Below, in pieces: positions 1 to 64,000 of a stretch of DNA of 64,000 nucleotides (within the stretch, counting starts at the first letter, position 1; each line of letters begins with the position of its first letter). The notes beneath the pieces are model-generated. The model did not search any database and was not told where the DNA came from. It was given only the letters and a program-made list of their open reading frames with translations. This DNA is from Paraphysomonas bandaiensis (lineage: Eukaryota; Protista; Chrysophyceae): NCBI GenBank assembly GCA_965644295.1, contig CBFFRP010000309.1:1-64000 (forward strand), read 5' to 3'. A program made the translations under genes and the position numbers.

Positions 1-46
1 AGTACAGAAGTACAAAATAATGATTATTATCGTATAATGAATCATG

Positions 47-130
47 AATAATACTGTCTACAATATCAACGGCTAATAATACTGTCTACAATATCAACGG
101 CTAATAATACTGTCTACAATATCAACGGCT
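47..130. repeat. Tandem repeat, 3 x 28 bp (AATAATACTGTCTACAATATCAACGGCT)
   Basis: Three identical head-to-tail units at 47-74, 75-102 and 103-130, with no spacers. Confidence 0.95.
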
Positions 131-273
131 ATTGCTAATCCCAACAATCACATTCCCTACAGTTTGTATTCCTAACTACATGGTACACGTATACAATACA
201 GTACTGTACTACTAATCATATAATACAGGACATGTACACGTATATATTCTATATGTAAGTGGATAGTCCTACA

Positions 274-925
274 TCATGGATATTGTATTTGTGAATTTAT
301 TTTTATATATACTGCATTGCCATCAGCCCAACTCTTCTCTTTGATGTTTAGTTGGGGGCTAGTTATAATGCAACAATATGTGATGGCTCATCACACAAAA
401 TGTGTGTTGGGTCCTATATCATGCGTGGTCACCATCATCTGGCTGTCAGCATCAGTGATAGTTAGATATACGTATCACGCACATTCACGTGGTAGCATTA
501 AAAGCCAATGTTTAGTGTTTATATGCTGTGTGATGTACTAATCATTTGTTACAATCTAGGCGTGCAGTTTTGTTGAGCGGACGGTATATGAGATTACGTT
601 TGTTGCCTGGAGCAGAGAAAAGATGAGTCTGTAGTATGTGGTGTAGCTATATGGTATGTAGATACCGCGTCAGCCCCATAGTGTTTTACTCTTGCACGGG
701 TTATGGTGAGACAATGACAGTCTGTTTCGATGAGGTAACTTGCAACACTATCTGTCATGGATATTGTATTTGTGAATTTATTTTTATATATACTGCATTG
801 CCATCAGCCCAACTCTTCTCTTTGATGTTTAGTTGGGGGCTAGTTATAATGCAACAATATGTGATGGCTCATCACACAAAATGTGTGTTGGGTCCTATAT
901 CATGCGTGGTTACCATCATCTGGCT
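274..925 (+). repeat. 171-bp direct repeat (274-444 and 755-925)
   Basis: Copies identical except ggtCacc/ggtTacc; the second copy abuts the left arm of the long inverted repeat. Confidence 0.93.
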
Positions 926-1593
926 CCAGCGCCAGCCGCTACTTCCAGGGGGAGTGGCGTGAACCTAAGACATCATGATGCCGCGCAGGAGAGAATCAGC
1001 AGCCATGGGGATGAACCTACCCACTCCGATGCAAAGAGAGCGAAGACTCGCCCTTCGAAACAATTCAATGGGAATCTAGTGCCGAATCCGGCACCACACA
1101 GTCAAGTGGATCGTGTGTGTCAGCGTGTGGCCAAACGCTGTTACAAGCCTGCTGATTCATCGGGAAATTGGGGAAATCAGGGTACACCTGAAGGGCCAGA
1201 CCAGGAAACGAGTAATAGTAAGGTGATGGTGTATATACATGTTTAGCATTGTAATACATCATATGTATATACACCATCACCTAGTTTGTGTACATTTCTT
1301 ATTACTCGTTTCCTGGTCTGGCCCTTCAGGTGTACCCTGATTTCCCCAATTTCCCGATGAATCAGCAGGCTTGTAACAGCGTTTGGCCACACGCTGACAC
1401 ACACGATCCACTTGACTGTGTGGTGCCGGATTCGGCACTAGATTCCCATTGAATTGTTTCGAAGGGCGAGTCTTCGCTCTCTTTGCATCGGAGTGGGTAG
1501 GTTCATCCCCATGGCTGCTGATTCTCTCCTGCGCGGCATCATGATGTCTTAGGTTCGCGCCACTCCCCCTGGAAGTAGCGGCTGGCGCTGGAG
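924..1593. repeat. About 294-bp near-perfect inverted repeat (924-1217 / 1300-1593) with a nested 20-bp inverted repeat (1221-1240 / 1263-1282)
   Basis: The same peptide appears on both strands in the ORF track (833+ and 1277-); one mismatch seen (ggcgTgaacc vs ggcgCgaacc). Confidence 0.95.
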
Positions 1594-3356
1594 ATCCATT
1601 AACTGTATCGGGGTCTCGATCTGATTTGCTGGATTTATTTATTGGGGTTTTCGATCGAGAATTACTACGTTTGAGACCAACTACTTTGAGTTCTATGTAT
1701 TCTTCAGTGTACTTTTTTACGTCTGCAGCGTCGAGCTGGATGAGGCGTGTAGTGTCACCGCTGTTGTCCACTAGACCACGGTATAGATATAATACCAGTT
1801 CAGTCAGCCTATAGATATAATACTAGTTTCTGTACACAACTGTTCTCATGTAGTAATCAGATTTTCTTATTATATAATTGAGTTAGAATCATAAAGATGC
1901 ATTCAATAGAGCAACCATTATCATACCTCAATGTCAACCTGCATTATATGCTGCGCACGGACCAGCAGCATACTTAGGAATAAGGAATAACACTACTTAC
2001 AGTGCTTGCATGTCCGAGATGAGTGGTTGCGACGACGGAGCAGAAGAATCATCGAAAAGGATATATTCGTTTTAATTTTACACACTATAGATCTATAGAT
2101 GAATTCCTGCCACTACTGGGGTTAGGGTTACTAAGCATTTAACCTGATGATTGTGATAAGGTAAACCGCCTAGCAATACATATATATCAAATTTTGAATG
2201 ATGTTCAAGATAACGGAATTCCTCCATGTACTCCGATCAATACAGCAGAACACAACAGCTCTTGTAAATCAAAAAGCAAAGAAAAGAATCTGAAACGAAA
2301 CAAATCGAATGGAAAAATAAAATCTTGATTGGCGACTTGCAGTGTATATACTTCATTGTCATTGTTCATATGTTGCAGGCAATCCATAAGTTGAATTGTG
2401 TACGGCATTGATAAATGATAAATAATAGTTCTTAAACTTTAAGTAGTGCATATCCAACGCTACAATTTCCTAGCTACAACAGCACCGTCATCTCGAGAAA
2501 TGAGTAGTAAACAACTCTATATTGTCTGATACATAATGATAGTAACATATGTACATCCATCTCTTATCTACGACATCACCTTCATACATACATACATACA
2601 CATACACACATCTTATCTACGACATCACCTTAATCTTGATGAATGATATATGTAAACTTCAGTCATATTTACAGGACACAACAGATCATTACGAATGATA
2701 CAGCATTAGGAGTCATATGGTCGACAGGCTCTTCACTGGTTGGGTCGTAAGAGGCGTCCCTATACCACATACATACACTCCCACCACCCCCACAACTCAT
2801 CCACACTCTCATATTACTCATATGCTATCCTTATAGAGGAAGTCCTCATATGGACGATCACCACCAGCTGCACTAACAACATCGTCACAGTCTTCTAACG
2901 GATACGTATGCTTCCACAGCACCATTAATGCAGATACACCATATAAAATAACATACTCAGAGGCTCATTAGTGATGAACGCTTCTGTTTCAGTTGTATGG
3001 CTATTCAGGGTGCTCCATGCGGTCTATGCATGTATGTGTGTGGGTGTTCTGTATGTATATGTGTGTATCTGCTGCGGTATTATTCATATGATCATACGAG
3101 TCTCTCTCCTCATGAGGAGCACACACCACTATACACCACTATGACCACACACTGTTGATAGTCCTCACTCGTGTCTGTGAGTAGAGGCAGCAGCAGAGCC
3201 TCTGAATCATGTACTCATACATGCATATATCCACATCACATTCACTTCGAAGTCACCCAGAGGTATACACTCATATACGTACACGTATACCTATGTATAC
3301 CATATACACAGTATACAGAGAATACGTAGCTTCACAGTTGTAGTATGCACTCATTA

Positions 3357-3626
3357 TATGTATGTATGTAGGTATGTATGTATGTATGTATGTATGTATG
3401 TATGTATGTATGTAGGTATGTATGTATGTATGTACAGTATGTATGTATGTATGTATGTATGTATGTATGTATGTATGTATGTATGTATGTATGTATGTAT
3501 GTATGTATGTATGTATGTATGTATGTATGTATGTATGTATGTATGTATGTATGTATGTATGTATGTATGTATGTATGTATGTATGTATGTATGTATGTAT
3601 GTATGTATGTATGTATGTATGTATGT
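3357..3626. repeat. (TATG)n microsatellite, about 270 bp
   Basis: Read directly; source of the spurious MYVC/IHTY ORFs. Confidence 0.98.
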
Positions 3627-3680
3627 TCACATCAGGTGCTTATATTCACTGTGTGTTAGTAATATTCCCTCTATATCGCA

Positions 3681-5115
3681 ATGATATTCACAGTGTTCAT
3701 TCTTTTCATCACAGGGATCTTCTCTCGAACAATCGACTTCGAAGAGATCGGAGGTGTGCCTAATGATGACTCTATTGAGACTGTATGGAGTAATGGCGCA
3801 TTAATCAACACCACTCTCAACTCACTTTTACCTGGCGATACACTCATATTCCCTTCAAAGACCTTCTATGTCATGGGTGGGATTAAGGCGAATGGGATCT
3901 CTGATGTCACTCTACAGTTTGATGGTGTTATCATATTCTCTAATGTTAGTATTGTTATATAACTCATATAGTTATATATATAATGTGATATATGTATTCA
4001 GAATACAGAACAATGGCCAAAAAATGAGGATGGTGATGTGTTTGAGTGTATCTACATGAATAATATTTCAAATGTGAAGTTCACCTCGTCCAAAACAGGG
4101 ATACTGGACGGAAACGGCAGGTGCGTGATGCTCTGAGTGTTTTCTATGTGATGATGACTTTTAACAGGAAGTGGTGGGGACTACCGGGTATCGGATACCT
4201 TCGCCGCGTCGAGAACAGACCTCGATTATTTAATGTCGAAAACTCGAAGAACCTCCTTGTGGAAAATATCCTTTTCAAGGACAGTCCGTACTGGACATTC
4301 TGGGTGCACTCTGTTGATGGACTTGAGGTGCGCCACTGTGAAATATCGGCCCGACGCACGGATTACAACAATCATACACTGATTGATATGACTGCTTTCA
4401 ACACAGATGGTTTTGATGTGACTGGTAGAAATGTATGGATTCATGACTGCGAGGTTTGGACTCAAGATGACTGCATTGCTGTCAAGGATGACTCCCAGGA
4501 TATGCTGTTCGAGAGGATTACTGCTAGCGGCGTTGGCCTGACTATTGGTTCCATTGGATCTTCTACTGTACGGAATATAACATTCCGGGATTGTTACATG
4601 CCCAACTCCTACAAGGTGTGTGTGGACTATGTGTATATGCTTGTGGGGTTATGATGTGGGTGCAGGGTATCTACATGAAGTTCAGGGATGGGGATGGAGG
4701 TCTCATTGAGGATGTAACTTTTGAAAATATTCTTATCGAGAACCCGAGCCAGTGGCCTATATGGATCGGCCCTGCGCAACAGTCAGATAGTCGTCGGCTA
4801 TGCGCAGCACATCCTTGTAGCTTATGTTGGCCTACTCTCCCCTCTGCTGAGTGTAACGCACCCACCTCCCAATACCGCAATATCCTTCTTAAGAATATCA
4901 CTATCTCCAACCCTAAGATGTCTCCTGGTGTTATTTTGGGAAATACTTCGACCCCCATGGAGGACGTTGTGTTTGATTCTGTGCAAGTAATTAATCCTGG
5001 CATGGAACCTTGGGGTGAGGACTATTATGCGTGTGATGGAGTCGCTAGTGGGGTCGCCAAAGGTTCTACCTGGCCAGTACCACCCTGCTTTAAGGATGAA
5101 ACTGATACTGCATAA
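3681..5115 (+). CDS. Secreted glycoside hydrolase family 28 (polygalacturonase-like), 4 exons
   Basis: Hydrophobic N-terminus MIFTVFILFITGIFS. Introns 3945-4001, 4121-4167 and 4616-4665 give a continuous frame with LDGNGRKWW, RPRL, SPYWT, NTDGFD, QDDCIAVK, GLTIGS and GIYMK. Confidence 0.9.
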
Positions 5116-5814
5116 AATATGAACTGAGGCATTACAATATGGTACTGAACCGTTATTGATGAATGTCACACAAATTGTGGACCTGGCGTGGGTTATTGTC
5201 GCATGAAGCATGCTATCTCTTCTGGTCATGTGCTTATATTCATATATTTTATCACATTATTGAACCCTGTGCAATCACCGTGGTTTAATACAAGCTCCAA
5301 TTAAGTAAATGTCACAATTACCTTTAACTCTTCTTCTAGATTTCATCTTTGTATGTGTTTACCTAACATTGAAGCTATTTATGTCATAGCTATTTATTAG
5401 TTGTTAGTTAACGGGACGTTAACTGAGATTCTAAAAATGATCAACAAGTTAGAGTATACGAACTAGTATTACAGAAGATAGTTCTTATTCTTTTCGTTAA
5501 TCATATATTTGTTAAGTTAACGTGTCTCATCATCATTCTTAGCAACGTCTTACATCGGTTAAGTACACGTTATCCACAACTAGCAACTAGATTTCTATGA
5601 TACAGTGAAATGCGTTTTATTAATCGTCAAGGTTAAAGATTCCATATTATTTAATGCAAAACCAAAACTCCCATTGCTGGGATCGAAGTGAGTCACTCGA
5701 ATAAGAAACGCCAATTGAGAATAATTAATAAATCCAATTAAAATATGCGACATGAACACGATATATCAAAACTGAATCGCGAAATGCGAACAATAAGCGA
5801 ATACTTCTCGCTGC

Positions 5815-7295
5815 TTAGTAAACTTCACCCATTACACACTCTGGGGCATCCTCCATGCAGTCGAACATTTCGCGCTGCTCCTCCTCGATATGTTCGATGG
5901 TTGGCTCCTCTTTTATCTCCATCGTTGTGTCCGTCTCATTAACTTCTTCCTGTTGGTGATCATAGAACTTCTCGTCAAGGCAATAGGAGAAAACAGTGTC
6001 CAGAACTTTCAGAGCCCTTTCAGTTACCGCTTCCACGACACTGCTGACCCTTTCGTCCTTCTCGATGGCCTTCTGTGTCTCTACCACCCATCGGTCAACG
6101 GGGGTCTTGTCTCGGATGGTCTGTATGTACGGTGTTGCGGTCGCTATGGCAGTATGCACATAAGGCTGAGAAGCCTCCACACAGCCATGCACATATGGAT
6201 GAGCCTTAACTGGGATAGCCATAATCGTGTCTTGTGCGGTCTCAATGCGGTGGGAGAGATCCTGTGATACTCTAGCGTACACCTTGGAAGGAGCGGACAG
6301 TAGGGTTGCCTGAGTCTCGACAACAGCAGCCTGACTGCACTCCTTTATGTTGTAAACACGGTCCAGGATCGTCTTTTGTTCAGTGCGTAGCCATTGAGTA
6401 GTTTTCTCAGACCTATCTTGGGCCCAGTGATAGGCCGAATGCAAACCAGACCCGTACTTTTCTTTGGCAATACCTGCTCGGAAGCGCAGCTCGGCAAGTT
6501 TCTCTTCGGTGAGGCTGGATAGGTTTTTAAGACGCTTTGTTACTGCTCTGCGCAGACGCTGAAGAGATAGGGCTAGTTTTACGCGGAAGTTATCAAAACG
6601 GCTGTCCGTGGAGGCGAGGAGATGGTCAAGGAGGTCATCCAAACAGGACAAGAGGCTGAACCCTTCCTCAACAGACACAGACAACAGATTCTGAGCAACC
6701 AATACCGCTGCGTAATCGACCACTTTGCAAAGCTCAGCAACTGGGCGGGAGTTGGATATGTTATGCTCTTTTAAGATATGCTTGGAAAGATTGTACAGAT
6801 CCTCCGCTTTGAAGAACCAAGGCCTCTCCGCCTGAAGTAAGTCCAATGTCTTGTCGAACCAATTCACTGGAGCACGCTCAAGTTTGACGGCTTCAAGGGT
6901 AAAAATATAGCCCGCTGTGTCATCAAGAGGCTTCACGAGTACCCAATCATCCTGTGATCCAATAGATTGGACAGGAATGGACAGCTCTGCTTCATCGAGA
7001 TCGCTCTTGAGTAGCACTTGAATAATCTCATCCTCATGTACCTCCAGAATATCTTCTTTGACCTCGCACATCACTTTTCCATCGTATGATTGACATACTT
7101 GATCAATACGACTGATTACTGTATGATGAATAAGATAGAGAGGTTATGTATGTTCTCATAGTGTAGAGGGGGGCTTACCAGTGACAGTATAGGGGGCTGC
7201 AGGCTCTCCTGATAACTCAAATTTGGCTTATGGGATAGATTAGACATTAGGAGATTGATCATGTATGTGGACATACCAGATAGCTTGATAAACAT
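5815..7295 (-). CDS. Hypothetical protein: beta-rich N-terminus, long amphipathic helical region and acidic tail (about 458 aa, 3 exons)
   Basis: 419-aa ORF extended in frame by two small upstream exons (MFIKLS|AKFELSGEPAAPYTVT|VISRIDQ) through canonical GT-AG introns. Confidence 0.75.
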
Positions 7296-8675
7296 TGTGC
7301 TCTTAGGATCTTTAGATACGGAGAATGTAAATATGATCTTGACGGTGATTGTGATGATGCAATAGTCTGATTGAGGTCACGTGGCACTTGAGGCCTAAAA
7401 AACTCAAGATTCAAAAGGTGAGGTCAGAAATCACCGCATATTTCAGGAACTTTCGTGATGTAATGAGGTATAGGAAAAAATAGGGGGTTTTAGGGGAGAG
7501 CATAATACGGGAATTTTCTGACTGAAAAACATATGAGAAAGAGTGTGTATTTTCATGTGTATAGTGTATAGAGGAATACGAGAGAATATGTATTGGAAAT
7601 AGGAGGATACTGCGATACGCTGTTTGTCCCACTTGTAGTATGTCCCTTTCCGTTCACTCGTCTGTGTACAGCAGCAGTGTATGTACAATATGTAAAAATA
7701 GAATTATTTCAAAGAAAAATATGACACTGTTTAATAAAATGTGTTGGGATATGTTAGTTACTTCGTATCTCTTTGTATTATAGCGGATAGGATAGCTAGT
7801 GTATGTGACGGCATGGATTGAAAGAGATCAGACAGACAGATTTCTTGAACATTCGCGAAATGGACAAAATTTGTATTTTCGAAAAAATACTACAGTAAAA
7901 ATTTCTACAACAAAATTGACCAAATTATGTACATTATTCCATACAAAAAAATATTTCGAAGTACAATTTTACAAAATTTCACCCCTAAAAATAAAAAAAA
8001 TACAAAGAAATATTTTCATCAAGCATTTCAGACGCGACCGACCGATCAATCCACACACCAGCACAGTGCATTAACACAACAATTACAACAACTTCAGATC
8101 ATCAAGTTCATCAAACTCAGACAATTCTAATAAAAAAAGAACAATCTACCTGTGTGTGATCAATGTCCCCTCTATGATTATAGATATAATTAATGAGTAA
8201 GTTACGACTGAATGTTTCATGTCGATACTCACTTGTGTCTATGAGAGGATGCAATCCTTGTATGTATTTCTATGCCTGCAATTGTATGTGAGGATACAGA
8301 TTTTAACGTTAGTGTGTTATGTAGGTTTTACCATCAATGTGTTGGGTGTCAGTTTGATCTTGACTGGCTAACGCGGACGGTAACATATAGATGACACACT
8401 CCCGAATAGTATGCTGTGTATTAGAATATGGATCTTATTCGAGTATATTCAGTTCAGTATGTCACTTGAAGACAATGTACGAGAATACAGTGAAATATAG
8501 TGATGTATAAATGCTATGATGATATTAAGAAACTGAAATAGTTTTATCTTTCAAGATATGTGTAGTGACGAGAGGTTCACATATGTATGAGATTATGCAA
8601 GGAACAAAATGAGCTTGTGTTGTTTATCACAACTTTGTATAAACGTTATTAATGAATCTATCTAGTCTAACGACA

Positions 8676-8921
8676 TTTGCTGGAGGGAAGCAGAACAAGA
8701 TCAGTGAGCTGTTAACTCAGTATGGTTCTTTTCTTATGCGTCCGGAGGAGACTGCGAAGGACTACATTATACGGTTCGAAATACTGCTGCTGCTCCTGTA
8801 ACTCTTGCAGCAGTATTTCGAACCGTGTAATGTAGTCCTTCGCAGTCTCCTCCGGACGCATAAGAAAAGAACCATACTGAGTTAACAGCTCACTGATCTT
8901 GTTCTGCTTCCCTCCAGCAAA
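8676..8921. repeat. 115-bp inverted repeat (8676-8790 / 8807-8921) with a 16-nt loop
   Basis: Arms are reverse complements with one mismatch (tatac vs tacac). Confidence 0.95.
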
Positions 8922-8960
8922 ACATTTCTTCAACTCATCAATCATAACATACATGTGCTT
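8790..8960 (-). mobile_element. Ty1/copia gag (UBN2-like) relic
   Basis: DELKKCFAGGKQNKISELLTQYGSFLMRPEETAKDYITRFEILLQEL matches the copia gag pattern L..F....M...E....Y..RF..L..EL. Confidence 0.6.
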
Positions 8961-10020
8961 TAAACCTGTTTCTTCCACTTCCATCAGCCTTGAACCTTTT
9001 GTCCAATAGATGGAACGTTTGGAGCACCTTCGAAGTAGATTGCACTGCCTCCCTGCAATACGAATAATTTTTAGTGGGTGAAAATCCCACATAACTGTAT
9101 ATCTAATTGACTGCTTGTTATACATGTATCTTTAAAAGATTTCACATCTATTTTTACCTAGGGACTAGATAATCATGAAGATTACTGTGATCACTGTTGT
9201 TTTGTCTCACTGCATTCTACATTGAGTGGAAGTATTAGAATATGGTTTATATTCTAGTATATTCAGTATGTCACTTGAAAACTAATGCTGTGATGATATT
9301 GAGAAACTGAAATAGTTTGAGCTTTCAAGATATGTGTAGTAACGAGAGGTTCGCATATGTATGAGATTATGCATGGAACAAAATGAGCTTGTGTTGTTTA
9401 TCACAGCTTCGTGTAAACGTTATTAATGAATCTATCTAGTCTAATGACATATTCTCTCTGAGATCTAGTTTAAAATGAGCAATTTCCAACATTGTGTGTG
9501 ATCAATGCCCTCTATGATTATAGATATAATTAATGGGTAATTTACGGCTGCATGTTTCATGTCGATACTCACTTGTGTCTATGAGAGGATGCAATCCTTG
9601 TATGTATTTCTATGCGCGCAATTGTATGTGAGGATACAGATTTTAACGTTAGTGTGTTATGTAGGTTTTACCATCAATGTGTTGGGTGTCAGTTTGATCT
9701 TGGCTGGTTAACGCGGAGGTAACATATATACGACACACTCCCGAATAGTAAGCTGTGTTATATATATATGTCCCTCTATTATGATGCTGTTTTTATTACT
9801 GTCAGTGAGAATAGCAGTTTACTCTTCGTAATTGAATGGTATGTTTACTGAATTTAGTTATCTTACTTCTAATGTCAACAATGTAAATTTCTCGCACTCT
9901 GCCCCATAACTGTTATGAAAATATACACAGCAGCAGTAATACAAAAACTAATAAGAAAATTCGATTATACGAGTATGATAACGTCAAGATTAGCAAATAG
10001 AAAAGCGATGAGACATAATA

Positions 10021-13000
10021 TTAAGTGTTTTTCGGGGTGGTTCTGCGTGTAAAGTAAGGAATTTGGGCTGTAGATGGTGCTGATTTCTTCCTGAAATCGG
10101 GCATACCTAAAAATTGAGGTCTTTCTGATCTGTCTTCACACACTTCCGTAGTTTTTGATGTTATATTCGATTTAATCGGTCGGGCACCAATATATTGTTT
10201 CCTGATTACTGGAAATTCATCATCATTATTCATTCCAGTGGTCGGTACATCAGTTTTGTCGTCATTCATAGGGCGACAGCGGCCAAGCAAATTTTGTACG
10301 AATTTCGATCCAGATCCCTTCACGAAGGCTGCGCCCCACTTGGTTATAGTATCAGGTGCATGCGCAGTTCTTAACGATCCAGCATAGTACCGCTCGGCTT
10401 CTATTGAAAGTGTATCTAAATTATGATTCAATATTGACGATTGCTTCCAGCGCAATCTCTTGATTGCTGCGTGATGTGCATTAATCTCAGCATTGAGTTT
10501 CACTGACCGCTGCAAAACATCTTGTGATAAAGACAGTGACATTTCGTTAACAGAATTTCCTGCATCCAAAGCAGATCCACGCGTTAATGTTGTGCCATCG
10601 TGTACCAATATTCCTCCACTCTCTTGTGCAACAGAGTACTTTCCAGGACAATTAATGTCGATTCCAGCAGGAAATAATATCTTTTCTGCCAAACTATCGC
10701 ATGCTATGCTGAGGGAATGTATCAAAGCATTAGAACTCACGTCAGTTTGTGATGAATATTCCGAGCACATGCTATCTTGAAATTCAACTACTGGAACACT
10801 GTGGGCTCTATGCGCAGGCTGAATAGATGGACTGTGAGAATGTATGTCACACGGGGAACTTTTCAACATGTCTTCACTATCGACAATGCCATATTTTTTA
10901 CTGGAAGATTTCACATGATTCAAGGCTTTTTCAGCTCGATTTCTATGCAGTATTTTCCTCCATAGGATTCCAGGGTTGCCGTAAATGTTCGACGAACTTG
11001 GTGCGTCTCCGTATCCGCCACCTCCCTGGCCTGGAGTGTGACCCTGTACACATCCGGACAAAGTTTTATAAATATGGTGCTTTCCTGTACCCAATTCAGC
11101 AATGCTCGGTGGCAGCAATTTCGATTTGACTCCTGTACGAGTTGAATTTTCTTTCAATGCAGATTTAAAAGAAGGCGAGTCGAGTGCTGCTGTTAATATT
11201 TGTTCCTTACGGCTAGTATCCTCTTTAGAAGGGCATTGTACAGTAATATCTTTTCCAAGTACAACATGATTTCTTTCATGTTGCAAATCTTCAACAACAC
11301 TGCCGTGATTGGGATCAGTAGTAGTCAAGAGATTAATGAACATGATAACATCTGAGACATAGGCTGCCAGCGTGTGATATTCACTCAACTCAACAGTATT
11401 CGCTTTACAGTCGTCTATTTGTCTCAATAGGTGCCCTTCAAGTGACTTCTGCTCTTGAATCTTTGATTCGCATTCAGCGATGGCGTCTTTCAATACCTTT
11501 ATTTCATGGTAAAGAAGTTTTTCTTTTTCTTCCTTTTCTTTGACCAACCCCGAAACCTACACTATATATTAGTTTCATCCGCAAGATATTGATAATCACT
11601 ACCATTTCTGCGTATATTTCGTTCCGCTCTTTTCTACTCCACCCAGAAAGAGACATATTGGAATCAACGGTGCCATCAAGCCTGAATAAAACGGATTTCC
11701 ATCCCCCTTTTCCATACGAGGATCGACCATGTCTTGCCCTTTTCTCCGCATCATTCTTCAGATTTCGAACTTTATGAGTCATATCATCCAGACTCTTTTG
11801 CACAGTTTCACTGGATATTGCAGATTTCATGTGATCCAAATTAATCAAGTCGTCTGCATAAGATGCAGCAGATCTCATTGCACCACCAACAAAAATTGCA
11901 TCTTTTAGAACTTGATCCTGTACGTAACATAACACTTAATATAATCTATCTCTTATGATAGACAATGTTCATACCTCAATCAAATGTTCTGGTTTTACAC
12001 TAAATACCCACTTGTTGTCGCTAAACTCCAATCGTACTTCATCAACGATCTGGCTCAGCGCAGAAGTTATCCTCTCTGGGCTTTGATGTATGGCAGCTGA
12101 CAATCTGGAGAAGTGGTCTTCGAGTCTGTTCACCAAACCAGCAGCCTCACGAATCATCATACGTAAGCGCTGATTCTCAAATATATTTCTCCTTTCACGT
12201 TTCTCAAGTATCTCAAAAAAGTAATCATGGGACGACTTCGAGGCTACTGATGCATCAAATATATTTTGGGTTTTCATGTCTTCTGCCATTAACCGCGCTC
12301 CGTCAACAACACTTATACTCTTATCACCCGTCTTGCTTTCCACATTGGAAACTGAGCGTACTTTCGAGTCTACAGTTGTTTCAATTGTACCATTACGCCC
12401 GACATCGGCAGTGTTTTCTTTCTGAGATATCTCACGAGTGTCATTGGACTCGGCAGACACACTATCGCAAAGAGAGATATGAGAAGCCAAGTCTAGGCTT
12501 TGTTCATTTTCAACAGGTCGTCTCTGACTCTGTTGAGAGTGGTGTGGTGAATTCAAATCATGTGATTCCAGCGACGATCCACTTCCTTTTCTCTAATAGC
12601 CACGTCAAAAATACTACACTTATAAACTATAGATTACAAACCTGGCTCATTTGAATTTTATTTTCCTTTAATTTCAATTGCTTAAGCTCAAAGTGTGATA
12701 GCGTATCATACTTAGTATCATCCCCTTTTACTTTATCTGTTTCCTCCGCGATACTTTCTACCTGTGATGACACTGTTGAATGTAATTCATCAACTCCATG
12801 AATTTCAGCATCGACAGTCGATTGCTCATGCTTATCCGATTTTTTATTGCTCTTAAGTAGATCCCGTTTCCCAGAAACAACATTTCTCTGTGCTTTACTG
12901 GAATACTTCATTGACGAGTTCTTGTGATGTTGGCCTTTTGATGCCACCTTTGATACACTTGAATCGTCTGTAGTTTTACTTTTCATATAAACTTGTGATA

Positions 13001-16000
13001 CCGCCGAACTGCGAGTTGTGGTACTTTCAACCGACTCAGCATCATCTTCATCACGTCTATTGCTATCAACAAGCAACAGACTTGGTGGCATAGGGTCGGT
13101 ATTCATGGCTCTGTCCGCTTTCTTTGCCATACGATTCAAAAGTACCGCCTCATGGTCACTGGCGAGCATACAGGCGTTCTCTTCTAACTGCAACATTACG
13201 TCAACTGACAAACGAAGCTGCTCTTGAGCGTCATCCCGATCCTTTTGAGCAGCAAGTAACTCACTCTCCAACTTATCGCATCTAAGAGAGAGTTCATCAT
13301 TGATTGCTGTCATACTCGCGCTTTTCATCATTTCGGAAGAGAGCATTGCTTTGTACTTCTCCTGAACAAAATAGTTACTCAGATATATTCTGGTGTATTA
13401 TGGATAAACCTTTGTTTTCTTATGCGCAGCAATCTCATTCTGTAATTGATGATCTCCTTCGAATGGGTCAACCGCTGGATCGCTTTCATTAAAACTTACT
13501 GTGGGAGAAAAAGACTAGAAAAATATTACACATGACAGAAAAAACATAATATTTACTCACTTTATTAATTGAAATCATCATGTAAGCTGCCCTTGTTCTT
13601 TCCTCTTCTCTTTTCATGATCTCACTTTCGGAGGTTTCCAAAGTGGTCAGTACTTCAGCATAAAGTTGGTTGCTTTCATCACAAGCACTGGCGATATTAT
13701 CTAGCTTCCGCTCATAGGAAGCTTCCGATAAATGCTGGTCCCGAAGTAAATGACCAATATAAGATTCATAATCCATACATGCTGTGTCCAGGGCCTGCTG
13801 ATTACGTGACATACTCAATGACTCAGATTCCATAGCTGGTTTGGAGTCTATTATATCTCTTTCAAGCTTTACTAATTCCATCTTAAGCCTAGAGTTCTCT
13901 TCTTCCAATTGAATTTTATGATCGCAATGTTGATTCAGATCATCTACTTTACGTTCTAGAAACAACACTTCCTCCCTCGATTGACTTAGTGTCAATCGAG
14001 TTTCATTTAATTCAGTTGTAACTGCAGATAATTCACTGTAAACGTCCGACAACTTCACCTTCAGTTCTACACAGCGTTCATAACACGATATATCAAACAT
14101 ATTTTACAACATACCGTTTATCTCATCGTGTAGACCAACAGAATCTTGTCGTAGCAAAGCGATAGAATCAGTTTGCTCTGCTATCAGCACTTTTGATTTC
14201 CTGAGTAGTATCTCTGTTAAGTGGTCTTCAGCTAGCATATCAAGTCGATCTTGTAGGCATAACTTTGTCGTATTTGTGGATACAGACTTCCTTTCCAATT
14301 CAAACAGGATAGTATCACGCTGTCTTTCTAGATCGTGTATTTTATCTTTGGCTTCCTGTAGCTGAGAGTCCATACCATTCATATCAATCTGTGATTCAAG
14401 TAAATCCCTACGAAGAGCGTCCGTAGAAGTTTTGAGCTCTTCAATTTCAACATCTTTCTGTTTTTTAATGGCTTCAACTTCATTTTTGCGTGACCGTATC
14501 AAGCTTTTCACTTCTTCCTGATGCAATTTTTCTCGCGCTTCAAGTCGAGACTTTAACATATCATCGAAAGAAGTATCAACTAACCGAAGTGACATTTCTT
14601 TGTTGGAGAGTGTTAGTTCAGATATCCGCCGCTCCAGTATTCCTATAATATCAGGATCTGATGCACGCATCATGTTCTTCAATTCAACGCTAAGTGGCAC
14701 GGCAGCATCTCTGTCTGCCATTTCGTTTTGAATACGTTGAAGAGCCTTTCTGCACTTCGCTTTCTGAGTGGTTCTGTAATGTTCAGCATCCTTCAGGTTT
14801 TGTCTTGTCGTCTCCAGGGTTTGGGAAACATCCTTGACCGCAGTCGTCAACACAGATAACTGTGTCTCCACATCTTTTAGTTTACTCTTGAGAATTTTTA
14901 ATTCTCTTAAGTTTGCTTCCTTTTCCTCTTCCAGATTTCTCTTTTGACTGTTTGCTTGACAGAACTTCGTTTCGTACTCTTCACACTTCGCCGTCAACTG
15001 CATGTTCGCTATTCCTTCTTTCCTAAACTTCTCACTATCCGCTGAATACGACGCCTTGAGCTTGTTGTTTGATTCTAGTAACTCTGTGTACATTGATTCT
15101 AAATCCTTGTACTTATCTTTCAAACTGTCGTTTTCTCGTTGCATAGAGAGTAGCTTATTCTGACTTTCTCCCTTTTCACACTCCACTTCTTCGTATTTCC
15201 TCTTGTAGTACTCCAGATCATCTTTTGTCTTGGCGTGGGCCTGGCGTTCCCCGTTCAACGCATGCTCTGTCTCCCGTAGATCTTGTATTATGTATGCTGC
15301 ATCTTCACACCAGGTCGATAGCTCCATGTACGTCCTTCCAGTGAGTGGCTTTATATGAGCGGATTCTGAAGTATTAGAATCGTGTTCGGGTGTATAGCTA
15401 AGCGGTGGTGGGTGAAAGAAAATGACAGGAAGAAGAGCCGCACGAATGTCTGCAAGGACCGGATTCGCTTGACCAAATACAGCTATGAGAACATCTAGCG
15501 CCTCACATGCTATAGCCGCTACAGATTTCTGACAGGAGGCTGTTTGAGGAGCGGTCGGATCCTCTCCTGGATCATACTCAGTGATGGAACGCTGAAGGCT
15601 GCTCATCAGCGAAATGCTTGCACTATCCGCTTTTCCGACTGTACTTCCATTCTTCGACAACCACAAATCCGTAAAAAATCTGCTTATAGAATCTGGTACT
15701 GATACCTCAGGTTGGTTGAGGACAGTACTAATGACTAAGCGGCCGATTCTCAAAGCACCCTGATCTCGCTCAGATAAACCGGAATAGGCAATGCGACGAG
15801 AGTGGTGGAAATTCACATTATTGGAGTCGATAGGAGATGATATAGAAATAGATTTTGGGATTTCTTCGTTGATTTTCTCCAAGTTTTCCTGGCTCATATG
15901 GTTGGCACCATCTGGAGCGACCTCGTCAAAGCAATTAGGGTCGACCGGTTCTCCTTCTAACCCCGCTTCACCAACACCCACTACATCGCTGGAATTCATA

Positions 16001-16587
16001 TATTGATTAAACACGGCATTCATATCATTCATTTTCTCGCTATCCTGATGGGCAATAGATCTCACACTTGGAACGTGGTGCACCGCGGTAGAATTGAACC
16101 GACCGTAGTGACCTTGCTGTGTTTTGCGATTAGATTCCACAGCCCCAGTGCGAACTGATTGAGGTCTAGAGCGTGCACTGTTACGTAATCGCGTTTTTAT
16201 CGGGCCACGAAACGACTTTTGGACGTTCCTCTGAACTGCAGTACGTGGTCGCATTTGAGAAAAAGTACCAGTATGACGACTTCCAGATTCCCCAGGACAG
16301 GGAGTTAAATCTTCTTGCGTAGTTTCGTAAATGGTACCATCGACCTCCGGGTCTAGCTTATAAATTGCAGTATGATTTACTGGTTTGGATCTGTTGGGAC
16401 GGCTCCTAACAGACTTTTGAACAGAAGTATTATGGGTCAGCTCAGAAAATGTGCTGTAAGAATCCAAATTTGGTGCAGTGCGAGGTCGAGAAACTGACGA
16501 ACCGTTGGATGTTCGCTTCTCTATACTCACAGACACAGACATAGGCATAGGCATTGTACCCTTTCCATCAACAGACAAGTCGTCCAT
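10021..16587 (-). CDS. Very large (about 2,000 aa) multi-exon coiled-coil protein, unknown function
   Basis: Six consecutive long minus-strand ORFs separated by short GT-AG introns; extended E/K/L/Q heptads; N-terminal RPRTA/RPQS motifs. Confidence 0.8.
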
Positions 16588-17404
16588 TGGATACAGACTG
16601 TCAGTGGATCTATCGTGATTGATATGTCATGCACTGCTCTATGACGAGACGGCAGTTATCTGTTTCAATCAATCACTACACTGAACAAACATATACTTTT
16701 ATACTATGAAATCAATTTCCAACTTATAAAAACAATGAATTGTGCATTATATGCAGAAATTCTTACATTAAGTTGATAGAATTGAAGATGTGATGCATAG
16801 TACATGCATGTATGTATATATACATCCATCTGCTGTGTATATGTCTGTATGTATGTGTGTGTGATGGGCCGAAACGGTTCAACGTCTATGTGTTTTTTTT
16901 TGGGTCGTCACATTGAACTGACTGTATTTTACTGTATTTTCATAGTATATTTCACACTGAAATGTCGATTAAAGATACTATTCTCTAGATAAGATCTTCA
17001 TCCTCCTCGTATGTACTTCTATATACAGATATACGTATCTCCAGCAAGAGGTATGTATATGTATGTAGATCTCCATATCACTGTATAATGTACGTATCTC
17101 GTAGTATATACAGCACTACAGTGAATTATATATGAAAGTTTGTGTAGGAGCCCCACTCCCTCCTCTACTTGGACATATACATACATAACTCCATCACATC
17201 GAATTAAAATCTACTACTATATAGAGCTCATCATACACTTCATCAGCTCCTTGATAGTCTTATTTCAATATGAATTCACTGTAATCTATATATATATCTA
17301 TATATAGTCATGTATAGTCAGTGATGTCGATAGCGTGTCTGTCTACTTAACTCCCTCCCTCCATCCATCCATACATCCATCCATACATACACACATACAT
17401 ACAA

Positions 17405-20400
17405 ATGAATATAAGAAAAAATTCTTTAACACTTGAAGCATCATTACCAAGGAATTGGCCACACTCATCATCAGCAGATCTTGCAGATAATCCTAATCGA
17501 ATTGTTGTAGTGGGAGGCCCACAGAGATACTCATTTAAAAGTAATTTTGTAAAAACATCCAAATATGAAGTATGGAATTTTCTTCCAAAATTTTTAATGG
17601 AAGAATTTAATCCAAAAACAAAAGTAGCAAATTGTTACTTTTTATTAGTTTCTGCTTTGCAATGCATACCGCAGATATCGAATACATTTGGATATCCCAC
17701 CACACTACTTCCCTTGATTGTTGTCGTTCTTGTTGATGCAATTTTTGCAATTATTGAAGATTATGGGCGACATAAGGCGGATACGGAGGCTAATGCGTCC
17801 TTGGCATTAGTGTACGATCCAGACGAGTTAGATTTCGTGGAAATGAAATGGGCAGATATATGTGTCGGAGACTTTGTGCAAATCAAATCTCGAGAAAAAA
17901 TTCCAGCGGACGTGGTTATCCTGGGTGTTGCAGAAAAAGCAAAAATTCCCACTGGTTTGTGCTATGTGGAAACAAAGTCTCTCGACGGCGAGACTAACTT
18001 GAAGATTCGGAATGCTATGCCCAACACTATGGCCACGGTTAGTCAATCTATCCTATATACATTTCATTAGGTTGCAGTAATTGTTACCATATATGTACTT
18101 TTAGGTAAATGGCACAGCAGCCCTCAACAATCTCTCTGGTGAGATTACGATGGAGCACCCAAATAAACTCATCGACACTTTTAACGGTGTCCTGGGGATT
18201 GATGGGATGGGTCGCGAAGCAATAATGTCCAACCATGTGCTCTTGCGAGGATGTGTACTCCGAAATACCGACTGGGTTATTGGTGTTGTAGTCAACAGTG
18301 GTCATGACACAAAGATAATGATGAGTGCAACAGCTACGCCGTCGAAGACCTCTTTCCTGGAACACTCTGCCTCGAGTGAGATACAGAAAATAATTTTTCT
18401 GCTTGCGTTTGTGTGTTTCGTGGGTTCTACAGGGGCAGCCATATGGAACGATAAACGGAATGTCGAGCGAATGTGGTACCTGGATTGGGACCCCAACTCT
18501 GGAGAGTATTGGGTTATCCAGTTCTTCTACTTTTTTCTCCTTCATGCAACGTTTATTCCTGTCTCTTTGTATGTGTCTATGACATTAATTCGTTTCTTTC
18601 AATCGTATTTCATGAACAATGACCTTGAGATGTACTATGAAAAAACAGACACTCCGTCTGTGGTCCGCACAATGACGCTCAATGAAGAGCTCGGTCAGAT
18701 TTCCCATGTCTTTTCTGACAAGACAGGTACACTTACTTGCAACGTGATGGACTTCAGGAAAGCCTCGATCAATGGCGTGTCATACGGGCTTGGTATCACG
18801 GAAATCGGAAAGGCATCTTGGAAACTCCAAGGAAAATTGATTCCTAGTGACATTTTGATGGGAGAAGAAAATGCCAAGAAGGCTTCAGTTCCACATGTAT
18901 CCTTCTACGACCCGCAGTATGACGAAGATATGGCGCGAGGGGGGGCTCAAAGGAAAGCTAATCAACAATTTTTCCGTATCCTGTCTCTTTGTCACGACAC
19001 TATTCCGGAGCGTATCGACGGCAATATCAAGCTATCTGCTTCCAACCCAGATGATGAGGCCCTACTTTGCGCCGCTACTTACTTTGGATTTGAGTTCCGT
19101 GACAGGCGTATCAAGACTGCTCTGGTATATAACCGGGAACTGGATAAGGTGGAGGAGATTGACGTATTGGATACTATTGCTTTTACATCTAAGAGGAAGC
19201 GTATGTCCGTAATAGTCAAATACGAAGACGGGTCTATTCAGCTGCTATGTAAAGGTGCAGATAGCACTATGATTCCCCGGCTGCGTGCCGGTCAAGATGA
19301 GCTGTTAGCTGCGACGGACGATCATATGCGGCTATATGCGGTTGAGGGTCTTCGTTGCTTGCTAGTCGGTTACAAAAACTTAGACCCGAGAGAATATGAA
19401 AAGTTCAGTGCCCATTACAATGAGGTATCGACCAATATGGATGAACTAGAGAAGCGAAAAGCAGGTCTACCGAACCTAATTGAAGATGCTGAAGATGAGA
19501 TGGAGCAAGGACTGACCCTCGTTGGCTGCACTGCTATTGAGGACAAACTCCAAGATGGAGTTCCCGAGGCGATTGCTCAGATTGCGAAGGCTGGCATAAA
19601 CATTTGGGTATTGACAGGTGATAAGGAGGAGACAGCCATAAATATTGCTGTGGCGTGCAATTTAGTGCTCCCAAGGCAGTACATGAGACATGTAATTGTA
19701 AACAAGAAGACCTGTCCGAATACTGAAAAAATGAGGGAGTTGCTGGAGGCTGAAACCCAGGTCTAATAGTTATAAGTAGTAATATACTTAAGCCTTACCT
19801 TTTTGCGTAGTTGTGTGAAGAAGACATGAGAACACATGGCCATGGACAACTATCTCTTCCTCGTGCCCTGATTATCGATGGGCCCTCCCTCATTGGCGTC
19901 ATGCTCGATGACGAAGCAAAAGCGACTCTTCTCGATTTTAGTAGAATGTGCAAAGCTGTTGTTGGATGCAGGTATGTATATGAAGCACGCACATTAGTTC
20001 ATGATGTTTTCACTGACATATGCAGAGTTTCACCTGACCAAAAGAGGGAAATGGTAAATATGATAAAGACAGGTGTCGAAGGGGTGCGTACCCTGTCCAT
20101 CGGCGATGGAGCCAATGATGTTGCTATGATTCAAGAGGCCCACATTGGTGTAGGAATACGAGGCGAGGAGGGTATACAGGCAACCAACGCGTCGGACTAT
20201 GCTATTGCCCAATTCCGTTACCTGTCAGTACTGCTGTTGAAGCACGGAAGATACAACTACATCCGCATGTGCGCGCTCGTATGCTACATGTTCTACAAAA
20301 ATATCTTCATGAGTATATGTCAGTTTTGGTTCGCGTGGTTGAATGGATTTTCAGGTGAATGAAATGCGAGGGAGGCTGTAGAAAGAAATAACGTGTACAA

Positions 20401-21405
20401 TTATACCTTCAGGGCAAAAGATTTACACAGAGGCCGGTATTCAGATGTACAACCTTTTATTTACGTCGATACCTATTTTACTTAGCGGAATATATGATAT
20501 GGATGTTCCTCCTGGTGCTGTGTATAGATACCCTGAGCTGTATGCTGCTTGTATTGACAATGAGTACTTTACGGTAAGTCAGTCTGTATACTTTCTCATG
20601 ATTGACATGGTTCGCTTCTTAACAGCCTTGGGTGTTTTGGGGCTGGATCATGCATGCTGTCGGGGAGTCCCTCATATGCGCCTTTCTCCCGCCGTTGTTT
20701 CTACAGAACTCAAACCCACGGTCTGGTGCCTATGAGACATTCTGGGAAAGTGGAGCAATGACATTTACCGTTGTGGTTGTTATCGTCAATCTGAAGGTGC
20801 TTACACACAACCCTTTCTAACCAACTCAGTGCATGTTATCTTGTATACAGATGATATTCATTCAAACCAAATGGATGTTTGTAAATGTTGTGTTTATCGT
20901 TGCTTCTGTGGCCTCCTGGTTTGGAATTGCCTATCTAGTAACGAATGTAGAACTAGTGGACTATGAATGGTATCAGGTGACTCTTCTTTCTGCTCGCTAC
21001 ATGCTTGTTTTGACAATCTGGTCTGAGCAGATATGGGGAAGACTGATGTATAATGGCAATTTTTGGCTGGGATCTCTGATAATAGTGTTCGTTGTTATTG
21101 GGAAGGACCTCTACCTATGCGGACTACAGAGAAACTTTGATCCTAACTCCCCCCAAATAATACAAGAGGTGTGTTATATTCTTGTTTTTTTATAGTCACT
21201 TTTTATATATGCTTTTTGGATATAGATATCTCTTTTGAAGCCAGGAGCCAATTCTATTGATGTAGGAGACTCGAATGGTCTTGAACTCCCGTTGGCTCCA
21301 CAGAGGGAGGTGAGTAGTGGGACATCTTTAAGCTGGTGAGTGACCACATAAATGTTGTTATCCATATAGGAAAGCGACGGCTCGCAGGAGCGGCTTGTGC
21401 ATTAA
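17405..21405 (+). CDS. P4-type ATPase (phospholipid flippase)
   Basis: NFVKTSKY, ETKSLDGETNLK, LLRGCVLRNT, IPVSLYVS, phosphorylation motif DKTGTLT, PDDEAL, FTSKRKRMS, KGADS, EDKLQDGVP, WVLTGDK, IGDGANDVAMIQ, FYKN; multi-exon, stop at 21403-21405. Confidence 0.97.
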
Positions 21406-21877
21406 CTGCTCTCGTTGGTCTTCATTCTTCCTGTCATGTTCGGTAGGTTTAATAACTTATGTTATCGTCGCCCAGCGAATGCCTTGTCTGCTTCGTCTGC
21501 TGATACTGGTCGTGTTATGTCGTATTAGGTACTCTTCTATCCTTCTTGTCTAATAGTGCCGATTGTATTGTTTAGATTTTCTGTCAGTGTTTGACCCACA
21601 TTTCCATAGTTTCTACATCTGAAGATAGATAGTCTATGTGGAAGTTGAAGCTCATGAGAACTATAGTGAAACGCAGTAAATTAACTAGTTACGATATGAA
21701 TTTTGTGTTATCCAATGGTTTAGATTAGTAATGTTAAAATTTTGACTCCATCATCATATCACTTAGTGCATTTCTGCTGAACACTTACACATCTATAATT
21801 CACTGTTGAGTTCTGGTGTATATAATGTGATATATATTGACCTATAAGAAACAGTATTGTGCTATTGAAGTGAGTTA

Positions 21878-22341
21878 ATTACGTGCACAATAAGTAAAGC
21901 AAATTCACAGGAAGAAAGGGCAAATTTAGTTATTATAATCCATGCATAATATCCTACATATGCGAACCTCTCGTTACTGAACATATCTTGAAAGATCAAA
22001 CTATTTCAGTTTCTCAATATCATCTCAGCATTTGTACATCACTATATTTCACTGTATTCTCGTACATTGTCTTCAAGTGACATACTGAATATACTAGAAT
22101 AAGATCCATATTCTAATATGTAACAGTGTCTGCAAATCTAAAATTGGGAATACGGTTTGCGTACAAGAACTGGTGAAGAAGTTTTCAAATGTGTGAAGCA
22201 CCTCTGTGAGGTCAGGTTGCCAAGGTAACCAGGATGGAGAATACAGCAATATCACGGTGATGGTGGACCAGAGCTAATTGATTTCTTAACTAAATTTGCC
22301 CTTTCTTCCTGTGAATTTGCTTTACTTATTGTGCACGTAAT
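21878..22341. mobile_element. Non-autonomous TIR element (MITE-like) with 55-bp perfect inverted repeats and possible TA target duplication
   Basis: 21878-21932 is the exact reverse complement of 22287-22341; ends read TA|CGTGCAC...GTGCACG|TA; no transposase ORF inside. Confidence 0.7.
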
Positions 22342-22730
22342 GAAATAGGTGATTCCCTGATTAGGATACGGAGGGACTAGAAACTGTAAGGTATTGATAT
22401 TCGTACATAAATGTGATGATAAACGTAGAAAAATGTAACTTCAGGAGGCCTCTTGTTGTCGTTGGCATCCTATTAGCTATTTGTGCAACTGACTCGAATA
22501 ATACTGCGTGTATAACATGAGGCACACATTCAAACCGTGTAAATGCTACGCCATAGTTCTCTTGGAATTCCAAAATTACTTATATTATAAAGAACGTAAT
22601 GTAACCACCATTGACCAACTCAACAGCTACAAACAATGGTTGAACAATGGCTACCTGGCCACGACATGTGGTCAGTGCTAAGAGAACGTAATCGACAGGG
22701 GATTTCATCACAATTCTCCACACGGGTGCT

Positions 22731-24687
22731 TTACCCTAGCACAATGGTGGCAGCACCTCCCTGGGCCCTGCGCCCAGTTCTGGCAGGGGCAGTGACCGGA
22801 CGAGCACACACAGGCTCCGTAGTATTATCCGTAGATCCCTTGAGATCGATAGATTGGATATCCGATATACCCTGCACATAATGTATGCGGAAGCAATTAA
22901 AAAGTGATTGTTGTTGCGAAGTAAAAAAGTACACACATTCCAATAGTACCTGCTCAACAAGGCGAGCAATCATGGCGGCCTTGTCGTCCGCTGCAATTCC
23001 AAGGTCATTCTTAATCTCCTCTACAGTCTGCCTGCCGTCGGTGTGTGTAACAAGCACACGTCTGCAGGTAGTGTTCTGACACCATCCCTCGCCACCGCTA
23101 ATGTGCCAGGCATTGCGAATCATGAGCTCAAAGTAGTCGTCCTCGTCAATAGAAGCAGACAGGTTGCTGTAGTACTTGCAGAACTCCGCAACTGTAACCT
23201 ATAGGATATAAGCACACATAACAACACACGCCTTCATATATGACAACATGTCCTAAGTTTAATAATAGAAAAGCTCAACGGGTACGTCATATAGAAGCCT
23301 ACCTTGCCATCTTTCTCGGTGCCGTCAAAGGTGTCGAGAAACTCACTGATTCGACGAATCACCATCAAAAGAATTGGTTATTATGCTTCAATTTACCTGA
23401 GAATTTCTGCAGACGTGCGCTTACCCGAAATCACATCCGGGTGTTTGCTCGCATCATACTTAGCGCTGATGTCGTTTAGCTCGACAGCACCAGACTTGTC
23501 AGCATCCAGAATCTTTGAAGCGAAATTACAGGAGTTTTATGTGCAAATGTAAACTGGGTACCATACCTCGAAAGCCATCATTACAAGCTGTGTGCGGCGG
23601 TCATTGAGTTCCCCGCGAACTCCGACAAGGAACTCATCAAATGAAATGCTTCCTGACTTGTCCGAATCAAAGTGATCGAACAGAATTTTAACCTGTTCTG
23701 GGGTCCAAGTTAGAGTGTGTTCCTTGACCGCCTTCGTAAACTCAGAAAGAGATATGGACTTGCTGTTATCATCATCCATAATGCGGAATTTACGTTGAAG
23801 ACCGAAGATACCAGATGCTCCACGAGCCTGAAGTCATGAGTAGTTACGAATACAGAGATCAAGCGCCATAGTAAAATGCACACAGTATGACACACCTTTA
23901 ACGTTTCTCTAAATTTATCCAAAAGGACCTCATAATCTGAAACATCCTCGGCTGGTGGGGCGGGAGGAAGCGGTACTACCGATTTCGTCTTTCCAAAGTT
24001 TTCATCCGCCGACAAATTAAGCATGCCGAGCATGGCACTAGCCCATGTATCGCTTAGGTTAGGAATAACACCTTTGGCTTCGAGGAGGCTGTCTTGGCAC
24101 ACAACACAAGGGAGAACAGGTTTGGAGGCCTGGATTCCAACCTGATACACAGCAGCCATAAGAACGGCACTGGTAGAACCTGCTCCGACACCGATATGAT
24201 CATTGACAACAACATCGAGGGCGAGGACTCCATCACATGAGGTGAGCATCTTCTGAGTCGCACAGGGTAGCATACTGGCATATGGGACTTCAGATACAAA
24301 CACATTCACAATCCCAACTTTCGATAAAGCTTTCGTAGTAACAGAAGCAATAGTATCAGAACCAGGACCTTTTACCACCACTAATCCAACATTATGTTCC
24401 GTGATCTCAACAGGAGTGGGTGCAACCATCACAACTAATACACATAACAATCAGTATATATATATATATAAATATATCCACTACAACGTAACCAAATAGT
24501 TCCGTTGAAAGTTGATAAAAGAATGAATGTTGTTACCTTCTTCTACACCATTCTCTTCCACTACTACTGGCTGTGGGGCAATTTTCTCCTCCCATGCAAC
24601 AGAGAATGAACTCTTTCCACCTGGGGGAGCATGTCTTCTTGTAGAAGATCGACCAACATGAATATCAGAACTTGTTTTTGTTGACAT
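22731..24687 (-). CDS. Calcyphosin-like EF-hand protein with N-terminal PPGG motif and lumazine-synthase-like domain (7 exons)
   Basis: Spliced: ARGASGIFGLQRKFRIMDDDNSKSISLSEF, FDSDKSGSISFDEF, ILDADKSGAVELND, YDASKHPDVISGKRT, EFLDTFD, YYSNLSASIDEDDYFELMIRNAW (calcyphosin signatures). Introns 24536-24435, 23895-23828 and 23566-23513 keep frame. Confidence 0.9.
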
Positions 24688-25539
24688 TATATTGAATTGT
24701 ATGTATGATAGAATGAGAAGTGAGGAATGTTTGGTTGCAATAATTAGTTGAGTGTGTCTCTATGTATGTATGTATGTATGTATGTATGTATGTATGTACA
24801 TGTACATAGAGTTGTTTGCACCGCTTGTCTTTGCACAGCCCTACATCAAAAAAATCCTATTAAAAAACACATGATATTCGGTTCCGGTATGTCCGTCCTG
24901 GTATATTTGACCAATAATACTTTTGTAATAGAGATTACTTTGTAATGATTGGATTTAAGAATTAGAGTTGTTGAAGAGTAGAACTGAATTTTCAAAAGCC
25001 ATTTTTTGATGTAGAAGATATTCGTATGGACGTGGTACACTATTAATAAAAACTCATCGAAATGTTATAAATCGGCTATTTTGTACTTGCATATATGAAA
25101 ATACGTAGGATAGCTTTTAAAAATTTCAAATTTTTTTTTTTAACTGTTACAGTATGTTGTGAAGTGTGTGTTTATAGACGAAGTACGAAGTGTCTATCGT
25201 ATGAACGTCTAGGTGTGCACCAGATGACTGTAGTATGTACGTATGTATGGATCTCTCTGTAGGTTTCTATATAGGACATGTCCTCATTTAAAGGATATAC
25301 ATACATATATCTCTATAGTGACCATATATATAAAGTTAATGAGATAGCTGGTAATTGAATAGATAGAATCTCACTTGTATCATCTAGTGATACTGTTCAT
25401 GATAAATAGCAGCCAATAGAGCGTAGCATAGGCGTGTAACATACATGACTATACTACACGTATATCACAACTAACAGACGACACTGATATAATACATACA
25501 GTCATATGATTGGATATCAAGATATCTGATACAAACCTC

Positions 25540-28500
25540 ATGAAGAAAACATCAATCAACAGACAGTCATCAGAAGATCATGAGAAGAAGAGCCTCATAT
25601 ATAAACATACGGATCATATGGGACATAAGCGTCGATGGCTATCACAGTTACAACCAAAATTGATATACTCTGAAGAACAAAGTTTAGATAGAGCAAATAC
25701 TGGAGGGCCTGTTGACAGTTTGTCAGGAACTGATGACTTTTTTAGCAGTAGCGAATTCTCGAATGACACTCTGCAGATATTGTCGTCGTCATCTCAATCA
25801 CCACATTCATCTTTTAGGTATTGAAATCATATGAAGGATTGTTTCTAGATTTACGTTGCACTTTAGTAGGAGAAAATTCACTTTGTCGTGCTCCAGCTCA
25901 TTTTCGGGAAACGACTGCGAGGAAGATGTCCAAGACTGGCTTATGGAAGATTCCAATGTAGTTAGCGTTATATTTGGAGCCTTATAATTGTTTATTTCTT
26001 AGGGAAGAGGGTTGTATTCACTGTCGTCGCATACGACAGATGGTGGATCAAGTGTTCTTCAGCGGTCTAATAGTTCCAGCGTAGACAAGGAAGAGGGATA
26101 TGAAATACTCTCTCAATTGCGAGAAATGTCTGACCTCCAGTTCGATACATTAGAGTCTGCTGATCAACTCGAACTCGCGCAGTCTATAGAGGTAAAAACC
26201 CTGTATCCTGGAGACATCGTGGTTCATGAGGGAGACGATAATGATGGCGGATGCTTTTTCCTAATTCTTGGTCCTGAAAACGCACAAGTTGAGGTCGTGC
26301 GCACGGTCAATGGTATGTGTATCCCTCTAACGACTTTCGAAAGATCATCCGTGAATATAGGGTCCGAAGAATTTTTAACTCGACTTGGACGAGGCCAGTA
26401 TTTTGGACAAAAATATTTCATGTCGAACCGAGTGGTGAGATTACTCTCTACAACTGTTTGATTTATGTGGGTGAATTTGATTTTCCAGGTGCGGCGTAAT
26501 GCCTCAGTCCGAGTTGTAACTGAGACAATCCTTGGTTGCGTTGCACCGGAACACTTTTATTTATGGCACAAATTTCGAGCCTTCCTTCTTATGAAGGCTG
26601 TGCCGCTGATCCGTACTCTCCCACAGAGCGACCAGCTGGAGATGTATTCCCTTTTGCAACACCAGGAATTCCAAGACGGGGATTATATTATTCGACAAGG
26701 AGATGTTGGAGATAAATTTTACATTATCATCGAGGGAGCGGCAGATATCATTGAGGAATCCTGGGACGGAATCAAAATGCGGTGCGATGTGCTCACTCGC
26801 CTCTATGAGGGTCACTTCTTTGGGGAAATGGCCATCATATACGACGAACCGAGGTATTGTACCAAACCTGGAGTTTTCTGTTCTTAAAACTGTGTGCGTA
26901 GAGTTGCGAGTGTAGTAGCTGTAGGGAGAACGGCGTGTCTTTACTTATCGAAAGCGGCATTCCGAGATGCATTAACGACTCAGCAATTCCATAACATGAT
27001 GCAGGTGTTTTTCTTTTACTATATCTTCGGATATTATTGTAATGTCGTGTTATGTTAAGAACGTGGCATACGAAAGGACTCTTGTCAGAGAGCGACGTGA
27101 AAAAACATACAATGCTAAGATGCTGAACCTCGAGTATTCGTCGACCTCAAACAGCATGAGCAATGACTTGGGTGACGTAACTTCCCCGCCAAAGTAAGAA
27201 CATACGTTTTAATAACCAGCTTCTAATTTTTGGAAAACAGAAACTTTACTACCAGATCGTAAGTATACAATGAAAAATACGTTTGCACTTAAACTTTACG
27301 AATGTGTAGGCGCCGATTAAGTGACAGTCCTGCATCTTATTCATCTCGCCGGTGAGTCTTGTTGTGCCGTCGAACACGCTAAATCATCCATTATTATTGT
27401 TAGCATCTCCGACCGCTCCGACATCAGCGATACCAGTGATTCTCAGACAGTGGTGACTACTACTAGTGTTCTTGTACGCAAGCAGCTCTCCACTGGCGAT
27501 CGGTAAAGCGCAGCTTATAATTTCGTTAATAGTTTCATATAATGTACAGTTTTATCAACAAATACCTCGTGTTGCGCGAACTTGGTCGTGGGTCATTCGG
27601 TGGGGTTTATCTCTGTCGACATGAGGAAACAGATAAACTCTACGCAATGAAAATGGTCTCAAAGTGAGTTGCCTTAATTCCTTTTTATATTGTTAATCAG
27701 ATATCAGGTCAGCACATAAGTGGAACATGCACTTAACGAATGAGATTAAAAAAGAGATTGCTATTATGAAAAATTTGCGCCACCCAAATGTTGTTAGCCT
27801 ATTAGAAGTCATTGATGACCCGTCGGCTAAGCAAGTATACTTGATACAGGTGAGATTGCTGATTAAAACTAATAAATTAAAATATGGGAAATGCGACAGG
27901 AGTATATGGAAGGTGGCCCTTTGCTTCCAGGAGAGCAGGTTGTGAGTGACCCATTACCACCGGAGAAGGTGTGGCTTTACTTCAGAGATATGCTACGTGG
28001 GGTCAGCTACTTACATTCCCAGGTTGATTTTGTTTTTCTGTGTTTCTTCATTTATAATGATACTCGCATAGGGGGTTGTTCATAGAGATCTGAAGCCTCA
28101 GAATATGTTACGATCTGCAGATGATAAGGTGAAATTTTAAACTGATATTTTTGGATAAGGGAGTTGAACAAGCTGTACATTGTAGATTGTAAAAATAGCC
28201 GATTTTGGGGCTGCTGTATTGACCAGCGGTGGTGCCAAGTTGGCTGCTGGTGGAACACCCGCATTCATGGCTCCAGAGCTTTTCAAAGTGGGCCTTTCGG
28301 GTGGGAAGAATAATAACGCGAACTCACCATTGGTAAGTTGTTTCTTTTGTGTTGATATATATTCAATTCACCACTCTGCAGGTTGATGTATGGGGACTTG
28401 GTGCAACGCTTTATAACATGGTGTTTGGGAGACCACCATGGATAGCCCAAAATCAAATCCAGTTAGCGGAAATGGTTCAGAATATAGAGCTTAGATTTCC

Positions 28501-31500
28501 GGAAGATCAAGAGTTCGATATTGATCCCCATTTGAGAAATCTGTTAAAACGCATGCTTGAGAAGGATCCAAAAACACGAATAACCATGGTAACTGTTCGT
28601 GTAAGAAGAAATATGTGTTATGAATGCTGTTAGGCGGAAGTGCAATGGCATGAGTGGGTGACGATCGAAGGTACCCAGCCGATTGATGACGAAGACATTG
28701 ATGTTGCAACGTATGATGCACGAGATCGAGTATCCGAAGTGCTTATTCACGAGGCGATTCCGGAATACATAGGTTCATAATCAGTAACGTTTTTTCTTCG
28801 TGGGTAAGCTTTTTCAGGTGCGGTTCCTATAAGACGTCTGTCGGGGCCTTATGCCACAGTTGGGGACCTCGATATTTGTAGAGGCATCATTAGCCCAGGG
28901 TCTAAAGTAATGACACTAATATTTAAAATATCATGCTGAAAGTTTTTCTATACAGGCTGCACGAGTCAAGAATACCAGTGGTGTTGTATTTGATGCATTG
29001 GTATTATTGATATATGAGCAACAGTGCTACTGCTGATATTTTTTTCCTGCTGTCTTGATTGTAGAACGACAGTGCCGACGTGGACGAAACTTCACCAAGC
29101 TGGCGATCATTAAGAAATGCTGGCAGCCCCTTCTTCCTGGTTAGCCTCGTCATTATATGTCGCGAATTTCTGTAATTGATTCGTACAATGTAGCCTTCAA
29201 GCGATAGTCACAGACGAAGCACAGATTCGTCTATTACCTCGTCCTCCACGATTTGTTCAAGATCGGGATCCCCGGCCTCACGCAGTGCTGTTCTGGACGC
29301 TTTGGATCACGAAAGCGATGATGGTGAAAATGAATGTTTATCGTAAGTCGTGCTATGTGTTGCGACGATTATAGCTTTCTCATTGACCTGCAGAGAAAAC
29401 TCTAAGCGGTTATCTTATACTAAACATCAAGAATTTGTTGCTCGTCCAACTGAAATGGTACTCCCTGAATCTGGAGAAGTCTGGAAAGGAGTCATTATTA
29501 CCAACGCCAAGAATCGTAACGATAACATGTTGAGTGGTTTTAATTGGACGTCTCAAAATGTGAAATCGGATAAGCGGAAGGCTTTCAGAAGGTTTGCTGA
29601 AAAACGTTTTATGAGATTGATATATGACGATGGGTTGAATAGGTTTAATACTTACTCTTACTCTTCAGATGCTAATGATTCGGATAACGACGACAGGTAA
29701 GTACCATGACGGTATGTTTTTAATGTGATAACATTTATATCATAGTCGATCATTGAGAGACTGGAAAGCTCGGTCTATGGATAAGCAATTATCGCGAGGA
29801 AGTAGTGATAGTAACGCAGAGTCTGATGCATCGGACAGATCCAGGAAGAGCAAAAGCACGTCCAATGTGGTAAGAGGTCTAATAGGGCATGCCAATGCTT
29901 CACAGTTCTGATATAGAAAGTTTCAATCCTTCCGACATCCTCACAAAGGAATCCTCAGTTGTCTGTTCAAGTCTCCACGCCCTTATCAGAACAGAAATTG
30001 AAAAAAGATATGAACTCTGCATCAGAAGAAGACTCTGACTCAGATGAGGAGCAATTGCTTGAGGTTGTTGTTAGGGGGCAATCATGTAAATATTCTCCAA
30101 CCGGCTCGACTACACGATATACAACTAACTCAAAACAACTATCTGAGCTCTGCGATTATGTATCTGATGATGAGGTTGGAACCTTTGGAATGTTACGAAA
30201 TGAATATCTCTTTATACTTAATGGTAGATTATTGAGCTTGATAACGACGGCCTGGATGATATGCTTGACTCTCTGTGTCAACCTACTCAATCTATGCATC
30301 GTGATGTCCAAATGCTTCCGCTTACACTTGACAGAAGAGGACAGGACTCGTTGTTTTACATAAAGACATGGGCAGGACAATCCAATCTCCGCGTAGGAGT
30401 CCGGTATGTTGTTGTTTTTACTTTCTTTTGAAATTCATACTTCTTGCAGATACGGTGTCGCTGAAATTATTAATGGGCGGGATGATATGGAAGACCGTAC
30501 AACTGCGAAAGCGAGTATTGAAGAAGAAGCGAGTAGGCAGAAAGTGCGGGTGCTCAGTGGTGCTGCACCAAATTCTTCCTTTAATATGGATGTATGTATA
30601 CTGTCGAGTTTCTGTGAGTTAATATGTGTGCTTTATGTTTAGTATCTTGAGAAGGGACATACTGAAGACTTTGCGTTCTTTGGTATATATGATGGTCACG
30701 AAGGGTCTTACGTATCAGAGTATTTGCAACAAAACCTTCACATTCGCTTTCGACAGCGTCTTGCAGTAAATGGACCAATTAGGAACAGCGCGGTTTTGAG
30801 CTTCATGGAAGCTTGCTCCCTCATTGACGACGAAGTCCTCTCGGCTGATTTCGAGAGAATGAGGGTTGCCAAGGAAGCCAGAGCATCGATGTCGATTAAT
30901 AGAGATGCCTTACAAGTGAATGATAGTAATCAAACACAACTCCCACCCCCCCTATCAGAACGTAGTCGAGAAGAACGAGTAATGATTTCCATTAATCAGT
31001 TCGTGTTTTAATTGTGCTCTGTAGCTTTCATCGTTAGTATGCACTAGTCCAGGGGGAACGAAGACTGCAAAGAAAATGCTGAGCTCTTTGGTGCGAGAGA
31101 GTGGAATGCAGAGCTTTGCAGGTGTGCGTATGGTGTATAGTATTGTACTACTTGTGTTTGTTGAACCACTGACCAGGAAGCACTGCAATTGTCGCCATAC
31201 TTTTCGGTGGTTGGCCATATGAAATGCCAACGAACTCGAAACAAAGTAGTCCTAGGAGCTCTAATACGCCATCGTCATCTGTGTCTCCTCCTAGACGTTT
31301 GTCCACTAAATCTAGTAGGAGTACGCTCACGAGTATGAGCTCTTCGACCCACTCTCTTATTCACGGTGACACTGTCATGCCTTCTCAGGCAGAGCATGAT
31401 TCTGCTAAAGAAAACACAACTGGTATTATTTTGCATTTTCTATCAATTTACTCAATAGTTTACAGATGGTACTGAAGAGAGAAATATAGAAACTCTGCCA

Positions 31501-32653
31501 ATCGAAGAAAGTGGAACTTCTCGAATCACTAATGAAAGTACTGGACTACGCCCGCCCGTGAAGCTGTTAATTGCCCACGTCGGAGACTGTAGGGCCGTAC
31601 TCAGTGAGAGTGGGGTAGGTACTTGCCAATTGAGATAAATACATTTAACATGTTTGAATTGAAAATAATTTCAGATAGCTGTTCAACTAACAATGGATCA
31701 TGTACCGACAAACCCAGTGGAAACTAGCCGTATTGAGTGTGCTGGGGGTTGGGTTCAAAATGGAAGAGTCAATGGTGTGCTTGGTGTGTCAAGATCATTC
31801 GGGGACATCATGTTCAAGTCTTATGATCCAAAAGAAAATAAAAATCCTATCATTGACGGAGACATGGGTGATGTGTGGCGTTCTACGAATCAAGTTATTT
31901 CCTTGCCCGAGGTCTGTACTTGTATTTCGTTGTATTTTAGCCAATCATTTTCTTACTCTGCATTTACAGACTTTGGAAATAGTTGTACACCCTACATATG
32001 AGTTCTTGATTCTTGCTTCAGATGGTCTGTGGGAGAAATGTTCATGTGTTGAGGCTGTGAACTTCATAAGGTACTAGGTTTCTTGCTGTGGCACCTGTCA
32101 TAACGAGGTTACATAGGCGCCGCTTGTTCGAGCATGGTGATGCTCAACGGGCAGCGCAAGAAATGGTTGGAAAAGTATGAATGGATTCACGATATGATAC
32201 AATTGCGGAGTAATAGTTTTGTTTTCTCATGTAGGTTGAAAGTCAGGGGGGCTCGGATAACACCAGTGTACTTGTTATATGCCTCAATCAGGTTTATATG
32301 AAACTACTTTTTTATTACTATCTTAGCAACTGCATATTGTTACATAGCTGTCACGAAATTTATCCCCTGGGAGGGCTATTCGACCCCTAAGACGAATTGT
32401 TAGTTCAGTGTCGGAGACCTCCAGCTCTCCGAGAGAAGGTTAGCTATGTGTGTTTCAAACCTTGATAAATATGCTTTTAGATTCTCTTTCTACAAATACG
32501 AATTACTCTGGTGAAAGTATCCATGGCTTAAGCGGCTCTCGAAGTTGGACGGGAAGACCATTAGGTCATTACAACAACGACAGCCGTAACCATAGCTTTC
32601 GAGCTGCTAACATCAATTTCTCGTTGGTCAATACCGAGGACCCTATAAGTTAG
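25540..32653 (+). CDS. Single multi-exon gene: 2x cyclic-nucleotide-binding domains, CaMKK-like Ser/Thr kinase, Ser-rich linker, PP2C phosphatase
   Basis: cNMP: GQYFGQ..RRNASV and IIRQGDVGDKFYII..GHFFGEMAIIYDEPRVASV. Kinase: LGRGSFGGV, YAMK, HPNVVSLLEVIDDP, HRDLKPQN, KIADFG, GTPAFMAPE, DVWGLG. PP2C: RDDMED, YDGH, AGSTA, HVGDCRAVL, VSRSFGD, ILASDGLW, GGSDN. Exons between domains hand-spliced in frame. Confidence 0.88.
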
Positions 32654-33842
32654 AGATTCGATATGTATCTTTAATATAGTACAGACAGTAAATATCTGCC
32701 TGTAAGAGACAATATTACCAAGTGAAGTATGTGATTTGGTTTTATCTACCCAACGTGGTGAGTAGTGTTGCTCATAAGAACGATACATCATGACGTCAAC
32801 TGAAATGGTATGAAGACGATCTATTATTATATATATCAAATATGTACCGAGAATTATTAATATTGCTCATTTATAGATAGGCTATGAATAGGTGTGTAGT
32901 ATTCGTTCGCGATTTGCACTTACTATTGTTGAATGTGGATACATGTGTCTTTTCTATAATAGTAGCTGACTTGATGGTCGAAGGTGAATTGTACGTTGTC
33001 ATTTTCATCTAAAATAACAGTATGTTTATCGAAAGTTTAGTATGTAATACTTTTGAGGTGCGTACACAAACACATGAATCGATACATTTCCCAATCAACT
33101 TATTATTATTAGTCAGTTCAATCGATTTATCTTAACGTCCAAGTAATATATTTCTATTGCCAATTCAATTCATTTCTCCACTATAGCTGATAGTTATCTG
33201 CATCTACTATGGATCAAAAGCTCGTTTAGTTCTCAGTGACTCTTCATCTGAACAAGAAGTACTGTGTACTATGTATATATATGAGGACAGCTTCAAAGTA
33301 ACTGTAATATCAGGAACTCAATGGTGATATCATTACCTGCTCATTGATCCACTGATGTGGTTGGTTATGTCAGCTGTCTGTTAGTCGATACGTGTAGTTA
33401 AACATCAGTTTCATATAGGATATCATGTTCGTTCTGTGTAATGGATGCATAGGATGTCAACTGCTGTGTATATCCATATCCATCCATATATCTATGTATC
33501 TATGTATCTATGTATCTATGTATTTCTATGTATGATGTAGTTGTCTGGTGGGACGATCATACGTAAGTTATAGATATGTACTGTAATACTATGTACCAGT
33601 GTAGTGTGTGATGTGATACAATACGGCAGTGTGTCTACTGCTGTACGGTGATATGATATGCGGTATGATATACAGCAGTACAGTATGTGGTATGACATAG
33701 TGTACAGCAGTACTGCTGTACTTGATCACTGCAGTATACTGCTGTATATAAGTACTCCTACCTCCAGGATTCCTAGTTGACTGTATGTCGAGTATCTTGC
33801 CATACCATACATACATACCTGACCACAATCCACATACTCACA

Positions 33843-36061
33843 ATGATATCCACAATCATACTCTACGTCACCCCTCTATTCCTCCTCACCTCACAAGCCT
33901 CCCTCCCTCCATGGATCTCCAAATCCCCCCCTCTACCTGGCGATCCAATAGACAGCTTCACTATACCACTCCACAACCCCTCAATACACACATATACACA
34001 TACAACAACACACATACATACATATACAAGATACAAAGGATCAGGAAGACCACTCCTTTCACTCTCTCTTACCTCCGATCCCTTCCTTATCAACATGATT
34101 CATCACAACATCAAACAATTCATACAAACCACTGAACGACTCTGTCATTTAATGGATTTCATGTTCTTCAGACACACATCAAACTCATCATTTGATATCA
34201 TTCATGAGATAACTGACACATATCAATTGCCGAATTGTATTTATTTTGCTGACAAATCAGTGGAAGAACTTGTTCTAGAAGGAAATGCGTTTGCTAAGAT
34301 GTTTTCAAGTTGGCCATCTCCTCATATGACTCTTGTGTCTGATGAGGACACATTTGAACGTCTAGATGCACACTATGAGTGCTGGTCTTGGCCAGGAGAA
34401 GAAGAAAATGCAACTCTTCGATGGGGTGGATCGGCTTGTGACACGATCTCTATTCCCAACGCTGACTTTGTCTTAATGAGTGCTGATTCATGTCCCTATC
34501 AAGTGGCACTCGAAAATGTGGCAGCCAGTGGCATAGCACGTGGAGTGGTATTGGTAGCCCGTGAAGGTGATCGTTTGGAAGCTACAAGTACTCTGGTGGA
34601 ATGCAACGATGTATTTGGTGTAAACCCTTTAATCGGGACCATGGTACACTACAGTGCAGGCGAGCGGTTGCGAAAACGTATTATACGGTCACCTACGGAC
34701 GAAATTAATATCACGTTTACATACTCTTCATGGCCAGGATTATTTGCAGCTGTGGATGTAGACGGCAACGCTTTTGATATTGGTTGGGAAAAGTATCCTA
34801 CTCTTCAGATGCTGTCTTGGGCAGGGGATTGGCAGGCACACATCGCAGCTGTCCGAGAAACGCAGCACAGTGTCTTTGCTATTGGTGAAACTTACACAGT
34901 TTTCAATAACACCTTGTTGGCTTCTGATTCCACAGTAGAAATTCAGTTGCCGTCTTGGAAGGCTCTACGAGATGAAGGAACAACGGGTATGTACGTAGCG
35001 ATGCGTCTAAAGTGTGTTAACTCGTCGGACGGGAGCGGGGATGAGTTGTGTGGAGAATGGGATAGAGTACTGACGGTTGACATGTCCTGCGAAGGAGATT
35101 ATTTTTCGAATACTGAAGAGCCCGGTGGAAGTGTTAATGAATTACAGGTAGGATAAATGTATAATTTTGTTATTTTATAATGCGGTGTTGCCAGCGTTGG
35201 GTTACTCCGTTTCGACGAGCTATTGGTGAGTGGGTAACAGATATAACCCCTCTTTCTCCTCGTCTGGGTACAGGGGATTGTACTTTTACAGCGTCCGTTG
35301 GTGGAGAGCAGTGGGTTATCTCTCTGACTCTCCATGCGATCTCTTCTGATGCAAAGGATTCACTTGTTCCAGTGTCTGTCACCCCTATTGTTTACCCTAA
35401 TATGCAAACTACATTCAATTCAACCTACAATGAGGGTCGCACATTCGATTTCACAGCACCTGTTGAATACGAGGTATGTGCTATTCCATTGCTCACGTGC
35501 ATTATATATACGACTCATGCACAGGAAACACACCTTTCATAGGTTACTTGAGCCTTTATATATAATATCGTATTCGAATGATGTATGTTACAGAGAGCAA
35601 TTATACGTGCATTGATAACTGGTCACGGGTCCGACCCACCACCCCCAGTTTCCCAGGGTTGCGAGTACGCGCCCACTTCCCATCACTGGACAATCACTTC
35701 TGCTTCGACTACTTGTGAGAGGGCTCCGCAGTTCTCGTTCAACTCGAGCGATATTGCCTACGCGCAGTACATGCTGGCTGGATCTGCGATGAGTTGTGCA
35801 GATCAAGTAATTAATGGAGAGATTCCAAATGGTCATGGTGATTGGTACAATGGAAGGAATGGCTGGTGTCCTGGTCAGGTTGTTCACCCAGTCGTATTTG
35901 ATGTATCCGATGCGTTTAGAAATATTACGGAATACTGTGGATCTTCGCAATTGAAGATTACCTATAATGCTATTGCATATTACGTAGGTGGATCGTCTGC
36001 TTATGATGGTGGTTGTGGTGGTACTATATTGATGTCTTCGTTTTTATCGTATTACACTTGA
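33843..36061 (+). CDS. Secreted PA-domain + peptide-N-glycosidase F-like protein
   Basis: Signal peptide MISTIILYVTPLFLLTSQA; PA-like LMSADSCPYQVALENVAASGIARGVVLV; PNGase F-type CGEWDR, ELQ|RWVTPFRR, ITGHG, CEYAPTSH, GDWYNGRNGWCPGQVV. Confidence 0.8.
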
Positions 36062-36490
36062 ATGAGTGTATAATGGCAAATGGCAATTGACCCGTTATAT
36101 GTGATAAATGTATATCTTGTTTATAAATGGTTAGTACAATTTTCAGTAGCTGCGAAAAATTGCTATGGTTTCACTAATAATTATGTCAATACTGATAGCA
36201 ATTACGAGGTACGAGGTAAGCAAATTATAGGACATCGTTAGTGGAATGTAAAGTAGTGCGTAATTCGTAATTCCTATGTAACTGATGCATTAATCTTATC
36301 TGATAAATAATAGCTATATCGCAATAATACCAGATAAGAAACAAAATGCAAAGAGTTTGAAGTAGGACACAGCAATAGGGACATATCACTTGAGTAAGGT
36401 ATCAAGCAAAAACTAGAATAGAAAATAATCTATAAAAATGTTTAAGCTAACCTGTTGACCATACTTTCTCTAACTTCCAACCTACTGAAA

Positions 36491-38077
36491 CTAAGGGTCT
36501 CCTCCAGGAGCCACGAGAAGCTTTGAAAAAGCCTCTAACGCAGGAGTACCTCGAATCTACAATGCACAAAAACACTTATTCTTGACGAAGTGAAAGCTAC
36601 AGAACACATACCTCATTGTCTAGAAGTGGCATTAGCACTACGTGGAAGTCATCATATAGCTCAAATATCTGCGATATGTATCTATCCTGCATTCTTTTTC
36701 GTGCTATGCTTTTATTGATAATCTCTTGAGCCTCTCCCGGCAAATTATCACGATTCGAAGAGTACCATTCTTCTATATCTTCCACATCCTGAATAGCCCA
36801 AAACTATTATGCAAGAACAATACTCATCTAGTCATGACGAAACGAAGCTAAGGTCATGCATACATGCAGGGCGCCAATTCATATAAGTTGGTTACCTTCT
36901 CCGGAAACAGTACTTGGTTGACAACAACGTTATGGGCATCTATATCTGACTTGGCAAGCTCCTGGACAAGTCGCTCGGTCTCGTAGATAGAAAGGAACTC
37001 CGGAATGCACACGCAAACGAAAGTTGTAAGGTCGGGATTCTTGATCTGGTTATGAACCTGACACAACCGCAGAAACATTAGCATTCGCTCATATAAAAAT
37101 GACCACGACGCTCAGTGCTATGACACTACTAAGTTAAGTGCTGCAAACCACTTACTCTCCCGATAAGTGTGCGAAGCTCCTCTAGTTTACCGAGCATTGC
37201 ATCAATTCCCTGAGTACCCTGGGGTCCCAGAAGTGCTGACATCTGGGTAAGCATCCCAGAGAACCGATTCTAACAGCCATAACACAATTAAAGCAGACTG
37301 TATATAAAGAATCAGATATCACCTTCAGCGCAAGGAGTTTGTCAATAGCGGTCTCCATAGTGCTCGGAAAGCTAAGCAGTCTGAGAGTGTGACCTGTTGG
37401 AGCTGTGTCGAACACCACGGTCTCATAGTTCATATCTTGAACCTGCGCAATAAATGAGTTTAATATCACTATAATGCAAAGTTAGACGAACCATTTTCAT
37501 AAGCTCGCCGAATGCCATAGCCTCATCAATACCAGGAACAGATTTCATTAAGTCTTTCATAATGCCTCCAACTCCACCTTCTAATGATGAAAACATATCA
37601 TCAGGTGTTGATGTGCTTTCCATCTCCTCAAACTGACTGGAACTAGAGTCCACTTCCATGCAGTAAAGATTATCAAATCCATTCACTTTATTTGGAGTAC
37701 TGTCAAATTTTTGTCCGAATGCATCACTTAAATTATGAGCCGGATCAGTGGAGACTATCAGAACATTGCGTCGTACTTTAGATAGTTGAACAGATAAGCA
37801 GCAAGAAGTGGTTGTTTTACTGTAATAAGAAGTAAGAAGAGAAGTATGTATGTATGTATGTATGTATGTATATGTATATGAGTGTATGTGTACATGCATA
37901 TACGTAAGTGTATGTATATATGAGTGTGTATATATATGAGTCTCTATATGTATGTATGTATGTATGTGTGGGAGGGAGTGTGTATTACCCGACACCGCCT
38001 TTACCGCCTACGAATATCCAACTCAACGATCTCTGATCGATAATGTTTCTCAAACTCGGTTCCAGTTCATCTGACAT
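36491..38077 (-). CDS. ASNA1: GET3/ASNA1 (ArsA family) tail-anchored protein targeting ATPase
   Basis: [11 protein letters not shown]|[76 protein letters not shown]. Confidence 0.97.
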
Positions 38078-38241
38078 GATAGCAATCGTCCAAGTTGCTG
38101 GTAAGTGTATAGGGTTAGTAATATCACAGCCGTGGTGTTAATGTATGGTGGGAGTTATATAAGCAGTTTACCTCACTTACAATTTCATAAAAACTATAGT
38201 ATTTATATATACTAAATTTTAGATGAAATTGTATCAATAAA

Positions 38242-38319
38242 GACTGGATGGCCGAGTGGTCTAAGGCGCCAGTTTAAGGCACTGGTCTTCGGGCGTGGGT
38301 TCGAATCCCACTTCAGTCA
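38242..38319 (+). tRNA. trnL-AAG: tRNA-Leu(AAG)
   Basis: Acceptor GACTGGA/TTCAGTC-A, D arm GCCGAGTGGTCTAAGGC, anticodon arm CCAGT-TTAAGGC-ACTGG, T arm GTGGG-TTCGAAT-CCCAC, downstream T run. Confidence 0.96.
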
Positions 38320-38442
38320 TATATTTTTGTCTAAATCACTGCATTTTTATCAAAATCGTGGATTTTATACAACTACAAATTCCATATTTTGAAAAACTGG
38401 AATATCCAATATATAAAAACTTCTGTTGTGCAAAAAAGGGTA

Positions 38443-38520
38443 TGACTGAAGTGGGATTCGAACCCACGCCCGAAGACCAGTGCCTTAAACTGGCGCCTTA
38501 GACCACTCGGCCATCCAGTC
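38443..38520 (-). tRNA. trnL-AAG: tRNA-Leu(AAG), identical copy
   Basis: Exact reverse complement of 38242-38319. Confidence 0.96.
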
Positions 38521-38679
38521 CTGAATGTGATCTCACCTTAAGAAATTAAGGATATATAAATATAGTTCTTTTATAATAGTCATCCTATATGCCAAGATTT
38601 TTCTGTTAAAATATTGGAATTTGTAATAGCATAAATCTACGATTTTGGTATAAATGCAGTTATTTAGACAAAAAATATA

Positions 38680-38757
38680 TGACTGAAGTGGGATTCGAAC
38701 CCACGCCCGAAGACCAGTGCCTTAAACTGGCGCCTTAGACCACTCGGCCATCCAGTC
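38680..38757 (-). tRNA. trnL-AAG: tRNA-Leu(AAG), identical copy
   Basis: Exact reverse complement of 38242-38319. Confidence 0.96.
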
Positions 38758-38889
38758 TTTAATGTACTATCACCTATTGAAAAATACATTATATATATGA
38801 ATTACGTAGTAGAGTATGATTCCAGTCTTAAGGTCCAACACATGCATTCATTTAATTCAAGGTTGTGTCATACATTAAGAGGAGGATAA

Positions 38890-40152
38890 ATGAATAAGAC
38901 CATGAACTCACAACACCACTCTAATCCATCACATTCATCACCTCAATTAGATAAAAAACAACATCGTATTAAATTTAATGGTAAAATTAATTATGAATTT
39001 CAAAATTATAGGAATATATTTCCGGATATATCTGATAGTGTGATAGACGGACTCAAAGAGGACTGTAGTAAAGCTTTCTCTTATCGTAATAAAGGTGATG
39101 ATGATGAGGATGATGATACAGCATCTATTCATTCAACTGATTATCATAATGATGGATGTACATTTTTCTATCGAGCTAATGAGTCTCCTCGATGTGGATT
39201 AGAGGCTCTTGTAAGCCGTGTGTTTCATATGCATACAAAGGATGCTGATTATGATCCTTCTAATAGTGGAGCAGAATGGTGGACACAAGTGGTGAATTGT
39301 GAGGATGATATTGGATTTCATTGGGATAAAGACTATGCTTATGAGCAAAACACTGGCGTGAATTTGTATCCACATCTCGGCACAGTGACTTATCTCACCG
39401 ATACCGGGGGCCCCACTCTGGTATTAAAACGTCCAGGATGTCGAAATAGTGCTGATGATCATGCTGGACCTGTGCCAAGCATCGTTGTCAGTAAACCTAC
39501 TTTTGGGAAACATATTAAGTTTGACGGCAAATTGTTACATGCAGCGCCAGCAGGTTTATGTGCACAAAAAAGCAATAGTAGTGATTCAAAGTCACCAGTA
39601 ATGCGAATAACCTTTCTTGTGAATATTTGGCTTAACCATATTCCGATTCGGTCACTCTCGTGCCCTGATGAGCTGGTAAAGACATTTGTGACTCCTGTAG
39701 CATGTCTATCTGAACGTAAAGGGGCTCCCACGACTACAACACCTGTGAAAGTTCCATCTCTACCACTTCTTAAGTACAAAAAAGGGCAACCTTTACCGCT
39801 TGATTTGCACAGCTGGAAGTTTAATAATGGTGGCATGAAGTATGCCGTGTACGTCCCGTTGCCGGCATCGGAGCGCTTGGTTAGTATGGCGAAACACAAC
39901 GATGCTTTTACGTTTGCGTATCCTGGAAATGGAGTGGAGGCGAAGGTGGAGTTGGTGCAGGGCTTAGATCCGGCAGTAGTTAATAATGATGTTCGTATTT
40001 CTGTGGGCAGTAAACGTGACTTCAATGAAATTGAAGAAGAATGTCAGGATTGCTGTGCACACCAAGACGAATGTCCGATAGGATATCATTCTGAAAAGCA
40101 AAGTAGAAGAGGATATATGTGGAAACCATTTCACCGAAGATTGTTGGTGTAG
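38890..40152 (+). CDS. Intronless 2OG-Fe(II) oxygenase-like protein
   Basis: 420-aa ORF with HxD (IGFHWDKD), distal His (FDGKLLHAA) and 2OG-binding-type Arg (RITFLVNIW) in double-stranded beta-helix spacing. Confidence 0.65.
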   Translation: MNKTMNSQHHSNPSHSSPQLDKKQHRIKFNGKINYEFQNYRNIFPDISDSVIDGLKEDCSKAFSYRNKGDDDEDDDTASIHSTDYHNDGCTFFYRANESPRCGLEALVSRVFHMHTKDADYDPSNSGAEWWTQVVNCEDDIGFHWDKDYAYEQNTGVNLYPHLGTVTYLTDTGGPTLVLKRPGCRNSADDHAGPVPSIVVSKPTFGKHIKFDGKLLHAAPAGLCAQKSNSSDSKSPVMRITFLVNIWLNHIPIRSLSCPDELVKTFVTPVACLSERKGAPTTTTPVKVPSLPLLKYKKGQPLPLDLHSWKFNNGGMKYAVYVPLPASERLVSMAKHNDAFTFAYPGNGVEAKVELVQGLDPAVVNNDVRISVGSKRDFNEIEEECQDCCAHQDECPIGYHSEKQSRRGYMWKPFHRRLLV

Positions 40153-41731
40153 TATTAAGTCATGTTCGTATGGTATGTATCTTATCTAGCTTGCCTCGGT
40201 CACTAATTTAGAATACGAACGTTCAACAGTGAGATATTATTAGAATAGACAAGTGAGGTCTATTGTGGAAATTGGATAGAGTAATTGTGTCTCACAGTTA
40301 TTTTCATATTTCTAGAAAGCTCTTGTGAAGACAGGCCTGCCCTTGAACATACTAACTATAAAATAGATACTCTTTATATTAAATATATGCAATTCGTTCA
40401 ACTCCAGTAAACCTCCGACCTGCACAACTGCACAAATATCATTATTGTGTTGAGTTCTGCTATATGAGAGCAATTGAAAGCTGTAGTTATAAGGTATTTA
40501 AATTACTGTATTATACAGTTGTAGTCTTGTTAATCGTATTGTGAGAATGAATGACGATAAGCATATAGCGGTAAAACGAATATTGTGACGATGCAAGTTG
40601 TAGTGACGATGTAAGATCGTCGTACGAGAAATGAGTGGTAGTGGAGACAACATGATATTGATGAATGATAAGAGATATTGAATATAATTTATAATTCTCA
40701 GCATTGAGTATAAGTTACCTTCTGTTGTTAAGTTAATACTTCTCATATTATGTCAAACCTTGACATGGTAGCGGACGGTAGTTCCGCAAGTAGTTCGGAA
40801 TGGAAACACCTTCCGAAGTTCGATCAGTTCGGTGTTGTGAACTGGACGAAGCGATTGAGAGTTTGGCTCATGAGAAAGAATCGGAACCATCTTGGGTTGG
40901 AGGAGCGACCGCATCGACCTGCTGACAATGCGTCCACAGCTGTGAAAAACAAGTAGAATTCTAAATGACGCAAAATGTTTATTCAGTTCCACCAATTCGT
41001 ACTGGGTTTCCCCACGAAATCTAATAACCAATTTATTTACCAATTCACTTGCTAACATCTCTAGAAAGCTCTTGTGAAGACAGGCCTGCCCTTGAACATA
41101 CTAACTATAAAATAGATACTCTTTATATTAAATATATGCAATTCGTTCAACTCCAGTAAACCTCCGACCTGCACAACTGCACAAATATCATTATTGTGTT
41201 GAGTTCTGCTATATATGAGAGCAATTGAAAGCTGTAGTTATAAGGTATTTAAATTACTGTATTATACAGTTGTAGTCTTGTTAATCGTATTGTGAGAATG
41301 AATGACGATAAGCATATAGCGGTAAAACGAATATTGTGACGATGCAAGTTGTAGTGACGATGTAAGATCGTCGTACGAGAAATGAGTGGTAGTGGAGACA
41401 ACATGATATTGATGAATGATAAGAGATATTGAATATAATTTATAATTCTCAGCATTGAGTATAAGTTACCTTCTGTTGTTAAGTTAATACTTCTCATATT
41501 ATGTCAAACCTTGACATGGTAGCGGACGGTAGTTCCGCAAGTAGTTCGGAATGGAAACACCTTCCGAAGTTCGATCAGTTCGGTGTTGTGAACTGGACGA
41601 AGCGATTGAGAGTTTGGCTCATGAGAAAGAATCGGAACCATCTTGGGTTGGAGGAGCGACCGCATCGACCTGCTGACAATGCGTCCACAGCTGTGAAAAA
41701 CAAGTAGAATTCTAAATGACGCAAAATGTTT

Positions 41732-42769
41732 TGTGACCACGTGGCATTTCACATGCCTCAGTCACGTGTCTATAGTAAGTGCAAAACTACTAACTACGGG
41801 ATGAAGACAGAGACGATAGAAGTATCAGAAACATATCATTATTACGCTACAGATTACTGAAGAACTAGCACTAGGACGGGAGGTACAATTTCCCATAATC
41901 TGCCAACAGCTCTTCGCCGGCCGCAACTGCCCGAGTGGTCTGCACCCAGACCACGTCCAAGCCGGACTCATCTACTACAAATTCGCAGTTGAAGCGCCAG
42001 CCAGCAGCATGGTCAGAAGGATACACCGTGTTTATATACCTACCATGATTATGAGGCACCCGGGCCAAATAAGCTTGGGACCCCAGCGGCCAAAGGTAAC
42101 CTATGTGCATCAAGTTGTCCCTCGGGGCATCGAACGGAGCGTTCCCACATACGCCTAGCAGCAGCCCTTTCACGGTAGGCATACCGATACCGATGGGACC
42201 TACGTAATAGAGAGCCCCGTCCCCTACGATTGCGAGGTTTAGGCTTAGTGGAGACCGCTGCTGGATCTGTAGTGGCAGACACTGTTTATGCAGCAATGGA
42301 TATGATGCATGTATCTGATGTGGACATTGGTTCTTAGTCTGAGATAGTAGATGTAGAAAAAGCATCATACGGTATGCTGCACACTCACATACATGTTGGT
42401 CCATTGTAATACAGTAGCAGTACTCTGAATACGCAGTATTCAACGGCTAATTTACAAACTGGCGAGTGTGGTGTGTGGTGTCATCGCGAGTGTGGTGTGT
42501 TGTGCTGGTTCTATGTTGCATTGCTTTACAGCTCAGTGTTTTTGTTAAGTGTTGTTCTGTTTGTACACTAGTGTTCTGACTTCACTGGAGGTGGGGTTTG
42601 CGCGGTGATTCTTGGAGAGAGTCACTAGTACAAGCTTGCAACGCTTGACATACTGTTTAGAGTAATAATCATCCTGTTCTCCTGCAATCAGACGTACATA
42701 TAGCTCTGGTTAACTCATTGTGTTTGTTTCTGCTGCACAGCCTTGGTTATCAAACCTGGCTGTGTCACA
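41732..42769. mobile_element. 1,038-bp solo-LTR-like insertion, TGTGAC...GTCACA termini, 4-bp TSD (GTTT)
   Basis: Empty site aaaatGTTTattcag at about 40972-40986; filled site aaaatGTTT|TGTGAC...GTCACA|GTTTattcag. Confidence 0.88.
41871..42240 (-). CDS. SET-domain C-terminal half inside the insertion (fragment or small ORF)
   Basis: GRYINT...NCEFVVD...VWVQTTRAVAAGEELLADYGKLY matches SET motifs RFINH..NC and I..GEEL..DYG..Y; locally GC-rich. Confidence 0.7.
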
Positions 42770-44504
42770 GTTTATTCAGTTCCACCAATTCGTACTGGGT
42801 TTCCCCACGAAATCTAATAACCAATTTATTTACCAATTCACTTGCTAACATCTCTAGAAAGCTCTTGTGAAGACAGGCCTGCCCTTGAACATACTAACTA
42901 TAAAATAGATACTCTTTATATTAAATATATGCAATCCGTTCAACTCCAGTAAACCTCCGACCTGCACAACTGCACAAATATCATGATTGTATTGTTAAGC
43001 TTGTTTATAGATCGCTGTATATCATAGAGAATCCCACAACACGATATCGATGCAGTGCTAGTGCGCTAGTTACAATGAACGGTTATAATAGACTCTAGAA
43101 AATACATTATACTGTGTGTAGTTTTTTGTTATTTAAGAATATATGCACGTTACATATATGTTGGTCCTGTTTCTAAATCGAAAGTAAAGTAAATGTGTCT
43201 ACGTTTTACACACTGCATGATATACTGCACCCTTGAACCGCTGAAAGGCATGATATATATGTAAAATAGTATTGCATTTTATATTAGGAATGTCATCATG
43301 TCATGGGATATAGAATTTCCATATTCTGTTTTTCACACGACCAGCAAGCAGATATAAGAGCGCAATAGATTCTCGGATAGTAAACATTCATAAAAACCTA
43401 CATGTCCCATTCCAATAGTGTGGCCGTATTGTGGGTTCGCTTTCACACAACAATAATATAGCGCTAATTCACTGATCCACCCAGCCGTATCATCATCATA
43501 GCTGACGGAATAGAATATAGTTCGCGCAGATTCTGGCGAGACTTTGTTCGCCTTCTCATCGCCTGACAATGATTGCGTGGAGCTTCTCATTACCAGTTAC
43601 CATGCATGGCTCAGTTTCGGCCTGGAATAAATTGGCTGGGCCACCCTCCCCAAAAATGCGCGGGGTTTCTCGTCATCATGAATGGACCATGCAAATATAG
43701 CCAATACTAAATCCATTACAACACAGTAGTAGGAAAATATCTCAGAGTGTAGTATTGAATTCTATTTTCCTAATCAGGCTGCAGAAATAGAAGTAGCACA
43801 GGTTTCGCGCATACCCTGAAAAGGTTTTGCTTACTAGCAACATATACGCCTAATCATTTATAGGCTAATAGATACAGCACCTTCGAGGTGACTATACTCC
43901 AAATAGCATTCCCAAAAAGGTAAGATGCTACAACTGAATATTCATTGTATCAACTTCTTTCCATACAGAGAACGATGGTGACCAGTGCTGTTATCTCATT
44001 GGGATGGGATCTTTGTGACCAGTTGAGATACAGAGTATAAGCCCTCACTATCACACATGATGTATGATACCAGAGAGAAGGGGTTACTGTTGTAGAGAGA
44101 TTGTCTCTGATTAGAACAGTGTGTCACTGTTGATGAATCACTCAACCAGTGTGATTAATAATTTATTGGTGGTGTGGATAGTGGGATATGTATGTATGTG
44201 TGTCTATGTGAGGGTTGACTAACCACATCACTCTATGGATATACACACACATATAGAGAGAGATGCCTATCAGTGATATGAGATGTATGTTATACTCCTG
44301 TTGGCTCAATCAGGAGATAGATACACTGGCCACAGAGATGGAAGGCATAACTAAAGCTGCTGCCTATACATAGATATATATGCATGTAGCTTTAACAGTA
44401 TGATATGAGCTGTACAGCAGTATACAAGAGTATTATATCACAAAAACGATTGTTCAACATAAAAATGCCATATTTTCATGTATGGAATCAACAAAAAAAG
44501 GAAG

Positions 44505-44578
44505 CGCTCACAGGAGGGCTCGAACCTCCGACCTTTCGGTTAACAGCCGAATGCTCTAGCCAACTGAGCTATGCGAGC
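44505..44578 (-). tRNA. trnN-GTT: tRNA-Asn(GTT)
   Basis: GCTCGCATAGCTCAGTTGGCTAGAGCATTCGG-CTGTTAA-CCGAAAGGTCGGAGGTTCGAGCCCTCCTGTGAGCG, followed by a T-run terminator. Confidence 0.96.
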
Positions 44579-44660
44579 TACTTGTTGTACACCATTCAAA
44601 AATATGGATATATAAATGCATAGCTTACTATAGAAAAATCAGAAAGGAAAAAAAAGGAAG

Positions 44661-44734
44661 CGCTCACAGGAGGGCTCGAACCTCCGACCTTTCGGTTAAC
44701 AGCCGAATGCTCTAGCCAACTGAGCTATGCGAGC
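44661..44734 (-). tRNA. trnN-GTT: tRNA-Asn(GTT), identical copy
   Basis: Identical to 44505-44578. Confidence 0.96.
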
Positions 44735-45057
44735 TACTTTCGATGCTCCACGTGAAGAAATATGTATAATATAAATATTATATTGATTACATTGGGAATT
44801 CTGTATATACAAAAAGTACAAAATTGCTATAATATCTCAATGGAAATTGTTCCATATATGCTTGAATATAGAGAGATAAATTAATTCATGTGTCTGCCAG
44901 AGATAGAAGAACGAGTTCATACATAACTATTTTCTTTGCATTGGATATTCATTGAGCCTTCCTAATTAAGTTTATACTATTTCATACCCCTTTTCTGGTT
45001 GGAACAAAAACTGTAAAAATCAAACTGAAAAAGTTGAAAAAAAAGGAAAAAAGGAAG

Positions 45058-45131
45058 CGCTCACAGGAGGGCTCGAACCTCCGACCTTTCGGTTAACAGC
45101 CGAATGCTCTAGCCAACTGAGCTATGCGAGC
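45058..45131 (-). tRNA. trnN-GTT: tRNA-Asn(GTT), identical copy
   Basis: Identical to 44505-44578. Confidence 0.96.
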
Positions 45132-45350
45132 AACTTTTGTTGGAAGACAATGTATAAAATATATAATATAAATGCATATATCCATATATATTAGTAGAGT
45201 GATATAAAATTGATGGTGTTGAGAATATGGACTTGTGGCGCTGCATGGCTTCTGTATACTAACACACTCTCAGCCTTAACTCACATGAATAAACCACCTC
45301 CCACATTATATACAAGGAACTCATAGATAGTGTATTAATTATTATAAATC

Positions 45351-46220
45351 ATGTCAAATTTAGCTGCATTATCATCAAGTTTACGTCAGAAAGACTCTGA
45401 AAAAACTGGAATTATTAATAATATCAAAGATTTAGAGGGAATTAAAGCACAGAATGTAGCGGGGCAACTCACGTTTGTTGTCAACTCATTACCTGGTCGT
45501 AACAGTAATGATTATACTGTTGATTTAAGTATCTCACCTGCTGATATGAATATGTCAGTTACAAAACTTAATGATTTGGTAATATATTTAGATGATACAT
45601 CACACGTGTGGTAAGTATATACGTATATACAGGCTATTGGAACAGAAGTTGAGTTGCAATTGAAATCAAAAGCAATTACCATTACTATTACTGTTAAATC
45701 TTCTTCATCTGGTGTTGATCATACGGCAACATTTGATGTAAATGATGTTCCAGATAATAATTCCATGTCCACTGATCTAGATGGCAATTCCTCGGAAGGC
45801 TCTATCAAAGTTCACGTGAAGGTCATATGCAACTGTAATGGTATATTGTGACCTTATGGGTTTTATATGTAGGCAACATATGACACTATGGATGGTCTCA
45901 TTGCTAGCAAGCAGTTGGAATTGAAGCAAGTGGAACAGGACATAAAGAAGGTCGCAGAAGAACTACGGGGTGCGACCCAGAAGCAGAGTGCGCCTCCCAA
46001 GCAGAAGAAGAGCAAGAAACAGCAGGCCCAGACTCCAATGGAGTCGGCAGCAGATTTCAATGTGGATGAGGAGGGTGGAGGATTAGGGGGTGGGCTGATG
46101 TCCAGCATTAGTCAGGGTGTTATAACTGCGGCTAATCTTGCCATCAATCATCGTGCTGTAGTGCTCTTTGGACTAGCTGTATATGGCGTTTTTATGCATG
46201 GAGATGTTGCATCTGTTTAA
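45351..46220 (+). CDS. Hypothetical tail-anchored protein (helix, beta-rich domain, coiled coil, C-terminal TM), 3 exons
   Basis: Three in-frame ORF pieces joined by about 50-nt GT-AG introns; C-terminal hydrophobic AVVLFGLAVYGVFM followed by a short tail. Confidence 0.75.
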
Positions 46221-47199
46221 GTTGGGATCTATAGTAGTAATCGCAGCCTCTAGTCGCAGCTTTGTTTATTGTTTTTACTGCCTTGTATTTGGAATGGTAC
46301 TTGCAGCAGAAGTAATCTTACTAACGTAAATCACACTGAACCGAGAAATATTTTTTAATATTTATTACTTTTAGCACAACAGGAAGTACTATAATAACGT
46401 CTTATTATTAATATGTACAAGCTTGTGCGTTGTCGTAACCAACTTAACAACTCGTGATAAGTGCTAAATTATACAACACGGTTTAGTTAGCTTCATGGAC
46501 ATTCGACGAGTAGTGTGTTGAAAAAACCATACGTTCTTTACCAATCTACTTGTTCTAACACAAACAACTTGTGGTCCGTGCCTTAGGCATAAGTCTCCTG
46601 CAGGGCAGGGAACAATATATTGCACTATGCACTATGCAATACTATTGTTAGGTATTCTGGAATATATATTAGGTATGCAAATTGACTAGGCTGAATAATA
46701 TATCTCGGAGTCTGGAGGAGAGTAGAGAGCAGAGTAGCTTAGAGCTCTAGCGCCGGGTCCTCGAGGATGACGAGGCGGTCTCACTGGTGCAATTTTTATA
46801 CTGGTGGATAAAATAGGCGTCCACCAAAATCTGTCACCAAAATTGGAGCTGACTCCAATGTCTTCCTTCCATTATGTGCTGATTATACAGCAATAGACAT
46901 TTAACTGTTAAACTATACAGAAGTCTTTCTAGAACTTAATACTAACATCTTATAATTTGACGCTACGGAGGCTGCTTGTGCGTCACATCCCAATCACCAA
47001 GGTGTTACCACCTCCGCTATTTATCACTATCACTACCCCCTGTCAAAATTGTCATTTTCTCTAAATCCTATTAATCAAAACGTCTACTACATAAAAATGC
47101 AGTTGTGAATGACTTATTAGTACCAATTGGCGTTTAAGAGTCTGAACTAATTCAGCATTGCAATTTCACTAACTAGTGCTTAACTCTGATATCCTACTA

Positions 47200-47470
47200 T
47201 TTAACGCAACGAAAGGTGCTTGTGCGTCACCACAAGCACCAAGGTGCAACCACTTTTGCTGTATCGCTCAAAGCAAACGCAGTGAGCAAGCAGAATGCTG
47301 ATATACCAGACATCTGCTGACTTCAGGACTTTTGAGTCCGTAAAGTGAACAGCCCGGATGCTTGACTTCAGCAGGCAGCCCAACCCCCGCATACCCTTGA
47401 GGAGGGCCCATTTCCGGATGCATTTTTTTTCGTCAAGGCCCAAAGACGTCTACACAAGTGACACTTATTA
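47200..47470 (-). mobile_element. Degenerate Ty1/copia reverse transcriptase relic
   Basis: Frame-scattered pieces in copia RT order: DV..LDE, MGPPQGY, CLLKSS, SLYGLK, SADVWY, FERYSKSGC. Confidence 0.5.
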
Positions 47471-48085
47471 GTGTACCATGTACCACATATAAGCATTCGG
47501 CTATGAGTGGGCATAACAATATCTTCTGACTATATATGCGGTTCATGTTAGTTTCCTGTTTCCGGTTTCCCGGAAAAATATCTCCGGTACTTATCCCCCA
47601 GAACATCACGAAAAGGTGCGAGTCCGACTCTGTTGAGGGGGTGTATCCCAATTCACTATCATCATTCGTTCATCAAATGTTTCCGAGAATGGTATAAAGC
47701 ATTCACCTACGAATTGATTCATGCAATTACATTAAAAGGTAGAAATTTTTAATGGATCAACAGCTATACAGTTGTGTGCATGCCCAAATTATTAGATTGA
47801 ATTTAAGAAACACTTGTGTCCTAGGTTTTCGACAACTCATAGAAAATTACAGCATAAAAAGTATATAGAATATATATTATTAAATAGTCGGTATTACAAT
47901 AACGTGAAATAGAGTACATGGCTGGGGCCTCGGCCAACACCTGATTCCCGGTAGGGGAGACGAAACCCCTTCCCTTCTTTCTACCCTTTTTACATATTGA
48001 TCATAAATTACACCAACAGAGGTTTCATACTTCAACGAGCAAACTGTTGTATCAATACTTCATAAACTTAACATATTAACACATA

Positions 48086-50351
48086 TTAGGTAATGATACA
48101 TTCGTTTCGCAAATCCTTAAATGCTTCTTCGTATAACTTATAATATCCAAATTCGTTCTCTAGATAAAATATTTGAGATATACAGGGTTTCAAGGGGTTC
48201 CATGTACCTTGTTGAGTGGTCTCTGCTTCATGTTCTTCACCACGGTATGACGCAGTAGAGTAGGACAGGTCCAGCAGCTACATCGATGAATTGAGCGCAT
48301 AATTATAGATCGTAAACTAAAACTTACCCACGCATCTCCTAATTCTCTTTCAGTAGAGTTGTATCCACCATACACCAAAAAGTACTTTCCTACCTGCATA
48401 TAAACCGTATCTTATATATGGATCTCTATTTTATCAAGAATCGAATTCATTAACATGATATGCCAGTTGGAAGTTTCCTACATAGTGTACTTACTAATGC
48501 GCCGGTGGAACTGATTCTGGGAGCAGGCTCAGAATGACCTTTCACCTCAGGAGAAAGAAGAAATATATCATTAGCTGACGAAATATCAATGACTGTAACC
48601 GCGTTTGATATCTCTGCCGATCCTCCAAAAGTAATAATCTTATTCCCTGCAAGACATGCGCTACAGCAACACAATGACAATTAAATATGAATAACGCTTC
48701 TCTCACTACAGAGCATATGCAGTGTTATACAATACCAGTGACATCTCCCAGGCAATAAGTCCCTGGCGGATTCACAGGGGGAACGTGGGAACAATTTTGG
48801 TGTAGACCATACTAAGGAGTCATTACCAAATTCGCCTCGAATAATGCTCAAAATATGAATCTACCCAACAACAAATTAAGAAAAAGAAGCTCGTATGTAC
48901 TTTACAGACAAGTCATAAATATGCGTATAACAAAAAATAACTGATACGACAACGTACATCATTTAGCTCGGTTCCGTTACGAAGAAGGTCTGACCCATCA
49001 CTGCCACTAATGAATATAAGCCTATCCGTGGAGGGATGATAGGAACAGGAGTGCCCGAATCGAGGACAGGGCTCTGTACCACTGGCATGGACTACATATT
49101 GAAGAGCAACATGAGGGACAACAGTATCGCCAAAACAAGGCATATAATAACTGGGTTTAAATATATGCATATATGACAAACAGAGCATCGGAAAATAACA
49201 GCAGAAGAAACACTTGAGCACCTCTTCTCCACTGCATTGTAGTCGTGTCTAAACACTCAAGTCGTGTAAGAGGTCTAGTGAGAGTCTGCTGCATATGCTG
49301 CAGAAATGCAGGATCTGGCTCCACACCTTCATTATCTCCAATAAACTCCAACAGTTGCGGAGTGGTTGGAGGACCCAACCCACCAAACACCAACATCGTG
49401 GGGGCATTATTGAGAGATATGCAAGTGGCAGTGTGATAGCCTGAGTCAAACTTCATTAAGAAATCAATCGTATGCAACCACTAATCACGTGAAGATAAGA
49501 GTGCATTTGTACTCGTCATAATGTAGTCATGCGTTCCGGCAAACATTAATTCGTACACACTGATAACGGGAATAGAGAGAACTTACCCCGCGGCCATGGA
49601 AGCATCTCAGTAGACTGCTCATTCCGCTCCACAGTAATTGGTCGATAAGTCGCCTTTCCTGCTACTGGTTTCGTATAGCGGGCTCCAGTTACCAACTTAT
49701 CGTTCTCGTCGCACAGTGATATAGATATGACACACATGTCTGCACTGCAGTTATCACCATAGTACAACAATATCGTCACTACGTACCATTTACAGCACGC
49801 CGGTAGCCCCCCTCGCTGCATCCACCGTACTTGAGTAGGCATCGGTCATTTATCCTCGATAGACTAAACCCATATGTAAATGACATGCTATCCGGAATCT
49901 CACTGATGCAGTTTATCTTTGTGATGTAGGGTAACGTTGTCGTGTCAATAATTTCAAGATTTTCACTATTCGATCCCCATCCCTCAACAGAAACTAGGAA
50001 AAAATCATCTAGCATGCAGATAGCGTGTCCTTCTTGCGATGCGAGAAGAGAATCAATGCTGCGATACAGACACCCCACCCAATGCAACACATCCATCTGC
50101 ATGATGCCTGAAATATCCTGTGAAATAGATTTCCATTTTTGTGCATCAGATTTGTAACTATATATCTGTTCTAGATACGTTATACCACTATAAGGGTATA
50201 GTGCACAGTGTGATTTCCATACAACAGCACTTGAATTATAAGTGCTATACAAGTGCTTTGAAGCCATTATAAAGTTACATATATTCGAAGTGGGTAAATA
50301 AAGTATGATCATATGTATAATATCATCTGGAAGATGATTGATAGTCTGCAT
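48086..50351 (-). CDS. F-box / kelch-repeat protein ending in a CaaX box (CIIT)
   Basis: F-box INHLPDDIIHMIILYLP; kelch blades (LLKYGG, GYHTA..LVFGG, PRFGHSC, IITFGG, LVYGG); terminal exon ...LRNECIIT-stop. Confidence 0.85.
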
Positions 50352-51054
50352 TGTCTTGTGTGTGTGTGTATGTGTGTGTATGTGTGTGTGTGTGTGGGAG
50401 TGGCTTATTAAACTAGAGGTATCTGTATATGGCTAATAGATCCTTATGAAATCATAGGATTGATAGAGAGAGTGCTATTCCCTATCCTGATAGAGGTAAG
50501 GGGGGGGTTCAAACTTGTTGTTTGATAATCTATTGAGATATACATGTACATGTTCATTAGATGGGCTCCTACTCATATATATATATATATCCCTTCTCAC
50601 CTTATCATACATACGTACGTGCGATCCTCATGTGGACTTTACATATAAAAAAATTAGGGTTAATTCTAGAAATTCCGCAATTTTCTACATACTTAATCGA
50701 AATACCTTAATATCTAGATACATCTAGAGTCTATAAGTCATACAATCACATATGAGTATACCTTATATACTGCTTCTGTATTTCTTCAGAATATTCTTGT
50801 AAAAAGTTGTGATTCGAAATATTCGAAATCCGAAATCAGGAAACGGTACATACACACACACACAGCAGTAGGAACTACACAGCAGTGTCCATATACAGTC
50901 AGTGTACATACTCAGTCTAATCCATCTATACATACATACCAGTCTGTTGACTATCGCCCTTACTGTTCAATACACACAAGCATTCATTCATTTCAATTCA
51001 TATAAATTCATTTAAGTAATCAAAGATATTGTGACATGTAAATTTAGGAGTTGG

Positions 51055-51435
51055 ATGAGTACTGACACTATAGATAAACATAATCTTGATATCGCGGCTT
51101 TGTCTAGTAGTCACCTTACTAAAAATGTCAGCTTTTGTGACGATACTACTATACTAATATTCGATGAAGACGAACCAACAAGTGAAATCCCTTTGTGTAG
51201 TGATGTTCAATCTCCTGACGAAGGCAATGACACTACCAATGTATGTGAGGAACAATTAATCACTGTGATCCGTACCAAATTACCGGATGAAGTTAAGGTA
51301 TATTGTCGTCTTGATCTATCCCTGCAGATCCCACGCAAATATAAGAAAGTCCTGGAAGAAGAATTCAACATGGATATTGAAGATATTGGAATGATTTTTG
51401 AGGATGTTTATGTTTATGAATTCTGGAAACGCTGA
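51055..51435 (+). CDS. Small acidic hypothetical protein (about 126 aa)
   Basis: Isolated ORF with protein-like composition and a KNVSF (RVxF-like) motif. Confidence 0.5.
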   Translation: MSTDTIDKHNLDIAALSSSHLTKNVSFCDDTTILIFDEDEPTSEIPLCSDVQSPDEGNDTTNVCEEQLITVIRTKLPDEVKVYCRLDLSLQIPRKYKKVLEEEFNMDIEDIGMIFEDVYVYEFWKR

Positions 51436-52310
51436 GCCCCCTATATTATGTTTCACTTATGTTATACTACCATATATTGTTGTATTCTAGTTTTGTACTT
51501 TATTCTGCAATGAGTGTTTGGTTCGATACATTTAGTATCCATTGAAGTACGTTATTTTATCTGATGTTTATATTGATTTAACATGATGATTTGTGATTAT
51601 TCGACTAATAATAACCAATTTTGATTTTGATTAGTACAATACTTTAACAATGAGTAAGTACCGAGGTGCTAGTAGATCACACTACACTGGACACGTGCAT
51701 AGTCATGACGATAGATCCATGCATTGGAAAGGAGCTGATAGTTTAGAGCAGATGGATCTGTGAAGACAACCTAGCTAATGCTGTTCCATGTAGCTTTTTC
51801 GTTCCATTCTCTGTCAACATTAGTTGTATACGAAGTAACCACAATAGAAATTATTTGAGGTATTGTTGGCGGCGTTACACACATGTTATCTTATCAATGA
51901 CCAAAGTAATAGCTGCATATAAGTATATAATAGCTGTAAATTTTGGGTTTAAATTTTTTGATAATTATGAAAGTGGTAGCAAATACTGATACAAAACTAA
52001 GTTCAGTTTTTAACTGACATTTTCGAATACTATATCATTCTCATTGTGTCCAACAACAATCATTGTTCAGAGTGTAGGACTTCGCCTAAATGTACATGGT
52101 CCTCTATAAACGAGTGTGATTTCGATATTTCTATTATTTGTTTACTTTTTCATACTACTAGATATTGAAATAAGCATCGAAGTTGTTAAATTACCACATG
52201 TCGAGTGTCCATGAAACGCTGACACACGCCAGAGCCCAAGAACAATTCTCAAGTACATTGGAAACCGTTTTCTATCAGAGCACAACTTGTCTATGCAAAC
52301 GACGTATCAG

Positions 52311-53635
52311 CTAGACAACACCTGAGTACGTGGTAGGCAATTCCATTGGTGCACCCATTGATACCGACTTAAAGTAATAGTAGAAGAAGTCTGTCATAAT
52401 TCCAATATGTCCAATCTGTGCAAGTAGGACGATATATCCCGCCATCCTACTGCCTGAGTAGTGCAGAAGTTCTCTGAAGGATGTGATCCAGAACATGAAC
52501 TCAAACACCCGCGAAAATCCGAGAGCGAACACCATGTGACTAGTAAGTGTCTATGGTAAAAGAATATCCAATAAGACAGGTATTTACTAACGTATGATAC
52601 ATTTGGATTCATGTACAGTCATATTCTTACGTACTTAACTACATACACCTCGAATTGCATGCCACAGCAACCATCATAGGAAAAGTCACAATTCCCTTAC
52701 CTCAACTATTCCCCCTTCATCTGTGGCCTGCTTCTGGAACATATACAGCTGAGGTAACATTGCAACACTCTCCAGGTACATTGATATTGTCCAACAAATA
52801 TCCGAGAACCACTCGTTATTCAATGACCTACCAGACCGTACGTAAGTAATGAACAAACCAGGAAAGAAAACTTACGGGTGAAATATTATGGCCATCAAGA
52901 CGCAAGGCCCAAGTAGATACAATCCGCCTAGACGGTCAGGAACGTGTAAATTTCCGAACTTATCGTACTTCTCATCATACGTAGACAATAGTGGTACAAA
53001 GAGCAAATAAACTGCAAAACAAACAGATCCCAAACTAACAATTTCAACGAAGTGATAAAACCAGTCACCAGTCTTATCAAACGGAAGGTATCCTTGGTGC
53101 CGCAAAATAGACATCAGTCGACATAAAAAGACTACACCATACAATTCCAATGTTTTCACAGAGACTCCTTTAGCAGTCTTGCCGGTAAGCATTTTATAGT
53201 TCAAAAGAGCAAATCCAAAGCAACGCATGAACGAGGCGTACGTCTGAATGCATTAGCATGAGTGGATAACAATAAATAAGTACGCTACACTCACCAAGAG
53301 AAAAGAGAAATCTCCACTCGAGAACAGGAAATAAACAATCAATGATAGAGTCATAAATCCACCCCATAAGGCAATGTTCTTATTGTTTGACACAAAGGTG
53401 GATGTGAGTAACCTGTATAATAGAGGAGTGAGTCGAAGCTATGAGACATACAGAGACATATAGAAGCATAGACATACATATAGAGACATAGACATACAGA
53501 GACATATAGAGGCATATACAGTCATTATAGAGACATAGACATACAGAGACATATAGAGGCATATACAGTCTCATAGACTTATATAGACATAAGCATATAG
53601 AGGCATATCTATACATACTCTTTGGCTTCTTCCAT
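52311..53635 (-). CDS. ER lumen protein-retaining receptor family (ERD2-related, extra N-terminal TM)
   Basis: SSGDFSFLL, KGVSVKTLELY, GYLPFDKTGDWFY, SMYLESVAMLPQLYMFQK, HMVFALGFSR, DFFYYYF. Confidence 0.92.
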
Positions 53636-54944
53636 TCTAAAACTCTGCTTCATGATAACTAATAGATGCTATAATCAAACTATTCACAAACGACGAACAG
53701 ATGTAATGAAAAGAGAATAATGAAAAGTGAATGATTCTTTGGGAATGCTTACAAGTATGCAGTTCACTCTCTCTCTCTGTGTGTATATATATATATGGAG
53801 CCCTATGAGTGTATGAGTGATATGTGAGATCATAGAGCAGCAATTTCCAACACCTGGAATACAGAGTATACCATATATATACGGCAGTAGATATACAAGG
53901 CATATAAAAGTCTAGAAGTACACAGTATTCTATGGTATTCCATGGTATTCTTGGGGGATGTACTTCTACTCATTGTACTGCTGTATAGTTGTGCTCTGAT
54001 GCAGTACCCACTGCAGTCGTACTACGTATCACATATGTCGTACAATTGTTCTCATATTCAATTACAATAAAGTCCAGTTTTAGATGAAAATCTACAAATT
54101 TACTATAAATTAGGCAAAATCTCTCCATTTAATAAAGTGAAGTGAAGTGAAGTTGAAGTGATCAAGATGTGCCTATGAAATGATCTGGTGCTGGATCAAC
54201 GAACGATGATAGGTGCAAAGGATTTGAATGATGTTATCTATACATATACATATACATCCTTCAATAGTTATCATAATATTAAAAGCATGACCACTCAATC
54301 ATACATATGAAAGGAGGTCATCTGATGAAGAAAGAGCGATGTCTAGAGGTAGTTTGATACCGTATCCATTAGTCTTGTATTGAGTTTGCCCAAGAGAGGA
54401 TTACAGACATGTCTTATGCCATAGATAAGCCGGAGATTCTATCAATGGAAAATCCATTACAAGTTGATGTTATTGACCGTGAAGTGACTTATACAGGTAC
54501 TCTTTGTAACGATGAGGATCTATCCCCATATATCCAAACTACCCTGGAAGAGTATTCCAGATACTATCATACTGCATCCATCGCCCCCTCTGCGCCTGCA
54601 GTGTTGGACACGATTGAGTACCTTAATAACAGTGCGGCACATTTGCGATATCCAGGTGTGGAAGAGAATGTTGAATTTGAAGATTACCCTCAGTTATCGA
54701 TAGAGGAATTGTACAACCAGTCCAGATTTCTCCTGAACTACCATCCGCAGAGTAGTCCTCCACAATCCACTTTCAGTTGCGTGCCTAGAAGTAACAAACG
54801 TCTTGTTGACAACTGTGGAAGTGGGTATACAAATCTTCTCCTAAGTTTTGGACCAAAGGTCCGATTAGGGAAATACTACATCACGGGGCCAATATTTGGA
54901 ACAGCATCATTGTATAGCATGAATCCTCACCGAGAGCTGATAAA

Positions 54945-56670
54945 TAGGGCTAACCATAAGTAATAACCATAAGTAGCTTTTTTTTCGTTTTTTTGTCCCC
55001 TCTCATAGGATAAGTACGGGATTTTGTTGTACCAACTGCAAAAACCTGTAACTGTTAAAACATCTCAACACTTGTGACACTTACATCTACACTGCTGATC
55101 AGTCAATTCAATATAAAATTAAAGTGCAGGTAATTGACATTAATTGCCACTTGCTGACAACTAACAATGGTTTCAGGAGCAACTCAAAAGCGCGCGAAAG
55201 GGACCAAAAGGAAGCGCACGAAAAAAGCTGCTGCCGACGCCTGTAAGCTTAGAGAGAGAAGACAATGGCGTTTGATTAATTTCGACAAAGAGTCATTCAA
55301 GCGGCCTCATGCTATACGCGAGAAACGCCATCTGTGTTTTAATGTGCGAAAAGGGGGTCAAAGGGCATCCCTTTTGGAGATTTTCTTGAAGTTTCTCCCT
55401 CCTGCCTTTGTCACGAAGATTGCATCGGAAATTCCTAAACATGAACTCAGATACTTCAATGGATGGACACTGCGGTTGTCTTTGAAAAAGATATATTGCA
55501 TATTGGCCATTAAGATTCGAATTTATGGTGAGCAGTGTGTACCTGTTAGTGTCAAAGCACGGACCCGTCCTTTGCGTCTTCAAATCAAGGCGTTCAAGAA
55601 ATATTTTGAGGAGAAATACCTCGTCAAGACGTTCGGAATCGTTGGTTGTGAACTTGTTTTGTCTCATTTTCTGGTTGATAGCACGTATCTGGAAGAGTTG
55701 TCAGCTAATTTTATGAGTATTGTCAGGCATATTGGTACCTATGTTGCAGGGGACGAAAAGTTGCTTCGCTTTTTTGGTGAAAGTGATAATGTTCGTGTGG
55801 TTTTTAGCAAGCCTGATAGAGTGGGGCTGTGGTTCTATCAGCTAGCATCAATTTTGTCCAATGGTTTGTCCTACTTGTTGCATTTATGCCTACATGATGT
55901 TAGTAAATTAGACGAAGGGTCATTTCCGGTTTCTCAAGTGGTACAAATGTGGTGTCGACATGTACTAGATGGTCCTTATGTGGACAAAGACGTCGATACC
56001 TTGCTTGTCTTTGACTCGTTTTACCATTCTAGCTCAACTAGGGAATTCTTGAATCGACAAAACGTTAAGTACATTGGAGCCGTCCACCCTAATCGATTCA
56101 AGCTTCAAACGGATATGCTTAAGAAGAAGATACGCAAGGTGGGGGACTTTGCTGGCGTTTACAACAAGACTACGGGCGAGATAATTGTTCAGTACTATGC
56201 AAAGCCACAGCATGGCCAAAAAGATGCTAAGATTAGGACTGCTATGAGCAATGCATACACACGATATGGTCGACGAGGTACTCATCACCATCGCCCTGCT
56301 ATTGATGCGTACAAAAAGAAGTTTGGTGTATGCGATTTGTTTAACCGACAGATCAAATACCGCATATGGCCGCACAAGCATGGGGGTAAAGGTGTTAAGG
56401 GTGAAAGGGGTAAGCAGGATTCCTTTGCGTTTGGCTGCATTTTGCAAAATACATTTAATGCCTATCGTGATATCAATGATGTAGCTAGTGAAGAATATGA
56501 TTATCATAGCTTCTGTATGCAGCTAGCTGATCAAGTATATATGTACGCACTAGAACAGAGTACTGCTACTATATAACATAGCTTTGCAAGACAACTACTT
56601 GATTGAATATAATAATGATACGATTAGTTTTTTGAGATCTACTCGTGGTTATCACTTGTGGTTAACCCTA
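54945..56670 (+). mobile_element. 1,726-bp piggyBac-like DNA transposon with 32-bp imperfect TIRs
   Basis: Left TAGGGCTAACCATAAGTAATAACCATAAGTAG (54945-54976) vs reverse complement of right TAGGGTTAACCACAAGTGATAACCACGAGTAG (56639-56670), 27/32 identical; removal restores the DOCK frame. Confidence 0.85.
55167..56576 (+). CDS. piggyBac-family DDD transposase, intronless, 469 aa
   Basis: GDEKLLRFFG..SKPDRVGL (D1), LVFDSFYHS (D2), GAVHPNR, PAIDAYKKKFGVCDLFNRQ (D3); basic NLS-like N-terminus; no C-terminal Cys-rich domain. Confidence 0.88.
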   Translation: MVSGATQKRAKGTKRKRTKKAAADACKLRERRQWRLINFDKESFKRPHAIREKRHLCFNVRKGGQRASLLEIFLKFLPPAFVTKIASEIPKHELRYFNGWTLRLSLKKIYCILAIKIRIYGEQCVPVSVKARTRPLRLQIKAFKKYFEEKYLVKTFGIVGCELVLSHFLVDSTYLEELSANFMSIVRHIGTYVAGDEKLLRFFGESDNVRVVFSKPDRVGLWFYQLASILSNGLSYLLHLCLHDVSKLDEGSFPVSQVVQMWCRHVLDGPYVDKDVDTLLVFDSFYHSSSTREFLNRQNVKYIGAVHPNRFKLQTDMLKKKIRKVGDFAGVYNKTTGEIIVQYYAKPQHGQKDAKIRTAMSNAYTRYGRRGTHHHRPAIDAYKKKFGVCDLFNRQIKYRIWPHKHGGKGVKGERGKQDSFAFGCILQNTFNAYRDINDVASEEYDYHSFCMQLADQVYMYALEQSTATI

Positions 56671-59004
56671 AAAAATTACTGAGAGTTTCAATTTTGATGC
56701 AACACCAAAAATCTCTACGGTCGAAGTTCAAAAGTGTTTATCGGGCGCATATGCTTGATGAAGAAAACATTATTCGGGTCGAGGCAGATCCTTTATATAT
56801 TAATCCAGTCCATGGTACATCTAACCCACGGAACTGTTCCGAAGACATATTCCTCGTGATCGAGCTGTCTAAAGTGCTTACTGATGACCCAGATAAGGCC
56901 CTAATACCTTATATTCACCCGGAAAAAAATCGATATTTTCCTCCGATCAATCCTACAGTATTAGGGATACCTGTAGACAGTTGTGTAAATATCGACAGCC
57001 CTTAGGCATAAGCGTCGTCAAAGTATTTAACCCTGACGGAGAGGTGTATCAGAATGTTGTCACTCCTGGTGCTAGTGTACTATCAGTGTTTGCCACAAAG
57101 AGCTGCCAGAACGAAGCTGGGCTCAAACATTGAAAATGAGTACTCTGCGTTTCAGTTTTCTGTTCCATTCACGAAAGGGGGTAGGCTCATGCAAAGCCAA
57201 TGGATCTTCAATGGAAGATAACAGCTGTTCTTTATGTTCCTCATCCTTTTCCGTATGTTCTCACTTGCCAAGCCGTGTGCAAGCGAGAGGTTCGTGACTT
57301 GAGTCCTATAGAAGTTGCCATCGACGATATAAATGAAAGAATTCGTACAATGTACGATGAACTTAACAAGATGCCGTTCAATGACCAAGCTGGTATCAAT
57401 AATCTAATGCGGCTCGTGCAAGGAACAGTTGCTCCACAGGTTTTAAGAGTTGAAATATATATTCTCTATTTCTTATTTCCTTATCAGGTCAACGCTGGAG
57501 CAGCTGAGGTTGCTAGGGTTCACCTTTCTTTGGTTTATGCTTCAGGTGCACTCTCTCAGGAATCAAACTCGTTTCTACATAAAAATAGTGAGAAATTAAA
57601 GGTATTTTTTTGTGGTAGGTCAGTGTGAATTTTAATATGTTGAATTTTTGAGCAAGTCTAAACAGATTCTAGAGAATATCGCTTGTTAACTGTTAACATT
57701 AGATACGACAATTAGCTTGTGTGGAGCTTCGCCGGACACGGAACCGTCACTGCTATCTTTTCCAAGTGTGACATCTGAAGTATCCATCTTATCTTCTTCG
57801 TCAAGTAAATAAGTTATCGAGAAATATAATATTGTGATGATATTGCCGTGGACTCGGTGAGTCCTGTGCCGTCTGAGGACGGAATAGCTTTCACTGCATC
57901 TGTAACTCCGGTGTGTTCCACAAACGCCAGTACTAACGATGCTACGGAACTCGTATGGCTCATTGAAATGGAAAAGGGGTACGATATGCTTGTGGATTCT
58001 ATACATCTTCATATCAGCGATATATCAGTATTATCGCACTCGCCTACATCGTTTTAGAGACCATCTATACTTTTGTTATAGACTTTTTATTATGTACAGT
58101 GTTGGTATTAGCATATTAATACTTAATTTATTGATTTCATCATTCTACAAACTTATATGATTACGTTGAGAAGAAGCACAGGAATTGTCAGTGAATTGTG
58201 AGTTAAAGGCAGATCGGAGAAGGCACTCACAGAAATACCACTACGTTGCAAGAATCTCGAAATAAACTGTCGTACCTAGTTCATCATTTTGATTATGATG
58301 ATCTGCTTTAGAAAGTTGACTCATCATTGTGGCTTCCCTGAAACTTTGTCAATATCATAATCTCTTTTTAAACGGTGCTAATATGTGCGCTCTGTTGAGC
58401 CCAATCCTGATCAGAAAAACACTTTTTCTAGACGAAAACGGAATAACTAAAAAATTTATATGAAGCGACGCAGTTAATAACAAATGACTTTGAACTAAAT
58501 TGGTATCTAACTCATATATCAGCATTGAAAGTGATTTTATTAAATAATACTCTATATTGCACAGTTACTGAGTTCTGTAAGAAGAGATACAGTAAAATAG
58601 TGATGTTGTAGCACTGTGATTGTAGAAATACATAATCATCAACACCAATATTTTATCTACAATCATATCTTTAATAGCATCTACTCCTAGTATTGTAATC
58701 CTGCAGATTCTGTATTTCATTGCTACATAGAATACAGGATATTGAAAGTCTTATTATTTAACAATAGGCGTTAAGAGAATACAGGATAGCTACTGATCGA
58801 CAGGATTCCTTTAGACACAGGAGGGTGTGTAGTGCAGCTTGGCAGGCGGCGTACGTAAGTCTTGAGATTTATCGTGATAAAAGACTCACTGTATACGCCA
58901 TATCTGGTCTCGTGTGCACTGACAACGGCCAATTATACAAGAGCACTAACAACAGACTAGATGGAAACACTTCAGTACATTCACGCTGTTTAGGAAGAGC
59001 TGTT

Positions 59005-59111
59005 TTAAAGCGTGACCATTATGAAAGAATTAAGAAGTTCAAGGCTCGCCTTGTGGCGAATGGCTTCACCCAAGAGCACAGAGTGGACTATACAGCGAGA
59101 CATTCTCTCCG
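59005..59111 (+). mobile_element. Ty1/copia reverse transcriptase N-terminal relic
   Basis: KRDHYERIKKFKARLVANGFTQEHRVDY then, after a frameshift, ETFSP. Confidence 0.8.
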
Positions 59112-59528
59112 GAAGCAACAGGTGTGTCACTTACACTGGTATTGGCCTTAAGATTCAACCTGAAACTTTAACTTGCAAGACATGTTATATTTATTTAGGT
59201 TCGTAATTATAAGGTGTATCATATCGTTCAGATTCGTTGGAGTCAATTGACGTAAACGATTCTCTTTTACTTTAATTATAGTGGTACTCCCGAAGAGAGG
59301 CGATATGTACCTGACTATAGTAATATTGAGTAAAATCCAGCTAATTTCATAGTTGCTGACACGTGAAGAACATATACACACTACTTTTGGCAGTGTTAAT
59401 CATATACGGCGTCACAGGCTTTTGCAAGTACGGTGTCATCGATTGGACATTTATAAATCTATTAAATAACTTTATTGTTATCAATTACAGAAAGTATGTA
59501 TCTAATATTTCAAAACACTTCAATTTAA

Positions 59529-61544
59529 CTACAGTTCATTATGATCATTAGCATATGGCCATCCCAACAAAGTCATGTCTTCACTTGTAAGAGCAACTTT
59601 GGTGATATTAATGTTCTCTCTAAGATGAAGAAGCGAGGTTGCACGTGGAATTACAGCCGCGTTAGTTTGCATAAAAAATCTGTATATTGCAGCATGCTCC
59701 GATAATCCATATTTTCCAGCAACAATTTGAAGTTTTTCTTTCCATTCCTCGTGCAGTAGGTCCACATTCCTTGCAGTGGCATACGGAACATACACGACGT
59801 CATGCTCCGAGCACCACTCTCGCATGTCCAAGTCTAGTTCGCCCACCTGTGCGAAGTTTTGCACCGCATGCGGTCCGGTGGTGGCCACTTTCACAAGCTG
59901 GCTCAATGTCTCCATATCAAAATTACTCACCCCAATGGACATGATCTTCCCCTCTGCATAAGCCCGCTCCAGGGTCCTCCAGGACTGCTCCCATGTACCG
60001 GTGGAGTCAACAGTTTCTTCGCAGTGCATCCAATCCACAGATGGATCGCAACTATAAAATGATCCGCGTTAGTTATAATTTAAGAAAATCACACAAATAT
60101 ACACTACATTAGGAATATATATACTGAGATACTTACAATGGCCAGTGCAATAGGTACATATCCACATAGGCACTGCCCAGGTCGTGAAGCGACCATTGAA
60201 CCTCATCGGTAGTAGCTTTAACTCCTAGATGTGTCGGCCAAACCTTAGAGGTAATAAATACTTCTTCCCTTAGCGGAATGCGATTGTCCGCTTCAGATCG
60301 CCGAATCACGTGGCCGACGTATGCCTCGTTGCCATACTGACGGGCCATGTCAAACATGCGATATCCTAGTCGCATGGCTTCGAGCAGCACGGATTCCGTA
60401 ATACTGAGCGGAATACCACCTGTTCCCAGGCCCAATGCAGGAAACACGATTCCATTTCTAAGTTCAAAAAAACTCTGAGACTCGGGTAGGAAATCGATAC
60501 TGCGGTGATCACGCAGACCAGCGTATACATTACGCTCAGAATTCCCGCTAATGACCTTGGTTGGGAGGGCGTGCCACTCATTATCAAATGCATAGAACCA
60601 CTCGGCACCATCAATCAGGCCCGGTAACGTGGCGTCATGACGTACATATGCCAGACCTTCATCTGAAGAAGGGTTTTCTCCGATAATCCAGGTGGATTCT
60701 TGCTTATAAAGGTAGAACTGTTTGTCGGTATTCATGTTTACCTGTGAAAACAGTGGGTTGCTCGAATTCCCTTGTTGCACATAGAACCCAGATAAAGGCC
60801 ACGCGAACCCCGTTACATCAAGATACACAGTGGTGTCATGATCCACACATTCGAGCACGAAGGAGTCATCCTTTACCCATCCCTCTTCAGACAAACTGTG
60901 CCACTGGTGCCTTCCGTTGTCATTGACTGCATGCACCAAATGCGGCATAACGGCCCAAGACTCCACATACGCAATAGCAGAATCACGAGATCCAAATTTA
61001 TCGTTTATCAACCTACGGGGATGTTAAACAAATAGATTTCGGCATCAGCATATACCGCATGTACAATCACACTATACTATACACACACATATATATACAT
61101 ATATTATTCCATATACAGCGTTCTATAGCACACTACATCACTCATATCATATCTCATTATCGTGTATCTCAGTAGTGTATCTCGGTACAGTGCATGTCAG
61201 TACAGTGCATGTCAGTACAGTGCATGCCAGTATAGTGTATGTACGCACCACATGCCTATGCCCTCTCCGGTAGGCTCCACACACACATGATACATATACA
61301 GGGGCCGATCAGGATCATCTAGAGAGACATATGCTGGTCTCTGTGTCCCCTGAGAGGGTCTGTGAGAACTTTCATTGTGTTTATCTGAGTGGTGATATGA
61401 GTGTATGTATGTATCTGTGTGTGTATCTATAGACAGAGACACGAATGAGCGGGACCCTATAAAATCACTATGAAGATTGATGACGCTACTCCCTTGAGAG
61501 AAGGGGAGAGATAGTAGAAGGAATAGGGAGGGATAGAAGACCAT
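59529..61544 (-). CDS. Aldo-keto reductase with signal peptide, N-terminal Trp-rich extension and C-terminal HNEL
   Basis: PALGLGT, GYRMFDMARQYGNE, REEVFITSKVWP, YVDMYLLHWP, GKIMSIGVSNF, VIPRATS; D-Y-K-H tetrad present. Confidence 0.9.
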
Positions 61545-61610
61545 TAGGATTGAATTACTAGATTACTAGATTACGTTCCCTCCAAACTACCTTAAAACAA
61601 TACACAAACC

Positions 61611-62010
61611 CATACATACATACATACATACATACATACATACATACATACATACATACATACATACATACATACATACATACATACATACATACATACA
61701 TACATACATACATACATACATACATACATACATACATACATACATACATACATACATACATACATACATACATACATACATACATACATACATACATACA
61801 TACATACCTACATACATACATACATACATACATACATACATACATACATACATACATACATACATACATACATACATACATACATACATACATACATACA
61901 TACATACATACATACATACATACATACATACATACATACATACATACATACATACATACATACATACATACATACATACATACATACATACATACATACA
62001 TACATACATA
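61611..62010. repeat. (CATA)n microsatellite, about 400 bp
   Basis: Read directly; one CCTA interruption near 61807. Confidence 0.98.
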
Positions 62011-64000
62011 GTACATACATGCGGGGTCCCTACGGCTGTAGGCATATGATATACTTGTTATCTGCTGTATCTTATGAGTTATGTGGAGGAGGAATAGTAC
62101 GATGATCGGATGCATTGATTATGTTGAGGAGGGGTTAGTTATACCTTATGAAGATTGATTGAGTGCTGATATGATACGCATGCTTTCAGTCATATACGAT
62201 TGTAACTATGAGTCGTTGAGTGTTATGCATGTCACCCTTATGCTCCTCTAGTATGATATTCAGCATTATTCACTCAACATGATGTTAACTTTATCTACAT
62301 TGGATGTGAAACTGCCCTAAGCCGTTATTCAGTTGTCATATTTCACGTCGCTGTTGTGTATTGCAGTCGTTCGACGACAGTGATTTCCACCTCAGTACAA
62401 AGAGACTTGCCTGAGAATGATACCTGCTTTCACTCTTCTTATGTGTAGATGTATTACTCTTGTATACCTTGCATCTGTCTGCTAGGTATGTGATTTTAGC
62501 ATATATTGGAGGAGGTGAAGTTTGCACTCGCTGTAATACTACATCGCTATTAATCCTCTCGTAAACCATACTGTTTCAGTTTCGACATTAGCATATCCAT
62601 TTGACTATTTTGCATTTAAGAGTGGTTAGACCATATTTGATATAACAATATTAATTCAGAATATCATATATAATAATTTCAGAGCAACCGTATTTGCATA
62701 ATTCATACCAACTAGTACTTAGTAATCAGTAACTACTCCTGTCTAAATAGCAGAGACCACATCAGTGATATCACACTGTTTCTGTTTACTTGTTGTACCT
62801 TAATCCTTAATGAATGAACAAGCCACCCATTATTTACAGTTATAGAAACAATATTATCACGAATTTAAAGCTATGGCTACGTTAATTCAGTCTGAAGAGG
62901 ACACAATCATAGTATTAAACAACTCCTATTAAATTATAATTAGATTTTAAACACGGGCAATAAGGGGGCTATATCACCCCGCGCTCAATTTTGAAACGAG
63001 GACGAACACCCCGAGTATTTAAATTTAGACATGGGACGATACTCCTTATCCCTAGGTTAAATTGTAGCCTATCCTCATAATATTAGATTGTATAGCTATT
63101 AGTAGCTTGCTTGCTGTAAGAAGATTATGTGTTCCCAGATTAACAATAAGAAAACAAATGAGAAGTCATATTGTTTCAAATCAATGGTATGTATACTGTG
63201 TATGCTCAAGGAATAGCAACTGCACTATAGACACCAAATTTCTATTATAGCTACAACAAATGCACTCCGACCACAGTAGAGCAGTAGAGTACTGAGGGAA
63301 TAGCAACTGCGAAATGTTGAAATTCGTACATTAGTGTGATGATGAATGTGAACAATTGTAGTCGCACGAAAGGCTTCTTATTTCCTTAATTAGCATCATC
63401 ATCACATTTAAATACTATACGCTTTAACCTCTACTAGTACAACTGATTTAATGATGTGTATGCTATAAAGCACACAATATCCTGATAAGCATGATGTGAC
63501 CCAAATCCTAAAAGGAATGGATGCCATAATGCCATTGCCCTTAACAACCTATGCAGCATCAGATATGGCACTATAATATTCTTGAACTAGTTTCGAAGTC
63601 CTGGCTATGAAGGCACATCGCTTGCATTGACAACATTATGATCTTCTGGAGCAGAAGAATGATGGAATATAACTGGGAGTGTTTGATGATCAGCTTTGAA
63701 TAGTTGGCTTATGATTGTGGTTTCTCTCTGATAGTGTAGTATAATAAAAGCACATACACATGACAGTCTATATCGTAATTAAGATAGAAGTGAGTTTCAG
63801 GTGAACCGAATATTGAATTCGTATTTGCCCGGTGCTGATATGAGCGCCATGTTGATCCCAAATCAGGTCGAAAAAAGCTTTTCTGAGACAAAATGGGGAT
63901 AATTACTTTAAACTAATACAACTTTTCTTAATGAACAATACTTCAGCTTATTCATTTATTAAAATATAGAATATTCTTTCCGCATGAAGCACCGGACATC

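Follow-up and report, generated by a model that had tools for sequence, protein, structure and literature searches.

The analyzed stretch of Paraphysomonas bandaiensis DNA (64 kb, hereinafter the window) contains a seven-exon gene on the minus strand (24687-22731, no internal stop) that encodes a 499 aa protein in which a catalytically dead domain of the lumazine synthase (LS) fold is joined to a calcyphosin module, an additional conserved domain and glycine-rich motifs at both ends. Most likely, this protein is not a lumazine synthase but works like a calcyphosin-type microtubule inner protein. That it is microtubule-associated and catalytically dead can be held with considerable confidence; the complete reading, under which it would be a non-enzymatic, cytosolic or flagellar, probably Ca2+-binding and likely luminal microtubule protein oligomerized by the dead LS domain, is given a probability of about 0.55.

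The gene was dissected exon by exon, using profile and sequence searches along with structure predictions; all features of the gene given below are on the minus strand, and all six introns have GT-AG boundaries. Exon 1 (24537-24687, with the start codon at 24687) matches residues 1-53 of a transcript-derived protein of Paraphysomonas vestita and is followed by an AT-rich, 102 nt phase 1 intron (24435-24536). Exon 2 (23896-24434), delineated by Pfam, AlphaFold (AF2) and mapping to the P. vestita protein, encodes the LS-like domain (exon-2 residues 11-142; 24007-24402), a poorly conserved Pro-rich linker of about 25 aa (23935-24006; 23-57 aa in the aligned homologs) and the helix with which the calcyphosin module begins at its N-terminus (23896-23934; helix 167-178 of the model, with the conserved pattern L-x-x-F/L-R-x-S-L-K). 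In general, the linkers of this family vary in both length and sequence. Intron 2 (23828-23895, phase 0, 68 nt) occupies the identical position in two related genomic loci. An earlier note, made from the sequence alone, had placed these first two introns exactly; its claim that exon 2 is spliced in frame to both neighbors stands as well, but the exon itself is longer than the approximate span of 24396-24015 proposed there. The remaining exons encode EF-hands 1 and 2 (exon 3, 23567-23827, identified with the Pfam EF-hand models), EF-hand 3 (exon 4, 23397-23512, supported by mapping to P. vestita and the loop ligands), the loop of EF-hand 4, atypical as it is in calcyphosins (exon 5, 23303-23345; 14 of 14 residues the same as in P. 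vestita), the last part of the calcyphosin module together with the beginning of the additional domain, which is absent from Pfam (exon 6, 22950-23198), and the end of this domain, a variable tail, the C-terminal motif and the stop codon (exon 7, 22731-22871, which also maps to the P. vestita protein).

The gene is convergent with a plus-strand P-type ATPase gene (17405-21365) that looks like a P4 flippase, and the divergent neighbor on its other side (26012-28633, plus strand) consists of exons for a cNMP-binding domain followed by Ser/Thr kinase exons. By eye, the latter look CaMKK-like, and the whole locus possibly encodes a single cyclic-nucleotide-regulated kinase. Elsewhere in the window are a GH28 polygalacturonase-like gene (4121-5115, plus strand), an intronless ORF for a DDE_Tnp_1_7 (piggyBac-like) transposase (55167-56576, plus strand) and a perfect 294 nt inverted repeat with an 82 nt spacer (924-1593), which is either a foldback element or an assembly artifact. 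No conserved gene neighborhood was found among the loci related to the fusion gene.

The closest full-length homolog is the 502 aa transcript protein of P. vestita, along which the seven exons align contiguously and in gene order, with 58, 84 and 90% identity for exons 2, 3 and 6, respectively. Because this transcript spans all seven exons without interruption, a close relative demonstrably possesses the fusion, and the joining of exon 2 to the EF-hand exons, on which the earlier proposal depended, is observed in a transcript of that relative. Single-ORF fusions were further identified in Mallomonas marina, Mallomonas annulata (two paralogs), Chlorochromonas danica, many transcript-sized contigs and two intronless genomic loci. 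It is therefore very improbable that the architecture results from a wrong gene model joining two adjacent genes or from a decaying pseudogene fragment. Such an error might be suspected because gene callers of the prokaryotic type break related loci apart at this second intron; however, contiguous fusion ORFs are present in the MMETSP/EukProt transcript sets of four named species in addition to the intronless loci, and dN is well under dS (see below). Moreover, the first calcyphosin helix is encoded in exon 2, so that the LS domain and the beginning of the calcyphosin module lie together with no intron in between; in the single-ORF homologs, this helix runs on into the part that corresponds to exon 3.

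Altogether, 61 fusion sequences were counted, some of them near-identical, so that the search of other proteomes proposed in the earlier note yielded about 60 cases. All cultured species named among the carriers belong to the Chrysophyceae, and most members are environmental sequences; the fusion is thus likely, though short of proof, to be confined to chrysophytes. The members labeled "Symbiodinium" and "archaeon" look like contaminants or mis-binned sequences. The former (L017: GCA_905231925.1, CAE7608885.1) lies on a 2.6-kb contig and is labeled "CAPSL [Symbiodinium microadriaticum]"; its product is 76-85% identical to exons 1, 3 and 6 of the window gene, with which it shares intron 2 (it is one of the two loci mentioned above), and it probably represents a Paraphysomonas-like contaminant of the Symbiodinium assembly. 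The latter (P0058, EON65_24245, listed by NCBI as "archaeon") clusters with the protein of Chlorochromonas in the phylogenetic tree and thus is probably a mis-binned chrysophyte sequence. In the databases, family members are mostly missed or mislabeled, as "EF-hand protein", "CAPSL" and, once, lumazine synthase; consequently, false calls of the riboflavin pathway are possible in chrysophyte genomes.

Three proteins of 261-277 aa combine the LS domain with the C-terminal GG motif and have no calcyphosin module: P0023 of M. annulata, which thus possesses this form along with its two fusion paralogs, P0068 (locus L014) and P0036 (L012:6001-6834), one of the three being a stand-alone gene on a genomic contig. 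In the phylogenetic tree (126 columns, with many forks unresolved), the presence of calcyphosin requires at least two changes, and the short forms are best read as independent losses with at least two origins. The existence and repeated emergence of such forms indicate that the LS domain and both protein ends are kept as a unit of their own.

The assignment of exon 2 to the LS fold, first made in the earlier note along with a call for Pfam, PDB and Foldseek comparisons, is supported by all of these approaches. Exon 2 matches the Pfam family DMRL_synthase (PF00885) with 28.1 bits (E = 2e-6), above the gathering cut-off of 26.7; against the TIGR00114 equivalog model, it scores 15.9 bits, far under the cut-off of 84.6. 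A phmmer search of PDB with exon 2 alone yielded no significant match (best E = 0.7). Against 1.84 billion representative sequences, the same query retrieved 79 proteins with 25-58% identity, none of them a canonical RibH (one of the 79, P0062, is a low-complexity false match). The profile of the resulting family (81 rows) retrieves lumazine synthases from PDB with E = 3e-8 and aligns with E. coli RibE at E-values of 2e-6 to 2e-10; PF00885 is matched by 55 of the 81 members. The AlphaFold model of exon 2 has a pLDDT of 31 when predicted from the single sequence and 93 with the 81-sequence alignment, and with this latter model as the Foldseek query, all 50 of the top matches listed are lumazine synthases or engineered cages derived from these. 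The TM-score to solved lumazine synthases is at most 0.77 on the target, with an rmsd of about 3 Å and 14-23% identity. Taken together, the sequence profiles and the predicted structure show that the exon-2 domain carries the LS fold.

With respect to the origin of the domain, the profile search ranks mycobacterial lumazine synthases first and Foldseek ranks fungal ones first, by small margins in both cases; resemblances to the fungal enzymes, namely a VGL motif and a Trp residue, are suggestive only. There is no sign of a viral origin in the viral fold library, where the only two LS-fold matches, with 16-17% identity, are giant-virus proteins; these (BFVD A0A1V0SE20 and A0A2I2L4Y7, from Indivirus and Orpheovirus) contain LS-fold domains within long fusion proteins. 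No relatives of the LS domain were found in metagenome contigs, and the sole match to a bacterial genome contig (L019) was dismissed as a chance similarity that contains stops and lies opposite a TRAP-transporter gene. An intact RibH is absent from the window.

The residues F22, H88 and R127 have been cited as catalytically important in lumazine synthase (PMC12871164). When the active-site columns of the 81-row alignment are read against E. coli RibE, the position of the stacking aromatic (F22/W27) is a gap in 79 of the 81 sequences, with no conserved aromatic nearby, the ribityl-binding Glu is replaced by aliphatic residues, the RGxTxH loop is short and variable, Pro takes the place of F113 in 74 of the 81, and Leu, Val, Met or Ile that of R127. 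Furthermore, none of the 123 domains available for the motif count contains any of the three RibH motifs, RGxTxH with His88, QAxxR or PG[AS]-aromatic-E. The apparent absence of F22, H88 and R127 that the earlier note reported for one sequence is thus a property of the entire family. Within the H88 loop of the window protein there is indeed a His (exon-2 residue 79); this residue is shared by fewer than 7 of the 81 members, and its equation with the catalytic His, which comes from a pairwise alignment 4 residues off register, was rejected. The family has near-invariant residues of its own (exon-2 P108, E118 and W130), a conserved motif, S-L-L-E-A-K, in place of the TxEQA-x-x-R segment and, in the AF2 model, a single helix into which the last two helices are merged, and it retains the hydrophobic pattern of the channel-lining helix. 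The LS-like domain evolves under purifying selection (dN of 0.15-0.49, with dS ranging from 1.65 to saturation) and is a maintained pseudoenzyme rather than debris; the transcript ORFs and the column analysis together bear out the notion of a catalytically degenerate RibH fold genuinely fused to calcyphosin.

A divergent enzyme that is still active, either as a lumazine synthase or in a new reaction around the conserved Pro, Glu and Trp, would be compatible with the passing of the Pfam gathering score and the near-invariance of E118 and W130. This possibility appears remote, however, given that F22, H88 and R127 are all missing and that the strongly conserved polar residues of the family are limited to Glu, Lys, Ser and Gln, all located in helices. 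In addition, plastid targeting is absent, although riboflavin synthesis in ochrophytes is described as plastidic; the N-terminus of the fusion protein is of low hydropathy and has no hydrophobic signal peptide.

The same losses bear on the suggestion, also made in the earlier note, that the domain binds flavin or lumazine and could form a hub linking a flagellar flavin photoreceptor to Ca2+ signaling. Riboflavin is bound by some fungal lumazine synthases (1kyv), and a flavin-fluorescent posterior flagellum occurs in phototactic heterokonts including chrysophytes (PMC2781859). Nevertheless, flavin binding is unlikely because the ligand pocket is gone, with F22 (deleted in 79 of the 81 sequences), the GA-aromatic-E motif that includes the ribityl-binding Glu, H88, F113 and R127 all lost, and because the nearest relative, from the heterotrophic genus Paraphysomonas, is colorless. 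The proposed connection to flagellar autofluorescence fares no better: brown algae, the group in which this fluorescence has been studied most thoroughly, are not represented among the named members, and the posterior flagella of these algae have yielded a purified flavoprotein of the Old Yellow Enzyme type, that is, of a different fold (PMC2781859). Overall, a flavin-linked hub is considered improbable.

The pseudoenzyme domain is followed by a module homologous to CAPS/CAPSL, which consists of the N-terminal helix, an RG-x-x-G-I-x-G-L motif and four EF-hands. The best PDB match of exon 3 is CAPSL (11yj, E = 6e-21), with RIB57 and RIB22, doublet proteins of Tetrahymena, ranking next; a match to the NCBIfam XopAW model, far under the cut-off, reflects generic EF-hand similarity. 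Among the 32 near-full-length members, the Ca2+ ligands (D1, D3 and the acidic residue 12) are conserved in loops 1-3, with loop 4 atypical, and judging by these ligands, the module probably binds Ca2+. CAPSL itself is a microtubule inner protein of the transition zone that binds luminal alpha-tubulin 1:1 and stabilizes microtubules (bioRxiv 10.64898/2026.06.11.731632). The very conserved domain of approximately 65 aa that follows the module (22840-23102), for which there is no Pfam model, accompanies every calcyphosin unit of many protist proteins and matches DMIP21. The best PDB matches of exon 6 are DMIP21 (9e78, E = 4e-21) and 9e2g_0T (E = 3e-16), the DMIPs being doublet microtubule inner proteins of trypanosomatids (PMC7617938).

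The third microtubule-related part consists of the protein ends. Exon 1 encodes a Jupiter/SPIRAL1-type motif, R-x-S-T-R-x-H-A-P-P-G-G-K-S-S-F-S-V (24598-24651, delineated with the homolog alignment), with an exact PPGGK-x-S signature that occurs only once in the six-frame translation of the window. Exon 1 of the window gene does not match the Pfam JUPITER model (PF17054), and 4 of 22 homologs do (best E = 6.6e-4). In luminal JPT2, PPGGK-x-S is needed for microtubule binding, and both serines are required (PMC12773733). Nearly all of the 22 homologs have Ser or Thr at both of these positions, where the window protein has both serines, and the lysine relevant in JPT2 is found in only about a fifth of the homologs. 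At the other end, the degenerate motif R-R-x-x-G-G-x-S/A-S/T-I-x-F/L-G, immediately followed by the stop codon (22734-22772), contains QGG in the window protein and PGG in several homologs. The profiles of the C- and N-terminal motifs are similar (E = 9e-6 over 12 columns), so that the paired PPGG motifs of the original description are exact at the N-terminus, but at the C-terminus are degenerate and related at the profile level. The profile of the N-terminal motif also weakly matches the C-terminal tail of CRMP5 (PDB 4b90, E = 0.09), a dihydropyrimidinase-related protein and hence another enzyme-fold microtubule protein.

The microtubule role advanced in the earlier note is thus supported by three parts of the protein, the calcyphosin module, the exon-6 domain and the PPGG motif, and the case is better than could be known at the time because the closest relatives of the first two are microtubule inner proteins. 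By analogy, the fusion protein would reside on the lumen side of stable microtubules, be they those of flagellar doublets, the transition zone or flagellar roots, throughout the chrysophytes: two of the three microtubule-binding parts have luminal homologs. On the other hand, calcyphosin-like modules are also found in proteins of unknown location. The calcyphosin module would dock on luminal alpha-tubulin in the manner of CAPSL, and the GG motifs at either end, carried by flexible arms, could bind tubulin as does PPGGK-x-S of JPT2. The dead LS domain would be kept as a self-association core, such that several tubulin-binding arms per particle brace or cross-link the lattice with high avidity, and Ca2+ bound to the EF-hands may modulate this bracing; the calcyphosin-less forms would then represent the hub minus its Ca2+ module.

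Lumazine synthases of known structure form pentamers or capsids built from pentamers (PMC12871164), and the odds that the LS-like domain oligomerizes are somewhat better than even. Among the possible assemblies, a pentamer is predicted to be the likeliest; a capsid is less likely because the loop between the last two helices is remodeled and both termini carry long extensions. In protein engineering, lumazine synthase is in wide use as a scaffold. The pentamer interface itself may differ from that of the enzymes given the replacement of the TxEQA-x-x-R segment and the merging of the last two helices in the model, and a lumen of roughly 15 nm would leave little room for a pentamer of about 270 kDa that bears five calcyphosin arms. 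The fully specified version, a pentameric, Ca2+-tunable luminal hub that presents five CAPSL-like modules and ten Jupiter-type peptides to the inner wall, can accordingly be offered only tentatively.

The same remodeling of the last helices, the new family-specific motif and the identity of only 14-23% to solved lumazine synthases speak for the alternative that the LS-like domain is a monomeric or dimeric spacer, or a partner-binding domain, within a microtubule-associated Ca2+ sensor and has lost pentamer assembly. Nor does the terminal motif alone fix the binding face because SPR1 uses similar motifs for plus-end tracking and not in the lumen: its terminal GGG/PGGG domains suffice for this activity, and its PGGG motif is dispensable (10.1101/521047), so that the fusion protein could be located at the outer surface or the plus end. 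However, the channel-lining helix keeps its hydrophobic pattern, and the luminal homologs of the two parts point to the lumen. Besides, we know of no natural monomeric lumazine synthase. A spacer or an outer-surface location therefore seems unlikely, if far from negligible, and a luminal microtubule protein oligomerized by the dead LS domain is the preferred reading.

No description of the LS-calcyphosin architecture was found in the literature searched outside subscription journals, in agreement with the earlier impression that it is undescribed; lumazine synthase also is unmentioned in the chrysophyte literature searched, including a 2026 genomic survey of chrysophytes, and no conserved dead LS serving as a structural domain of a eukaryotic cytoskeletal protein was found in this literature either. 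If the proposed role holds, the family would offer a clear-cut example of pseudoenzyme co-option along with a named candidate for the luminal particles or lineage-specific microtubule inner proteins of chrysophytes, abundant aquatic grazers for which, to our knowledge, there is no molecular inventory of flagellar or root microtubules.

Reuse of enzyme folds as microtubule inner proteins has a precedent in the thioredoxin-like proteins of Toxoplasma, and each part of the fusion protein has known counterparts. With RibH/RibE/Rib4 (PF00885, TIGR00114), it shares the alpha/beta fold (profile E = 3e-8), but F22, GA-aromatic-E, RGxTxH, F113 and R127 are lost, the last two helices are remodeled, and the LS fold, far under the equivalog cut-off, is embedded in a cytoskeletal-type protein of 450-675 aa. 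The N-terminal helix and four EF-hands are common to CAPSL/calcyphosin (11yj, 3e3r) and the ciliate proteins RIB22, RIB35 and RIB57; however, CAPSL is a stand-alone protein of 208 aa whereas the module analyzed here is fused to the LS fold, the extra domain and the GG motifs. DMIP21, DMIP23, DMIP20 and 9e2g_0T all have a counterpart of the end of the calcyphosin module, and DMIP21 and 9e2g_0T have one of the extra domain as well, but the trypanosomatid chains show no LS-fold match and belong to a different lineage. Paired terminal (P)PGG-x-S-S-hydrophobic motifs on flexible arms are typical of Jupiter/HN1/JPT2 and SPIRAL1, which, however, are small and disordered, unlike the three folded domains that the motifs enclose in the chrysophyte protein. 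Finally, the multi-calcyphosin proteins of protists such as Triparma and Dinobryon (540-800 aa) contain the same unit of calcyphosin and extra domain, usually in at least two copies, in contrast to the single unit of the fusion family, and have neither the LS domain nor the N-terminal PPGG (0 of 99 proteins). Each of the parts thus is already known, and the new element is the dead LS core.
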